Source: a virus | Lineage: Duplodnaviria > Heunggongvirae > Uroviricota > Caudoviricetes | Direction: 5' to 3' (one strand) | DNA length: 10,114 bases | IMG/VR virus record: IMGVR_UViG_2690316097_000011 | The notes under the pieces: model-generated | The model's database searches: none | What the model was told of the DNA's origin: nothing | What the model saw: only the letters and a program-made list of their open reading frames with translations | Shown here: positions 1 through 10,114 of the stretch, one piece after another | Layout: every line of letters starts with the position of its first letter | Numbering within the stretch: position 1 is the stretch's first letter | Made by a program: the position numbers and the translations under genes

Positions 1-54
1 GAGCTGCATGACAAAGTCATCGGGCATTATCTGAACATAAAACACTACCAATAA
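1..54 (+). CDS. insB: IS1 transposase InsB, C-terminal fragment (partial CDS, 5' end outside window)
   Basis: Frame 1 translates to ELHDKVIGHYLNIKHYQ followed by TAA at 52-54, the known C-terminus of IS1 InsB. Confidence 0.8.
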   Translation, partial: ELHDKVIGHYLNIKHYQ

Positions 55-69
55 GTTGGAGTCATTACC
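1..69 (+). mobile_element. IS1 right end (3' terminus with terminal inverted repeat); element continues upstream of the window
   Basis: Positions 1-69 match the canonical IS1 3' end, finishing ...AACATAAAACACTA(C)CAATAAGTTGGAGTCATTACC at 69. One C/T difference from the IS1 sequence as I recall it. Confidence 0.9.
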
Positions 70-201
70 AAACGGTTGAAATGTATGCCGCTACTTACGG
101 GTCCTGTAATCCTCTGAATAAACCAGAGGGAAAAGATGATTTCGACAAAATTTACCGCTTCTTGGAGGACCGCTATATCAAAAGCTTAGAGGACGCAGGG
201 A

Positions 202-579
202 TCAAATCCCCAGTGAAGTCACCATTGTCCTGAGAACTTGCAGAACGTCATGATCATAACTTCCATCCAAACCGCGACGGCGAATTGCTTCTCGTATTAC
301 CGGAAGCAGTTCGCTGGAAATCTCGGTGCATATTTCACCTGATAATACGCTTGGCTCAAGTGAGAATATTGGTGAACTTACGGTCTTGGTCTCGACAGTT
401 TCAGAGTCAGTGCCAACATTATAAAGCTCAACGAAAGCGGTCTTGATTTTCCGGGCCAGATCTTTTGCTGGCTCGCTTGCAATATCTTTCCCGATTTCTC
501 GCAGCACAGAATGCAATGTATGAGCTGCTGTTTTCTGTACATCAGACGGTAAATCTTTAAATTCCATCGTCAGCCTCAT
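202..579 (-). CDS. hypothetical protein, distal gene of the leftward operon
   Basis: 125 aa ORF. Its ATG at 579 overlaps the upstream stop (TGATG). An in-frame ATG at 567 with a GAGG Shine-Dalgarno 6 nt upstream is an alternative start (121 aa). No recognisable domain by eye. Confidence 0.55.
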   Translation of the reverse strand: MRLTMEFKDLPSDVQKTAAHTLHSVLREIGKDIASEPAKDLARKIKTAFVELYNVGTDSETVETKTVSSPIFSLEPSVLSGEICTEISSELLPVIREAIRRRGLDGSYDHDVLQVLRTMVTSLGI

Positions 580-731
580 CAGTCAGTGTTTCTGGCTAAC
601 CAGCAACGCGCGCCAGATTCGGTTTTAAACGTTTTGCTTTTGGTATACGTCATGGCGGTAAACGTTCCATCCTGGTTAGGGAACACGCCGCACACCAGAG
701 ATTCGTTGTTGCCAAGATCGATAGTATCCAT
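579..731 (-). CDS. small hypothetical protein (50 aa from the ATG at 731; ORF could extend to 785 giving 68 aa)
   Basis: The ATG at 731 has a GAGG Shine-Dalgarno (aaatGAGGtcagcATG on the minus strand); the ATG at 785 has none. Stop overlaps the next gene start. First gene downstream of the OL-like operators. Confidence 0.45.
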   Translation of the reverse strand: MDTIDLGNNESLVCGVFPNQDGTFTAMTYTKSKTFKTESGARCWLARNTD

Positions 732-912
732 GCTGACCTCATTTCCCCTTAACGCCGGGGTGGCGGAACAAAAAACCTGCTGCATAGTTAAAGATTGAAC
801 CCTGCCGTCATGTTCTTACGCCTCGGGCTGGCTACTTAACCCCTGACCACTGTCTGGTAACTCGAAGTATTGCCCTGCATTCTGTGGGGCGGGGTGGGTT
901 GACGCCTGAAAC

Positions 913-954
913 AATAGCATCATTATTTTTTTTGATGTAAATAGCATCGCTATT
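913..954. promoter_or_regulatory. OL-like operator pair: two 15 bp palindromes AATAGC-N3-GCTATT
   Basis: AATAGCATCATTATT at 913-927 and the perfect palindrome AATAGCATCGCTATT at 940-954, centres 27 bp apart. The same half-site recurs between the repressor and cro-like genes. Lies between the terminator of the repressor operon and the leftward genes. Confidence 0.5.
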
Positions 955-970
955 GTTTTTTGTTGGGGCA

Positions 971-994
971 AGAAAAAACCACCCTAAGGTGGTT
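971..994 (-). terminator. Rho-independent terminator of the repressor-antitoxin-toxin operon
   Basis: 7 bp perfect stem (977-983 pairs with 988-994, AACCACC/GGTGGTT) with a 4 nt loop, followed on the minus-strand transcript by UUUUCUU. Sits 17 nt after the toxin stop codon. Confidence 0.6.
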
Positions 995-1010
995 CTGTCG
1001 GCGGGAATAA

Positions 1011-1301
1011 TTAACTGTTTTTGCCTGGATACTGTCTTCGAGAATGCACAATATTTACTACTTCTATGCTTGATGCTGTTACTCGGTAAAGGATGATGTA
1101 GTTAGGATGAGTTACAATTTCACGAAGACCAAGAACTCGCTCGCTTGGAGGATACAGGTAAGGATGCTCTGTGAGCGGCAAAACGGATGTTTCAATTCGA
1201 ATTTTCATTCTGCGTGCTGCCGCGGGATTTTCTTTAGCTATGTAGGCTACGATCTGGCGCAAATCATCACGAGCAGATGGTAGCCATAAAACGGGTAACA
1301 T
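1011..1301 (-). CDS. parE: ParE/RelE-family type II toxin
   Basis: 96 aa. Translation MLPVLWLPSARDDLRQIVAYIAKENP...IILYRV has the ParE/RelE-like length and motif pattern. Start overlaps the upstream gene stop (TAATG), typical of toxin-antitoxin pairs. Confidence 0.85.
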   Translation of the reverse strand: MLPVLWLPSARDDLRQIVAYIAKENPAAARRMKIRIETSVLPLTEHPYLYPPSERVLGLREIVTHPNYIILYRVTASSIEVVNIVHSRRQYPGKNS

Positions 1302-1495
1302 TATTCACCTCTGTGAGTTGCAGCAGCAATTTGGGCAATAATTTGTTCCATTTCCGCCATTACCTCATCATGCGGAATCGCCGGGCGGGGATCCGCGAGG
1401 CTTGCTGCTACTTTGGCCCGCAGCCATTCGTTGTAACTATTTTCTTGCTCAACTGTCTCAAATTCTGAAACCATTGGGGAAAGGACTGTACTCAT
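1301..1495 (-). CDS. paaA: PaaA-like antitoxin (ParE-associated antitoxin)
   Basis: 64 aa. Motif LSPMVSEFETVEQENSYNEWLRAKVAASLADPRPAIPHDEV resembles, from memory, PaaA2 antitoxins of the prophage-borne paaR2-paaA2-parE2 systems of E. coli O157. Good Shine-Dalgarno (AGGAGA, 8 nt spacer). Immediately upstream of the toxin. Confidence 0.75.
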   Translation of the reverse strand: MSTVLSPMVSEFETVEQENSYNEWLRAKVAASLADPRPAIPHDEVMAEMEQIIAQIAAATHRGE

Positions 1496-1514
1496 TTTAC
1501 ATATCTCCTCTGAT

Positions 1515-2015
1515 TTAGGCGCGACGGCCTTTTTGTGCAGCTAACCACCGCGCAACCGTACGATCCATTGATTCTTTTTTATCTTTCATCTCCTGAAGCA
1601 TGTGTTCTTGATCTTCTTTCGGAAAAGCTCTGAACGTATGGATTAAATCTCGTTCCATCGGCTCTACGGCAAACGGTAGTTCATCCTCTGTTTGTTCTGT
1701 GTCTGCTGGTAATGCGACTATGTTATCTTGCTGTGGTTCTCGACAATACATCCTTGCAATTTGCAGCAAATCTACCATGTCTGGCCTGATTGACTCAGGG
1801 GGAACTTTCAGTAAGCCAGCAAACTTTAGAACAGCCTCAAGGTTTAGTGGGGTTTGACCATTTAGGTAGTGACTTACCGCCCCTTGTGTTGAAAACCCCA
1901 TAATTTCCGCCGCACGTTCCTGAGTCAATCCCAACTGAGATTTCTTTGCCATCCAGATTTCTTTCAGTCTTCTGGCGGCGTTGAGGTCGGTGTCTGACAA
2001 TGATTTTCTTTTCAT
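1515..2015 (-). CDS. lambda-CI-like prophage repressor (HTH, PaaR-like), without an S24 peptidase domain
   Basis: From the ATG at 2015: MKRKSLSDTDLNAARRLKEIWMAKKSQLGLTQERAAEIMGFSTQGAVSHYLNG... aligns by eye with the lambda CI N-terminal DNA-binding domain. The C-terminal 80 aa show no Ser/Lys autocleavage motifs. The ORF can extend to a GTG at 2045. Stop lies 18 nt before the antitoxin start. Confidence 0.85.
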   Translation of the reverse strand: MKRKSLSDTDLNAARRLKEIWMAKKSQLGLTQERAAEIMGFSTQGAVSHYLNGQTPLNLEAVLKFAGLLKVPPESIRPDMVDLLQIARMYCREPQQDNIVALPADTEQTEDELPFAVEPMERDLIHTFRAFPKEDQEHMLQEMKDKKESMDRTVARWLAAQKGRRA

Positions 2016-2027
2016 ACATCCAATTCT

Positions 2028-2090
2028 AATAAGATTGCTAATCACTTTGAAATAGCATCACTATTTACTTTTAAAAATAACAGTGCTATT
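2028..2090. promoter_or_regulatory. OR-like operator region in the divergent repressor/cro-like intergenic space
   Basis: AATAGCATCACTATT at 2051-2065 and AATAACAGTGCTATT at 2076-2090, plus a weaker AATAAGATTGCTAAT at 2028-2042. Centres are 23-25 bp apart, echoing lambda OR1-3. Same half-site as the left operator pair. Confidence 0.55.
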
Positions 2091-2126
2091 AATTATGCAT
2101 TGGTAACACATCACATAGGGCGGATT

Positions 2127-2390
2127 ATGAATCTTGGAGAATATTTGCATCATTTTCATATAACCCAGAGTTCATTTGCTGAGATTGTTGGCGCATCCCA
2201 AGGGATGGTCAGCCACGTTATAACGGGGCGTGCAAAACTTACAGGAGAAAAAATATTACGTTGGTGTGAAGCAACGGGATGGGTGGTGACCCCACATGAG
2301 ATTGACAGTAAAACCTACCCCAACCCAACTGACGGCTTGCCTGCTGAGTTTCAGGCTAACACACAACCATCGGCGGGGGTTGATTCATGA
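2127..2390 (+). CDS. Cro-like / YdaS-family HTH regulator
   Basis: 87 aa from the ATG at 2127 (ORF opens at a TTG at 2100). HTH-like segment QSSFAEIVGASQGMVSHVITG. Divergent from the repressor across the operator region. Stop overlaps the next start (ATGA). Confidence 0.75.
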   Translation: MNLGEYLHHFHITQSSFAEIVGASQGMVSHVITGRAKLTGEKILRWCEATGWVVTPHEIDSKTYPNPTDGLPAEFQANTQPSAGVDS

Positions 2391-2812
2391 AAATCAAGCA
2401 TGAACACATCCGCATGGCGATGAAAGCCTGGGCGCATCCGGACGGTGAAAAAGTTCCGGCAGCTGAAATAACCAGGGTTTATTTCGAACTGGGAATGACG
2501 TTTCCGGTTCTGCATAACGACAGCAAGCACAACACGCTTTATCTCAACACCCAAAAGATTTTCCGTTGGCTGGATAAAGACACCCCTGACGCTGTTGAAA
2601 AAATTCAGGCGTTGTTACCTGCGATCGAAAGGGCAATGCCACCTCCGCTGGTGGCTCGAATGCGCAGCCACAGTTCAGCTTATTTTCGGGAACTGGTGGA
2701 GACGCATGAACGACTGGTGAGAGACGCTGATGATTTTGTCGCAGTGGCAATCGCCGGTTTCAATCAGATGAACCGTGGTGGCCCGGCAGGAAATGCTGTG
2801 GCAGTACATTGA
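2387..2812 (+). CDS. CII-like / YdaT-family protein
   Basis: 141 aa beginning MKIKHEHI and ending ...AVH, as YdaT-family proteins do. Occupies the cII position between the cro-like gene and the replication genes. Confidence 0.75.
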   Translation: MKIKHEHIRMAMKAWAHPDGEKVPAAEITRVYFELGMTFPVLHNDSKHNTLYLNTQKIFRWLDKDTPDAVEKIQALLPAIERAMPPPLVARMRSHSSAYFRELVETHERLVRDADDFVAVAIAGFNQMNRGGPAGNAVAVH

Positions 2813-2883
2813 CTGACAATAGCCATATCGAATCGCTCCCGGCAACTCGTGAGTAAAAAGATTCGGTATCAGAAGAGGTGAGT

Positions 2884-3948
2884 ATGGCTAACGCCTGGCT
2901 CAGATTATGGCATGACATGCCAAATGACCCTAAGTGGCGAACAATTGCCAGGGTGTCAGGGCAGCCAATTGCAACAGTGATGGCAGTGTATATCCACCTC
3001 CTGGTGAGCGCGTCACGAAATGTCACGCGAGGTCACATTGATGTCACGACAGAAGATTTGGCAAGTGCGCTCGACGTGACAGAAGAGGTAATTGATTCAA
3101 TTTTGCAGACGATGCAGGGGCGGGTACTTGATGGTGATTTAATCACTGGATGGGAAAAACGCCAGGTGCTTAAAGAGGACAACGGCAATATTTCGCAAAC
3201 CGCAAAATCTCCTGCAGAGCGCAAGAGGGCGCAGCGAGAGAGGGAAAGAAAGCGGGAACAAAATGGCGATTGTCACGGCGCGTCACGAAATGTCACGCAC
3301 ATGTCACGACGAGTCACGACAGATACAGATAAAGATACAGATAAAGAAGATCAAAACACTATGGTCCATGGCGTAAAAAACGCCACGAACCAGGCAGGGG
3401 ATGTTCAGACCGTCAATCCTGGTCAGCCAGCAGGCTCGACACCGGAAGCCGATTCAGCGTATGCGCTGAAAGCCGATTCGGGCGCTGTGCAGCAGGTGAT
3501 GACCGCAAGGCCGGAGCAATCACTCCAACTGCAGCAGCCTGAAGCCGATTCCGCCATTCAGCGGGAAGCCGATCGGGTAGCCCCGGAAAACACCGGGCAG
3601 CCTGTGGGACGAGTGGATTATCCGGATGTGTTCGAACAGGTCTGGCGGGAATACCCGTTGCGTGCCGGGGCAAACCCGAAGAAATCCGCATTCAGTGCCT
3701 GGAAGGCCAGATTGCGCGAGGGGGTGCCACCAGAGACCATGCTGGATGGTGTGAGGCGTTACGCGAGATACCTGGCGGCGACCGGGAAAGCGGGAACGGA
3801 ATTTGTTCAGCGAGCGACGACGTTTTTTGGGCCGGACCGGAATTTTGAAAACCCCTGGTTGCTCCCGGTAAGCGGCACGAACAACCAGCGTTGTGTGAAT
3901 CATATTTCTGAACCGGATACCGAAATTCCGCCGGGATTCAGGGGGTGA
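2884..3948 (+). CDS. replication initiator / replisome organiser (lambda O-like, YdaU/DUF1376-type N-terminus)
   Basis: 354 aa from the ATG at 2884 (GAGG Shine-Dalgarno 5 nt upstream; GTG at 2878 possible). N-terminus MANAWLRLWHDMPNDPKWR, a low-complexity charged linker, and a C-terminal domain. Sits directly upstream of the DnaC-like gene and contains the iteron arrays. Confidence 0.8.
   Translation: MANAWLRLWHDMPNDPKWRTIARVSGQPIATVMAVYIHLLVSASRNVTRGHIDVTTEDLASALDVTEEVIDSILQTMQGRVLDGDLITGWEKRQVLKEDNGNISQTAKSPAERKRAQRERERKREQNGDCHGASRNVTHMSRRVTTDTDKDTDKEDQNTMVHGVKNATNQAGDVQTVNPGQPAGSTPEADSAYALKADSGAVQQVMTARPEQSLQLQQPEADSAIQREADRVAPENTGQPVGRVDYPDVFEQVWREYPLRAGANPKKSAFSAWKARLREGVPPETMLDGVRRYARYLAATGKAGTEFVQRATTFFGPDRNFENPWLLPVSGTNNQRCVNHISEPDTEIPPGFRG
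3009..3048. repeat. iteron cluster 1 (GTCACG core with 10-11 bp phasing) inside the initiator gene
   Basis: GTCACG at 3012, 3022 and 3043, GTCAC at 3032, and an inverted CGTGAC at 3075. A 20 bp block CGCGTCACGAAATGTCACGC is repeated at 3279-3298. Confidence 0.55.
3271..3346. repeat. iteron cluster 2 plus adjacent GATACAGATAAA tandem repeat; putative phage origin
   Basis: GTCACG at 3272, 3282, 3292, 3303 and 3313 (spacing 10, 10, 11, 10 bp), immediately followed by AGATACAGATAAAGATACAGATAAAG at 3321-3346. Confidence 0.6.
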
Positions 3949-3954
3949 TGTGGC

Positions 3955-4701
3955 ATGAAAAACATTGCGGCAGCCGGGGTTCTTGAACGTATTCACAGAC
4001 TTGCACCACAGGGGGCGGTTCCACCGTACCGGACGGTGGAGGAGTGGCGGGAATGGCAACTTGCTGAAGGACGAAAACGCAGCGAGGAGATTAACCGCCA
4101 GAATCGCCAGTTGCGGGTGGAAAAAATCCTGAATCGTTCGGGCATCCAGCCTCTGCACAGCAAATGCTCGTTTGCGAATTATCAGGTGCAGAACGACGGG
4201 CAAAAATACGCGCTGAGCCAGGCCAAATCCATAGCTGACGAACTGATGACCGGGTGCACGAATTTTGTGTTCAGCGGTAAAACCGGCACCGGGAAAAATC
4301 ACCTTGCAGCGGCGATGGGTAACCGGCTGATGGCGAAGGGGCGCAGCGTGATTATCGTCACCGAGTCTGATGTCATGAGCGTGTTGCATGACAGCTACGA
4401 CAACGGCAAATCCGGTGAAAAATTTTTACAGGAGCTTTGCGGGGTTGATTTGCTGGTCCTGGATGAAATAGGCATTCAGCGGGAGACGAAAAACGAGCAG
4501 GTGGTATTGCACCAGATAATTGATCGCCGGACAGCATCACTGTGCAGTGTCGGGATGTTAACAAACCTGAATCATGCCGCAATGAGCACGCTTCTTGGTG
4601 AGAGGATTATGGACCGCATGACCATGAACGGTTGTCGGTGGGTGACGTTTAACTGGGATAGCTGGCGTTCAAATGTCAGCTTTCCGGGAGTTGTGAAGTA
4701 A
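3955..4701 (+). CDS. DnaC-like helicase loader (IstB-like AAA+ ATPase, lambda P analogue)
   Basis: 248 aa. Walker A GKTGTGKNHLAAAMG and Walker B LLVLDEIG. Shine-Dalgarno AGGGGG upstream. Confidence 0.9.
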   Translation: MKNIAAAGVLERIHRLAPQGAVPPYRTVEEWREWQLAEGRKRSEEINRQNRQLRVEKILNRSGIQPLHSKCSFANYQVQNDGQKYALSQAKSIADELMTGCTNFVFSGKTGTGKNHLAAAMGNRLMAKGRSVIIVTESDVMSVLHDSYDNGKSGEKFLQELCGVDLLVLDEIGIQRETKNEQVVLHQIIDRRTASLCSVGMLTNLNHAAMSTLLGERIMDRMTMNGCRWVTFNWDSWRSNVSFPGVVK

Positions 4702-4722
4702 TTTTTGTTGGAGGATGTTTTA

Positions 4723-5448
4723 ATGGAAACTGTATTTGACGCACTGAAAGCACTGAAAAGAGCCTCTTCACATGTGGTGGCGTCCCGCCTTGGAATCAGC
4801 CGTGAAGATGCGGTCAACGAACTGTGGAAACTGAAGCGCCGTGGTGAAGCGGATAACAAGGGTTCGATGTGGTGGCTGATTCAGGCTGGTGAAAGTGAAC
4901 CAGTGTCACCGGTACCGAAAGTGACAGCGCAAATGCTGACTGAGGCGATTGAACAACATGGCCCACAAACGGCGGATGAGCTGGCACTGATGTTCGGGAT
5001 TACCTCCCGCCGGGCGAATTCATCGCTGGCCATGGCAATCAGCAAAGGGCGTCTGATTCGCGTGAATCAGGGCGGTAAATTTCGGTACTGCATACCGGGC
5101 GCTGATTTACCGGCAGAGCCGAAAGCCGCATCCATAGCGGAAACGGATGGTAAAGTCTTTCCTCAGCCAGCAGGTGTTGCGTTACCGGTACAGGAAGCTG
5201 CAACACAGGAAGAAATTAAAACAGAAACTGTGGCGGACATTGTGCAGTCGTTGCCATCGTTCACCGAAACGCAAGCGGATGACCTGGTTTTACCATCGCT
5301 GCATATGGCAAACCGCGAACTGCGTCGGGCGAAAAGTCATGTCCAGAAGTGGGAGCGTGTCTGCGCCGCGTTGCGGGAGCTGAACAAGCACCGGGATATT
5401 GTTCGACAGATTGTCGATTCCTCCGGTCGTATTGTGTCGGAAAAGTGA
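4723..5448 (+). CDS. hypothetical phage protein with two winged-helix-like segments
   Basis: 241 aa from the ATG at 4723 (GGAGG Shine-Dalgarno, 8 nt spacer; ORF opens at a TTG at 4705). No catalytic motifs recognised. Confidence 0.7.
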
Positions 5449-5463
5449 TTGCCGGGGGCGCTT

Positions 5464-5705
5464 ATGGCAAAAGTATTTACACAGGAAGAGCGGGAAAAAA
5501 TTAAGGGGCAGGTTGTTGAACTCGTACGCCAGAGTGGGCGCGAGACGTTACGACAACTGGAAGCTAAAACCGGGGCGACAAGATATTTAATAAGCGTTCT
5601 CGCCAGAGAGCTGGTTGCCAGTGGGGATGTATACAACTCTGGCTACGGGTTATTCCCGTCTGAACAGGCTCGTAAGGACTGGCAAAACGCCCGCAAAAAA
5701 CTCTC
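5464..5705 (+). pseudogene. 5' portion of a phage gene interrupted by an IS3-family remnant
   Basis: Starts MAKVFTQEEREKIKGQVVELVRQSGRETLRQLEAKTGATRY... and reads into IS-derived sequence after ...ARKKLS at about 5705. A paralogous 3' portion resumes at 6002. Confidence 0.6.
5497..5705. repeat. about 209 bp imperfect direct repeat, copy 1
   Basis: Aligns by eye with 6002-6210 at roughly 90% identity (the last 110 bp nearly identical). Both copies end ...CGCAAAAAACTCTC. Confidence 0.8.
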
Positions 5706-6001
5706 GAACGGTGGCTGAACTGGAATCTGAAATTCTGCAACTGCGTAAGGCGTTAAATGAAGCTCGCCTTGAGCGAGATATATTAAAAAAAGAACAAATG
5801 GTAGTGTCCGCTATTGCCAGTACACCTCAAAGAGATAATCGGGAAGCGCCTTCACTGATCGAAAGTTGATTTTCAGGAACCGTTCTGACAGCTTCGGCTT
5901 TGAACTCTTTAGAGTAACGTTGGGTTTTTCTGCTCATTATTAGCTCCTTCTGATGCCATTCTATTTCAGGAAGGAGTGTCCGTTAAACTCAGGCTACCTC
6001 A
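5706..6001. mobile_element. scrambled IS3-family (IS600-like) remnant made of two oppositely oriented fragments
   Basis: Minus strand 6001 to 5830: terminal repeat TGAGGTAGCCTGAGTTTAACGGACACTCC, then a Shine-Dalgarno and ATG at 5937 encoding MSRKTQRYSKEFKAEAVRTVPENQLSISEGASRLSL (OrfA N-terminus), then stop. Plus strand 5706-5793 encodes RTVAELESEILQLRKALNEARLERDILKK (OrfA leucine zipper), followed by a second terminal-repeat-like end at 5800-5829. Confidence 0.75.
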
Positions 6002-6210
6002 AAAATTAAAGGGCAGGTTGTTGAACTTGTACGTCTGAGCGGTCGCGAGACGTTGCGGCAACTGGAAGCCAAGACAGGTGCGACAAGATATCTGATGAGT
6101 GTTCTCGCCAGAGAGCTGGTTGCCAGTGGCGATGTATACAACTCTGGTTACGGGTTATTCCCGTCTGAACAGGCGCGTAAGGACTGGCAAAACGCCCGCA
6201 AAAAACTCTC
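6002..6210. repeat. about 209 bp imperfect direct repeat, copy 2
   Basis: Paralogous to 5497-5705. Begins immediately after the IS terminal repeat at 6001. Confidence 0.8.
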
Positions 6211-6391
6211 AAGGGCAAATCTGAAGAAACCATCTGTGGTTGATCCTGACCTTATCTGGTCATTACCAGACGGAGAAATACGCCGCTACGACAGACATCA
6301 GAACATAATCTGTCGCGAGTGCCGGAAGAGTGAAGTTATGCAGCGTGTACCGGCTTTCTATCAGGGTGATTTTCAGGAGGCGGTACTGTGA
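6002..6391 (+). pseudogene. 3' portion of the IS-interrupted phage gene (no 5' end or start codon)
   Basis: In-frame continuation KIKGQVVELVRLSGRETLRQLEAKTGATRY...ICRECRKSEVMQRVPAFYQGDFQEAVL. An upstream in-frame TAA at 5984-5986 lies inside IS sequence. Confidence 0.6.
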
Positions 6392-6448
6392 GTGAAATTA
6401 GCTATCAGGCTTCAATTACCGCTGGCATTCGCATCAAAGGAGAGGAGC

Positions 6449-6805
6449 ATGGAAATAAAACCAGAAGATGAGTTAAGCAATATTGTTTTATTTCCGGTAA
6501 AAGAGGATAACCCTCGTAATCAGGTTAATTTTCTTTATGAGCCATCGGAAAGACCATATTGCCATCACGCTTCTGTCCGGGTTGACGAAAAAGAGCGTCA
6601 GGTCCGCTGTAAAATTTGCGGTGCAGTTGTGGAGCCATTTGACTGGATGCTCTCTGTGGCGAAAAGAGAAACCAGACTGGCAGATGATGTAAGGCTCTTG
6701 CGCCAGGAGGAGCGGGAAAGGCGAAAAAATATAGAAAAGCTAATCCAGATTGAGCGTAATGCGAAAGCGCGGATACGCAGGGTGACAAAATATAGCCCCG
6801 AATAA
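6449..6805 (+). CDS. hypothetical small protein with a putative zinc-ribbon (C-H-H ... C-x2-C)
   Basis: 118 aa from the ATG at 6449, with a strong Shine-Dalgarno AGGAGAGGAG. Cys/His cluster YCHH...CKICG. Charged C-terminal tail. Confidence 0.6.
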   Translation: MEIKPEDELSNIVLFPVKEDNPRNQVNFLYEPSERPYCHHASVRVDEKERQVRCKICGAVVEPFDWMLSVAKRETRLADDVRLLRQEERERRKNIEKLIQIERNAKARIRRVTKYSPE

Positions 6806-7019
6806 TCAAGGTTATTTCTGGAAGTCAAGTCGTGAGTGATGAGGACTAACAAATACGGTGAACTCGATAAAGAGATTCAGGACGAACTGGAGGCCAGGAA
6901 TGATTGACAAATCACCAAGTGAGTTCAGCTACAAAGATTTATTGTCATAACGGGTTATGAGATCGACTTGGTGCGTGATATTCTTCGGGCCAGTTTGCTA
7001 TGCGCCACCATGAGATGTT

Positions 7020-8852
7020 ATGGCCCGCATGTTTGATACATTAGGATTTTACATTATGAATGTGCAACATTTTGATTTTTTTACAGATAATGAGTTTTCT
7101 AATCTGGAAAGATATCAAACTTGTAAAGCCATGGCCAAAGGTTATGCGGGCAATTACAAAACCGGGCAGTCAAGGTTGATGCATGCCCGCTCATACTGCT
7201 TCAGCATCGTAGCTGCATATTGGGATACCCTTGCAAAAAAGCAAAAAAGCAGCATTAAAATGAGGGCAGTACCGCACACTGTTTACATAGAAGACATTCC
7301 ATGTGATGCACGCGAGCTCGCTGAACGAACAGGTGAGCTTATTGCTCAATTTCCGGCGGAGGACGCTGGATATCTGATTGGGTCAATTTATACGGTAATG
7401 CTGCCATCCGCTTACCGTTCGGAATTGGGGGCTTACTATACCCCCCCACCTTTGGTAGCGCGTCTCTTGGACCTGGCTGAAAAGTCTGGTGTTGATTTTT
7501 CTCATGCATCGGTTATTGATCCTGCGTGTGGTGGCGGTGCATTTTTGGCACCAGTAGCCATTCGAATGTTAAAAAAAGACAAGGGGTCTTCCCCTGAATG
7601 GATGTTGAGGAGAATCAGTCGTCGTTTAAAGGGGATAGAAATCGATCCATTTGCGGCTTGGATGAGTTTGGTATTGCTCGAATCTGTACTAATGCCACTA
7701 TGTGTAAAGGTAAAACGTAGATTGCCTGAAGATACAATTATTGTTGCTGATGCGCTTCAGCAAGATAAATTTTCTGGTTATGATCTTGTGGTAGGGAATC
7801 CGCCTTACGGACGTGTCACTCTCGATATTAAAACGAGAGAAAAATATTCTCGTTCGTTATTTGGTCATGCAAATCTATATGGATTGTTCACCGACTTAGC
7901 TGTTCGCATGGTTAAAGAGAAAACAGGAGTTATTGCATTTCTTACGCCAACTTCTTTTCTTGGTGGGCAGTATTTCACCGCGCTGCGAACCCTTTTGACC
8001 GAAAAAACTACTCCGTATGCCCTTGATTTCGTCACTGACAGGGATGGGGTCTTTGACGATGTTCTCCAGGAAACAATGTTGACAGCATTCAAGGCGGGAG
8101 AACATAAAGTTCGGGCCCAGGTATCCTCACTTGTCCCTAAGGGGTTGAACAAAGCAAAAATTGAGAAAATAGGTAATGTTGATATAGAAAAAGGTGGAGC
8201 AACGTGGCTTTTGCCACGCGTTAAAGATGATGCCTGTTTTCTTAATGTATTAAAACAGATGTCTACGCGTTTAGCTGATCTGGGATACTCAGTCTCTACA
8301 GGTCAGTTAGTCTGGAATCGATTTAAGTCGCAGTTGCGTACGACGAAAGGAAAAAATAGCTACCCATTAGTCTGGGCGGAATCAATAACTTCAGCTGGTT
8401 TTCGTTTTAGTGCAGACAGAAAAAATCATGTTCCCTATATCGATATAACCCCACAACAGGGTTTCCTTGTGACAAAATCTGAATGTGTGCTTGTTCAGCG
8501 GACAACATCGAAGGAACAGGACAGAAGGATTTTAGCGGCAATTTTACCTCAGGGATTTATAGATGAAACTGGTGGCGTAGTAGTTGAAAACCATATTAAT
8601 ATTGTATATTCAAACGGATTGTTCTCTGCGGTTCGCCCTGATGTTATTGATATGCTACTTAATTCGCATGTTGTCGATCGGGCGTTCAGGTGTATAAGCG
8701 GAAGTGTTGCTGTTTCGGCCTATGAATTGAATTCAATCCCGTTGCCTTCTCTGGAGCAGGTGATGGAGATTCAATCGTTAATTGATGCTGGCGTCCACAG
8801 ACGGATTATTGAGAGAACTATCGCTGGTTTCTATGGAGTGATGATTGCATGA
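7020..8852 (+). CDS. gamma-class N6-adenine DNA methyltransferase (Eco57I/PstI-like family)
   Basis: 610 aa. Motif X (GAYYTPPPLV), motif I (VIDPACGGGAFL) and motif IV (VVGNPPYGR) occur in the gamma-class order, with a roughly 300 aa C-terminal region as a probable target-recognition domain. Alternative ATGs at 7029 and 7056. About 27% GC at the 5' end. Confidence 0.9.
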   Translation: MARMFDTLGFYIMNVQHFDFFTDNEFSNLERYQTCKAMAKGYAGNYKTGQSRLMHARSYCFSIVAAYWDTLAKKQKSSIKMRAVPHTVYIEDIPCDARELAERTGELIAQFPAEDAGYLIGSIYTVMLPSAYRSELGAYYTPPPLVARLLDLAEKSGVDFSHASVIDPACGGGAFLAPVAIRMLKKDKGSSPEWMLRRISRRLKGIEIDPFAAWMSLVLLESVLMPLCVKVKRRLPEDTIIVADALQQDKFSGYDLVVGNPPYGRVTLDIKTREKYSRSLFGHANLYGLFTDLAVRMVKEKTGVIAFLTPTSFLGGQYFTALRTLLTEKTTPYALDFVTDRDGVFDDVLQETMLTAFKAGEHKVRAQVSSLVPKGLNKAKIEKIGNVDIEKGGATWLLPRVKDDACFLNVLKQMSTRLADLGYSVSTGQLVWNRFKSQLRTTKGKNSYPLVWAESITSAGFRFSADRKNHVPYIDITPQQGFLVTKSECVLVQRTTSKEQDRRILAAILPQGFIDETGGVVVENHINIVYSNGLFSAVRPDVIDMLLNSHVVDRAFRCISGSVAVSAYELNSIPLPSLEQVMEIQSLIDAGVHRRIIERTIAGFYGVMIA

Positions 8853-9931
8853 ATCTGCCTGTTGTTCCCCCATTGAATGTTATCCGGGAAAGATTACAAT
8901 TAATTTTCCCTGAAGGGACTGAGAATCGTGGATATTTAATTCGGGAAATAGCTGCAAAAACAATTTTTGTCATGTTTTATGCTGGTGCGGTTGAGGGGCT
9001 GGGGCGATGGATAAGGCCCAGCCAGGTTGTAAGTATGGGAGATTCGCAGGCTGCTCTTACTGATGATGCGTCCAGAGAAAGCTGGGTAAAGATGACTTTC
9101 TCTAAACAAAAGATAAGGCCTGCTGATGCATGGTATGCGGAAAATACGCGTGAGCCAATACGTGATGAAACTATAAAAAATGGCCTAATACCTTGCAATG
9201 CAATTGTTGAGCGTAAAGGTATACCCACCACATCCTCTCGTCCTCGTTACAGTTTGAATCGCTCTTTTGCAGCACTCTTTGATGCCGGGCTTGAAGGAGA
9301 TTCGCTGCTGAGTGCAATAAGTTCCTGGCAAGAAAATCATTTGAACAAAGCCGCTCTTGCTAGGTTGCGTTTATTGAAATCAGGGGCAGTGATTGCTGCT
9401 GATGCCGTAGTCGTCACTTTCCCAAATGGAGAGAAGAGAACTTTAGCTCCGGGCCCGTCAAGTACAATAGCTAAGGCCGTCATCGAAGTTTTTGCTCCTA
9501 ATTTTCTTAAGAATCCAACTGTGCTCTGGTTGTCTGAATCCGGGAATAAAGTTGTTGCTCAGGATGATGTATTGGCAAAAGCATTGGGGCTGAATATTGA
9601 TGCCTCAAAAGCACTTCCAGATATTATTTTGATTGATTTGGGAGAGGACCGAACGGGTTCGGACATGCTTGTAGTTTTCACTGAAGTAGTTGCGACAGAT
9701 GGGCCTATAAACAGGGAACGAAAAGTTACTCTCACTCATTTGGCTATTGACGCTGGGTTCAGCGAGAAAAATCTTGCATTCCTTACGGCATTTATGGACA
9801 GAAGTGCTCTGCCTTTTAAAAAGGCAATACCAGAATTGGCGTGGGGATCTTATGCATGGTTTGCTTCTGAACCGGAGCACTTAATTGATCTTCGGGATGG
9901 TTATCCGGTAAAGATCAGCCAGAGAAAATGA
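8849..9931 (+). CDS. putative restriction endonuclease partner (possibly BsuBI/PstI family); function unverified
   Basis: 360 aa, translationally coupled to the methyltransferase (ATGA overlap at 8849-8852). Size and two-domain layout fit BsuBI/PstI-type endonucleases. A candidate nuclease core PDIILIDLGED...LVVFTEVVATDGPINRERK is only weakly PD-(D/E)xK-like. Confidence 0.55.
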   Translation: MNLPVVPPLNVIRERLQLIFPEGTENRGYLIREIAAKTIFVMFYAGAVEGLGRWIRPSQVVSMGDSQAALTDDASRESWVKMTFSKQKIRPADAWYAENTREPIRDETIKNGLIPCNAIVERKGIPTTSSRPRYSLNRSFAALFDAGLEGDSLLSAISSWQENHLNKAALARLRLLKSGAVIAADAVVVTFPNGEKRTLAPGPSSTIAKAVIEVFAPNFLKNPTVLWLSESGNKVVAQDDVLAKALGLNIDASKALPDIILIDLGEDRTGSDMLVVFTEVVATDGPINRERKVTLTHLAIDAGFSEKNLAFLTAFMDRSALPFKKAIPELAWGSYAWFASEPEHLIDLRDGYPVKISQRK

Positions 9932-10083
9932 CCAAAGTTTGATATCCGCCACGCCCTGAAGGATGGGGGTTTTACGGTGCACTGGATAAAAAATCGGTTT
10001 CATAGATTTGCCCACCGTGGTATACGCCTGCGATAAAAACTTTATTGTCATCAACGGCAAAAGCAATAATTGTTCTGTGGCGG

Positions 10084-10114
10084 GGTGATGCTGCCAACTT
10101 ACTGATTTAGTGTA
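10084..10114 (+). mobile_element. IS1 left end (terminal inverted repeat), same orientation as the IS1 at 1-69; continues beyond the window
   Basis: GGTGATGCTGCCAACTTACTGATTTAGTGTA is the canonical IS1 5' terminus. Confidence 0.9.

Follow-up and report, generated by a model that had tools for sequence, protein, structure and literature searches.

What placed a 10-kb block of prophage genes between two IS1 copies in direct orientation? The window (the whole stretch of DNA analysed, 10,114 nt) opens with the end of one IS1 and closes with the start of another, and the sequence-only reading proposed from this that a prophage had been truncated on both sides by IS1 and that the segment could move as a composite-transposon-like unit. 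Comparison with related chromosomes suggests that the window is very probably what remains of a lambdoid prophage at the Qin site, an immunity-replication-defence core, with IS1 insertion and deletion having shaped both of its borders.

Complete IS1 Copies Border the Segment

The comparison set comprised 15 distinct Shigella sonnei chromosomes (99.9% identity); all relatives, which include CP010829 (S. sonnei FORC_011; PMC5447701), were retrieved via proteins inside the segment, with genomes lacking the segment falling outside the sample. Judged by this comparison, the host of the segment is an S. sonnei-type genome, with the prophage in the Qin site and orientation. The left end of the window (1–69, plus strand) is the right end of an IS1, here termed IS1b, including IRR, and agrees with the final 69 bp of the 768-bp IS1 from genome L017 at 68/69 positions (mismatch at position 48). 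The right end (10084–10114, plus strand) is the left end of a further copy, IS1c, including IRL, and matches the IS1 start at 31/31 bases, so the strand and lengths first reported for the two ends are correct. At both positions the IS1 copies are complete (767–769 bp, direct orientation) in 15/15 chromosomes, where their called genes contain Zn_ribbon_InsA, HTH_Tnp_IS1 and DDE_Tnp_IS1 domains; in L017 the left and right copies are identical over the full 768 bp.

The window itself is probably a whole short-read contig broken in IS1 repeats, and its exact 69- and 31-bp ends are therefore uninformative by themselves. The entire bracket could then be an artefact of contig ends that says nothing about the locus: short-read contigs of the region regularly end in IS1 (e.g. 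L028, a 9868-bp contig terminating in IS1 on both sides), contigs carrying these genes are mostly 5–10 kb long, the window retains just 69 + 31 bp of IS1, and, a Shigella genome having hundreds of IS copies (PMC7373316), many unique segments would look bracketed. We consider this very unlikely, since complete chromosomes, the border states of which presuppose correct assembly across 768-bp repeats, show two full IS1 copies flanking the segment and marking deletion borders. A pure artefact was thus rejected: the window ends are probably contig breaks, yet both IS1 copies are real.

Gene Content of the Core

The leftmost genes lie on the minus strand, beginning with a hypothetical early-left gene (202–579; 125 aa, no Pfam family), the protein of which is found in identical form in many lambdoid prophages, and a small DUF1391 (YdfA-like) protein gene (579–731; PF07151, E = 1.3e-28) in the position of ydfA in Qin. 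These are followed by genes for a ParE2-type toxin (1011–1301; Pfam ParE_toxin, E = 1.8e-17), which matches PDB 5cw7 (E = 6.7e-37; chain named ParE by its depositors), a PaaA2 antitoxin (1301–1495; PF21217, E = 3e-23) and a PaaR2/CI-like repressor (1515–2015; HTH_3, E = 8.3e-9) with a helix-turn-helix but no peptidase domain and an N-terminus matching the lambda CI N-terminal domain (E = 3e-9). The Pfam matches bear out the repressor and toxin-antitoxin pair recognised from the letters alone. The repressor is the first gene of a repressor-antitoxin-toxin operon, in the order of paaR2-paaA2-parE2 of CP-933P (PMC8630535).

Between the repressor and the divergent cro-like gene lies a predicted promoter/operator region (2016–2126), assigned by consensus match; within it a sigma-70-like site on the minus strand (2051–2023, a consensus match only) stops 7 nt short of the repressor ATG, a spacing that would fit a leaderless transcript, as described for paaR2 (PMC8630535). 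On the plus strand follow a YdaS/Cro-like regulator gene (2127–2390), assigned from a weak HTH_3 match (E = 4e-4) and its position, and ydaT (2387–2812; Pfam YdaT_toxin), the product of which matches the YdaT_toxin-domain protein in PDB 8bt1 (E = 3e-70) and is a putative functional analogue of CII, the CP-933P YdaT having been described as a CII equivalent (PMC9986795). CP-933P of E. coli O157:H7 shares this five-gene layout, with a CI-like repressor lacking the peptidase domain, PaaA2 and ParE on one strand, and, on the other, divergent genes for a Cro-like protein and YdaT that precede an O homologue (PMC8630535). The segment proteins are, however, homologous rather than identical to those of CP-933P, and here the surrounding prophage is deleted on both sides.

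The replication module consists of an O-like replisome organiser gene (2884–3948, plus strand; a homologue is annotated ‘phage replisome organizer’) with a predicted origin inside it, and a DnaC-like helicase loader gene (3955–4701, plus strand; Pfam IstB_IS21, E = 3e-19, and Bac_DnaA). All nine GTCACG motifs of the window fall at 3012–3318 within the O-like gene, a number reached in 0/200 shuffles, and form iterons with 10–11 bp phasing in two clusters (3012–3050 and 3272–3320), with an AT-rich tandem repeat at 3321–3344. The origin, initiator and loader named in the sequence-only reading are thereby supported. Downstream, also on the plus strand, lie a DUF1627 gene (4723–5448; Pfam, E = 5.9e-93), a disrupted DUF977 region (5464–6391) and a gene for a hypothetical protein (6392–6805; 137 aa, or 118 aa in the calls of some relatives). 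The DUF977 region contains a first copy (5464–5705), ∼295 bp of scrambled IS600 pieces (5706–6000) and a diverged second copy (6001–6391), the first 210 bp of which are 91% identical to 5496–5705; its additional 505 bp occur in no relative, each of which has one intact 140-aa DUF977 gene.

What had been described as a methyltransferase cassette does contain a methyltransferase, but is actually a complete type II restriction-modification (R-M) system. The type II N6-adenine DNA methyltransferase gene (7020–8852, plus strand; PADLOC MTase_II, E = 1.8e-300; Pfam Eco57I and N6_Mtase), with motifs DPACGGGAFL and GNPPYG in its translation, is followed by a gene for a type II restriction endonuclease of the BsuBI/PstI family (8849–9931, plus strand; BsuBI_PstI_RE, E = 9e-45; BsuBI/PstI N-terminal domain, E = 1e-30; PADLOC REase_II, E = 2.8e-128). 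Adjacent methyltransferase and endonuclease genes, here with a 4-bp overlap, are likewise found in the BsuBI/PstI systems of lambdoid prophages, and intact E. coli prophages hold the same cassette in the same position. The genome with the fullest locus, L006, differs from other BsuBI/PstI systems in having a truncated methyltransferase beside an open endonuclease frame: a 2.35-kb microhomology deletion removes methyltransferase codons 1–140, and the endonuclease frame carries only the change S62G. Gene calls and Pfam searches agree with the earlier statement that the window has no integrase, lysis or structural genes.

The Segment Lies at the Qin Site

In the relatives the left neighbours of the locus are ynfF′, ynfG, ynfH, dmsD and clcB, and the right neighbours ydfI, ydfZ, ydfH (rspR), ydfG and dcp. 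This order is collinear with that of E. coli K-12, in which ydfJ and ynfP border Qin and the late genes of Qin are on the ydfJ side. The segment occupies the same chromosomal interval in the same orientation, with the ynf genes on the side of dicB and the integrase; dicB-ydfD-ydfE is 92% identical in L006, a YdfA-like DUF1391 gene stands beside the repressor, and both prophages are defective and carry IS insertions. In contrast to the DicA/DicC of Qin, the segment has PaaR2/YdaS/YdaT together with the O-like/DnaC-like replication module and the R-M system. Relative to Qin, its locus has also lost ydfJ, the integrase gene, every late gene and, in a strain-dependent manner, the ynfP to ynfF stretch, and its borders are IS1 copies rather than att sites.

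In E. coli FDAARGOS_943 the replication-to-R-M part lies, without IS1, inside a complete lambdoid prophage at potC (91% identity over window positions 2375–4704 and 99% over 6113–10083). That prophage has different immunity genes, for Cro and a LexA-family protein; to the left lie integrase, excisionase and exonuclease genes, and relE/parD, rusA, Q, lysis and structural genes to the right.

The Left Border Varies among Strains

Positions 70–78 of the window read AAACGGTTG, the right-hand copy of a 9-bp target duplication that is also found directly left of IS1b in 7/15 relatives; empty IS1b sites in L004 and L008 contain AAACGGTTG once, and in L008 the sites of both IS1b and a second, more distal copy, IS1a, are empty. 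IS1a lies 1.2 kb further left and has its own target duplication, and the DNA beyond IS1b is prophage DNA with a pRha/ASH gene, dicB and ydfD. Four states of this border are seen. State A (L006) reads X–IS1a–Y...Z–IS1b–W, where the target duplications are AACCGGAAA and AAACGGTTG. State B (L005 and L013) reads X–IS1–W, precisely what recombination between IS1a and IS1b would leave. State C (L002, L025 and L026) reads ynfF′–IS1a–Y...Z–IS1b–W, and state D (L007, L012, L014, L017, L020 and L024) reads ynfF′–IS1–W, with the left flank mapping inside ynfF (L032 position 37902). In the 8/15 genomes other than the seven with the IS1b duplication, the outer prophage DNA has been lost via IS1a × IS1b recombination, combined in some with the deletion into ynfF.

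The states show clean insertion of IS1b, which generated the 9-bp duplication, and likewise of IS1a; homologous recombination between the two direct repeats then eliminated the intervening DNA, and a further deletion extended from IS1a into ynfF, these steps being still polymorphic among strains. SNPs at window positions 2056 and 7640 set the genomes of states A and B apart from those of states C and D, implying that the IS1a–IS1b interval was apparently lost at least twice. Deletion between IS1 copies is thus documented directly beside the segment, apparently twice independently on this sequence comparison. The window carries the A/B-group alleles (2056C and 7640A), but without that group's difference in the 870–1069 block.

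The Right Border Is a Fixed Deletion

The right junction is the same in 15/15 chromosomes, ..TGTGGCGG–IS1–CATATAACA.. (..TTCTGTGGCGG–IS1–CATATAACA..), and none of the 15 has a target duplication at the right IS1. On the inner side, the junction breaks a further toxin gene (RelE/ParE family), of which E. coli prophages have intact copies: in the intact prophages L001 and L016 the inner-flank sequence continues into this gene, and the 3′ remnant in the window (9972–10083, minus strand; 112/312 nt) aligns with the intact gene at L001 22721–23032, the match ending exactly at window position 10083. The ParD antitoxin of this toxin is gone. On its outer side, IS1c adjoins chromosomal DNA that maps 48 bp upstream of ydfI (L032 position 6962). 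Since IS1c joins the middle of the RelE/ParE gene to the stretch between ydfI and ydfJ, the entire late half of the prophage is deleted together with ydfJ, and the invariant junction without a duplication marks an old, fixed IS1-associated deletion. Adjacent deletion by intramolecular transposition, or recombination between two IS1 copies, may have produced it, both fitting equally; for this deletion, as for that into ynfF, we infer the mechanism from the missing duplication only.

The proposed truncation by IS1 on both sides therefore holds in that the prophage is truncated and IS1 stands at both present borders, the right one lacking a duplication and abutting ydfI; it does not hold for the origin of the left IS1, which began as a simple insertion, truncation there being later and strain-variable. 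Could each copy instead have entered independently, as a simple insertion, into a complete prophage extending past both of them, the scenario that had been named as refuting that proposal? The 9-bp duplication of the left IS1 in 7/15 genomes and the pRha/ASH, dicB and ydfD genes beyond it agree with this on the left, although what lies beyond is just a prophage remnant, its left arm stopping even in L006 at an IS600 copy joined to ynfE. With the right IS1 abutting ydfI and never flanked by a target duplication, and the whole locus free of integrase, lysis and structural genes in all 15 chromosomes, this reading is almost certainly wrong, and for the right side, where the late region is deleted, it is false.

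The IS1-flanked argF region of K-12 is an IS1 composite transposon. The present unit resembles this type and Tn9 in having two complete, identical, direct IS1 copies around ∼10 kb, and it might have moved as a block into the ydfI–ynfF region; according to PMC12428005 and its reference 67, DNA between IS1 pairs can be mobilised, e.g. Tn9 and IS1-lambda-bio-IS1. Unlike Tn9-type transposons, however, the segment has neither a unit-wide duplication nor a second location. No 8–9 bp target duplication surrounds the IS1-segment-IS1 unit in any state among the 15 relatives (..CACGGGTCG or ..AAACGGTTG on the left versus CATATAACA.. on the right), and the left IS1 has its own duplication within prophage DNA. 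The unit occupies the same site in 15/15 chromosomes, at the Qin locus in the Qin orientation and adjoining Qin-like dicB-ydfD-ydfE. It was found at no other site, in none of 5426 E. coli genomes and on no plasmid at ≥80% coverage, and a 125-bp query across the right junction was covered to at least 80% at no place in any of these genomes. Composite transposition, as suggested in the sequence-only reading, is thus unsupported and extremely unlikely; the evidence contradicts it and favours an arrangement built in place by insertion and deletion.

Persistence of the Core and Shigella Genome Decay

The core could have been kept by selection, with the ParE toxin-antitoxin pair on the left and the R-M system on the right acting as addiction modules that limit IS1 erosion. 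The kept segment reaches 940 bp beyond parE at one end and 152 bp beyond the endonuclease gene at the other, and full-length ParE, PaaA2 and endonuclease are called in 15/15 chromosomes. For paaA2-parE2, addiction has been reported and a stabilising role in the cryptic prophage CP-933P proposed (PMC8630535), and on the Shigella plasmid pINV a toxin-antitoxin system shields adjacent DNA from IS-mediated deletion (PMC5629016). We nevertheless regard selective retention as rather unlikely: this is a single locus, with all genomes ascertained via genes inside the segment; the truncated methyltransferase beside an open endonuclease frame in L006 implies that the R-M system may be non-lethal to lose; PstI sites are not avoided (2 found versus 2.6 expected); and retention may merely mean that there was too little time for more loss.

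The preferred reading, insertion and deletion at a resident prophage, makes the locus a clear yet commonplace example of genome decay driven by insertion sequences, with no transposon that moved in, and the underlying biology of an IS1-bracketed prophage remnant is already known. No other IS is as abundant in Shigella as IS1, deletion mediated by IS elements is an established way in which its genome decays, and the general reduction of Shigella genomes involves the same dominant IS1 and deletion between homologous IS copies (PMC7373316); on pINV, IS × IS deletions are constrained by a nearby toxin-antitoxin system (PMC5629016). In comparison with this general reduction, the stepwise intermediates are here all visible at one locus in public complete genomes, a descriptive difference. 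The direct IS1 pair, for which neither event was seen in this segment-bearing sample, could in principle mobilise the 10-kb core, or delete it as the neighbouring pair did with its own interval.

IS1 Ends and Full Copies at the Segment Borders

Positions 1–69 of the window correspond to the right end of IS1 on the plus strand (68 of 69 bases identical to a full 768-bp copy, with the mismatch at position 48) and positions 10084–10114 to the left end of IS1, also on the plus strand (31 of 31 bases), as the sequence-only reading had recognized. IS1 is 768 bp long with imperfect terminal inverted repeats of ~30 bp (PMC12428005), and both IRL and IRR are readable in the alignment of the window ends with the full copy. 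The unique DNA spans 70–10083, with megablast matches against E. coli genomes starting exactly at 70 and stopping exactly at 10083. The window probably represents an entire short-read contig that broke in IS1 repeats; a 9868-bp contig (L028) has the same two IS1 ends, and contigs bearing these genes are mostly 5–10 kb. The whole window is present in no E. coli complete genome, the best coverage being 65%.

Relatives were identified by exact-protein look-ups with three window proteins, followed by removal of duplicates, which gave 15 complete or near-complete chromosomes with a 99.9% match to the window, one of them (CP010829) being that of Shigella sonnei FORC_011 (PMC5447701). Every relative was ascertained via genes inside the segment, and genomes without the segment lie outside this sample. 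Beyond the window, full IS1 copies (767–769 bp) occupy both positions in direct orientation in all 15 chromosomes; in one relative (L017) the two are identical to each other. The genes of these full copies, outside the window itself, match PF03811, PF12759 and PF03400, i.e. InsA/InsB and an IS1-type DDE transposase. The C at window position 48 is a T in 15 of 15 relatives, and may originate from another IS1 copy of the genome, the contig end being inside the repeat.

The Right Border

The right junction reads ..TTCTGTGGCGG–IS1–CATATAACAAAAC.. in every one of the 15 chromosomes, a target duplication is absent from all of them, and we read this as a deletion junction. The inner flank lies within a RelE/ParE toxin gene, of which 112 of 312 nt are left in the window (9972–10083). 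The gene is uninterrupted at that position in the intact prophages of E. coli FDAARGOS_943 (L001) and of locus L016, where it is followed by parD, DUF968, rusA, Q, lysis, terminase, portal, capsid and tail genes. The outer flank is found in K-12 at a point 48 bp upstream of ydfI and 41 bp downstream of ydfJ. With a prophage toxin gene on one side and the ydfI upstream region on the other, these flanks imply that ydfJ and the entire late half of the prophage have been lost. From the junction sequences, the right border is best described as an IS1-associated deletion that became fixed ahead of the divergence of these genomes and would have arisen either by adjacent deletion or by recombination between two IS1 copies. 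The proposed truncation of the prophage by IS1 thus holds for this side, where IS1 without a duplication abuts the ydfI region. The same junction rules out, for the right side, a complete prophage carrying two simple insertions.

A third direct IS1 is located 8.2 kb to the right of the right IS1 (20226–20994 in the S. sonnei relative L012, and at the same place in eight other loci), between GGDEF/mgtT genes and a glycosyl hydrolase gene. Its flanks (..CTCCGTTCA–IS1–CAGGCGGAA..) show no target duplication, which points to another deletion junction and a recombination partner nearby.

The Left Border and Its States

The 8–9 bp duplication of a simple IS1 insertion was found for the left copy and not for the right. 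The left copy (IS1b) has AAACGGTTG on both sides in seven of the 15 genomes, and two loci (L004 and L008) have an empty site with a single AAACGGTTG. L008 also has an empty site, with a single AACCGGAAA, for IS1a, a second IS1 further to the left. IS1b interrupts a 66-aa hypothetical ORF after 37 bp; L004 and L008 have this ORF intact, and a 50-aa ORF at 81–233 is the remainder of the interrupted frame.

Four arrangements of the left border were distinguished, and in the source of the window the left flank would accordingly be expected to read as prophage (..AAAACGGTTG), as recombinant (..AAACCGGAAA) or as ynfF′ (..CACGGGTCG). In state A (L006), IS1a and IS1b are separated by 1244 bp, and both carry a 9-bp duplication of their own (AACCGGAAA for IS1a and AAACGGTTG for IS1b), with a pRha/ASH gene fragment between them and dicB and ydfD beyond. 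State B (L005 and L013) has a single IS1 whose left flank is that of IS1a and whose right flank is that of IS1b, and its sequence is exactly that predicted for the product of homologous recombination between these direct copies. State C (L002, L025 and L026) retains both copies, with the DNA to the left of IS1a deleted to the middle of ynfF. State D (L007, L012, L014, L017, L020 and L024) combines both events, leaving ynfF′ directly next to the IS1 at the start of the window. In three further genomes (L015, L018 and L019) IS1b has its duplication, and the locus covered is too short to reach IS1a.

Together the states form an erosion series made up of insertion with target duplication, recombination of direct copies and deletion into neighboring chromosomal genes. 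SNPs at window positions 2056 and 7640 split the A/B from the C/D genomes, so the IS1a–IS1b interval was apparently lost on two or more independent occasions. Position 2056 is part of the operator/promoter region that separates the repressor gene from the cro-like gene. The window itself has the alleles of the A/B group (2056C and 7640A), without the A/B difference in the 870–1069 block. The claim of truncation by IS1 on both sides applies to the left side only in some strains, and there secondarily. The reverse scenario set out in the sequence-only reading, that of independent simple insertions inside a complete prophage, fits the left IS1 with its own duplication and fails in that no complete prophage lies beyond it.

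Chromosomal Site and Relationship to Qin

To the right of the right IS1 are ydfI, ydfZ, ydfH (rspR), ydfG and dcp, and to the left of the locus ynfF, ynfG, ynfH, dmsD and clcB. In K-12 the cryptic prophage Qin lies in the same chromosomal interval and in the same orientation, its late genes facing ydfJ/ydfI and its dicB-ydfD-ydfE-intQ arm facing the ynf genes. In the fullest form of the S. sonnei element (L006) the dicB-ydfD-ydfE stretch is 92% identical to that of Qin, whereas the immunity, replication and accessory modules are different. Given the shared site, orientation and dicB-ydfD-ydfE stretch, comparison of the two loci identifies the element as a Qin-site lambdoid prophage with other modules, rather than as a block that arrived as such. 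The absence of integrase, lysis and structural genes from the window agrees with the gene calls, and none of the 15 chromosomes has an integrase call in this locus; judged by its gene content, the element is a remnant and not an excisable prophage.

Alignment of the reverse complement of L006 (~4190–5744) with the K-12 locus (L032, 26846–35600) shows an IS600 copy joining ydfE to mid-ynfE, with intQ, ynfP, rspBA, ynfA, ynfB, speG, ynfC, ynfD and the 5′ part of ynfE gone. Loss of speG is a known pathoadaptive change in Shigella, and here it appears to be tied to an IS600-bordered deletion beside the prophage.

Possible Movement and Loss of the Segment

Two complete IS1 copies bracket the segment, as in a Tn9-like composite transposon, and it had been proposed that the segment could move as such a unit. 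As an account of its origin, we reject this proposal. No duplication surrounds the whole unit in the 15 chromosomes, the outer flanks (..CACGGGTCG, ..ACCGGAAA or ..AAACGGTTG on the left versus CATATAACA.. on the right) sharing no repeat. The unit occupies the same site in all 15, with no second location, and that site and the orientation are those of Qin. No plasmid record covers at least 80% of the segment, and among 5426 E. coli genomes no place covers at least 80% of a right-junction query. IS1 pairs mobilise intervening DNA (PMC12428005), and for that reason the segment may still have the capacity to move by its IS1 pair. Its loss by IS1–IS1 recombination, also raised in the sequence-only reading, would be mechanistically well founded, because the neighboring IS1a/IS1b pair did exactly that. 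The contigs found via the cluster representative P0001 of the truncated YnfF′ protein all begin at the IS1 break.

Immunity Region and Toxin-Antitoxin Genes

The gene order of the segment is lambda-like: repressor, cro-cII analogues, O, loader and accessory genes. On the minus strand, genes for a 125-aa hypothetical protein (202–579) and a DUF1391/YdfA-like protein (579–731) precede those for a ParE2-type toxin (1011–1301; Pfam ParE_toxin, E = 1.8e-17; PDB 5cw7, E = 6.7e-37) and, adjacent to it, a PaaA2-type antitoxin without a DNA-binding domain (1301–1495; Pfam PaaA2, E = 3e-23). Upstream of and co-oriented with paaA2-parE2 is an HTH regulator (1515–2015, minus strand) at the cI position, whose N-terminus corresponds to the lambda CI N-terminal domain and which has no peptidase domain. 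These Pfam and PDB matches bear out the repressor and toxin-antitoxin pair of the sequence-only reading. Divergent from them on the plus strand are ydaS, encoding a Cro-like protein (2127–2390), and ydaT (2387–2812; PDB 8bt1, E = 3e-70). Together, the repressor-antitoxin-toxin operon and the divergent ydaS-ydaT pair have the same layout as the immunity region of CP-933P, a cryptic prophage of E. coli O157:H7 (PMC8630535), and the window is predicted to encode a paaR2-paaA2-parE2-type three-component toxin-antitoxin system. In CP-933P, PaaR2, YdaS and YdaT play the roles of CI, Cro and CII in a bistable switch, and the toxin-antitoxin pair is addictive and has been suggested to restrict rearrangements of the cryptic prophage (PMC8630535). 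A sigma-70-like site, a consensus match only, stops 7 nt short of the repressor ATG, consistent with a leaderless repressor transcript. An Rfam scan of the window returned no RNA family above its threshold. In a draft genome (L010, AAVEHV010000132.1) an IS91-family (Y2 transposase) gene lies in ydaT, at the equivalent of window ~2673–2677, indicating further IS hits inside the segment in some strains.

Putative Replication Origin and Restriction-Modification System

The plus-strand genes continue with an O-like replisome organiser (2884–3948), a DnaC-like loader (3955–4701), DUF1627 (4723–5448), a disrupted DUF977 region (5464–6391) and a 137-aa protein (6392–6805); from the replication genes to the restriction-modification (R-M) genes, the same order is found in a complete prophage. 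All nine GTCACG motifs of the window fall at 3012–3318, inside the initiator gene, in two clusters with 10–11 bp phasing (0 of 200 shuffles reach nine), and an AT-rich tandem repeat (3321–3344) adjoins them. This arrangement supports a putative lambda-type replication origin inside the initiator gene, with the loader gene next to it, in line with the origin, initiator and loader proposed earlier.

The reported methyltransferase cassette is present and is wider than described, being a full R-M system. A type II N6-adenine methyltransferase with AdoMet and NPPY motifs (7020–8852, plus strand; PADLOC E = 1.8e-300) stands next to a BsuBI/PstI-family endonuclease with both the BsuBI_PstI N-terminal and catalytic domains (8849–9931, plus strand; PADLOC E = 2.8e-128). 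The methyltransferase protein is common to many genomes. Avoidance of CTGCAG (PstI) sites was considered as a sign of R-M activity and dropped, as the window gave no signal (two sites versus 2.6 expected). L006 (CP060117.1) has a 2.35-kb deletion corresponding to window 5089–7440, with TAC microhomology, that takes DUF977, the 137-aa gene and the first 140 methyltransferase codons, including the GAYYTP motif. The endonuclease ORF is still open in L006, with a unique S62G as its sole change, which suggests an inactive endonuclease or protection of the genome by another methylase.

Within the disrupted DUF977 region, 505 bp of window 5496–6210 are absent from every relative. The first DUF977 copy breaks off at 5705 and is followed by three scrambled IS600 pieces in mixed orientations (an internal piece, a 48-bp terminus and 171 bp of the other terminus), and then by a repeat of the 5′ part of DUF977 that shares 91% identity with the first copy and has 23 differences from the relatives up to position 6268. 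The three window-specific DUF977 products had no exact-protein match, and the DUF977/IS600 junction was not found in a scan of species-representative genomes; E. coli VL40 (H66) was set aside as a model since its IS600 lies in DUF1627, not DUF977. The extra 505 bp would reflect an IS600-mediated rearrangement, recombination with another prophage or a misassembly.

Retention of the Segment and Implications

The locus offers a clean and fully sequence-documented example of the stepwise dismantling of a prophage by IS1 in a young pathogen clone, with every intermediate of the erosion to be found among public complete genomes. Deletion mediated by IS elements is a recognized way in which Shigella genomes decay (PMC7373316). 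All components are members of described families, and the locus illustrates current understanding, without changing it. It also provides a natural test bed for the hypothesis of local DNA protection from IS-mediated loss by toxin-antitoxin and R-M modules. On the Shigella plasmid pINV, a toxin-antitoxin system protects adjacent DNA from IS × IS deletion (PMC5629016).

The left IS1 is 0.9 kb away from the paaA2-parE2 pair, and the right IS1 is 0.15 kb away from the PstI-family R-M system. The presence of addiction-type modules beside both edges of the surviving segment prompted the hypothesis that erosion is bounded by these modules. We consider it rather unlikely that, jointly, edge addiction-type modules limit viable IS1 erosion and a circle formed by IS1 × IS1 recombination persists as a replicon. 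If the first part were true, the toxin-antitoxin and R-M systems may define the extent of erosion that still leaves viable cells; however, it draws on one locus in a biased sample, PstI sites are not avoided (two versus 2.6 expected), and L006 lost the first 140 methyltransferase codons while its endonuclease ORF stayed open with only S62G. If the second part were true, the predicted circle of ~10.8 kb would combine the cro-like, cII-like, O, loader and origin set, similar to the replication set of the lambda-dv plasmid, with the toxin-antitoxin pair and the R-M system, and could persist when the bistable immunity switch is in its YdaS-on state. A record deposited as a circular E. coli plasmid, pZ1322PEC0161-2 (L033, NZ_CP148542.1, 15977 bp), was considered as a candidate lambda-dv-like replicon and set aside; it consists only of a lambdoid immunity-replication-nin-Q-lysis block of uncertain standing, either a phage fragment (excised or defective) or a product of assembly.

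What the first reader, a model, noticed from the sequence alone, without database searches (positions are those of the whole stretch)
913..2090. Shared 15 bp palindromic operator AATAGC-N3-GCTATT at both flanks of the immunity module
Two sites lie left of the toxin-antitoxin/repressor operon (913-927 and 940-954, the latter a perfect palindrome). Two to three lie in the repressor/cro-like intergenic region (2028-2042 weak, 2051-2065, 2076-2090). This is the OL/OR arrangement of lambdoid phages and implies that the repressor controls both the leftward operon (202-785) and the rightward replication operon.
Basis: seen in the sequence. Interest (0 to 1): 0.5.

Follow-up and report, generated by a model that had tools for sequence, protein, structure and literature searches.

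The report
Prophage repressor operators at OL and OR
Four copies of a 15-17 bp inverted repeat flank the repressor/toxin-antitoxin operon of a decayed lambda-like prophage and are almost certainly the binding sites of its repressor, an ordinary lambda-style switch whose particular DNA specificity has apparently not been described.

Summary
AATAGC-N3-GCTATT occurs four times in the window at up to 2 mismatches (913, 940, 2051, 2076) against 0.43 expected. A matrix trained only on other loci scores these sites at 20-24 bits; the next best position scores 4.2. The fifth site (2028-2042) is at chance level by sequence and is supported only by its conserved position.

The interpretation (lambda-like OL/OR) is supported. 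The sites overlap predicted PR, PRM and PL promoters in a lambda-like layout. They recur as pairs in every locus that encodes the same repressor DNA-binding domain (47-99% identity, different cargo genes). They are absent from sister prophages with the same backbone but a different repressor domain, including the characterised CP-933P. A blind scan of public genomes and viral contigs for the tandem motif recovered homologues of this domain next to it in 20 of 64 and 60 of 90 stretches.

The module is a heteroimmune relative of the published CP-933P PaaR2/YdaS/YdaT switch. It has orthologous YdaT, PaaA2 and ParE2. Its repressor joins a lambda-CI-like N-terminal domain to a PaaR2-like C-terminus, and its Cro-like protein and operators are different. 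I rate it a new member of a known kind, of modest interest. No binding was tested.

The parts
1..68 (.). End of an IS1 copy that truncates the leftward (PL) operon
   Evidence: The reverse complement of 1-68 reads GGTAATGACTCCAACTTATTGGTAGTG..., which I recognise as an IS1 terminal sequence (own knowledge). Near-identical genomes (L168-L171) have an IS1 InsA/DDE_Tnp_IS1 gene abutting this point.
202..579 (-). Second gene of the leftward operon; 125 aa, no family match
   Evidence: ORF list; no Pfam hit.
579..731 (-). First gene of the leftward operon; YdfA-like DUF1391, about 50 aa from the MDTIDLG start
   Evidence: Pfam PF07151, E=3e-28. Annotated as a 50-51 aa DUF1391 protein in relatives.
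911..941 (-). Predicted PL: -35 TTTACA (941->936), 19-bp spacer, TG-extended -10 TGcTATTGT (919->911)
   Evidence: Read from the sequence. E. coli relatives L001-L003 have the same hexamers with a 17-bp spacer. Not reported by the consensus scan, which allows 16-18 bp spacers. Inferred.
913..927 (.). OL1, AATAGCATCATTATT; overlaps the PL spacer and -10
   Evidence: 20.3 bits. Conserved position in L001-L003, L004, L006, L008 and L012.
928..933 (.). Variable T-run between OL1 and OL2, inside the PL spacer
   Evidence: 4 T in L001 and in IMG/VR copies, 6 T in the window and L169-L171, 7 T in L168.
940..954 (.). OL2, AATAGCATCGCTATT (perfect half-sites); abuts the PL -35
   Evidence: 24.0 bits.
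968..996 (-). Intrinsic terminator of the repressor-paaA2-parE operon: GAACCACC-UUAG-GGUGGUUU followed by a U-tract
   Evidence: Fold -15.1 kcal/mol, z=-2.84. The hairpin is conserved in L001-L003.
1011..1301 (-). ParE-family toxin (ParE2 orthologue)
   Evidence: Pfam PF05016, E=2e-17. PDB 5cw7, E=7e-37. 67% identical to CP-933P ParE2.
1301..1495 (-). PaaA2 antitoxin
   Evidence: Pfam PF21217, E=3e-23. PDB 3zbe, E=1e-23. 75% identical to CP-933P PaaA2.
1515..2015 (-). CI-like repressor, 166 aa: lambda-CI-type N-terminal HTH domain, a linker, and a PaaR2-type C-terminal 44 aa; no S24 peptidase domain
   Evidence: Pfam HTH_3 only. Lambda CI N-terminal domain 1lmb, E=3e-9 over residues 2-81. Only residues 123-166 align to PaaR2, at 52% identity.
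2023..2051 (-). Predicted PRM: -35 TTCAAA (2051->2046), 17-bp spacer, -10 TAGAAT (2028->2023). The -10 ends 7 nt before the ATG at 2015, which predicts a leaderless mRNA
   Evidence: Consensus scan. The same geometry is seen in L002, L003, L006 and L012. CP-933P paaR2 is experimentally leaderless. Here it is inferred.
2028..2042 (.). OR3 candidate, AATAAGATTGCTAAT; weak match over the PRM -10 and spacer
   Evidence: 3 mismatches and 2.8 bits, which is chance level. A degenerate site AATA(A/G)(G/T)-(A/T)TT-(G/A)(C/T)TAAT sits at the same position, 23 bp from OR2, in all enterobacterial loci and reaches 2 mismatches in L012. That conservation cannot be separated from conservation of PRM itself.
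2051..2065 (.). OR2, AATAGCATCACTATT; lies between the -35 of PRM and the -35 of PR, centred about -43 from the predicted PRM start
   Evidence: 20.7 bits. Its centre is the most variable stretch of the region among 25+ unique OR sequences, while AATAG/CTATT stay fixed.
2064..2092 (+). Predicted PR: -35 TTTACT (2064-2069), 17-bp spacer, TG-extended -10 TGcTATTAA (2084-2092)
   Evidence: Read from the sequence. It matches 8 of 12 hexamer positions, below the scan's threshold of 9. The segment TTTAC(T/A)-N17-TATT is conserved in relatives. Inferred.
2076..2090 (.). OR1, AATAACAGTGCTATT; overlaps the PR spacer and -10
   Evidence: 23.6 bits. Nearly invariant among relatives.
2127..2390 (+). Cro-like HTH protein, 87 aa; its recognition helix SQGMVSHVITG resembles the repressor's TQGAVSHYLNG
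   Evidence: Pfam HTH_3, E=4e-4, 20.8 bits, below the 23-bit gathering cut-off. No similarity to CP-933P YdaS. 61-85% identical to the cro genes of motif-bearing enterobacterial loci.
2380..2397 (.). Perfect YdaT (CII-like) operator OM, TTGATTCATGAAAATCAA, at the cro/ydaT junction
   Evidence: It matches the footprinted CP-933P site and its location (PMC9986795).
2387..2812 (+). YdaT, the CII-equivalent
   Evidence: Pfam PF06254. PDB 8bt1, E=3e-70. 77% identical to CP-933P YdaT.

Best explanation
The four strong sites are the operators of the prophage's CI-like repressor (1515-2015) and, very probably, of its Cro-like protein (2127-2390). OR1 and OR2 lie between the divergent repressor and cro genes. 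OL1 and OL2 lie just beyond the terminator of the repressor-paaA2-parE operon.

Inferred mechanism: repressor dimers bind each 17-bp dyad through a lambda-CI-type helix-turn-helix domain, reading the outer AATAG of each half-site. At OR, occupancy of OR1 (over the extended -10) and OR2 (at the -35) blocks PR and so silences cro-ydaT and the replication genes. OR2, centred about -43 from the leaderless PRM start, is placed to stimulate PRM as in lambda and CP-933P. A weak third site over the PRM -10 could give negative autoregulation. At OL, the same pair geometry blocks PL and the leftward ydfA-type operon. The PaaR2-like C-terminal domain may mediate higher-order oligomers and OL-OR looping over 1.1 kb. 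Cro would use the same sites with the opposite preference. The toxin-antitoxin genes are cargo expressed from PRM, in the position of lambda rexAB.

Shown by sequence and comparison: the sites, their enrichment, their co-occurrence with the repressor domain, and the promoter overlap. Inferred: binding, order of occupancy, activation, looping, and the leaderless start.
For: Enrichment: 4 hits against 0.43 expected; an independent matrix gives 20-24 bits against 4.2 for the next best position.

Conserved pairs: in the loci compared (L001-L004, L006, L008, L012) the OR pair is 25 bp centre to centre, and a second pair, 24-27 bp apart, lies downstream of the repressor operon. Repressor identity across L001-L009 and L012 runs from 47 to 99%. 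The cargo differs between loci: ParE/PaaA2, HigB plus an HTH protein, HipA_2+DUF3037, and genes without a family match. Half-sites are invariant while the site centres are the most variable part of the region.

Negative controls: L010/L011 and CP-933P (L013) share YdaT, PaaA2-ParE and the PL leader; L010/L011 also share the DUF1391 gene. They carry a different repressor DNA-binding domain and lack the motif.

Reverse test: scanning 185,579 species genomes and IMG/VR for the tandem motif gave 64 and 90 stretches. Of these, 20 and 60 have a homologue of this N-terminal domain within about 1.5 kb, from Marinobacter, Acinetobacter, Collimonas, Psychrobacter, Citrobacter, Rouxiella and others. The Acinetobacter loci have the repressor domain but no detectable cro homologue.

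The repressor domain is homologous to the lambda CI N-terminal domain. The recognition helices of repressor and cro are invariant in the motif-bearing enterobacterial loci compared, and they match each other within each of three immunity types. PRM was found by the consensus scan.

The experimental precedent for OR, OL, PR, PRM and PL control, a leaderless repressor and an octameric repressor is in the homologous CP-933P switch (PMC8630535).
Against: No binding, footprint or reporter data exist for this repressor.

PR and PL match the sigma-70 consensus only moderately (4 of 6 in three hexamers, 5 of 6 in the PL -35, plus a TG extension) and were not called by the scan.

The third OR site is at chance level by sequence, and no third OL site is detectable, so the lambda three-site scheme is not fully met.

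In this window PL has a 19-bp spacer and OL1-OL2 are 27 bp apart rather than 25, so leftward control may be vestigial here.

Some loci with the tandem motif (Burkholderiales) show no detectable homologue of the domain.
Confidence: 0.85

Rival explanations
1. The sites are bound only by the Cro-like protein or by another factor, for example the PaaA2-ParE complex autoregulating the toxin-antitoxin operon as in classical type II systems, and not by the CI-like repressor.
For: Cro-like genes co-occur with the motif in most enterobacterial and several other loci. Classical type II antitoxin-toxin complexes bind operators in their own promoters (PMC8630535 introduction).
Against: The motif is present in loci with this repressor domain that have no ParE/PaaA2; these carry HigB plus an HTH protein, HipA_2, or genes without a family match. 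It is absent from loci that do carry PaaA2-ParE but have another repressor domain. The Acinetobacter loci have the motif and the repressor domain but no detectable cro homologue. In the paaR2 system, regulation is by the third gene, PaaR2 (PMC8630535).
Confidence: 0.05
2. The repeats are duplicated promoter architecture: AT-rich -35, extended -10 and UP-like elements shared by PR and PL. They would not be protein operators, and the dyad symmetry would be incidental.
For: The right half-site GCTATT of OR1 and OL1 doubles as the TGcTATTxx extended -10. PR and PL regions are alignable beyond the sites.
Against: Both half-sites are conserved symmetrically, including the halves that lie outside any promoter hexamer. 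OR2 and OL2 lie upstream of the -35. The centres drift while the half-sites stay fixed. The motif tracks a specific DNA-binding domain across orders of Proteobacteria whose promoter contexts differ.
Confidence: 0.05
3. Chance clustering of an AT-rich palindrome in AT-rich intergenic DNA.
For: AT-rich genomes yield many unrelated matches to the degenerate tandem pattern, including plain hairpins (19 of 64 stretches) and low-GC viral contigs.
Against: 4 hits against 0.43 expected, all within two intergenic regions. There is a 16-bit gap to the next best window position. Only two off-target hits at up to 2 mismatches occur in about 83 kb of related loci. The sites are conserved across divergent loci.
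Confidence: 0.01

Closest known systems
CP-933P (Sp12) immunity switch of E. coli O157:H7: PaaR2 / YdaS / YdaT with paaA2-parE2 (Jurenas et al. 2021, PMC8630535; Prolic-Kalinsek et al. 2023, PMC9986795)
   Same: The gene order is the same: PL, then parE-paaA2-repressor on the left, then cro-like and ydaT and the replication genes on the right. YdaT is 77% identical, PaaA2 75% and ParE2 67%. The YdaT OM site is identical and sits at the cro/ydaT junction. The repressor C-terminal 44 aa are 52% identical to PaaR2. The PL leader is conserved. The repressor start is predicted to be leaderless. Operator clusters lie at both OR and OL, and both were shown experimentally in CP-933P to be controlled by PaaR2 and YdaS.
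   Different: The repressor DNA-binding domain is unrelated to that of PaaR2: it is lambda-CI-like, and the protein is 166 aa against 123 aa. The Cro-like protein shows no similarity to YdaS. The operators are AATAGC-N3-GCTATT rather than 18-bp palindromes with half-site GTTTAGTAA, which are absent from the window. This is a different immunity specificity.
Bacteriophage lambda OR/OL-CI-Cro switch
   Same: The repressor N-terminal domain is homologous to the lambda CI N-terminal domain, including a basic N-terminal arm (1lmb, E=3e-9). The operators are 17-bp pseudo-dyads. Centre-to-centre spacings are 25 and 23 bp; lambda's are 24 and 23 (own knowledge). OR2 lies about -43 from PRM; in lambda it is about -42 (own knowledge). 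A leaderless cI, a PRM-expressed cargo slot (rexAB in lambda, a toxin-antitoxin pair here), and a second operator cluster at PL are also shared.
   Different: There is no S24/LexA-type C-terminal domain, so RecA-mediated cleavage is not expected. The half-site sequence differs (lambda's is TATCACC). Only two clear sites exist per operator. The OL-OR distance is 1.1 kb; lambda's is about 2.3 kb (own knowledge). The CII function is supplied by the unrelated YdaT.
Phage 434 repressor/Cro pair
   Same: Repressor and Cro carry near-identical recognition-helix signatures (here QGAVSHY and QGMVSHV) and presumably read the same outer operator bases, with a non-contacted, variable centre (the 434 comparison is from my own knowledge and was not tested).
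   Different: No close sequence relationship was tested. The operator length and sequence differ.

Membership tests
Lambdoid OR/OL operator-controlled immunity region | Divergent repressor and cro-like genes separated by a short intergenic region that carries repeated dyad sites | tested here: met
   The 111-bp intergenic region (2016-2126) holds two strong sites and one weak site.
Lambdoid OR/OL operator-controlled immunity region | The same operator sequence is repeated at a second cluster, over a leftward early promoter beyond the repressor operon | tested here: met
   Sites at 913-927 and 940-954 lie over the predicted PL, downstream of the terminator at 968-996. The arrangement is conserved in relatives.
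Lambdoid OR/OL operator-controlled immunity region | Operators overlap the -10 and -35 elements of PR, PRM and PL | tested here: inconclusive
   PRM was called by the scan. PR and PL were identified by eye: they match 4 of 6 in three hexamers and 5 of 6 in the PL -35, plus a TG extension, and are conserved in relatives. No transcription start data exist.
Lambdoid OR/OL operator-controlled immunity region | Three operator sites per cluster | tested here: inconclusive
   OR3 has 3 mismatches and 2.8 bits and is only positionally conserved. No OL3 was found.
Lambdoid OR/OL operator-controlled immunity region | The repressor physically binds the sites and represses PR and PL | not testable with these tools
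   This needs a gel shift, footprint or reporter assay. Indirect support comes from the co-occurrence of motif and DNA-binding domain.
Lambda CI / LexA-type cleavable repressors | C-terminal S24 peptidase (autocleavage) domain | tested here: not met
   Pfam finds only HTH_3 and HTH_31. The C-terminus aligns to PaaR2. PDB matches cover residues 2-90 only.
Lambda CI N-terminal DNA-binding domain family | Sequence homology to the CI N-terminal domain, including the N-terminal arm | tested here: met
   1lmb, 1rio and 3bdn, E=3e-9 to 1e-8 over residues 2-81/90. tblastn gives 31% identity to lambda cI.
CP-933P-type PaaR2-PaaA2-ParE2 / YdaS-YdaT module | paaA2-parE2 immediately downstream of, and co-oriented with, the repressor gene | tested here: met
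   Pfam PF21217 and PF05016; PDB 3zbe and 5cw7.
CP-933P-type PaaR2-PaaA2-ParE2 / YdaS-YdaT module | YdaT orthologue with its TTGATT-N6-AATCAA site at the cro/ydaT junction | tested here: met
   PDB 8bt1, E=3e-70; a perfect site at 2380-2397; the location is as published.
CP-933P-type PaaR2-PaaA2-ParE2 / YdaS-YdaT module | Repressor orthologous to PaaR2 over its DNA-binding domain | tested here: not met
   Only the C-terminal 44 aa align, at 52% identity; the N-terminal domain gives no hit.
CP-933P-type PaaR2-PaaA2-ParE2 / YdaS-YdaT module | Cro-like protein orthologous to YdaS, and operators of the GTTTAGTAA type | tested here: not met
   No BLASTP hit to YdaS. No GTTTAGTAA palindromes in the window. 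No AATAGC-type sites in CP-933P.
CP-933P-type PaaR2-PaaA2-ParE2 / YdaS-YdaT module | Leaderless repressor mRNA | not testable with these tools
   Predicted only. The PRM -10 ends 7 nt before the ATG, and there is no Shine-Dalgarno sequence. It was shown for paaR2 by 5' RACE.

The most novel reading that the evidence does not exclude
This repressor defines a widespread family of SOS-independent lambdoid repressors, found from Enterobacteriaceae to Acinetobacter, Marinobacter and Burkholderiales. The family would pair a lambda-CI-type DNA-binding domain, which reads a conserved AATAG-N5-CTATT dyad, with a PaaR2-type oligomerisation tail. It would carry a swappable cargo slot expressed from PRM (ParE/PaaA2, HigB plus an HTH protein, HipA-like kinase). 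In addition, the variable T-run in the PL spacer (4, 6 or 7 T, giving a 17-, 19- or 20-bp spacer and shifting the OL1-OL2 phasing) could act as a slipped-strand switch that tunes or silences the leftward kil/dicB-type operon in Shigella lineages.
Probability: 0.25. Interest if true: 0.5.

Novelty: new member of a known kind. Interest (0 to 1): 0.3.

Why it matters
The result assigns a concrete, testable operator sequence and promoter layout to an immunity type that occurs in 72 of 5,426 complete E. coli genomes and in a very large number of sequenced isolates whose closest named matches are Shigella sonnei.

It shows that the experimentally studied CP-933P toxin-antitoxin switch has heteroimmune siblings. 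These were made by swapping the repressor DNA-binding domain, the cro gene and the operators as one block, while YdaT, the toxin-antitoxin cargo and the repressor's C-terminal tail were kept.

The motif-to-domain link extends across several orders of Proteobacteria, so it can be used to annotate prophage switches and to predict superinfection-immunity groups. Nothing found here overturns the known lambda paradigm.

Tried and rejected
- Rfam scan of the whole window at E up to 1: only two chance-level matches.
- Conserved 115-nt PL leader (786-900), considered as a put- or nut-like structured RNA: the fold is no better than shuffles (z=+0.43).
- Literature search for six exact operator strings: no paper. 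The library is incomplete, so this is weak evidence of novelty.
- Search for 'PaaR1', to test whether this is the paaR1 type: only unrelated T6SS PAAR papers came back.
- Phage collection (INPHARED): no record carries this immunity region. Only the flanks match, and the closest repressor is lambda cI at 31% identity.
- PDB: no match for the Cro-like protein and no PaaR2-like entry for the repressor tail.
- The CP-933P operator consensus GTTTAGTAA was searched in the window and rejected.
- Many matches to the degenerate tandem pattern in low-GC genomes are simple hairpins or chance and were set aside.
- Structure prediction was not run, because a monomer model would not settle oligomerisation or DNA binding.
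Full report
**What is in the window.** The window is the early region of a lambdoid prophage.

- Leftward from about position 2015 lie a 166-aa HTH repressor (1515-2015), a PaaA2 antitoxin (1301-1495) and a ParE toxin (1011-1301).
- These are followed by a hairpin terminator (968-996; -15.1 kcal/mol, z=-2.8).
- Further left come a YdfA-like DUF1391 gene (579-731) and a 125-aa ORF (202-579). The leftward operon is cut by an IS1 end at 1-68.
- Rightward lie an 87-aa Cro-like HTH protein (2127-2390), YdaT (2387-2812), and replication genes: an ORF (2884-3948) without a Pfam match, annotated in a relative as a DnaT-like ssDNA-binding domain protein, and an IstB/DnaC-like ATPase.
- The exact repressor protein matches Shigella sonnei database entries and occurs in thousands of assemblies.
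- 72 of 5,426 complete E. coli genomes carry a full-length homologue of the region, two of them at 99% identity and the rest at about 80%.

**Check of the observation.** All five coordinates are right.

- At up to 2 mismatches, AATAGC-N3-GCTATT hits exactly 913, 940, 2051 and 2076, against 0.43 expected.
- Allowing 3 mismatches adds 2028 and one unrelated site, which is what chance gives: 6 hits against 4.4 expected.
- A weight matrix built only from sites in other loci scores the four sites at 20-24 bits and the next best window position at 4.2. The 2028 site scores 2.8 bits.
- The information sits in the outer AATA(R)(Y) of each half-site. The centre is free, and a flanking A/T makes the sites 17-bp dyads.

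**Anatomy relative to promoters.**

- The consensus scan finds PRM (TTCAAA-17-TAGAAT, 2051->2023). Its -10 ends 7 nt before the repressor ATG, so the mRNA would be leaderless.
- By eye, PR is TTTACT (2064-2069)-17-TGcTATTAA (2084-2092).
- By eye, PL is TTTACA (941->936)-19-TGcTATTGT (919->911). In the E. coli relatives L001-L003 the PL spacer is 17 bp.
- OR1 and OL1 therefore cover the extended -10 and spacer. OR2 and OL2 abut the -35.
- OR2 is centred about -43 from the PRM start.
- Centre-to-centre spacings at OR are 25 bp (OR1-OR2) and 23 bp (OR2 to the weak site), close to lambda's 24 and 23 (own knowledge).

**Comparative evidence.** I collected loci encoding repressors with the same N-terminal domain at 47-99% identity (L001-L009, L012) and compared L001-L004, L006, L008 and L012 in detail.

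- Each of those has a pair of sites 25 bp apart between repressor and cro.
- Each has a second pair, 24-27 bp apart, beyond the repressor operon.
- This holds although the cargo after the repressor differs (ParE/PaaA2; HigB plus an HTH protein; HipA_2+DUF3037; genes without a family match) and the OL-OR distance varies from about 1 to 3 kb.
- Among 25+ unique enterobacterial OR sequences, AATAG and CTATT never change, while the centre of OR2 is the most variable part of the whole region.
- The weak third site is a conserved degenerate element at a fixed position over the PRM -10. That conservation cannot be separated from conservation of the promoter itself.

**Negative controls.** Two sister prophage types serve as controls: L010/L011, with a 132-aa repressor, and the genuine CP-933P of O157:H7 (L013).

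- Both share YdaT, PaaA2-ParE and the PL leader; L010/L011 also share the DUF1391 gene.
- They encode other repressor DNA-binding domains and other cro genes.
- They have no AATAGC-type pairs; other repeats occupy OR and OL.
- Against CP-933P, the window's YdaT, PaaA2 and ParE2 are 77%, 75% and 67% identical. The repressor aligns only over its last 44 residues (52%), and the Cro-like protein does not align at all.
- In each of the three immunity types, repressor and cro share a recognition-helix signature: QGAVSHY/QGMVSHV here, QQSVQKW/QQVVSRW in L010, and SYLSQLMSGR/SYLSQMASGR in CP-933P. This fits two proteins reading one operator set.

**Reverse test.** I scanned for the degenerate tandem pattern AATARY-N3-RYTATT-N10-AATARY-N3-RYTATT without reference to any gene.

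- The set of 185,579 species genomes gave 64 stretches. Twenty have an ORF matching an HMM of this N-terminal domain, abutting the pair or within about 1.3 kb of it. The hosts include Marinobacter, Acinetobacter, Collimonas, Herbaspirillum, Psychrobacter, Pandoraea, Acidithiobacillus, Citrobacter and Rouxiella. Nineteen others are plain hairpins in low-GC genomes.
- IMG/VR gave 90 stretches, of which 60 have the domain within 1.5 kb.
- The Acinetobacter loci have the domain but no detectable cro homologue, so the motif tracks the repressor domain.

**Relation to what is known.** The domain is homologous to the lambda CI N-terminal domain, including a basic N-terminal arm. There is no S24 cleavage domain.

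The CP-933P switch has been characterised experimentally (PMC8630535):

- PaaR2 and YdaS footprint the 97-bp intergenic region and regulate PR, PRM and a PL with OL sites.
- paaR2 is leaderless.
- PaaR2 octamerises in solution.
- The operators there are 18-bp palindromes with half-site GTTTAGTAA, which are absent from this window.

YdaT's footprinted site TTGATT-N6-AATCAA is present, perfect, at the same cro/ydaT junction here. No phage record and no paper in the searchable library carries this immunity region or these operator strings.

**Verdict.** The finding is real and the lambda-like OL/OR interpretation is well supported.

What is new is modest. It is a heteroimmune member of the CP-933P-type switch, with a chimeric repressor (lambda-type DNA-binding domain, PaaR2-type tail) and a previously unreported operator sequence that is conserved with that domain across several orders of Proteobacteria.

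Caveats:

- Binding, activation, looping and the leaderless start are inferred.
- OR3 is uncertain, and there is no OL3.
- In this window the leftward arm looks vestigial: IS1 truncates the operon, and a T-run that varies between isolates (4, 6 or 7 T) stretches the PL spacer to 19 bp and the OL1-OL2 spacing to 27 bp.

Noticed in passing
window 928-933 (between OL1 and OL2, inside the PL spacer): The homopolymer T-run differs between otherwise near-identical copies. It is 4 T in E. coli L001 and in IMG/VR copies, 6 T in the window and L169-L171, and 7 T in L168. The predicted PL spacer is therefore 17, 19 or 20 bp, and the OL1-OL2 spacing 25, 27 or 28 bp. This could be decay or slipped-strand tuning of the leftward promoter.
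   Followed up: partly
window 2380-2397: A perfect copy of the footprinted YdaT (CII-like) operator TTGATT-N6-AATCAA spans the cro stop and the ydaT start, as in CP-933P. The PRE-like establishment circuit therefore seems to be retained even though the CI, Cro and operator specificity is different.
   Followed up: yes
window 1-68: An IS1 terminal sequence truncates the leftward operon after two small genes. Near-identical genomes have an IS1 transposase gene abutting this point. E. coli relatives continue into ydfB/ydfC, rha, dicB, an exonuclease and int.
   Followed up: partly
L004, L006, L008, L012 compared with window 1011-1495: The slot directly downstream of the repressor gene holds different cargo in different prophages: ParE/PaaA2, HigB toxin plus an HTH protein, HipA_2 kinase plus DUF3037, or genes without a family match. 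It is a variable PRM-expressed cargo position analogous to lambda rexAB.
   Followed up: partly
L006, L008, L012 (proteins P0018, P0020, P0022): Some relatives are 243-255 aa repressors with two HTH domains in tandem. The lambda-CI-like domain is followed by the HTH of the 132-aa family, then the shared C-terminal tail. Their loci carry AATAGC-type operators. Whether the second HTH reads another site was not examined.
   Followed up: no
window 786-900 (minus strand = PL leader): About 115 bp between PL and the DUF1391 gene are highly conserved. They are conserved across all three immunity types and are 93-96% identical in several sequenced E. coli phages. There is no Rfam match and the fold is no better than shuffles, so the reason for the conservation is unexplained.
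   Followed up: partly
window 5496-5705 and 6001-6210: A 210-bp direct repeat (91% identity) duplicates part of a DUF977 gene. Between the copies, an ORF (5615-5869) resembles a fragment of an IS3-family orfA by eye (not tested; no Pfam match), which would suggest an old insertion and rearrangement.
   Followed up: partly
window 7020-9931: A restriction-modification pair lies inside the prophage: a 610-aa Eco57I/N6_Mtase-type methyltransferase and a 360-aa BsuBI/PstI-family endonuclease, with overlapping stop and start codons.
   Followed up: partly
L017, L026, L048 (also L081, L141, L148, L161): Burkholderiales contigs carry very similar tandem or triple AATAGC-N3-GCTATT sites but no detectable homologue of the repressor domain. 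In L017, L026 and L048 the sites lie next to a small conserved ORF containing ...PRIGGFSRS.... They may be operators of a more distant or different regulator.
   Followed up: no
window 1515-2015 and 2127-2390; L010; L013: In each of three heteroimmune prophage types, the repressor and its Cro-like partner share nearly the same recognition-helix motif, while the motif differs between types.
   Followed up: partly

Follow-up and report, generated by a model that had tools for sequence, protein, structure and literature searches.

Which role does a toxin-antitoxin (TA) pair play when it stands directly behind the repressor of a prophage, in the position that rexA and rexB occupy in phage lambda? 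This question is raised by a locus in the IMG/VR virus record IMGVR_UViG_2690316097_000011, of which we analyzed a window of 10,114 nucleotides, i.e. the whole stretch of DNA considered here. The initial annotation had read the region 1011-2015 as a repressor, a PaaA-like antitoxin and a ParE-like toxin arranged head to tail on the minus strand; all three open reading frames are confirmed, and the three genes are intact:

1515-2015, minus strand: prophage repressor gene (PaaR-type CI analog), 166 aa from the ATG
1301-1495, minus strand: PaaA-family antitoxin gene, 64 aa
1011-1301, minus strand: ParE-family toxin gene, 96 aa

The toxin-antitoxin pair and its hybrid repressor

Both small proteins belong to the families suspected from their sequences, with matches to ParE2 and PaaA2 in Pfam as well as in the PDB. 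The toxin is recognized by the ParE_toxin profile (Pfam: PF05016; 1.8e-17, 64 bits at a cut-off of 23) and can be aligned from end to end with E. coli O157 ParE2 (PDB: 5cw7_B; E 6.7e-37), followed by weaker PDB matches to 6x0a, 5ceg and 3kxe. The antitoxin matches the PaaA2 family (Pfam: PF21217; 3e-23, 81.9 bits at a cut-off of 27), the NCBIfam model NF050103 (94 bits) and the PaaA2 structure (PDB: 3zbe; E 1.4e-23). A ParD domain is found in the antitoxin neither by Pfam nor by NCBIfam, the PaaA2 family match standing in its place, and Pfam assigns it no helix-turn-helix (HTH) or ribbon-helix-helix (RHH) motif, i.e. no DNA-binding domain.

The ratio dN/dS lies between 0.05 and 0.14 across all three genes (0.05-0.06 for the toxin and 0.07-0.14 for the antitoxin), with synonymous divergence being saturated, which suggests strong purifying selection on each of them. 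The argument for toxicity, neutralization by PaaA and protease-dependent post-segregational killing in this allele, all of which would be expected of it, is this purifying selection.

The arrangement of the genes is tight. The repressor and antitoxin genes are separated by 19 nt (1496-1514) and not, as had been noted, by 18 nt; the sole content of this gap is a ribosome-binding site, with a Shine-Dalgarno motif GAGGAG at 1505-1510. The antitoxin stop and the toxin start share the annotated TAATG overlap, located at 1299-1303. Taken together with a single terminator after the toxin and an invariant adjacency in related loci (see below), gap and overlap make the sequence compatible with one operon for repressor, antitoxin and toxin. 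An in-frame GTG at 2045 would extend the repressor to 176 aa. It is unlikely to be the start, because the RefSeq entry for a locus with 99% identity has the 166-aa protein and because the alignment with lambda cI begins at residue 2.

The repressor is a hybrid of a lambda-cI-type N-terminal HTH domain and a PaaR/DicA-type C-terminal domain. Its N-terminal part matches HTH_3 (Pfam; 9e-9), and residues 2-81/90 align with the N-terminal domain of lambda cI (PDB: 1lmb, 1rio, 3bdn; E 3e-9 to 1e-8); the alignment with 1lmb covers residues 2-81 (E 2.9e-9) and includes the basic N-terminal arm. Similarity to full-length CI (3bdn, 7jvt) ends at residue 88-90, and the C-terminus aligns with PaaR/DicA instead. 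The C-terminal 64 aa (residues about 103-166) are 56% identical to those of PaaR from the O157 paralog described below, while BLASTP detects no similarity to the N-terminal part of that protein; the alignment with PaaR2 is poor, with 29% identity overall. All four PaaR types compared end in the common motif ARWLAAQKxRRA. Pfam detects no Peptidase_S24 domain in the repressor; hence RecA-mediated cleavage and RecA-dependent induction are not expected. The C-terminal part is also related to DicA of the K-12 prophage Qin (NCBIfam: PRK09706, positions 74-130, E 9e-8). We considered whether this domain is specific to TA loci and rejected the idea, as a related domain is present in DicA of Qin, where there is no TA pair.

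Operators, promoters and the immunity region

The following elements surround the three genes:

913-954: OL-type operator pair, AATAGCATCATTATT at 913-927 and AATAGCATCGCTATT at 940-954
Overlapping the OL pair: predicted leftward promoter PL, -35 TTTACA at 941-936, extended -10 TGcTATTGT at 919-911, 19-nt spacer
975-996, minus strand: intrinsic terminator hairpin after the toxin, 9-bp stem, U-run to about 966
2023-2051, minus strand: PRM-type promoter, -35 TTCAAA at 2051-2046, 17-nt spacer, -10 TAGAAT at 2028-2023
2028-2090: OR operator cluster, sites 2051-2065 and 2076-2090, 25 bp center to center
Overlapping the OR cluster: predicted promoter PR, -35 TTTACT at 2064-2069, extended -10 TGcTATTAA at 2084-2092
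2127-2390, plus strand: YdaS-like HTH gene (Cro analog); Pfam HTH_3, PHROG 35 transcriptional repressor (8e-17), RefSeq annotation of the 99%-identical locus
2380-2397: YdaT recognition site (PRE/OM analog), perfect match TTGATTCATGAAAATCAA, at the ydaS/ydaT junction
2387-2812, plus strand: YdaT-family gene (CII analog); Pfam YdaT_toxin (5e-9), PHROG 163 CII-like activator (3e-40)

A search of the whole 10-kb window for AATAGC-N3-GCTATT with at most two mismatches returns four sites against 0.43 expected, and these are exclusively 913-927, 940-954, 2051-2065 and 2076-2090. The module thus does lie between two operator clusters, as had been claimed, with one pair of the palindromes at 913-954 and the other at 2051-2090. 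On the right-hand side, the operator at 2051-2065 adjoins the PRM -35 and covers the predicted PR -35, and that at 2076-2090 covers the predicted PR spacer and -10. A candidate third OR operator at 2028-2042, inside the PRM spacer, carries three mismatches, is not above chance and is partly conserved. Alleles that are about 79% identical keep the operator half-sites; the central triplet varies.

PL and PR share the same -35 / extended -10 architecture, the 19-nt spacer of PL being suboptimal. We infer PL from reading the sequence and from the analogy with PL933P (PMC8630535). As the promoter scan as a whole is at chance level (3 found vs 3.2 expected), the PRM is assigned by its position and its conservation: its -35, its -10 and the repressor ATG are invariant in the alleles of about 79% identity, and the intervening bases vary. 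The ATG at 2015 follows 8 nt beyond the PRM -10 and has no Shine-Dalgarno motif, from which we predict that the repressor mRNA is leaderless or nearly so, starting at the ATG or 1 nt before it.

The terminator that had been proposed at 971-994 is real, although its coordinates shift to 975-996. The hairpin was detected by RNA folding (dG -15.1 kcal/mol, z = -2.9; 1 of 200 shuffles equally stable) and is not listed by the consensus terminator scan of the window. Its stem is invariant in diverged loci, and its loop varies between TAAG, GAAG and AAAG. The YdaT box occurs as a single exact match in the window and in none of 200 shuffles, and 16 of 18 related loci retain it. No RNA family was found in the window with Rfam.

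Beyond the operators, the genes are those of a lambdoid immunity region, from a prophage of the DicA/Rac/CP-933P kind. The YdaS-like gene is transcribed divergently from the repressor gene, the product of the YdaT-family gene is 81% identical to O157 YdaT, and a DUF1391/ydfA-type gene lies to the left of the module. With OL/PL on one side, PRM/OR on the other and ydaS/ydaT-like genes diverging rightward, the rex position ascribed to the pair is correct. In the 99%-identical locus of E. coli FDAARGOS_944 (RefSeq), the left arm reads int, exo, dicB, ydfC, ydfB, ydfA up to the toxin gene, and the right arm leads from toxin, antitoxin and repressor through ydaS and ydaT to replication, Q, lysis and terminase genes.

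The same prophage also carries a type II restriction-modification (R-M) system and a second ParE-type toxin. Elsewhere in the window, an IS600 fragment and an internal duplication are found at 5496-6210, and the near-identical prophage contains frameshifted genes.

A sister prophage is 91-99% identical in its flanks and in the downstream R-M system and possesses a LexA-family repressor and no TA pair. Homology between the window and this prophage ends at about 897 and resumes at 2376, so that the exchanged unit comprises OL, terminator, toxin, antitoxin, repressor, OR and ydaS. These breaks indicate that the TA pair travels inside the immunity cassette.

Related systems and the linkage of repressor and TA pair

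The three-component system is already published for O157:H7 prophages, and the present locus is a rarer allele of it. The paaR2-paaA2-parE2 genes, originally reported by Hallez 2010 as cited in PMC8630535, lie in the immunity region of the cryptic prophage CP-933P of E. coli O157:H7, where the operon structure was established and explicitly compared with cI-rexA-rexB (Jurenas et al. 2021, PMC8630535). PaaR2 is a functional analog of CI 'despite lacking sequence similarity', and, as with cI, the mRNA lacks a leader; together with YdaS, the analog of Cro, it binds operators between the divergent PRM and PR and also acts at PL/OL beyond the TA genes, while YdaT, the analog of CII, activates a PRE-like promoter (PMC8630535). 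The locus is bistable, the TA genes are transcribed in both switch states, ParE2 activity is not detectable at steady state, and the module stabilizes an unstable plasmid (PMC8630535). A second O157:H7 paralog has been placed on CP-933M (PMC8630535). The TA pair is described as one that 'replaces rexA and rexB' by Prolic-Kalinsek et al. 2023 (PMC9986795), who also defined the YdaT site by DNase footprinting as TTGATT-N6-AATCAA at the ydaS/ydaT junction.

For comparison we used one locus of the paaR2 type, which contains the PaaA2 and ParE2 sequences deposited in the PDB and which is assigned to this type because its repressor starts with MQKKE, the experimentally determined N-terminus of PaaR2. 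The other reference is the second paralog, from O157:H7 strain FRIK2069, which we take to be the locus named paaR1-paaA1-parE1. The antitoxin and toxin of the window are 78% and 83% identical to those of the second paralog vs 67% and 67% to those of the paaR2 type. By sequence, the TA pair is closer to the former than to PaaA2/ParE2. DNA homology with the second paralog extends through the left flank, the toxin, the antitoxin and the repressor C-terminal domain and breaks off at position 1642 of the window. This paralog has the TA pair closest to that of the window and the same flanks (ydfA-type gene; ydaT 81%), but differs in the repressor N-terminal domain, the operators and ydaS, all of which are replaced.

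The suggestion that the locus follows the paaR-paaA-parE layout of O157 prophages holds for gene order and protein families; it does not hold for the repressor's DNA-binding domain, which is lambda-cI-like and not PaaR-like. With CP-933P the locus has in common the gene order, the strand, the position between OL/PL and PRM/OR opposite ydaS-ydaT, the PaaA and ParE families, the repressor C-terminal ARWLAAQKxRRA, a start directly at the promoter and the YdaT box at the ydaS/ydaT junction. It differs in the repressor, whose N-terminal domain is unrelated by BLASTP and whose length is 166 vs 123 aa, in a divergent C-terminal tail of the antitoxin, and in the operators: two AATAGC-N3-GCTATT palindromes per side are found here, whereas CP-933P has four 18-bp GTTTAGTAA-type repeats plus three pseudo-symmetric operators at OR, and three at OL. 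Because the operators differ, the immunity specificity should differ as well. Specific to this allele are its cI-type DNA-binding head and its own operators.

Other relatives share parts of this design. Like cI-rexA-rexB of lambda, the locus has a homologous repressor N-terminal domain with its start codon at the promoter, followed by two accessory genes, predicted to be expressed in the lysogen from the repressor transcript, and a terminator between OL and OR. Unlike lambda cI, the repressor has no S24 autocleavage/oligomerization domain and carries a PaaR/DicA C-terminal domain in its place; a ParE/PaaA TA pair stands where lambda has RexA/RexB, and only two clear operators are present per side. 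The analogy with rexAB is only positional. The DicA locus of Qin in E. coli K-12 (dicC / dicA-ydfABC-dicF-dicB) resembles the present one in its prophage framework and in the related repressor C-terminal domain, but there dicA is directly followed by ydfABC with no TA pair in between, i.e. the ground state lacking TA genes, and the DNA-binding domain is different. Canonical parDE systems (RK2, Caulobacter, Vibrio) likewise combine a toxin of the ParE fold with a small protein antitoxin; in contrast to them, the antitoxin here is PaaA without RHH and not ParD, and control lies with a separate third protein, the prophage repressor.

The distribution of the module was determined in E. coli genomes and IMG/VR contigs. 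Of 5426 complete E. coli genomes, 842 contain a related module. The window-type DNA-binding domain is found in 72 of these 5426 genomes, contiguous with the TA pair in all 72, and a near-identical allele in two. Among the IMG/VR contigs anchored on the repressor, PaaA and ParE follow immediately downstream at fixed spacing in 51 out of 51; among those anchored on the toxin, the antitoxin and the PaaR C-terminal domain lie directly upstream in 80 out of 80, with 45 heads of the window type and 35 of the type of the second O157 paralog. When the module was compared by megablast with 50,697 phage records, no match was returned; a protein search of phages yielded one record, Evi, which carries a PaaR2-type module at the corresponding position. 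Scans of one-genome-per-species contigs with the repressor and with a PaaR alignment confirmed no relatives.

The module under the prophage switch: proposed mechanism and alternatives

From these observations we conclude that the three genes very probably form an operon under the prophage switch that serves the immunity cassette as an addiction module. The present analysis contributes to this model the gene identities, the layout, the operators, the terminator, the YdaT box, the absolute linkage of repressor and TA pair and the purifying selection; co-transcription, leaderless start, repression logic, bistability, antitoxin lability and post-segregational killing are adopted from experiments with the O157 homolog.

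In the lysogen, the repressor would bind AATAGC-N3-GCTATT at OR and OL, and thereby silence the rightward promoter of ydaS/ydaT and the replication genes as well as the leftward promoter of the ydfA-type and dicB-type genes, while allowing or stimulating its own PRM. The PRM transcript, leaderless or nearly so, would run through repressor, antitoxin and toxin and end at the 975-996 hairpin. While lysogeny is being established, these three genes would be driven from a PRE-like promoter by YdaT occupying its box at 2380-2397. Because the antitoxin is devoid of a DNA-binding domain, expression of the TA pair would depend entirely on the prophage switch. PaaA is expected to bind ParE directly and so neutralize it. 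Upon loss or replacement of the cassette, the antitoxin, being labile, would decay and ParE would poison the cell, probably via interference with topoisomerase, the putative target of this ParE clade. Antitoxin decay followed by poisoning would make the pair an addiction module that stabilizes the immunity cassette and the prophage.

Three other readings of the locus have to be weighed against the addiction module. The pair could be the equivalent of rexAB, i.e. a phage-exclusion or abortive-infection system triggered in the lysogen by a superinfecting phage so as to kill the cell or arrest it. Such a function may coexist with addiction, and it would fit the rex position and expression together with the repressor (PMC9986795) as well as the other defense and addiction cargo of the prophage, i.e. 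the type II R-M system and the second ParE-type toxin. We regard it as unlikely, given that the two downstream genes show no RexA or RexB homology in Pfam, where they match PaaA2 and ParE_toxin only, and that PADLOC returns no match for toxin, antitoxin or repressor. Post-segregational killing is the sole experimental phenotype of the homolog, and activation of ParE2 was detected in neither switch state (PMC8630535). To assign the present genes a role in abortive infection is pure speculation.

An autonomous type II TA system with its own promoter in the 3' part of the repressor gene, and hence outside the prophage switch, is very improbable. An extra promoter would be compatible with the O157 TA reporter, which is on in both switch states (PMC8630535). 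It is contradicted by the antitoxin without DNA-binding domain, by the gap that holds a Shine-Dalgarno motif and nothing else, and by the promoter scan, which detects no promoter-like minus-strand site in 1496-1900; none of 131 loci departs from this spacing or from the adjacency to a PaaR C-terminal domain, and an operon structure is published for paaR2-paaA2-parE2 (PMC8630535). The view that these are leftover genes decaying inside a cryptic prophage, without current function, can draw on the decay seen elsewhere (the IS600 fragment and the duplication, the frameshifts in the near-identical prophage), but it is hardly credible in the face of three full-length open reading frames, dN/dS values of this size and the conservation of operators, terminator and YdaT box.

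The addiction module remains our preferred reading, and it leaves room for a further idea, which we put forward as a long shot: the PaaR C-terminal domain could be a docking surface for PaaA-ParE, so that the TA complex would act as a co-repressor of immunity and the DNA-binding heads, a genuine lambda-cI head among them, would be swappable on a fixed sensor. What suggests this is that the PaaR C-terminal domain always accompanies PaaA-ParE, as seen in the DNA homology from the toxin to the repressor linker and in the adjacency in 131 of 131 loci. If docking is true, the state of toxin and antitoxin would feed directly into the lysis-lysogeny switch.

In agreement with the published design, a TA pair is wired into the prophage repressor operon, and the present locus extends this design to a further immunity type. 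The TA pair and the repressor tail have been kept, while DNA-binding heads and operators have been exchanged. The kinship with CI, which the literature argued only by analogy, is supported here by homology, since a cI-homologous head is joined to a PaaR/DicA tail. With its simple operators of two palindromes each, the allele would be well suited as a model of the PaaR-type switch.

The predicted leftward promoter and its operon

The OL operators (913-927 and 940-954) overlap the predicted leftward promoter PL, and between them, inside the promoter's spacer, lies a T-run at window 923-933. Across otherwise near-identical loci the length of this run varies from T5 to T9, giving PL spacers of 16-20 nt; the predicted spacer measures 19 nt in the window versus 17 in E. 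coli FDAARGOS_944, whose locus is 99% identical. This variation may reflect sequencing noise, or it may genuinely tune how strong PL is. The predicted PL is followed by a leftward operon (202-785, minus strand):

579-785, minus: DUF1391/ydfA-type gene, first in the operon
202-579, minus: 125-aa gene (PHROG 33007), function not assigned

Possible traces of rearrangement in the window and in two viral contigs

Two direct repeats match the 5' part of a DUF977 gene and enclose an insertion sequence fragment:

5496-5705 and 6001-6210: direct repeats, 2 x 210 bp, 91% identical
About 5783-6001: IS600 (IS3 family) fragment of roughly 220 bp, between the repeats

The region 5496-6210 looks like local prophage rearrangement or decay. 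In the IMG/VR contigs L052 and L053 (about 2821-3622), an N-terminal fragment of the PaaR2 type is located directly 5' of a second, PaaR1-like repressor gene, which is followed by the toxin-antitoxin (TA) module. Recombination within the immunity region seems to have produced a tandem or hybrid arrangement of repressors there.

Restriction-modification pair and second ParE-type toxin

The early-right region of the prophage harbors a complete type II restriction-modification pair of the PstI/BsuBI type (7020-9931, plus strand), 99% identical to that of a prophage in E. coli FDAARGOS_943, and the window ends within a further toxin gene:

7020-8852, plus: methyltransferase gene (PADLOC MTase_II, 1.8e-300)
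8849-9931, plus: endonuclease gene (PADLOC REase_II, 2.8e-128)
9972-10114, minus: second RelE/ParE-family toxin gene in the window, 3' part only, truncated by the window end

This second toxin gene is also present in sister prophage L003, where a gene for a ParD-family antitoxin comes after it. The prophage thus has two ParE-type TA modules and a restriction-modification system in approximately 10 kb.

What the first reader, a model, noticed from the sequence alone, without database searches (positions are those of the whole stretch)
1515..2015. Repressor has a lambda-CI-like DNA-binding domain but no recognisable autocleavage domain
The N-terminal 80 aa align by eye with lambda CI. The C-terminal region has no Ala-Gly/Cys-Gly cleavage site or Ser-Lys dyad context. 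Induction is therefore probably not by RecA-stimulated self-cleavage and may depend on an antirepressor encoded elsewhere, or the element may be uninducible.
Basis: partly seen in the sequence, partly recalled or inferred. Interest (0 to 1): 0.4.

Follow-up and report, generated by a model that had tools for sequence, protein, structure and literature searches.

The report
Non-cleavable lambda-like prophage repressor
This gene encodes the master repressor of a decayed lambda-like prophage in Shigella sonnei; it has lambda CI's DNA-binding head but a short helical tail of the known PaaR2/DicA type instead of the self-cleaving protease domain, a well-documented kind of repressor that is ordinary in E. 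coli and Shigella prophages.

Summary
The minus-strand ORF 2015..1515 encodes a 166-aa protein. Residues 2-81 are homologous to the lambda CI N-terminal domain (phmmer E 2.9e-9; model TM 0.81-0.93). No Peptidase_S24 domain is detectable even at E<=10. Lambda CI and a 52%-identical Stx-phage CI score E~1e-28 with the same tool.

Residues 118-166 form a helix-turn-long-helix. This module is homologous to the C-terminal domains of PaaR2 (hhalign 99%, E 1e-18) and DicA (96%, E 1.5e-9). Both are characterised non-cleavable prophage repressors.

The gene heads a paaR-paaA-parE operon, divergent from ydaS/ydaT (Cro/CII analogues). It is flanked by two clusters of AATAGC-N3-GCTATT operators (OR, OL). 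This is the published CP-933P immunity architecture with a swapped DNA-binding domain.

The element is an IS1-bounded prophage remnant at the Qin locus, with no lysis, structural or integrase genes called in the 20-kb loci, so it cannot be induced as a phage. I found no LexA box and no Rem, GftA or DinI homologue nearby. Derepression is most likely by a Cro-type bistable switch, or by an antirepressor acting in trans.

Verdict: new member of a known kind; low interest.

The parts
1515..2015 (-). Immunity repressor gene (166 aa plus stop). CI analogue and PaaR-position gene.
   Evidence: ORF list. The identical protein is found in S. sonnei genomes. pN/pS is 0.17.
1746..2015 (-). N-terminal domain, aa 1-90. 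Lambda-CI-type five-helix HTH domain with a basic N-terminal arm (MKRKSL).
   Evidence: phmmer against PDB 1lmb, E 2.9e-9. Pfam HTH_3. AF2 pLDDT 84-92. Foldseek TM 0.81-0.93 to the lambda CI NTD. 52% identity to the NTD of a cleavable Stx-phage CI.
1665..1745 (-). Linker, aa 91-117. Acidic, predicted disordered, and the least conserved part of the protein.
   Evidence: pLDDT below 50 for aa 92-112. Variable columns in alignment A1. pN/pS 0.26. No Ala-Gly or Cys-Gly.
1518..1664 (-). C-terminal domain, aa 118-166. PaaR2/DicA-type helix-turn-long-helix module; inferred oligomerisation domain.
   Evidence: BLASTP to PaaR2 (Sakai ECs_2279): 52% identity over 44 aa, E 5e-15. hhalign: PaaR2 99.1%, DicA 96.4%, lambda CI 0.3%. 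NCBIfam DicA NF007257, E 7e-8. Helices at 119-129 and 133-165.
2028..2090 (.). OR region with three operator sites: 2076-2090 AATAACAGTGCTATT, 2051-2065 AATAGCATCACTATT and the weaker 2028-2042 AATAAGATTGCTAAT. Centres are 25 and 23 bp apart.
   Evidence: Pattern search: 4 sites with <=2 mismatches in the window against 0.43 expected, all of them in OR or OL. The same motif lies at the same two places next to the 79%-identical homologue in E. coli O145:H28.
2023..2051 (-). PRM-like promoter, TTCAAA-17-TAGAAT. The -10 ends 8 nt before the ATG, so a leaderless mRNA is plausible.
   Evidence: Consensus scan. Leaderless translation has been shown for paaR2 and is known for lambda cI (PMC8630535). 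It is an inference here.
913..954 (.). OL region with two operator sites, 913-927 AATAGCATCATTATT and 940-954 AATAGCATCGCTATT. It lies between parE and the ydfA-like gene.
   Evidence: conserved in L011 at 20335 and 20360.
1301..1495 (-). paaA-like antitoxin gene (64 aa), co-directional with the repressor gene and starting 19 nt downstream of it.
   Evidence: Pfam PaaA2, E 3e-23. PDB 3zbe PaaA2, E 1.4e-23.
1011..1301 (-). parE-like toxin gene (96 aa).
   Evidence: Pfam ParE_toxin, E 1.8e-17. PDB 5cw7 ParE2, E 6.7e-37.
2127..2390 (+). ydaS-like Cro analogue (87 aa), divergent from the repressor gene.
   Evidence: PHROG 35, E 8e-17. Weak HTH_3 hit. It occupies the ydaS position of CP-933P (PMC8630535).
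2387..2812 (+). ydaT-like CII analogue (141 aa).
   Evidence: Pfam YdaT_toxin. PHROG 163, CII-like, E 3e-40. PDB 8bt1 (CP-933P YdaT), E 3e-70.
2380..2397 (.). YdaT high-affinity operator TTGATTCATGAAAATCAA at the ydaS/ydaT junction.
   Evidence: Exact match to the published TTGATT-N6-AATCAA site at the same position (PMC9986795).

Best explanation
The ORF encodes the CI-equivalent immunity repressor of a decayed lambdoid prophage at the Qin locus of Shigella sonnei.

Domain structure. It is a natural domain chimera of three parts:
- a lambda-CI-type N-terminal DNA-binding domain;
- a roughly 25-aa disordered acidic linker;
- a 48-aa helical-hairpin C-terminal domain of the PaaR2/DicA type, in place of the S24 autopeptidase/oligomerisation domain of lambda CI.

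What is shown:
- the domain homologies and the absence of S24;
- operon linkage to a paaA-parE toxin-antitoxin pair, which sits where lambda has rexAB;
- divergent ydaS (Cro-like) and ydaT (CII-like) genes;
- two clusters of AATAGC-N3-GCTATT palindromes at the OR and OL positions, conserved next to an orthologue.

What is inferred:
- The NTD binds these operators as a dimer.
- The helical CTD supplies the dimer and higher-order contacts. PaaR2, which shares only this domain, is an octamer in solution.
- These contacts give cooperative occupancy and possibly OL-OR looping. This would repress PR (ydaS-ydaT-replication genes) and PL, and autoregulate a probably leaderless PRM transcript that also carries paaA-parE.

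Consequence. With no S24 domain and no cleavage site in the linker, the protein cannot respond to RecA* by self-cleavage. Loss of repression would occur in one of two ways. The first is stochastic or physiological flipping of the repressor/YdaS bistable switch, as shown for PaaR2/YdaS and DicA/DicC. The second is a small antirepressor supplied in trans, as shown for DicA-Rem and the Gifsy repressors. In this remnant derepression cannot yield phage. The repressor is probably retained to silence the replication and PL genes, and the toxin-antitoxin pair makes the immunity region addictive.
For: Lambda-type NTD.

No S24, with positive controls. No cleavage dipeptide outside the NTD.

CTD homologous to PaaR2 and DicA. 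The sequence of PaaR2 was verified from Sakai Sp12. It starts with the MQKKE N-terminus reported in PMC8630535.

Same gene order as CP-933P, namely parE-paaA-repressor | ydaS-ydaT-O-like-DnaC-like.

Operators: 4 sites against 0.43 expected, all in OR or OL, and conserved beside the O145:H28 orthologue. The YdaT operator is conserved exactly. A PRM-like promoter abuts the ATG.

Remnant context in six S. sonnei genomes: IS1 on both sides and no late, int or xis genes called in the 20-kb loci. The window is 99.9% identical to those genomes over positions 1-5707 and 99.4% over 6001-10114.

Purifying selection.

Literature:
- PaaR2 represses ydaST, octamerises, lacks the peptidase motif, and the locus is bistable (PMC8630535).
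- DicA lacks the Ala-Gly bond, is antagonised by Rem, and forms a bistable switch with DicC (PMC10448788).
- Peptidase-less repressors are common in O157 prophages, and that fits their lack of induction by mitomycin C (PMC2669165).
Against: There is no experimental datum for this particular protein. Operator binding, oligomeric state, a leaderless start and insensitivity to DNA damage are all inferred.

The role of the CTD in oligomerisation is deduced only from its being the sole region shared with octameric PaaR2. No solved structure of this module was found.

The operator motif differs from the one published for PaaR2. This is expected for a different NTD, but it means the PaaR2 footprints do not transfer.

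The PR and PL promoters were identified only by eye and fall below the scan threshold.

No antirepressor candidate was found, so that branch of the mechanism has no direct support here.
Confidence: 0.8

Rival explanations
1. Antirepressor-dependent, SOS-coupled repressor of the Gifsy type. A small LexA-controlled antirepressor encoded elsewhere binds the protein and strips it from DNA. This would be the main physiological induction route.
For: It is a short, non-cleavable repressor with a lambda-NTD-like head, which is the class defined by Lemire et al. (PMC3121763). Its CTD is homologous to that of DicA, and DicA is inactivated by the antirepressor Rem (PMC10448788). Sp12, which carries PaaR2, has a dinI homologue at its far end, split by IS629. 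In the Gifsy prophages the antirepressor gene lies directly downstream of a dinI homologue in the same LexA-regulated operon.
Against: There is no Rem, GftA-candidate or DinI homologue in the window, in +-10 kb of six S. sonnei genomes, or in the 45 kb fetched around the O145:H28 orthologue, which covers that prophage from its integrase end to the major capsid gene but not its tail end. LexA-box-like matches occur at chance level and none is a good box. Similarity to GtgR itself is weak (hhalign 17%). It is not known which repressor domain Rem or GfoA binds.
Confidence: 0.3
2. It is primarily the dedicated transcriptional regulator (third component) of a paaR-paaA-parE toxin-antitoxin module, not a phage immunity repressor. 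Its resemblance to CI would then be incidental.
For: It is co-operonic with paaA-parE at 19-nt spacing. PaaR2 was first described in this way (Hallez 2010, as cited in PMC8630535).
Against: The operators lie at both the OR and OL positions, flanking the operon, and face cro/cII/replication genes. The NTD is a bona fide lambda CI homologue. Jurenas et al. showed that PaaR2 primarily represses ydaST and that the toxin-antitoxin pair is embedded in the immunity circuit. The two roles are not exclusive.
Confidence: 0.15
3. It is a truncated or decayed remnant of an ordinary cleavable CI whose S24 domain was lost by deletion, and it is therefore non-functional.
For: The closest NTD relatives in the phage collection are full-length S24-bearing CIs. 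The host element is heavily decayed.
Against: The 166-aa length is conserved across S. sonnei, E. coli and E. albertii at 75-100% identity. pN/pS is 0.17, and 0.20 in the CTD. The CTD is a distinct conserved module shared with PaaR2, DicA, and 132-aa and 244-aa proteins. An orthologue sits in a much more complete prophage.
Confidence: 0.03

Closest known systems
PaaR2 of cryptic prophage CP-933P / Sp12, E. coli O157:H7 (Hallez 2010; Jurenas 2021, PMC8630535)
   Same: It holds the same position: first gene of the paaR-paaA-parE operon, divergent from ydaS-ydaT, with OR- and OL-like operator clusters. The C-terminal domain is homologous (52% identity over 44 aa; hhalign 99%). It has no S24 domain. 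The promoter abuts the start codon, so a leaderless transcript is likely.
   Different: The N-terminal DNA-binding domains are unrelated in sequence: PaaR2 has 123 aa and starts MQKKE, whereas this protein has 166 aa with a lambda-CI-type NTD. The operator motifs differ (AATAGC-N3-GCTATT against the GTTTAGTAA repeats reported for PaaR2). This protein has a longer acidic linker. PaaA and ParE are diverged homologues, not identical proteins.
DicA, repressor of cryptic prophage Qin, E. coli K-12
   Same: Same chromosomal locus type: the S. sonnei remnant lies beside ydfA-like, dicB and ydfE genes. DicA is also a short non-cleavable CI analogue. The C-terminal helical module is homologous (NCBIfam DicA E 7e-8; hhalign 96%).
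   Different: DicA's HTH domain is a different XRE type. DicA is followed by ydfABC-dicF-dicB, not by a toxin-antitoxin pair. DicA has a known antirepressor (Rem), and no homologue of it was found here.
Lambda CI, and the closer Stx-phage CI of Escherichia phage Lyz12581Vzw
   Same: The N-terminal domain is homologous, including the basic N-terminal arm (39% identity to lambda, 52% to the Stx-phage CI). The tripartite OR has 23-25 bp spacing. Acidic residues E33 and E37 align with lambda E34 and D38 in the alignment; that lambda E34/D38 form CI's positive-control patch is from my own knowledge, not tested.
   Different: The whole S24 autopeptidase/oligomerisation domain and the Ala-Gly cleavage site are absent. 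The recognition-helix residues differ, and so does the operator sequence.
Gifsy prophage repressors GfoR/GfhR/GtgR (Lemire 2011, PMC3121763)
   Same: These are short lambdoid repressors that are not cleaved on induction. The published concept is that such proteins are inactivated by antirepressors.
   Different: Sequence similarity to GtgR is marginal and confined to the LLxxFxxLPE motif (hhalign 17%). No LexA-controlled dinI-antirepressor module was found near this gene.

Membership tests
LexA/lambda-CI family of RecA-stimulated self-cleaving repressors (Peptidase S24) | N-terminal HTH DNA-binding domain of the CI type | tested here: met
LexA/lambda-CI family of RecA-stimulated self-cleaving repressors (Peptidase S24) | C-terminal Peptidase_S24 domain (PF00717) | tested here: not met
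   No hit at E<=1 for the whole protein or at E<=10 for the last 81 aa. The controls, lambda CI and the Stx-phage CI, scored E~1e-28. The predicted CTD is alpha-helical, and Foldseek gave no S24-fold hit.
LexA/lambda-CI family of RecA-stimulated self-cleaving repressors (Peptidase S24) | Ala-Gly or Cys-Gly scissile bond in the inter-domain linker, and a Ser/Lys catalytic dyad | tested here: not met
   The only Ala-Gly is at aa 66-67, inside NTD helix 4. There is none in aa 81-166, and only a single Ser (S149) in the C-terminal half.
LexA/lambda-CI family of RecA-stimulated self-cleaving repressors (Peptidase S24) | Cleavage after DNA damage in vivo | not testable with these tools
   This needs a western blot after mitomycin C treatment.
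PaaR-type regulators of three-component paaR-paaA-parE modules in lambdoid immunity regions | First gene of an operon with the PaaA antitoxin and ParE toxin, divergent from ydaS-ydaT | tested here: met
   The same layout is seen in Sakai Sp12.
PaaR-type regulators of three-component paaR-paaA-parE modules in lambdoid immunity regions | PaaR2-type C-terminal domain | tested here: met
   BLASTP E 5e-15; hhalign 99.1%.
PaaR-type regulators of three-component paaR-paaA-parE modules in lambdoid immunity regions | [quoted passage not shown] | tested here: not met
   There is no NTD similarity to PaaR2. The operators here are AATAGC-N3-GCTATT.
PaaR-type regulators of three-component paaR-paaA-parE modules in lambdoid immunity regions | Octamer in solution; leaderless translation | not testable with these tools
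   The only support is promoter geometry compatible with a leaderless mRNA.
DicA/Gifsy-type short repressors inactivated by small antirepressors | Short (about 120-170 aa) lambdoid immunity repressor without a peptidase domain | tested here: met
   the class definition is in PMC3121763 and PMC10448788.
DicA/Gifsy-type short repressors inactivated by small antirepressors | Sequence homology to DicA or GtgR | tested here: inconclusive
   The CTD is homologous to that of DicA. The NTD is not of the DicA type. The link to GtgR is weak (17%).
DicA/Gifsy-type short repressors inactivated by small antirepressors | A cognate antirepressor gene (Rem, GfoA or GftA type), LexA-controlled in the Gifsy prophages | tested here: not met
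   There is no homologue in the window, in L003-L008 or in L011, and no credible LexA box. Only local DNA was searched, so the rest of the genome is untested.

The most novel reading that the evidence does not exclude
The 48-aa PaaR2/DicA-type helical tail may be a portable regulatory handle. It is found behind at least three unrelated DNA-binding heads: the lambda-CI type here, the PaaR2 type, and the DicA/GtgR-like type in 132-aa proteins. It is also found behind a tandem of two heads in 244-aa proteins. If this tail, rather than the DNA-binding head, is the docking site of Rem/GfoA-type antirepressors, then one antirepressor could co-induce heteroimmune prophages whose repressors recognise different operators. 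That would give a structural basis for the prophage cross-talk seen in Salmonella.
Probability: 0.12. Interest if true: 0.5.

Novelty: new member of a known kind. Interest (0 to 1): 0.2.

Why it matters
It matters little beyond annotation. It shows that the 'helix-turn-helix domain-containing protein' present in many S. sonnei assemblies (6004 index blocks of the collection) is a CI-type immunity repressor of the non-cleavable PaaR2/DicA class, controlling a ParE toxin-antitoxin pair. It also documents domain shuffling: a cleavable-CI-type head joined to a non-cleavable tail. This is a neat illustration of how lambdoid phages exchange induction logic independently of operator specificity. For Shigella biology it predicts that the remnant's replication and PL genes, and the ParE toxin, are not coupled to the SOS response through repressor cleavage.

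Tried and rejected
1. Hidden S24 domain. Rejected by Pfam at permissive thresholds with positive controls, by the predicted fold and by Foldseek.

2. The protein is PaaR2 itself. Rejected: true PaaR2 from Sakai Sp12 (123 aa, MQKKE...) shares only the last 44-50 aa.

3. The BLAST/tblastn alignment to lambda cI that appears to cover 95% of the query. Inspection showed that only the NTD part is meaningful, and hhalign of the CTD against lambda CI gave 0.3%.

4. Search for antirepressors. K-12 Rem, the Gifsy-2 ORF between dinI and STM1020 (a GftA candidate) and DinI were run by tblastn against the window, six S. sonnei loci, Sp11/Sp12 and the O145:H28 prophage. Nothing was found except the split dinI of Sp12. 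The 92-aa ORF at the rem position of the O145:H28 prophage is unrelated to Rem.

5. LexA boxes. There were only 1-mismatch matches to CTGT-N8-ACAG, at chance frequency.

6. phmmer of the CTD against 1.84 billion representative proteins gave only 11 clusters, several of them fragments or coiled-coil noise. The module is narrow in distribution and no new architecture emerged.

7. A solved structure of the CTD. None was found by sequence or by fold.

8. The De Bruyn 2019 paper on the PaaR2 oligomer (PMC6486494) is not held.

Full report
**What is at the coordinates.** The finding's span, 1515-2015, is exactly one minus-strand ORF, with ATG at 2015 and stop at 1515-1517, encoding 166 aa. A longer reading from a GTG at 2045 is possible. 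Homologues from E. coli, E. albertii and Shigella sonnei are annotated at 166 aa, and the sequence begins MKRKSL, matching lambda CI's N-terminal arm. An identical protein is present in S. sonnei assemblies. The look-up by exact sequence found it in 6004 index blocks, including complete S. sonnei chromosomes. The window is 99.9% identical to those chromosomes over positions 1-5707 and 99.4% over 6001-10114.

**Check of the observation: N-terminal domain.**
- phmmer against all PDB sequences aligns aa 2-81 to lambda repressor residues 3-81 with E 2.9e-9.
- Pfam gives HTH_3 at aa 27-74.
- An AlphaFold2 model built on 29 homologues has five confident helices over aa 8-90.
- Its ten significant Foldseek hits in the PDB (E<=0.001) are all lambda CI N-terminal-domain structures, including a lambda-186 hybrid repressor. 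Against the NTD-only chains TM is 0.81-0.93, rmsd 1.1-2.1 A and identity 37-40%.
- The nearest relative in the phage collection is the 239-aa CI of Stx phage Lyz12581Vzw, 52% identical over aa 2-90.

**Check of the observation: C-terminal half.**
- No Peptidase_S24 match appears at E<=1 for the whole protein or at E<=10 for the last 81 aa.
- In the same run, lambda CI and the Stx-phage CI gave S24 at E 6.8e-29 and 2.1e-28. The negative result is therefore not a sensitivity problem.
- The only Ala-Gly is at aa 66-67, inside helix 4 of the N-terminal domain. Residues 81-166 contain no Ala-Gly or Cys-Gly and only a single serine.

**What the C-terminus is.**
- The model shows a disordered acidic linker (aa 92-112, pLDDT below 50). 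It is followed by a short helix (119-129) and a long helix (133-165) at pLDDT 81-91.
- This is not an orphan sequence. The NCBIfam model for DicA matches aa 106-162 against its own positions 74-130 of 135, with E 7e-8.
- I retrieved the real PaaR2 from E. coli O157:H7 Sakai prophage Sp12. It is ECs_2279, 123 aa, and begins MQKKE, as determined by N-terminal sequencing in Jurenas et al..
- PaaR2 shares 52% identity with the window protein over its last 44 residues (E 5e-15) and nothing elsewhere.
- A profile of the C-terminal 52 residues of the homologues gives hhalign probabilities of 99.1% for PaaR2, 96.4% for DicA, 17% for Gifsy-2 GtgR and 0.3% for lambda CI.
- The same tail occurs behind a different HTH in 132-aa enterobacterial proteins. 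It also occurs behind a tandem of the lambda-type head plus that second HTH in 244-aa proteins.
- The protein is thus a chimera of a lambda-CI-type head and a PaaR2/DicA-type tail.
- It is under purifying selection: pN/pS is 0.17 overall and 0.20 in the tail, measured against the 79%-identical orthologue of E. coli O145:H28.

**Surroundings.**
- Immediately downstream on the same strand lie a PaaA2-family antitoxin at 1301-1495 (Pfam E 3e-23; PDB 3zbe E 1.4e-23) and a ParE toxin at 1011-1301 (PDB 5cw7 ParE2 E 6.7e-37).
- Divergently transcribed are a YdaS/Cro-like gene at 2127-2390 and a YdaT/CII-like gene at 2387-2812 (PDB 8bt1 E 3e-70). After them come O-like and DnaC-like replication genes.
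- The published high-affinity YdaT site TTGATT-N6-AATCAA is present, exact, at the ydaS/ydaT junction, positions 2380-2397 (PMC9986795).
- This is the immunity-region architecture described for CP-933P/Sp12 (PMC8630535).

**Operators and promoters.**
- A 15-bp palindrome, AATAGC-N3-GCTATT, occurs with <=2 mismatches four times in the 10-kb window, against 0.43 expected.
- Two copies lie between the repressor and ydaS genes (2051, 2076). Two lie between parE and the ydfA-like gene (913, 940).
- A weaker third OR copy at 2028 overlaps the -10 of a PRM-like promoter, TTCAAA-17-TAGAAT.
- The same motif sits at the same two places beside the O145:H28 orthologue. There the half-sites are conserved and the central bases vary.
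- The -10 ends 8 nt before the ATG, so a leaderless transcript is plausible but unproven. Leaderless translation has been shown for paaR2 and is known for lambda cI.
- The centre of the middle OR site lies 43 bp upstream of the ATG. In the alignment, residues E33 and E37 align with lambda E34 and D38.
- From my own knowledge, lambda OR2 is centred near -42 of PRM, and E34/D38 form CI's activation patch. This suggests lambda-like positive autoregulation. It is an inference only.
- The PR and PL promoters could be picked out only by eye.

**Genomic context and inducibility.**
- In six S. sonnei genomes the element lies between ydfI (mannitol dehydrogenase) and the dicB/ydfE-ynfEFGH region. That is the Qin locus. 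It is bounded and interrupted by IS1.
- It retains only the immunity and replication genes, a few small ORFs and a BsuBI/PstI-type restriction-modification pair.
- Within the 20-kb loci no integrase, excisionase, Q, lysis or structural genes are called. It cannot be induced as a phage whatever happens to the repressor.
- Orthologues of the 166-aa repressor do occur in much more complete lambdoid prophages, for example in E. coli O145:H28 RM12761.

**How repression could be lifted.**
- The literature offers two demonstrated routes for the closest relatives.
- For PaaR2, the locus behaves as a bistable PaaR2/YdaS switch with stationary-phase switching. PaaR2 is stated to lack the peptidase motif and therefore not to be reactive to mitomycin C (PMC8630535).
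- For DicA, the small protein Rem acts as an antirepressor, and a DicA/DicC bistable switch also operates (PMC10448788).
- For the Gifsy phages, LexA-controlled antirepressors inactivate short, uncleaved repressors (PMC3121763).
- Asadulghani et al. reported that the repressors of four Sakai lambdoid prophages lack the peptidase domain. They noted that this fits the non-inducibility of three of them by mitomycin C (PMC2669165).
- I searched for antirepressor candidates (K-12 Rem, the Gifsy-2 ORF downstream of dinI, and DinI) by tblastn in the window, +-10 kb of six S. sonnei genomes, the Sakai Sp11/Sp12 stretches and the O145:H28 prophage. I found none, apart from a dinI homologue at the end of Sp12 that is split by IS629.
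- LexA-box-like matches in the window are at chance level.
- I therefore rank the bistable-switch route as the most likely here. A trans-acting antirepressor remains possible but is unsupported.

**Comparison and novelty.**
- Peptidase-less lambdoid repressors are well known. Examples are DicA, RacR, PaaR2, the Gifsy repressors and those of Sakai Sp4/6/9/10.
- The paaR-paaA-parE / ydaS-ydaT circuit has been dissected experimentally.
- What is specific here is the domain combination: the head is homologous to those of cleavable CIs, and the tail is the PaaR2/DicA module. No record in the phage collection carries this 166-aa architecture. The best full-length-type hits are below 60% identity and are confined to the head. 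The tail alone hits only the PaaR2-like regulator of phage Evi.
- This makes it a new member of a known kind.

**Limits.** Nothing here is experimental for this protein. The oligomerisation role of the tail rests on its being the only region shared with PaaR2, which is reported to be an octamer. No solved structure of the module was found. A single-sequence search of 1.84 billion representative proteins found only 11 clusters with the tail, so its distribution is narrow.

Noticed in passing
Proteins P0013-P0023 (alignment A1): These 240-255-aa relatives carry the lambda-CI-type head, then a second complete HTH domain like that of the 132-aa DicA/GtgR-like proteins, then the same PaaR2/DicA tail. 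They are tandem-HTH repressors. The window protein looks like this architecture minus the second HTH.
   Followed up: partly
window 5496-6210: A 210-212-bp direct repeat (5496-5705 and 6001-6210, 91% identical) flanks about 293 bp of IS3-family-derived sequence (5708-6000). This splits the DUF977/Ren-like gene into two ORFs (5449-5718 and 6053-6391). Complete S. sonnei genomes have the gene intact, so this is a strain-specific rearrangement or an assembly artefact.
   Followed up: partly
window 2016-2045: An in-frame GTG at 2045 would add MISNLIRIGC. The distant 250-255-aa relatives P0020 and P0021 are annotated with a similar extension (MISKTIRMTT, MISNTIRMLD). This may simply reflect conserved promoter/operator DNA. 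It also recalls the N-terminally extended GfhR* form that accumulates on Gifsy-3 induction (PMC3121763).
   Followed up: no
window 7020-9931: [quoted passage not shown] Together with ParE-PaaA this gives the remnant two addiction/defence modules.
   Followed up: no
window 1-75: The first about 70 bases match the end of IS1 copies that bound and interrupt the remnant in S. sonnei genomes.
   Followed up: partly
window 1301-1345 (PaaA C-terminus) and 1011-1301 (ParE): The antitoxin matches PaaA2 closely through ...PHDEV and then diverges completely (MAEMEQIIAQIAAATHRGE here, ERRMAERFAKMRKERSKQ in PaaA2). The toxin differs mainly in its N-terminal 45 residues. This is possibly co-variation of the toxin-antitoxin interface.
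   Followed up: no
window 1518-1535 (last 6 codons of the repressor gene): The C-terminal tail QKGRRA is conserved in PaaR2 (QKCRRA), in the 132-aa family and in the 166-aa family. A basic C-terminal tail of this kind could be a protease degron or a DNA or protein contact. This is pure speculation.
   Followed up: no
L001 44157-45775 (E. coli O157:H7 Sakai, far end of prophage Sp12): The dinI homologue at the end of Sp12 is split by IS629. tblastn with Gifsy-2 DinI hits both sides of the insertion, at 44250-44372 and 45683-45775. In the Gifsy phages the LexA-controlled antirepressor gene follows dinI. In Sp12 the DNA downstream is occupied by further IS elements, so a former antirepressor for PaaR2 may have been lost.
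   Followed up: partly
window 202-579 (minus strand) and 579-785 (minus strand): These are the first genes downstream of the OL operators, the position lambda's PL operon occupies. One is a YdfA-like DUF1391 protein. The other is a 125-aa protein of unknown function (PHROG 33007, E 5e-80).
   Followed up: no

What the first reader, a model, noticed from the sequence alone, without database searches (positions are those of the whole stretch)
3009..3346. Helically phased GTCACG iteron arrays embedded in the initiator gene: putative origin of replication
Five GTCACG cores at 3272-3318 are spaced 10-11 bp apart, so all face one side of the helix, and are followed by a tandem GATACAGATAAA repeat that may be the unwinding element. 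A second cluster at 3012-3048 shares a 20 bp block with the first. This parallels lambda ori lying inside the O gene, with the initiator probably binding its own coding sequence. The repeats also force a duplicated peptide (ASRNVT...VTT) into the protein.
Basis: seen in the sequence. Interest (0 to 1): 0.6.

Follow-up and report, generated by a model that had tools for sequence, protein, structure and literature searches.

The report
Phage replication origin inside initiator gene
Two arrays of a 6-base motif spaced one DNA turn apart, followed by an easily melted A-rich stretch, lie inside a prophage replication-initiator gene and are very probably that phage's replication origin: the design known from phages lambda and SPP1, here in a common E. 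coli prophage family for which I found no published origin.

Summary
All nine GTCACG hexamers in the 10-kb window lie within 307 bp of one gene. There are four direct cores at 3012-3048 (one is GTCACA) plus an inverted one at 3075. Five more lie at 3272-3318, spaced 10/10/11/10 bp. They are followed by four GATACA/GATAAA units, which are the least stable duplex in the gene, and then a 13-bp-stem palindrome.

The gene (2884-3948) encodes a modular initiator with three parts: a winged-helix N-domain resembling the DnaD N-terminal domain, a disordered linker, and a C-terminal domain. A DnaC-like loader gene follows.

About 27 diverged loci from Gamma- and Betaproteobacteria keep both arrays at the same gene offsets. 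Synonymous sites inside the cores are frozen (0.15 bits) while those elsewhere are near-saturated (1.73 bits). The hexamer is read in three reading frames. Distant relatives have changed the core in both arrays together, to GTAACG or CGAACGC. This is DNA-level selection tied to the N-domain.

The best reading is a lambda/SPP1-type origin embedded in the initiator gene. Binding and replication remain untested. It is a new member of a known kind and of moderate interest.

The parts
2884..3948 (+). Initiator gene (354 aa). It encodes an N-terminal winged-helix domain (aa 1-95), a basic helix (aa 110-130), a disordered linker (from about aa 129) and a C-terminal domain.
   Evidence: ORF. phrog_3729 'replication initiation protein', E = 3e-250, full length. 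AlphaFold2 model. The gene is present full length in 1647 of 5426 complete E. coli genomes.
3012..3048 (+). Iteron array 1: four cores at 3012, 3022, 3032 (GTCACA) and 3043, spaced 10/10/11 bp. It lies in the codons for the end of helix 3 and the loop/strand before the HTH (A43-T55).
   Evidence: The array sits at gene offsets 129/139/149/160 in about 27 diverged loci. Synonymous sites in the cores are frozen.
3075..3080 (-). Inverted iteron core (CGTGAC on the + strand), 26 bp after array 1. It spans codons D64-V65-T66 at the start of the predicted recognition helix.
   Evidence: It is present at gene offset 192 in 15 of the 27 GTCACG-class loci listed (window and L002 included), so it is less conserved than the direct cores.
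3272..3318 (+). Iteron array 2: five GTCACG cores spaced 10/10/11/10 bp, in the codons of the disordered linker (C130-T145).
   Evidence: Three to five cores sit immediately upstream of the A-rich tract in all 25 relatives listed. In an otherwise variable linker, the only conserved residues are the ones spelled by the cores: H131, S134, R135, V144 and T145.
3319..3361 (+). A-rich, purine-skewed tract with four GATACA/GATAAA hexamers (3322-3345). This is the putative DNA unwinding element. It encodes (DT/DK)n.
   Evidence: GC is 0.30 and AT skew 0.64 at 3320-3359. The least stable 40-mer of the gene starts at 3323 (dG -43.2, against a window mean of -54.2, sd 4.0). A (GATAAA)n-type tract follows array 2 in every iteron class. 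Its length varies from 4 to 13 units among E. coli strains.
3362..3392 (.). Palindrome TGGTCCATGGCGT-AAAAA-ACGCCACGAACCA (13-bp arms) flanking the A-rich tract. This is also where modules are exchanged.
   Evidence: (I7). As ssDNA it folds with z = -3.1. It is retained with a compensatory T:A to A:T swap in PhiR5_2, which has an unrelated N-domain and unrelated iterons. Its role is inferred by analogy with the imperfect inverted repeat that I read to the right of the lambda A-rich tract.
3955..4701 (+). DnaC-like helicase loader gene. It is the likely partner of the initiator's C-terminal domain.
   Evidence: NF009043 at 499 bits, DnaC equivalog model E = 1.9e-88, IstB_IS21 AAA+ domain, phrog_50.

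Best explanation
This is the prophage's origin of replication, embedded in the gene of the protein that fires it.

Inferred mechanism. The N-terminal winged-helix domain of the 354-aa initiator binds the GTCACG cores. With one core per helical turn, the monomers line up along one face of the DNA at array 2 (3272-3318) and build a nucleoprotein complex. With negative supercoiling, and probably with rightward transcription coming from the cro side, the complex melts the adjacent GATA(C/A)A tract (3319-3361). The C-terminal domain then brings in the DnaC-like loader (3955-4701) carrying host DnaB.

Array 1 (3012-3048, plus the inverted core at 3075) is an auxiliary set of the same sites, threaded through a sequence-tolerant loop of the DNA-binding domain. 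Its likely roles are to raise the local initiator concentration, to loop or cooperate with array 2, or to autoregulate.

What is shown: the anatomy, DNA-level selection on the cores, linkage to the N-domain, concerted change of both arrays, and the low duplex stability of the tract.

What is inferred: which protein binds, unwinding, loader recruitment, and the role of array 1.
For: 1. Gene identity and neighbourhood. The layout is cI-like repressor, cro-like gene, YdaT-like gene, initiator, DnaC-like loader.

2. Selection acts on the DNA.
- The hexamer is read in three frames: V-T, x-S-R and G/C-H (coordinates, translation).
- Across 23 colinear sequences from different genera, third-position entropy at conserved four- or six-fold codons is 0.15 bits inside the cores and 1.73 bits outside (Mann-Whitney p = 4e-5).
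- Examples: V47 is GTC in 23/23, T48 is ACG in 23/23 and G50 is GGT in 23/23. R49, which lies between cores, is free (1.76 bits).

3. Both arrays keep the same gene offsets (129/139/149/160 and about 370-430) in about 27 loci from Gamma- and Betaproteobacteria. Array 2 always abuts a (GATAAA)n tract.

4. Concerted change. An unbiased k-mer count finds the same top repeated 6-mer in both array zones of each locus: GTCACG in 27 loci, GTAACG in 4 and CGAACG/GAACGC in 4.

5. Modularity.
- The N-domain and arrays are joined to an unrelated C-terminus and a primase-helicase gene in Pseudomonas phage phita81A.
- The same C-terminus joined to other N-domains carries other repeats in the same place (PhiR5_2; an Stx2c phage).
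- The junction lies at gene nt 466-470, the downstream edge of the A-rich tract (H87/H88).

7. The tract is the least stable duplex in the gene.

8. Precedents. Lambda has iterons plus an AT-rich tract in the middle of gene O (PMC7466680). In SPP1, gp38 binds direct repeats next to an AT-rich DUE inside gene 38 (PMC6316719; sequence).

9. In the whole 46-kb genome of phage Tritos, the only GTCACG clusters are these two.
Against: - There is no experimental evidence here for binding, unwinding or origin activity.
- The N-domain matches the replisome-organiser family only below threshold (PF09681 E = 0.008; TIGR01714 E = 0.015). It shows no sequence similarity to lambda O or SPP1 G38P.
- Foldseek against the PDB gave nothing significant.
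- I could not identify which residues read the hexamer. The class-discriminating differences outside the iteron-coded loop are diffuse.
- The distance between the two arrays varies among relatives, so a fixed looping geometry is unlikely.
- Five distant relatives show no array 1, so its function is uncertain.
- One of the two peptide patterns used to collect the genome loci was [AG]S[RQ]NVTRGH. This favours the GTCACG class. It does not explain the frozen synonymous sites.
- The relatives share ancestry and are not independent observations.
Confidence: 0.8

Rival explanations
1. The arrays are initiator (or other regulator) binding sites that serve regulation only: autorepression by a transcription roadblock inside the gene, copy-number control or handcuffing, or titration of incoming phage initiators. 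The true origin would lie elsewhere.
For: Array 1 has no adjacent AT-rich tract and lies early in the gene, where bound protein could block rightward transcription. Plasmid iteron systems use extra iterons for control (established knowledge). The distance between the arrays is not conserved.
Against: Array 2 is always directly joined to a low-stability A-rich tract, which is the signature of an unwinding element rather than an operator. No other iteron cluster exists in a complete phage genome of this type. The layout matches mapped origins in lambda and SPP1 (PMC6316719). Regulation by array 1 is compatible with the main explanation and does not replace it.
Confidence: 0.1
2. The sites are bound by a different protein (a host factor, or a neighbouring phage regulator such as the YdaT-like or Cro-like protein), or they mark a recombination hotspot or module boundary, and are not read by the initiator itself.
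For: Binding was not tested. The module junction does lie next to the element. The palindrome at 3362-3392 is shared between initiators with unrelated N-domains.
Against: The arrays co-occur with the N-domain in phages whose neighbouring genes differ: no YdaT-like gene, and a primase-helicase in place of DnaC, in phita81A. The iteron class differs between elements that appear to share a host genus. For example, GTCACG (L092, L109) and CGAACGC (L115) are both attributed to Pseudomonas, which argues against a host factor. Initiators with other N-domains carry other repeats at the same place.
Confidence: 0.06
3. The repeats are a by-product of a repeated peptide (ASRNVT..VTT) selected at the protein level, or of a recent internal duplication, and have no function as DNA.
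For: The two clusters share a 21-nt block and a peptide.
Against: The same hexamer is read in three reading frames. Synonymous positions in the cores are invariant across genera, while other synonymous sites in the same domain are near saturation. In the disordered linker, only the residues spelled by the cores are conserved. An RNA-level role is also unsupported: folding 3260-3400 gives z = -0.9 and there is no Rfam match.
Confidence: 0.02

Closest known systems
Bacillus phage SPP1 oriL inside gene 38 (replisome organiser G38P/gp38)
   Same: The origin lies inside the initiator's own gene, just after the N-terminal DNA-binding domain. It consists of short direct repeats about 10-11 bp apart, followed by an AT-rich repetitive DUE (PMC6316719; coordinates 35801-36151 within gene 35578-36348, from PMC5615212). 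A helicase-loader gene follows. The initiator has a second set of binding sites.
   Different: There is no detectable sequence similarity between the proteins, and the match to the replisome-organiser N-domain family is subthreshold. SPP1's second site (oriR) is about 13 kb away and intergenic. Here the second array is 260 bp upstream, inside the DNA-binding-domain codons, and no distant cluster exists. The loader here is DnaC-like, not G39P-like.
Phage lambda ori inside gene O (also Stx phages 933W and P27)
   Same: Same genomic context: repressor, cro, cII-position gene, initiator, loader. The iterons lie in the middle of the initiator gene, between the DNA-binding and loader-binding parts. 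They are followed by an A-rich, purine-skewed tract and then an imperfect inverted repeat. Extra iterons add residues to the protein (13 aa in Stx phages, PMC7466680; here 21 nt = 2 iterons = 7 codons).
   Different: Lambda iterons are 18-19-bp imperfect inverted repeats about 20-24 bp apart (annotation; PMC7466680). Here the cores are 6 bp, non-palindromic and 10-11 bp apart. There is no similarity to O in either half of the protein and no Phage_rep_O hit. Lambda has a single array. Lambda's partner is P, not a DnaC homologue.
Iteron-controlled plasmid replicons (R6K, P1, F and pPS10-type Rep proteins)
   Different: Plasmid iterons are about 17-22 bp, spaced about two turns apart and intergenic, and are read by two-winged-helix Rep proteins. 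Here a single winged helix is predicted, the cores are spaced one turn apart, and the arrays are inside the coding sequence. No plasmid Rep family was matched.

Membership tests
Lambda-type origin (ori within gene O) | The origin lies inside the initiator gene, between the DNA-binding and loader-interaction parts | tested here: met
   Array 2 and the A-rich tract fall in the disordered linker at aa 129-160. The module junction is at gene nt 466-470.
Lambda-type origin (ori within gene O) | Iterons of 18-19 bp with internal dyad symmetry, about two helical turns apart | tested here: not met
   The cores are 6 bp and non-palindromic, with weakly conserved flanks, at a 10-11 bp period. Compare the lambda annotation and sequence.
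Lambda-type origin (ori within gene O) | A/T-rich, strand-asymmetric tract directly after the last iteron | tested here: met
   GC 0.30 and AT skew 0.64. Least stable 40-mer of the gene. Conserved in 25 of 25 relatives.
Lambda-type origin (ori within gene O) | The initiator is homologous to lambda O (Phage_rep_O) | tested here: not met
   No Pfam hit. hhalign and BLASTP against lambda O found nothing.
Lambda-type origin (ori within gene O) | The initiator binds the iterons and the fragment supports initiator-dependent replication | not testable with these tools
   Needs EMSA or footprinting and a plasmid replication assay.
Replisome-organiser type origin (SPP1 G38P / oriL) | N-terminal domain of the Phage_rep_org_N family (PF09681 / TIGR01714) | tested here: inconclusive
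Replisome-organiser type origin (SPP1 G38P / oriL) | Short direct repeats plus an AT-rich DUE inside the organiser's own gene | tested here: met
   The SPP1 layout was read and is described in PMC6316719.
Replisome-organiser type origin (SPP1 G38P / oriL) | A second, distant organiser-binding region (oriR) | tested here: not met
   The whole Tritos genome has no other GTCACG cluster. Here the second array lies inside the gene, 260 bp upstream.
Replisome-organiser type origin (SPP1 G38P / oriL) | A dedicated helicase loader or helicase is encoded immediately downstream | tested here: met
   DnaC-like gene at 3955-4701. Relatives instead carry a primase-helicase. Phage Tritos has none annotated.
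Plasmid iteron replicons (Rep_3 / RepA-type) | A two-winged-helix Rep protein of a plasmid Rep family, with intergenic 17-22-bp iterons | tested here: not met
   No Rep family hit. A single winged helix is predicted. The iterons are intragenic 6-bp cores.

The most novel reading that the evidence does not exclude
Array 1 may be more than an auxiliary binding site. It may couple the site to the protein that reads it. The iteron DNA encodes the loop and strand (aa 43-55) immediately before the helix-turn-helix, and this is the one segment of the otherwise highly conserved N-domain that differs between iteron classes: RNVTRGHVDVT for GTCACG and NATERGRTQ for CGAACGC. If that loop contacts DNA, a change in the iteron would alter the binding site and part of the reading head at the same time. 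That would be a self-referential route to new origin specificities and to incompatibility between phages. My data cannot separate this from the loop simply being a tolerant place to park iterons.
Probability: 0.07. Interest if true: 0.8.

Novelty: new member of a known kind. Interest (0 to 1): 0.42.

Why it matters
This initiator gene is present full length in about 30% of complete E. coli genomes. Its N-domain occurs in prophages across Gamma- and Betaproteobacteria: 826 protein clusters matched.

I found no paper that describes its origin. None in the searched library contains the iteron strings, and the Eru papers on Stx-phage replication regions do not discuss origins.

The work gives a base-pair-level origin prediction. 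It also gives three natural specificity classes (GTCACG, GTAACG, CGAACGC) for swap experiments, and cores that can be destroyed by synonymous mutations. Together these make replication control and incompatibility of these lambdoid prophages directly testable.

Conceptually it confirms a known rule: origins sit in the linker of modular initiators, and the N-domain and origin move as one cassette. It does not reveal a new mechanism.

Tried and rejected
- **Homology to characterised initiators.** Profile comparison of the N-domain alignment with SPP1 G38P and with lambda O, and BLASTP of the C-terminal half against lambda O, found no similarity. A sequence search of the PDB with the profile returned nothing.
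- **RNA-level explanation.** There was no Rfam match in the window, and folding 3260-3400 as RNA was unremarkable (z = -0.9).
- **Promoter and terminator scan of 1400-4800.** Counts were at the level of the shuffles. The only notable item was the palindrome, which was called terminator-like on the minus strand.
- **Extended iteron consensus.** Beyond the 6-bp core the flanks are only weakly conserved. TGTCACGM with one mismatch is not enriched outside the gene.
- **Second, distant iteron cluster (an oriR analogue).** None was found in phage Tritos.
- **DnaA box.** TATATCCAC at 2989-2997 resembles one by eye, but the codons there are not conserved at the DNA level in relatives, so I dropped it.
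- **Specificity-determining residues.** An alignment sorted by iteron class gave only diffuse differences: an 8-aa insert after the wing and a different basic helix. I make no claim from it.
- **Literature.** Searches for GTCACG iterons, oriJ/Rac, replisome organiser origins and the exact iteron strings found no description of this origin.
- **First viral-contig scan.** It returned only relatives at 98-100% identity. They were useful only for within-species polymorphism.

Full report
**1. The observation**

GTCACG occurs nine times in the 10,114-base window, and every copy lies between 3012 and 3318. Shuffles give a mean of 3.3 across the whole window, and none of 200 reached nine. Nine random sites falling in one 307-bp span has a probability of about 1e-11 (my arithmetic).

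- Array 2 has cores at 3272, 3282, 3292, 3303 and 3313, spaced 10, 10, 11 and 10 bp.
- Array 1 has cores at 3012, 3022 and 3043, plus a one-mismatch copy (GTCACA) at 3032. That makes four units spaced 10, 10 and 11 bp. An inverted copy lies at 3075-3080.
- The two arrays share a 21-nt block, 3008-3028 = 3278-3298.
- Array 2 runs straight into four GATACA/GATAAA hexamers (3322-3345, D7).
- A palindrome with 13-bp arms follows at 3362-3392 (I7).

**2. The gene and its neighbourhood**

The repeats lie in an ORF (2884-3948, 354 aa) that matches PHROG 3729 'replication initiation protein' over its full length (E = 3e-250).

- The next gene (3955-4701) is a DnaC-like AAA+ helicase loader.
- Upstream lie a divergently transcribed cI-like HTH repressor, a cro-like gene and a YdaT-family gene. 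This is the lambdoid early-right operon layout.
- Near-identical genes occur in E. coli phages such as Tritos and, at full length, in 1647 of 5426 complete E. coli genomes.

An AlphaFold2 model of residues 1-160, built from a 70-sequence alignment, gives a confident helical/winged-helix domain at residues 1-95. The helices are 4-14, 16-25, 29-45, 56-63 and 67-77, followed by a beta wing. A basic helix spans 110-130, and the region from 129 to 160 is disordered.

Mapped on the model:
- Array 1 falls in the codons for the end of helix 3 and the loop/strand before the HTH (A43-T55).
- The inverted core falls on D64-T66, at the start of the recognition helix.
- Array 2 and the A-rich tract fall in the disordered linker.

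**3. Selection acts on the DNA, not the peptide**

The same hexamer is read in three frames (coordinates, translation):
- V-T at 3022, 3043, 3292 and 3313;
- x-S-R at 3012, 3282 and 3303;
- G/C-H at 3032 and 3272.

In an alignment of 20 diverged homologues, the invariant residues of this part of the N-domain are the ones spelled by the cores: S44, V47, T48, G50, H51, V54, T55, and V65, T66. In the otherwise variable linker, the conserved residues H131, S134, R135, V144 and T145 are also core-encoded.

I fetched 39 loci from one-genome-per-species contigs and compared 23 colinear sequences from different genera. Third positions of conserved four- or six-fold codons carry 1.3-1.97 bits of entropy outside the cores (mean 1.73). 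Inside the cores they carry 0-0.5 bits (mean 0.15; Mann-Whitney p = 4e-5). V47 is GTC in 23/23, T48 is ACG in 23/23, G50 is GGT in 23/23 and V54 is GTC in 23/23. R49, which lies between two cores, is free.

Caveat: one of the two retrieval patterns was the peptide [AG]S[RQ]NVTRGH. That enriches for this class, but it cannot freeze synonymous sites.

**4. Conservation of the architecture**

About 27 loci from Escherichia, Rahnella, Serratia, Superficieibacter, Pseudomonas, Bordetella, Acidovorax, Aquitalea, Chromobacterium, Stenotrophomonas, Gilvimarinus and others carry GTCACG at gene offsets 129, 139, 149 and 160. A further three to five copies lie 10-11 bp apart at about 370-430.

In all 25 listed, the last core is followed within 1-3 nt by a (GATAAA/GATACA)n tract of 20-40 nt. 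Where a linker insertion displaces array 2 (L100), the tract moves with it. Array 2 and the tract therefore form one unit.

Copy number changes in steps that keep the reading frame:
- The window and its close relatives have a 7-codon (21-nt, two-iteron) insertion in array 2 relative to most homologues.
- E. albertii has a 7-codon insertion in array 1.
- The hexamer tract has 4 units in the window, 5 in most E. coli copies and 13 in strain 2013C-3264.

**5. Concerted change of the two arrays**

In more distant homologues the core differs, and it differs in both arrays of the same locus.
- GTAACG: Pantoea, Enterobacter, Marinobacter and Sphingomonas loci.
- CGAACGC: four loci, with the loop peptide changing to NATERGRTQ.

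The (GATAAA)n-type tract persists in every iteron class.

An unbiased count of repeated 6-mers, made separately in the two zones, recovers the same top word in both zones of each locus. GTCACG tops 27 loci, GTAACG 4 and CGAACG/GAACGC 4. Five distant loci have no recognisable array 1 but keep a reduced array 2 and the tract. This suggests that array 2 plus the tract is the core element and array 1 is auxiliary (inference).

**6. Modularity**

- Pseudomonas phage phita81A has the N-domain (70% identity), both arrays and the tract. Its C-terminus is unrelated, and the downstream gene is a Toprim-DnaB primase-helicase rather than DnaC.
- Conversely, PhiR5_2 shares the window's C-terminal half (65% identity from residue 156) but has an unrelated N-domain and no GTCACG. 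It has two AAGGGGCTTC repeats in the N-domain codons, two inverted copies in the linker, and then (GAACAG)n.
- An Stx2c phage with the same C-terminal domain has its own 21-24-bp-spaced repeats in its linker.
- Homology between the window and PhiR5_2 begins at about 3360, and partial matches in E. coli genomes start at gene nt 466-470. The N-domain, both arrays and the tract therefore move together as one cassette.

**7. The unwinding element**

GC falls to 0.30 at 3320-3359, with a strong A-over-T skew. The 40-mer starting at 3323 is the least stable duplex in the gene by nearest-neighbour energies: -43.2 kcal/mol against a window mean of -54.2 (sd 4.0). It is the fourth least stable region in the 10 kb.

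Lambda's origin, read directly, has the same order: iterons, then an A-rich purine-skewed tract, then an imperfect inverted repeat.

The palindrome here folds better than all but 1 of 200 shuffles as single-stranded DNA (z = -3.1). In PhiR5_2 it keeps pairing through a T:A to A:T double change.

**8. Comparison with known systems**

The kind is well known.
- In lambdoid phages the origin (iterons plus an AT-rich tract) lies in the middle of gene O (PMC7466680).
- In SPP1, gp38 binds direct repeats next to an AT-rich DUE inside gene 38, and a second site, oriR (PMC6316719; oriL coordinates from PMC5615212 fall inside the gene annotated).
- SPP1's gene 38 sequence shows repeats about 10-11 bp apart (GAAACGACA / GAAAAAGACAC), followed by AACAATGATAAC repeats just after its N-domain. 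In repeat form this is the closest parallel.

The present element differs from lambda in having short, non-palindromic cores one turn apart and no O homology. It differs from SPP1 in having its second array 260 bp upstream, inside the DNA-binding-domain codons, rather than 13 kb away. A complete phage genome of this type has no other cluster.

**9. Novelty and verdict**

I found no paper that describes this origin. No paper in the library contains the iteron strings, and the papers on non-lambda replication regions of Stx phages do not treat origins. Subscription literature, such as reviews of phage replication modules, could not be searched.

I file this as a new member of a known kind. It is a solid, well-delimited origin prediction for a very common prophage replication module, with the dual intragenic arrays as a modest twist.

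Confidence that this is the origin, read by the N-domain, is about 0.8. Binding, unwinding, loader recruitment and the role of array 1 remain inferences. Interest: 0.42.

Noticed in passing
window 3362-3392; L003 about 2515-2546: A 13-bp-arm palindrome lies immediately after the A-rich tract. It is shared with PhiR5_2, whose N-domain and iterons are unrelated, and pairing is kept there by a compensatory T:A to A:T swap. The minus-strand scan calls it terminator-like. It may be the counterpart of the inverted repeat to the right of lambda ori, or a recombination joint.
   Followed up: partly
window 3446, 3470, 3542, 3566: There are four copies of (G/A)AAGCCGAT(T/C) in the linker downstream of the origin (peptide PEADS / KADS / PEADS / READR). 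All four are in the same reading frame, so DNA-level and protein-level selection cannot be separated. Copies are also present in PhiR5_2.
   Followed up: partly
window 3322-3345; L127 about 6940-7020; L005-L084: The GATA(C/A)A hexamer tract is length-polymorphic among near-identical E. coli copies: 4 units here, 5 in most, and 13 in strain 2013C-3264 (a 54-nt expansion encoding (DKDT)n).
   Followed up: yes
window 3292-3312; L086 gene nt about 150-180: Iteron copy number changes in 21-nt steps (two iterons = 7 codons = two helical turns). One such insertion is in array 2 of the window lineage, and another is in array 1 of E. albertii. This may explain the 10/11 alternation in spacing.
   Followed up: partly
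L105, L108 (gene nt 120-215): In the GTAACG class, the x-S-R reading frame would create a TAA stop codon. The first unit of array 1 stays GTCACA or similar, and the other units sit in the V-T frame with altered spacing. Here the coding frame limits how the iteron can evolve.
   Followed up: no
window 3874-3945 (aa 331-354): The C-terminal tail ...SEPDTEIPPGFRG matches the last 24 residues of the E. coli DnaT model (NF002770, E = 0.0016). The motif PD..IP.GFRG recurs at the end of homologues whose middle domains are unrelated. It may be a short docking motif for the loader or primosome.
   Followed up: no
L002 about 2958-2990, and L091, L093, L098, L100: Many relatives have CCCCCCTTAxCCCCCC followed by GGGGG directly after the GATAAA tract (encoding PPLPP..G). 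This could be a G/C clamp or hairpin bounding the unwinding element, or a protein motif. It is absent from the window.
   Followed up: no
L003 2187-2209 and 2439-2461; L130 872-976: Initiators with other N-domains but the same C-terminal domain have their own repeats at the equivalent places. PhiR5_2 has AAGGGGCTTC x2 in the N-domain codons and x2 inverted in the linker. The Stx2c phage has GTGCAnnAnnTTCAC-type repeats 21-24 bp apart. Two-site architecture may be general.
   Followed up: partly
L120, L122 (gene nt 300-420): In Serratia and Pantoea loci the N-domain is fused to a different C-terminal part whose sequence (YVYYV...VGIS.NPWAR) looks like a GIY-YIG motif. ACTACGTA repeats occur at the junction, and there are no GTCACG-type arrays.
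   Followed up: no
L129 (phage Tritos) 32105-33638; L128 (P. aeruginosa CP137943.1): Phage Tritos carries the initiator and both arrays but has no annotated DnaC-like gene after it. Two 50.9-kb circular P. aeruginosa 'plasmid' records are phage genomes that carry this N-domain and origin module.
   Followed up: partly
window 7020-9931: The prophage carries a Type II restriction-modification pair: an N6-adenine methyltransferase (610 aa, PADLOC MTase_II E = 1.8e-300) and a BsuBI/PstI-family endonuclease (360 aa).
   Followed up: partly
window 1011-1495 (minus strand); 5449-5718 and 6053-6391: A ParE-family toxin gene (1011-1301) has a small upstream ORF (1301-1495) that may be its antitoxin. 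Separately, two ORFs match the N- and C-terminal parts of DUF977, which suggests a split or interrupted gene.
   Followed up: no
one search hit list: Many database homologues are labelled 'partial' and sit on very short contigs (for example 1121 members on a 683-nt contig). This suggests that this multi-copy prophage gene often breaks short-read assemblies.
   Followed up: no

What the first reader, a model, noticed from the sequence alone, without database searches (positions are those of the whole stretch)
5464..6391. Phage gene split by a scrambled IS600-like remnant flanked by 209 bp imperfect direct repeats
The gene's 5' part (5464-5705) and 3' part (6002-6391) overlap by a 209 bp segment present twice at about 90% identity. 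Between them lie two IS3-family fragments in opposite orientations, each with a TGAGGT...GGACACT terminal-repeat-like end. A simple IS insertion would give a 3-4 bp target duplication, not a divergent 209 bp one. This looks like a recombination scar joining two related prophage alleles. The 84 aa ORF at 5615-5869 is a chimeric artefact of this junction.
Basis: seen in the sequence. Interest (0 to 1): 0.55.

Follow-up and report, generated by a model that had tools for sequence, protein, structure and literature searches.

The report
Scaffold artefact around an IS600 insertion
The [quoted passage not shown] is most likely an artefact of a short-read Shigella sonnei draft assembly, in which two versions of one prophage gene were stitched in series across an unsequenced join; the only biology behind it is an ordinary IS600 insertion and ordinary prophage allele mosaicism.

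Summary
There is a 210-nt direct repeat at 91% identity (5496-5705 and 6001-6210). Two IS600 pieces lie in opposite orientation between the copies. The interrupted gene is a 140-aa DUF977 prophage gene.

The window is a whole 10,114-bp contig of a draft S. sonnei assembly (CXBK01000148.1). In the public record, base 5707 is an N. That base is the exact join between the gene's 5' part and the IS600 debris, so the left junction was never sequenced.

The apparent internal IS600 deletion is a join over exactly 10 shared bases, which is GapFiller's default minimum overlap for closing a gap. The IS600-in-IS600 junction also occurs in six other draft contigs, next to a different flank.

A sister assembly (CXDC01000145.1) has an identical right half. 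Its left half is arranged quite differently, again with Ns at the join and again with one exactly 10-nt join.

Copy 1 is the normal S. sonnei allele. Copy 2 carries a 267-bp tract identical to an E. coli ATCC 25922-type allele. This mosaic allele also exists uninterrupted in other S. sonnei (WP_065552319.1).

Verdict: two versions of the region were placed in series by scaffolding. The real content is an IS600 end abutting nucleotide 34 of a mosaic allele. Interest is low.

The parts
5464..5706 (+). DUF977 gene nt 1-243, normal S. sonnei ('N-type') allele. It ends at the scaffold join.
   Evidence: Window 1-5707 matches S. sonnei Ss046 (L009 2047-7753) with 2 mismatches, none in this part. Pfam PF06163 E=1.1e-14.
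5707..5707 (.). Base that is 'N' in the public record CXBK01000148.1. This is the unsequenced join between two assembled pieces.
   Evidence: L015 is the reverse complement of the window except for this one base. The 84-aa product translated with A at this base is not on record.
5708..5792 (+). IS600 nt 239-323 (internal orfA segment, no terminus).
5783..5792 (+). TTAAAAAAAG: the exactly 10-nt overlap joining IS600 nt 323 to nt 1218, which looks like an 894-bp internal deletion.
   Evidence: Not found as a single contiguous piece in 5,426 complete E. coli genomes or in PLSDB plasmids. It equals GapFiller's default minimum closing overlap (PMC3446322).
5783..5829 (+). IS600 nt 1218-1264, including the right terminal inverted repeat.
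   Evidence: 47/47 identical.
5830..6001 (-). IS600 nt 172-1, including the left terminal inverted repeat and orfA codons 1-36. Its inner end abuts the right terminus of the other piece (IS600-in-IS600 junction).
   Evidence: 171/172 identical. HTH_Tnp_1 E=5.4e-8. The same 220-bp junction (5783-6002) is in L013, L014, L018, L019, L021 and L022, next to a different left-end flank.
6002..6268 (+). DUF977 nt 34-300, 'Y-type' allele tract. It covers copy 2 of the repeat plus 58 further bp.
   Evidence: All 23 differences from the S. sonnei allele lie at 6010-6268. The tract is 100% identical to the DUF977 allele of E. coli ATCC 25922 and many other genomes.
6269..6294 (+). 26-nt stretch identical in both alleles, within which the sequence switches from Y-type to N-type.
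   Evidence: Last Y-specific base is 6268 and first N-specific base is 6295. There are 23 Y-specific then 14 N-specific sites, with none matching neither allele.
6295..6391 (+). DUF977 3' end, N-type allele, running on into the resident prophage remnant.
   Evidence: 6269-10114 is identical to Ss046.
5615..5869 (+). 84-aa ORF spanning gene, join and IS600 pieces. It is a chimeric non-gene.
   Evidence: No Pfam family. It spans the N at 5707 and the 10-nt join.

Best explanation
The window is a scaffold, not a continuously sequenced molecule. The read set of this S. sonnei isolate held two versions of the DUF977 region.
- Version 1 is the ordinary N-type allele with its upstream flank.
- Version 2 is a mosaic allele (Y-type for nt 34-300, N-type afterwards) whose nucleotide 34 abuts the left end of an IS600, followed by the downstream flank.

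The assembler left these as two pieces. Read pairs linked both pieces to the same neighbours, so the scaffolder set them one after the other with a single N (5707). The result looks like a 210-bp imperfect tandem-like duplication.

The IS600 debris to the left of nt 172 was produced by greedy extension into a multicopy repeat. The path took the branch of an IS600-in-IS600 junction that belongs to another locus. It was then closed on a chance 10-nt overlap (TTAAAAAAAG), which mimics an internal deletion.

Shown directly: the N, the 10-nt overlaps, the conflicting sister scaffold, the allele assignments, and the rarity of the structure.

Inferred: the software steps (Velvet/SSPACE/GapFiller-type pipeline), and that the real underlying event is a plain IS600 insertion between nt 33 and 34 of a mosaic DUF977 allele.

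Not resolved: where the N-type version sits. It could be a second genomic copy or reads from mixed DNA.
For: 1. The window equals the whole contig CXBK01000148.1 of draft assembly GCA_001257435.1, except that record base 5707, the exact gene/IS600 boundary, is N. Both contig ends are IS1 ends, as expected for a repeat-bounded short-read contig.

2. Sister assembly CXDC01000145.1 (L023) is 100% identical to window 5830-10085. To the left it has a complete IS600, then 'NN', then 7 nt of an ATCC 25922-type phage gene. That gene fragment is joined through exactly 10 shared nt (ACCGAAAAAA) to the methylase gene of an otherwise intact copy of the locus. So there are two drawings of one region, both with Ns at the left join.

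3. Each scaffold has one join with exactly 10 nt of overlap. GapFiller closes a gap when the two extensions overlap by 'at least 10 nucleotides' by default (PMC3446322). The Sanger Velvet+SSPACE+GapFiller pipeline paper states that these greedy tools can make false joins and that joins are written as N (PMC5320598).

4. The 220-bp IS600-in-IS600 junction occurs in six other draft contigs with a different flank.

5. The mosaic product that starts after the IS600 end (WP_052975316.1) is on only 2-3 contigs of the whole collection. The flanking DnaC-like protein of this locus is listed in 5,390 blocks of the collection, 94 of them with contigs over 1 Mb. Seven chromosome-scale S. sonnei loci inspected (L003-L006 and L008-L010) have the intact 140-aa gene, and an eighth (L007) has the gene deleted.

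6. None of 5,426 complete E. coli genomes has the structure.

7. The uninterrupted mosaic allele exists in S. sonnei (WP_065552319.1, contigs up to 9.7 kb). The Y/N switch therefore needs no IS600-linked event.

8. Argument from assembly logic (inference): a real junction between unique gene sequence and an 85-nt IS600 piece would be covered by reads and assembled without an N.
Against: - I could not see reads, coverage or the assembly method for this record. Attributing it to SSPACE/GapFiller rests on the N pattern and the 10-nt overlaps.
- A product carrying the same nt 323/1228 IS600 join exists in one other S. sonnei draft (SIY78287.1). That join could therefore be a real mini-IS600 rather than a false closure.
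- 10-nt microhomologies also occur at genuine illegitimate recombination joints.
- The model does not fully explain why L023 holds 1.74 kb of identical sequence twice.
- It does not explain why the first piece in the window stops at gene nt 243.
- The origin of the N-type version in an isolate whose resident allele seems to be mosaic is unexplained.
Confidence: 0.8

Rival explanations
1. The structure is real exactly as drawn. A DNA fragment from a second, Y-type prophage, carrying nested and deleted IS600 debris next to its DUF977 gene, was patched into the resident gene. One crossover was homologous (6269-6294) and one was an illegitimate join (5707/5708), as in homology-facilitated illegitimate recombination. 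This duplicated 210 bp of the gene.
For: - Both flanks are the same resident remnant, and only 6002-6268 is foreign. That is the footprint expected of a one-sided homologous patch.
- The Y/N switch is clean.
- Shigella is rich in IS600 and in prophage remnants (PMC7373316).
Against: - The illegitimate join is an N in the record.
- The sister isolate with an identical right half has a different left half.
- The nested IS600 junction is seen elsewhere with another flank.
- The uninterrupted mosaic allele exists without any IS600.
- No complete genome shows the structure.
Confidence: 0.05
2. The isolate really carries two copies of part of the locus, arranged as in the sister scaffold L023. Either it is a tandem duplication of DUF977 nt 34 to methylase nt 1008 with an IS600 at the joint, or it is an IS600-flanked second copy elsewhere, for example inside an ATCC 25922-like prophage. 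The window is then a collapsed and mis-joined rendering of that duplication.
For: - L023 contains the 1.74-kb stretch from the DUF977 3' end to methylase nt 1008 twice, identically.
- L023 has 17 nt of an ATCC 25922-type phage gene next to the IS600 right end, which suggests a second prophage is involved.
- Both N-type and Y-type versions of nt 34-243 are present in both assemblies.
Against: - The left join in L023 is also Ns plus a 10-nt overlap.
- No complete S. sonnei genome inspected shows any duplication here.
- The product is on only 2-3 contigs.
- Under this model too, the 505-bp spacing in the window is still not real.
Confidence: 0.35
3. The two versions come from two genomes. The isolate itself has a plain IS600 insertion in the mosaic allele. 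The N-type version comes from reads of an ordinary S. sonnei, through mixed culture or cross-sample carry-over in a multiplexed run.
For: - The N-type piece is indistinguishable from ordinary S. sonnei.
- The mosaic allele appears to occupy the resident locus in other isolates, since its contig of about 9.7 kb is the size of the IS1-bounded locus. One genome should therefore not hold both versions.
- The improvement step of the Sanger pipeline works only on reads that do not map as proper pairs (PMC5320598).
Against: - Two separate assemblies would both have to be affected.
- The N-type path was assembled over long distances in L023, which argues against trace contamination.
- No read data are available.
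Confidence: 0.25

Closest known systems
False duplication from serial placement of alternative versions in scaffolded short-read assemblies
   Same: Two slightly different versions of one region sit in tandem, separated by a gap character, with a shared flank on each side. Ko et al. 2022 (PMC9516828) describe duplication errors of this kind in vertebrate assemblies. Page et al. 2016 (PMC5320598) warn of false joins by SSPACE and GapFiller.
   Different: The case here is bacterial. The two versions are not diploid haplotypes but two alleles or copies, or mixed DNA. An IS600 repeat adds wrongly threaded sequence.
Ordinary IS600 (IS3 family) insertion into a Shigella prophage gene
   Same: The left terminal repeat of IS600 abuts gene nt 34 in two assemblies, with no N and no more than 1 nt of overlap. 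[quoted passage not shown]
   Different: The other end of the element and its 3-bp target duplication are not seen in either assembly, so even the simple insertion is inferred.
Mosaic alleles of lambdoid (Rac/Qin-like) prophage genes made by homologous exchange
   Same: A 267-293-bp tract identical to an E. coli ATCC 25922/ST131-type allele sits inside an otherwise S. sonnei-type DUF977 gene. The same mosaic exists uninterrupted.
   Different: Nothing unusual. This is the common pattern for this gene family, which has hundreds of alleles at 88-94% identity.
Homology-facilitated illegitimate recombination (de Vries and Wackernagel 2002; recalled from memory, not checked here)
   Same: On paper the window has one homologous and one non-homologous junction flanking foreign DNA.
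   Different: The non-homologous junction is an unsequenced N.

Membership tests
IS600 / IS3 family insertion sequence | Near-identity to IS600 DNA and terminal inverted repeats starting TG... | tested here: met
   99-100% identity over nt 239-323, 1218-1264 and 1-172. Both termini (TGAGGTAGCC..., TGAGGTGTAC...) are present, but on two separate fragments in opposite orientation.
IS600 / IS3 family insertion sequence | orfA with an HTH domain and orfB with a DDE transposase, joined by a frameshift | tested here: not met
   Only orfA codons 1-36 (HTH_Tnp_1, E=5.4e-8) and an orfA-internal piece are present. No orfB sequence is present: nt 324-1217 are absent.
IS600 / IS3 family insertion sequence | One contiguous element flanked by a 3-bp target-site duplication | tested here: not met
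   The left boundary is IS600 nt 239 next to an N. The flanks are a 210-bp, 91%-identical repeat rather than a 3-bp duplication.
DUF977 (PF06163) prophage protein | Match to the Pfam profile above the gathering score | tested here: met
   The 5' part scores 55 bits and the 3' part 84 bits, against a cut-off of 22.1. Intact 140-aa homologues lie between the DUF1627 gene and a 118-aa gene in S. sonnei and E. coli.
Scaffold or gap-closure artefact | Gap character at the novel junction in the source record | tested here: met
   N at 5707 in CXBK01000148.1. NN at the corresponding join in CXDC01000145.1.
Scaffold or gap-closure artefact | The arrangement is not reproducible between assemblies, or in finished genomes, of the same lineage | tested here: met
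   L015 and L023 differ to the left of the IS600 left end. The gene is intact in seven chromosome-scale genomes inspected (L003-L006, L008-L010). The mosaic truncated product is on only 2-3 contigs.
Scaffold or gap-closure artefact | Joins at the software's minimum overlap | tested here: met
   Exactly 10 nt at window 5783-5792 and at L023 7461-7470. GapFiller's default is n=10.
Scaffold or gap-closure artefact | Assembly made with a scaffolder and gap-filler; reads do not span the junction | not testable with these tools
   No access to the assembly metadata or to reads.
Homology-facilitated illegitimate recombination product | A sequenced illegitimate junction (microhomology) paired with a homologous crossover | tested here: inconclusive
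   A homologous switch interval at 6269-6294 is present. The illegitimate junction is an N.

The most novel reading that the evidence does not exclude
The contig is right as drawn. A fragment of a second prophage carrying nested, internally deleted IS600 debris was patched into the resident DUF977 gene by one homologous crossover and one illegitimate join. That would be a natural example of homology-facilitated illegitimate recombination between prophages in Shigella, creating a 210-bp divergent duplication.
Probability: 0.05. Interest if true: 0.35.

Novelty: not a real feature. Interest (0 to 1): 0.07.

Why it matters
As biology it matters little. IS600 insertions and mosaic prophage alleles are routine in Shigella, and DUF977 has no known function.

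The practical lesson concerns genome scans. A window taken from a scaffolded short-read draft can hide a gap character, shown here as an ordinary base. Greedy gap closure at multicopy IS elements can then create convincing-looking scrambled remnants and divergent duplications. Junction-level claims from such contigs need read or long-read support.

Tried and rejected
- Searched 5,426 complete E. coli genomes, INPHARED phages and PLSDB plasmids for the whole structure, for the IS600 debris, for the IS600/allele junction and for the deletion join. No contiguous match was found. The thirteen '≥80%' records for the 122-bp query are two separate pieces 278-621 bp apart.
- Scanned IMG/VR and the GTDB species-representative genomes for the 32-nt junction of the IS600 left end with the gene. 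There were no hits.
- Looked up the window's truncated and chimeric ORFs. The 84-aa, 98-aa and 112-aa products are not on record. This is what led to finding the N.
- A homologue search with the copy-2 protein gave 680 DUF977 proteins at no more than 94% identity and no donor locus. It was not useful.
- Tried to fetch the contigs that carry the uninterrupted mosaic allele (WP_065552319.1), the 111-aa orfA variant (SIY78287.1), a second S. sonnei DUF977 paralogue (P0122) and ATCC 25922-type truncated products.
- Considered that copy 2 is a diverged in-situ duplicate. Rejected, because it is 100% identical to an existing foreign allele.
- Considered that the window joins two different prophages. 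Rejected, because both flanks are the same resident remnant.
- Considered that the single IS600 base difference (nt 126) marks a specific donor copy. Rejected, because the same variant is in IS600 copies at several loci.

Full report
**1. What is in the window.**
The region contains a 210-nt direct repeat, 5496-5705 and 6001-6210. It is 191/210 identical, with a spacing of 505 nt (differences listed).

I took a 1264-bp IS600 copy from E. coli 97-3250. BLAST against it resolves the DNA between the repeat copies into three segments:
- 5708-5792 is IS600 nt 239-323 on the + strand.
- 5783-5829 is IS600 nt 1218-1264 on the + strand, ending in the right terminal repeat.
- 5830-6001 is IS600 nt 172-1 on the - strand, 171/172 identical, ending in the left terminal repeat and encoding the first 36 codons of orfA.

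The first two segments share exactly 10 nt, TTAAAAAAAG. Together they therefore look like an IS600 with an 894-bp internal deletion. The right terminus of that element abuts nt 172 of the inverted element, which looks like an IS600 inserted into another IS600.

The interrupted gene is a DUF977 (PF06163) gene. The 5' part matches profile positions 1-81 and the 3' part matches 13-134. The 84-aa ORF at 5615-5869 has no family match and is chimeric.

**2. Where the window comes from.**
The surrounding genes form a Rac/Qin-like prophage remnant. In order they are:
- a ParE/PaaA2 toxin-antitoxin pair with an HTH regulator;
- a YdaT-like gene;
- a DnaC-like gene;
- a DUF1627 gene;
- the DUF977 gene;
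- a 118/137-aa gene;
- an N6-methylase and a BsuBI/PstI-type endonuclease.

No complete E. coli genome (0 of 5,426) contains the structure. The best E. coli loci are uninterrupted, exactly 505 bp shorter and only about 94% identical.

An exact-protein look-up of the DnaC-like protein led to Shigella sonnei chromosomes, including Ss046 (CP000038.1). There the locus lies between the ynfF/G and ydfI regions, is bounded by IS1, and has an intact 140-aa DUF977 gene.

Window 1-5707 matches Ss046 with 2 mismatches. Window 6001-10114 matches with 23 mismatches, all within 6010-6268. From 6269 to 10114 the match is perfect.

**3. Two alleles.**
Copy 1 of the repeat is the ordinary S. sonnei allele ("N-type").

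The tract 6002-6268, which is copy 2 plus 58 further bp, is 100% identical to the DUF977 allele of E. coli ATCC 25922, ST131 and many other strains ("Y-type"). After a 26-nt stretch common to both alleles (6269-6294), the sequence is N-type again. There are 23 Y-specific sites followed by 14 N-specific sites, and none matching neither allele.

Both outer flanks, however, belong to one and the same resident remnant, so this is not a joint between two prophages.

**4. The decisive finding.**
I looked up the 36-aa orfA stump encoded at 5829-5936 on the - strand. It returned a 10,114-bp contig, CXBK01000148.1 of draft assembly GCA_001257435.1. This contig is the reverse complement of the window at every base except one.

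Window base 5707 is "N" in the record. Read directly from the record, the sequence is ...aaaaaactctcgNacggtggctg.... That base is the exact boundary between the N-type gene part and IS600 nt 239. This also explains why the 84-aa product translated with an A at that base is not on record.

Both contig ends are IS1 ends, which is the signature of a repeat-bounded short-read contig. The junction that creates the 210-bp duplication was therefore never sequenced. It is a scaffold join.

**5. A second drawing of the same region.**
The mosaic product that starts just after the IS600 end is WP_052975316.1, DUF977 family protein [Shigella sonnei]. It occurs on only 2-3 contigs in the whole collection. 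The other contig is CXDC01000145.1 (L023, 12,827 bp).

L023 is 100% identical to window 5830-10085. To the left, though, it differs. Reading leftward, it shows:
- a complete IS600;
- then "NN";
- then ATTGGCT;
- then, through the 10 shared bases ACCGAAAAAA, nt 1008 of the methylase gene of an otherwise complete N-type copy of the locus.

The 17-mer ACCGAAAAAAATTGGCT matches a gene about 650 bp downstream of the Y-type DUF977 gene in the ATCC 25922 prophage.

Two related assemblies thus agree on everything to the right of the IS600 left end and disagree on everything to its left. Both have Ns at the left join.

**6. The signature of gap closing.**
Each scaffold has one novel join with exactly 10 nt of overlap: window 5783-5792 and L023 7461-7470. 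GapFiller regards a gap as closed when the two extensions overlap by "at least 10 nucleotides" (default n) and the insertion fits the estimated gap size (PMC3446322).

The Sanger high-throughput pipeline runs Velvet, SSPACE and 120 iterations of GapFiller. It writes joins as N, uses only reads that do not map as proper pairs for the improvement step, and warns that these greedy tools "can lead to false joins" (PMC5320598). I could not verify that this record was made with that pipeline, so that link is an inference.

Further points:
- The 220-bp IS600-in-IS600 junction (5783-6002) occurs in six other draft contigs, where the left end of the inverted IS600 abuts a quite different flank. Its presence next to the DUF977 gene is best explained as a wrong branch taken inside a multicopy repeat.
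- The nt 323/1228 join was not found as a contiguous piece in E. coli genomes or in plasmids.
- An orfA product carrying that join exists in one other S. sonnei draft (SIY78287.1). This fits either a recurrent false closure at the same 10-mer or a real mini-IS600. I could not fetch that contig.

**7. What is probably real.**
The junction of the IS600 left terminus with gene nt 34 has no N and at most 1 nt of overlap, and it is identical in both assemblies. I take it as a genuine IS600 end.

The Y/N mosaic allele is also real. The full-length, uninterrupted mosaic protein is on record as WP_065552319.1 [Shigella sonnei], on contigs up to 9,739 bp. That is the size expected for the IS1-bounded locus; compare L011 at 9,608 bp. 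The ordinary N-type protein is on at least 1,000 contigs.

The simplest underlying biology is therefore an ordinary IS600 insertion between nt 33 and 34 of a mosaic DUF977 allele. This occurs in a species where IS600 is one of five expanded IS and where recent IS activity is the highest among the Shigella species compared (PMC7373316).

**8. How the apparent duplication arose (inferred).**
Both the N-type version (nt 34-243 here, the whole gene in L023) and the Y-type version of the same stretch were present in the reads. They diverge after gene nt 33 and merge again after nt 300.

An assembler that attaches the downstream flank to one branch leaves the other branch as a dead end on the upstream flank. 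Read pairs then link the two pieces, the estimated gap is negative, no overlap is found, and a single N is inserted. The two versions end up in series. This resembles the false duplications described for heterozygous regions (PMC9516828).

A real junction between unique gene sequence and an 85-nt IS600 piece would be spanned by reads and assembled without an N.

**9. What stays open.**
I cannot say why the read set holds both versions. Three possibilities remain:
- a real second copy, either an L023-like duplication or an IS600-flanked copy in an ATCC 25922-like prophage;
- a mixed or cross-contaminated sample;
- the structure exactly as drawn, which I consider least likely.

Two observations are not fully explained by my model. 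L023 holds 1.74 kb of identical sequence twice, and the first piece in the window stops at gene nt 243. In every scenario except "as drawn", the 505-bp-spaced imperfect repeat and the scrambled remnant are products of assembly.

**10. Verdict.**
IS600, the involvement of two alleles and the 140-aa gene are right. A contiguous recombination scar is not established and is probably artefactual.
- Novelty: not a real feature.
- Confidence in the artefact reading is 0.8.
- Interest is 0.07.
- The most novel reading not excluded is a genuine homology-facilitated illegitimate recombination patch. I give it a probability of about 0.05 and an interest of about 0.35 if true.

Noticed in passing
window 5707 (L015 position 4408): The window shows A where the public record has N. 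The window therefore hides a scaffold gap character, which affects any junction-level reading of this contig.
   Followed up: yes
window 1011-2045 (- strand): Three-gene module: HTH regulator (1515-2045), PaaA2-family antitoxin (1301-1495) and ParE toxin (1011-1301). From memory, it resembles the paaR2-paaA2-parE2 prophage toxin-antitoxin system of E. coli O157.
   Followed up: partly
window 7020-9931 (+ strand): Type II restriction-modification pair carried by the prophage remnant: a 610-aa N6-adenine methylase (N6_Mtase/Eco57I domains) overlapping a 360-aa BsuBI/PstI-family endonuclease. The endonuclease is on at least 1,000 contigs and is named in S. sonnei, E. coli and Klebsiella.
   Followed up: partly
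window 1-75 and 10084-10114: Both contig ends are IS1 ends (right-end sequence ...AATAAGTTGGAGTCATTACC and left-end sequence GGTGATGCTGCCAACTTACTG...). In complete genomes the roughly 9.5-kb remnant is flanked by IS1 copies, which makes it a potential IS1-bounded unit.
   Followed up: partly
L023 7461-7479: In the sister assembly, the methylase gene at nt 1008 is joined through exactly 10 shared nt (ACCGAAAAAA) to 7 nt of an ATCC 25922-type phage gene, followed by NN and the IS600 right end. This hints that these isolates carry an ATCC 25922-like prophage with its own IS600 insertion.
   Followed up: partly
protein WP_065552319.1 (P0152), S. sonnei contigs up to 9,739 bp: An uninterrupted 140-aa DUF977 with the same Y-type N-terminal part and N-type C-terminus exists in other S. 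sonnei assemblies. This suggests a gene-conversion patch in the resident remnant of a sublineage. The DNA could not be fetched.
   Followed up: partly
protein SIY78287.1 (P0168), S. sonnei contig of 10,965 bp: A 111-aa orfA variant that carries the same IS600 nt 323/1228 join, and reads on into IS600 nt 172 of an inverted copy, is on record once. It is either a real nested mini-IS600 or the same false closure recurring.
   Followed up: no
L007 (VFAD01000001.1), equivalent to window 5089-7440: One near-complete S. sonnei chromosome has a 2.35-kb deletion running from inside the DUF1627 gene to methylase nt 421. It removes DUF977 and truncates the methylase while keeping the endonuclease gene.
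   Followed up: no
L012 2969-3391 (E. coli ATCC 25922): The Y-type DUF977 gene of ATCC 25922 has an internal stop (codon 111) and is annotated as a pseudogene. The 110-aa product is on 541 contigs.
   Followed up: no
window 3520-4389 (- strand): A 289-aa ORF lies antisense to the replication genes (the 356-aa ORF at 2878-3948 and the DnaC-like gene). It is not called as a gene in any of the related loci and is probably spurious.
   Followed up: no

What the first reader, a model, noticed from the sequence alone, without database searches (positions are those of the whole stretch)
7020..9931. Low-GC methyltransferase plus 360 aa partner cassette: candidate restriction-modification or other defence module
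The first gene is unmistakably a gamma-class N6-adenine methyltransferase (motifs X, I and IV in the right order). The second is coupled to it by an ATGA overlap, so the two are made together. Its size fits BsuBI/PstI-type endonucleases, but I cannot confirm a canonical nuclease motif by eye. If it is not a nuclease, this would be a methyltransferase-coupled system of unknown mechanism. The cassette sits at the nin-like end of the replication module, next to IS1, and differs in composition from the phage backbone.
Basis: partly seen in the sequence, partly recalled or inferred. Interest (0 to 1): 0.7.

Follow-up and report, generated by a model that had tools for sequence, protein, structure and literature searches.

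The report
Prophage-borne PstI-family restriction-modification pair
This is an ordinary two-gene restriction-modification system, a DNA adenine methyltransferase plus a PstI/BsuBI-family cutting enzyme, carried as cargo in an E. coli-type lambdoid prophage; identical proteins are already in RefSeq under those family names, and only the DNA site it recognises is unknown.

Summary
ORFs 7020-8852 (610 aa) and 8849-9931 (360 aa) exist on the + strand and overlap by ATGA.

Gene 1 is a gamma-class N6-adenine DNA methyltransferase. Motifs X, I and IV lie in that order. It matches Pfam Eco57I and N6_Mtase, a full-length PADLOC Type II MTase model at 996 bits, and M.TaqI among solved structures.

- Both Pfam domains match (E 9e-45 and 1e-30).
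- SdaI is the only significant hit by sequence and by predicted fold.
- The Asp, Glu and helix Arg of the active site (D258, E279, R291) are invariant in 37 homologues.
- The family uses a non-canonical PD-(D/E)XK variant, which explains why no textbook motif was visible by eye.

The endonuclease is identical to RefSeq WP_001053102.1, and the methyltransferase differs from WP_000113425.1 by one residue. The same M-then-R pair occurs in Burkholderia, in a Serratia P2-like prophage, and beside transposon genes in Arenimonas.

It is only about 26% identical to the characterised Stx-phage system EcoGIII (CTGCAG), so its recognition site cannot be inferred.

Verdict: a standard Type IIP R-M cargo gene pair, already known as a kind and already annotated. 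Interest is low.

The parts
6810..7019 (+). Non-coding leader that belongs to the cassette and marks the left boundary of the cassette-specific DNA
   Evidence: The upstream 137 aa ORF (6392-6805) is found in 1680 of 5426 E. coli genomes, but homology stops at about window 6791-6809 in all except the 2 genomes that carry the cassette. The consensus scan found no promoter-like site on the + strand here.
7020..8852 (+). Gamma-class N6-adenine DNA methyltransferase (M subunit). The longest ORF is 610 aa; the probable true start is the ATG at 7056 (598 aa).
   Evidence: Pfam Eco57I 1.7e-13 and N6_Mtase 2.1e-09, both above gathering. PADLOC MTase_II PDLC03338 at 996 bits, covering residues 7-608. 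M.TaqI is the best solved relative, 3e-08. It differs by one residue from RefSeq WP_000113425.1. Start site.
7428..7448 (+). Methyltransferase motif X (GAYYTPP, aa 137-143)
   Evidence: T141 and P142 are invariant across 5 homologues, and the motif aligns to the TPP of M.TaqI.
7518..7544 (+). Methyltransferase motif I, the AdoMet-binding loop (DPACGGGAF, aa 167-175)
   Evidence: It aligns to EPACAHGPF of M.TaqI.
7797..7808 (+). Methyltransferase motif IV, the catalytic NPPY (aa 260-263)
   Evidence: It is invariant and aligns to the NPPY of M.TaqI.
8849..8852 (+). ATGA overlap of the M stop codon and the R start codon (translational coupling)
   Evidence: The Serratia homologue has the same 4-base overlap in the same gene order, as does the EcoGIII-type cassette.
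8849..9931 (+). BsuBI/PstI-family Type II restriction endonuclease (R subunit, 360 aa)
   Evidence: Pfam. PADLOC REase_II PDLC03589 at 426 bits. SdaI 2ixs at 1.8e-16 by sequence and 7.4e-16 by fold. Identical to RefSeq WP_001053102.1.
8876..9364 (+). N-terminal DNA-recognition domain of R (BsuBI_PstI_RE_N, HTH; aa 10-172)
   Evidence: PF17728, E 1.2e-30, 106.6 bits against a cut-off of 27.
9410..9895 (+). C-terminal catalytic domain of R (BsuBI_PstI_RE; aa 188-349), with D258 (9620-9622), E279 (9683-9685) and R291 (9719-9721)
   Evidence: PF06616, E 9.3e-45. P257, D258, E279 and R291 are invariant in 37 homologues. They align to the PD, the Glu of EAVK and R260 of SdaI (residue roles from PMC3045609), and to PD, E and R of the EcoGIII-type enzyme.
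9932..9985 (+). Short 3' tail of cassette-specific DNA. It overlaps the last 14 bases (9972-9985) of the converging ParE gene.
   Evidence: ParE-gene homology to other E. coli prophages begins at about window 9986.

Best explanation
The cassette is a classical two-gene Type II (IIP-like) restriction-modification system of the BsuBI/PstI family, carried as accessory cargo (a 'moron') in the early-right (nin-like) region of a lambdoid prophage.

The methyltransferase uses S-adenosylmethionine to place an N6-methyl group on an adenine in a specific short DNA sequence, which protects the lysogen's own DNA.

The endonuclease has two domains. An N-terminal helix-turn-helix domain reads the same sequence. 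A C-terminal PD-(D/E)XK-variant domain (D258, E279, R291) cuts it, with Mg2+, when it is unmethylated. Incoming phage or plasmid DNA is therefore cleaved.

M lies upstream of R and overlaps it by ATGA. The two are therefore made from one transcript with R translation coupled to M. No controller (C) gene is present.

What is shown: the domain identities, the conserved catalytic residues, the fold, the gene order, and the conservation of the pair across hosts and mobile elements. What is inferred: enzymatic activity, defence of the lysogen, a possible prophage-stabilising (addiction) effect, and the recognition site. Every family member I know to be characterised recognises CTGCAG or CCTGCAGG, so the site may be CTGCAG-related, but at about 26% identity this cannot be called.
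For: - Pfam: PF06616 (9.3e-45) and PF17728 (1.2e-30) on R; PF07669 and PF02384 on M.
- PADLOC: Type II REase and MTase models match nearly full-length, at 426 and 996 bits.
- PDB: SdaI is the only sequence hit and the only significant fold hit, with probability 1.00 over all 360 alignment columns (on a model with pLDDT 77.8).
- Catalytic residues: the Asp, Glu and helix Arg are invariant in 37 homologues of 62-89% identity. They align with SdaI and with the biochemically active EcoGIII-type enzyme (PMC3045609; PMC3893438).
- Methyltransferase motifs X, I and IV align with M.TaqI.
- The R homologue search returned 3,724 proteins with E <= 1e-5, and both Pfam domains are present in all 120 listed.
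- The roughly 600 aa M and roughly 360 aa R pair keeps the same order in Burkholderia, Serratia and Arenimonas.
- RefSeq gives the identical R the same family name.
- Both reading frames are intact.
Against: No activity data exist for this enzyme pair. The recognition site is unknown. No convincing promoter of its own was found upstream, so expression in the lysogen is not shown. The Lys of the SdaI EXXK motif is Ala here (A282), so the catalytic assignment rests on alignment and on the reported dominance of the helix Arg in SdaI. The cassette is rare among complete E. coli genomes (2 of 5,426).
Confidence: 0.9

Rival explanations
1. The pair still exists, but R is inactive or not expressed in the lysogen. 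The methyltransferase then acts in effect as a solitary, prophage-encoded epigenetic modifier that changes the host methylome.
For: The ArgO145 copy of the related EcoGIII-type R gene is frameshifted, so decay of R does occur in prophages. The Stx-phage methyltransferase reshapes host methylomes (PMC3893438). No promoter was found here. The neighbourhood is decaying, with IS1 and IS600 remnants.
Against: R is full-length and identical in protein sequence to the copy in a second genome. All catalytic residues that are invariant in the subfamily are kept. There are no frameshifts or internal stops.
Confidence: 0.06
2. A methyltransferase-coupled defence system of another type (BREX-like, MADS-like or Type IIG-like), in which the 360 aa protein is not a simple site-specific endonuclease.
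For: M gives weak partial hits to the BREX PglX and MADS MAD2 methyltransferase models. Fused M-R proteins of about 840 aa exist and match both genes (PDLC03359, phrog_1639).
Against: The BREX and MADS scores are 21-37 bits against cut-offs of 400-900, and they cover only the shared methyltransferase core. No other BREX or MADS genes are in the window. The module has exactly two genes in every host examined. R is a full two-domain BsuBI/PstI enzyme.
Confidence: 0.02
3. The main selected role is as an addiction (post-segregational killing) module that stabilises the prophage or the cassette itself, rather than defence against phage.
For: Established knowledge: Type II R-M pairs can behave as selfish addiction modules. 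The cassette sits among other stability genes, a ParE toxin downstream and a PaaA2/ParE pair at 1011-1495. It also travels on several kinds of mobile element.
Against: This does not exclude the best explanation, since the same biochemistry gives both effects. Nothing in the sequence separates the two roles.
Confidence: 0.3

Closest known systems
EcoGIII / M.EcoGIII (PstI isoschizomer, CTGCAG) of Stx2a prophages in E. coli O104:H4, O145:H28 and O103
   Same: Both are prophage-borne in E. coli and share the same Pfam families. Gene order is the same, with M upstream and R overlapping its last 4 bases. Both methyltransferases have NPPY; the EcoGIII methyltransferase is an N6-adenine enzyme (PMC3893438). 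The catalytic Asp, Glu and Arg align, and neither has a Lys at the SdaI K251 position.
   Different: R is only 26% identical and M 25%, with no nucleotide similarity. R is 360 aa here against 317 aa. M is about 600 aa against 489 aa, with an extra conserved N-terminal region of about 120 aa. The location in the prophage also differs: next to cI in the Stx phages, after the replication genes here. The specificity here is unknown.
SdaI (CCTGCAGG), PDB 2ixs, the only solved structure in the family
   Same: Both have the two-domain architecture (an N-terminal wHTH recognition domain, as I recall it from the SdaI structure paper, which I could not read, and a C-terminal nuclease domain). SdaI is the only significant sequence and fold hit. 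The PD, E and helix Arg (R260 in SdaI, R291 here) align.
   Different: Identity is about 21%. SdaI Lys251 of the EXXK motif (PMC3045609) is Ala282 here. The global TM-score is low (0.39-0.44), which I read as a difference in relative domain placement and a model of only moderate confidence.
PstI and BsuBI R-M systems (CTGCAG), the founders of Pfam PF06616 and PF17728
   Same: Membership of both Pfam domains, and pairing with an N6-adenine methyltransferase.
   Different: PADLOC separates the subfamilies. This R scores 426 bits on PDLC03589 but only 97 bits on the next REase model, PDLC03420. Which REBASE enzymes seed each model was not checked.
M.TaqI, the archetypal gamma-class N6-adenine methyltransferase
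   Same: Motif order X, I, IV, and the NPPY catalytic loop.
   Different: The match is distant (36 bits) and limited to the catalytic core. The target-recognition region is unrelated.

Membership tests
BsuBI/PstI family Type II restriction endonuclease | C-terminal catalytic domain PF06616 above the gathering score | tested here: met
   152.2 bits against a cut-off of 27, E 9.3e-45, covering profile positions 2-152 of 154.
BsuBI/PstI family Type II restriction endonuclease | N-terminal HTH recognition domain PF17728 above the gathering score | tested here: met
   106.6 bits against a cut-off of 27, E 1.2e-30, covering profile positions 2-136 of 140.
BsuBI/PstI family Type II restriction endonuclease | Active-site Asp (of PD), Glu, and the basic residue in the following helix (SdaI R260) | tested here: met
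   D258, E279 and R291 are invariant in 37 homologues and align to SdaI and to the EcoGIII-type enzyme. The SdaI K251 equivalent is Ala here and Thr in the EcoGIII type, so it does not define the family. Residue roles are from PMC3045609.
BsuBI/PstI family Type II restriction endonuclease | Fold like SdaI | tested here: met
   Foldseek against the PDB: 2ixs_A at E 7.4e-16, probability 1.00; the next hit has E 0.36. The model has pLDDT 77.8.
BsuBI/PstI family Type II restriction endonuclease | Site-specific cleavage that is blocked by the cognate methylation | not testable with these tools
   This needs biochemistry or a plating assay.
Gamma-class N6-adenine DNA methyltransferase (Eco57I / N6_Mtase Pfam families) | Motif order X, then I, then IV, with (D/N)PPY | tested here: met
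   GAYYTPP at aa 137, DPACGGGAF at aa 167, NPPY at aa 260. They align with M.TaqI.
Gamma-class N6-adenine DNA methyltransferase (Eco57I / N6_Mtase Pfam families) | Pfam match above the gathering score | tested here: met
   PF07669 at 51.4 bits against 25.3; PF02384 at 37.6 bits against 20.4.
Type II R-M operon | Adjacent M and R genes that stay linked across hosts | tested here: met
   The same order and near-abutting genes are seen in Burkholderia (L004), Serratia (L006), Arenimonas (L008, L009) and two E. coli genomes.
CTGCAG-specific isoschizomer group (PstI / BsuBI / EcoGIII) | High similarity to an enzyme of proven CTGCAG specificity, or a matching methylome motif | tested here: inconclusive
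   Identity to the EcoGIII-type proteins is 26% for R and 25% for M, too low to transfer specificity. No literature or methylome data were found.
BREX (PglX) or MADS methyltransferase-based defence | Methyltransferase reaches the family's curated score, and partner genes are present | tested here: not met
   21-37 bits against cut-offs of 400-900. No BREX or MADS partner genes are in the window.
C-protein-controlled R-M system | A small HTH controller gene next to M or R | tested here: not met
   No ORF of 50 aa or more lies between 6810 and 7019 on either strand, or on the + strand after 9931. Shorter ORFs were not screened with a tool.

The most novel reading that the evidence does not exclude
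This well-populated but, as far as I could find, uncharacterised branch of the PstI/BsuBI family may recognise a sequence other than CTGCAG or CCTGCAGG. The branch has a 360 aa R with Ala in place of the SdaI Lys251, and an M of about 600 aa with an extra conserved N-terminal region of about 120 aa. If so, it would be a new Type IIP specificity and a comparison point for how the wHTH recognition domain is retargeted.
Probability: 0.4. Interest if true: 0.3.

Novelty: already known. Interest (0 to 1): 0.12.

Why it matters
It matters only modestly. The result turns an 'R-M or unknown defence' question into a plain R-M call. It also adds one more case of a lambdoid prophage carrying a restriction system in its nin-like cargo slot, which would protect the lysogen from other phages and plasmids and add a new m6A motif to the host methylome. 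The same module also travels in a P2-like prophage and beside transposon genes, which illustrates how such cassettes move between mobile elements. The one open point with practical value is the recognition sequence of this subfamily.

Tried and rejected
- Nucleotide search against 50,697 phage records found no match, so the cassette is not EcoGIII. EcoGIII was my first guess from memory. Protein comparison gave only 25-27% identity.
- Looking for a canonical PD-(D/E)XK lysine: the SdaI K251 position is Ala here. This is not evidence of inactivity, because the EcoGIII-type enzyme also lacks the Lys and the helix Arg is conserved (PMC3045609).
- Recognition specificity: searches for the RefSeq accessions and for methylome papers found nothing usable, one query had invalid syntax, a Burkholderia methylome preprint did not cover this system, and the SdaI structure paper is not held. 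The window has two CTGCAG sites in 10.1 kb, where I would expect about 2.5 by chance, so this says nothing.
- Promoter and terminator scan of 6700-10114: promoter-like sites were fewer than in shuffled sequence and none lay upstream of M. The terminator-like hits lie inside genes.
- BREX, MADS and Type IIG readings were rejected on scores and on missing partner genes.
- NCBIfam has no model that matches R. That is a gap in the library, not evidence against the call.
Full report
**1. The observation**

The junction reads ...GCATGAATC..., so the start ATG of the second gene overlaps the TGA stop of the first by four bases. A GGAG lies about 10 nt upstream of that ATG (read).

The cassette is 43.6% GC. 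The rest of the window is 49.0%, the replication module 53.6% and the left arm 46.0%. The compositional contrast is therefore real but modest.

The last 31 bases of the window (10084-10114) are identical to the sequence just upstream of an IS1B transposase gene in plasmid R100, and they occur in thousands of enterobacterial records. The 'next to IS1' statement is correct.

**2. The first gene**

The protein matches Pfam Eco57I (PF07669, 1.7e-13) and N6_Mtase (PF02384, 2.1e-09), both above gathering. It matches a PADLOC Type II methyltransferase model over nearly its whole length at 996 bits.

Motif X (GAYYTPP, aa 137), motif I (DPACGGGAF, aa 167) and motif IV (NPPY, aa 260) lie in gamma-class order. 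They align to the corresponding motifs of M.TaqI, the best solved relative.

Hits to the BREX PglX and MADS models are partial, at 21-37 bits against cut-offs of 400-900. They reflect only the shared catalytic core.

Homologues from Serratia, Burkholderia and Arenimonas are 592-598 aa. The closest one (68% identity) begins at the residue that aligns to Met13, and an AGGA precedes that ATG (read). The true start is therefore probably 7056. An N-terminal region of about 120 aa is conserved in this subfamily and absent from the 489 aa EcoGIII-type methyltransferase.

**3. The second gene**

The protein carries both domains that define the BsuBI/PstI endonucleases: PF17728 (HTH recognition domain, aa 10-172, 1.2e-30) and PF06616 (catalytic domain, aa 188-349, 9.3e-45). 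It also matches a PADLOC Type II REase model at 426 bits.

The only solved relative by sequence is SdaI (2ixs, 1.8e-16). An AlphaFold2 model built on 37 homologues has a mean pLDDT of 77.8. Its only significant PDB match is SdaI (E 7.4e-16, probability 1.00, all 360 alignment columns), and the next hit has E 0.36. The low TM-score (0.39-0.44) most likely reflects a different relative placement of the two domains.

**4. The active site**

SdaI has PD...EXXK with Lys251, plus Arg260 in the following helix, and the Arg is reported to be the more important of the two (PMC3045609, citing the SdaI structure paper).

In the alignments, P257-D258, E279 and R291 of this protein match the PD, the Glu and R260 of SdaI. 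They also match the equivalent residues of the EcoGIII-type enzyme. All four are invariant in 37 subfamily members of 62-89% identity.

The Lys251 position is Ala282 here and Thr in the EcoGIII-type enzyme. [quoted passage not shown] The missing Lys is therefore not a sign of decay.

**5. Relatives and context**

The cassette is 99.3-99.9% identical at the nucleotide level in only 2 of 5,426 complete E. coli genomes. RefSeq calls the genes there 'HsdM family class I SAM-dependent methyltransferase' and 'BsuBI/PstI family type II restriction endonuclease'. R is identical in protein sequence, and M differs by T339A.

In strain FDAARGOS_943 the pair sits in a lambdoid prophage next to potC. It follows the replisome organiser, the DnaC-like loader, DUF977 and a small hypothetical gene, and it precedes ParDE, DUF968, RusA and Q. 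This is the nin-like cargo region.

The window shows the same layout. The gene upstream (6392-6805) occurs in 1,680 E. coli genomes, but homology ends at about 6809. Homology in the ParE gene resumes at about 9986. The cassette-specific unit is therefore about 3.2 kb, from 6810 to 9985.

Beyond E. coli the family is large. The homologue search returned 3,724 proteins with E <= 1e-5, and all 120 listed carry both Pfam domains. The M-then-R pair keeps its order in three other settings:
- a Burkholderia chromosome;
- a Serratia P2-like prophage, between the replication gene and the portal and terminase genes;
- beside TniB/TniQ transposon genes in Arenimonas.

Fused M-R proteins of about 840 aa also exist (PDLC03359, phrog_1639).

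**6. Mechanism**

The best-supported reading is a standard Type IIP-like R-M system.
- M methylates an adenine (N6) in a short target sequence.
- R reads the same target with its N-terminal HTH domain.
- R cleaves unmethylated copies with its C-terminal nuclease domain.
- M-first order and ATGA coupling tie R synthesis to M synthesis.
- No controller protein is present.

In a lysogen this would restrict incoming phage and plasmid DNA. As with other Type II pairs, it could also penalise loss of the element. Activity, expression and the target site are inferred, not shown. No promoter-like site was found in the 210 bp leader, so transcription may come from the prophage's early-right operon or from a promoter that departs from consensus.

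**7. Comparison with what is known**

The nearest characterised E. coli example is EcoGIII/M.EcoGIII, the CTGCAG system of Stx2a prophages (PMC3893438). It has the same architecture and the same M-R overlap. However, R is only 26% identical and M 25%, there is no DNA similarity, and it sits in a different prophage slot.

Every member of the family I know to be characterised (PstI, BsuBI, EcoGIII, SdaI) recognises CTGCAG or CCTGCAGG. A related site is therefore plausible, but it cannot be assigned at this level of identity. I found no paper or methylome that settles it, and REBASE is not available here.

**8. Verdict**

The 'unknown mechanism' alternative is not needed.

The object is a member of well-described families. 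It matches the R-M profile models of PADLOC at high scores, and its proteins are already in RefSeq under the correct family names. I rate it 'already known' and of low interest. The only open point is the recognition specificity of this subfamily.

Noticed in passing
window 5449-6391 (repeats 5496-5705 and 6001-6210; insert about 5783-6000): The DUF977 gene is split and partly duplicated. Two 210-nt copies, 91% identical, flank a remnant of an IS600-like (IS3 family) element that matches thousands of places in E. coli genomes. ORF 5449-5718 holds DUF977 positions 1-81, and ORF 6053-6391 holds positions 30-134.
   Followed up: partly
window 9972-10114: IS1 starts at 10084 and interrupts a converging RelE/ParE-family toxin gene. 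Only its 3' 112 nt (9972-10083, minus strand) lies in the window. In E. coli FDAARGOS_943 the toxin and its ParD antitoxin are intact at this position.
   Followed up: partly
window 1011-1495 (minus strand): A second, intact toxin-antitoxin pair, ParE toxin (96 aa) and PaaA2-type antitoxin (64 aa), lies directly beside the repressor-like HTH gene (1515-2045).
   Followed up: no
window 7020-7058: The methyltransferase start is ambiguous. RefSeq uses the longest ORF (7020), but the closest homologue starts at the equivalent of Met13 (ATG at 7056), which is preceded by AGGA. That start gives 598 aa, in line with homologues of 592-598 aa.
   Followed up: yes
window 1-10114 compared with L001: The prophage is a mosaic. 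Against the FDAARGOS_943 prophage, the block 6113-10083 is 99% identical and the replication module 2376-4704 is 91% identical. The immunity region (about 900-2375) and 4705-6112 (DUF1627 and the duplicated DUF977) have no counterpart there.
   Followed up: partly
L006 3208-6083; L008 3235-6089; L004 3205-6095: Homologous M-R pairs ride on different mobile elements: a P2-like prophage in Serratia marcescens (between the gpA-like replication gene and the portal and terminase genes), and next to TniB/TniQ transposon genes in Arenimonas. In Burkholderia a 78 aa ORF ends 4 bases before M and could be a controller protein. I did not examine it.
   Followed up: no
window 7020-9931 (both proteins): Both genes match single fused proteins of about 840 aa (PADLOC PDLC03359, PHROG phrog_1639). 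In some phages and bacteria this methyltransferase type and the PstI-like nuclease therefore occur as one polypeptide.
   Followed up: no
window 8849-9931: A 344 aa version of R that is 100% identical over the aligned region (P0002) represents a cluster of 345 member sequences from assemblies of public sequencing runs (Logan). The cassette may therefore be commoner in sequenced isolates than its 2 of 5,426 count in complete genomes suggests.
   Followed up: no
window 6392-6805: The 137 aa ORF just upstream of the cassette has a weak, sub-threshold zinc-ribbon match and belongs to PHROG 1621 (function unknown). It is present in about 1,680 complete E. coli genomes and marks the conserved left edge of a variable cargo slot, which holds ead/Ea22-like genes in some other prophages.
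   Followed up: partly
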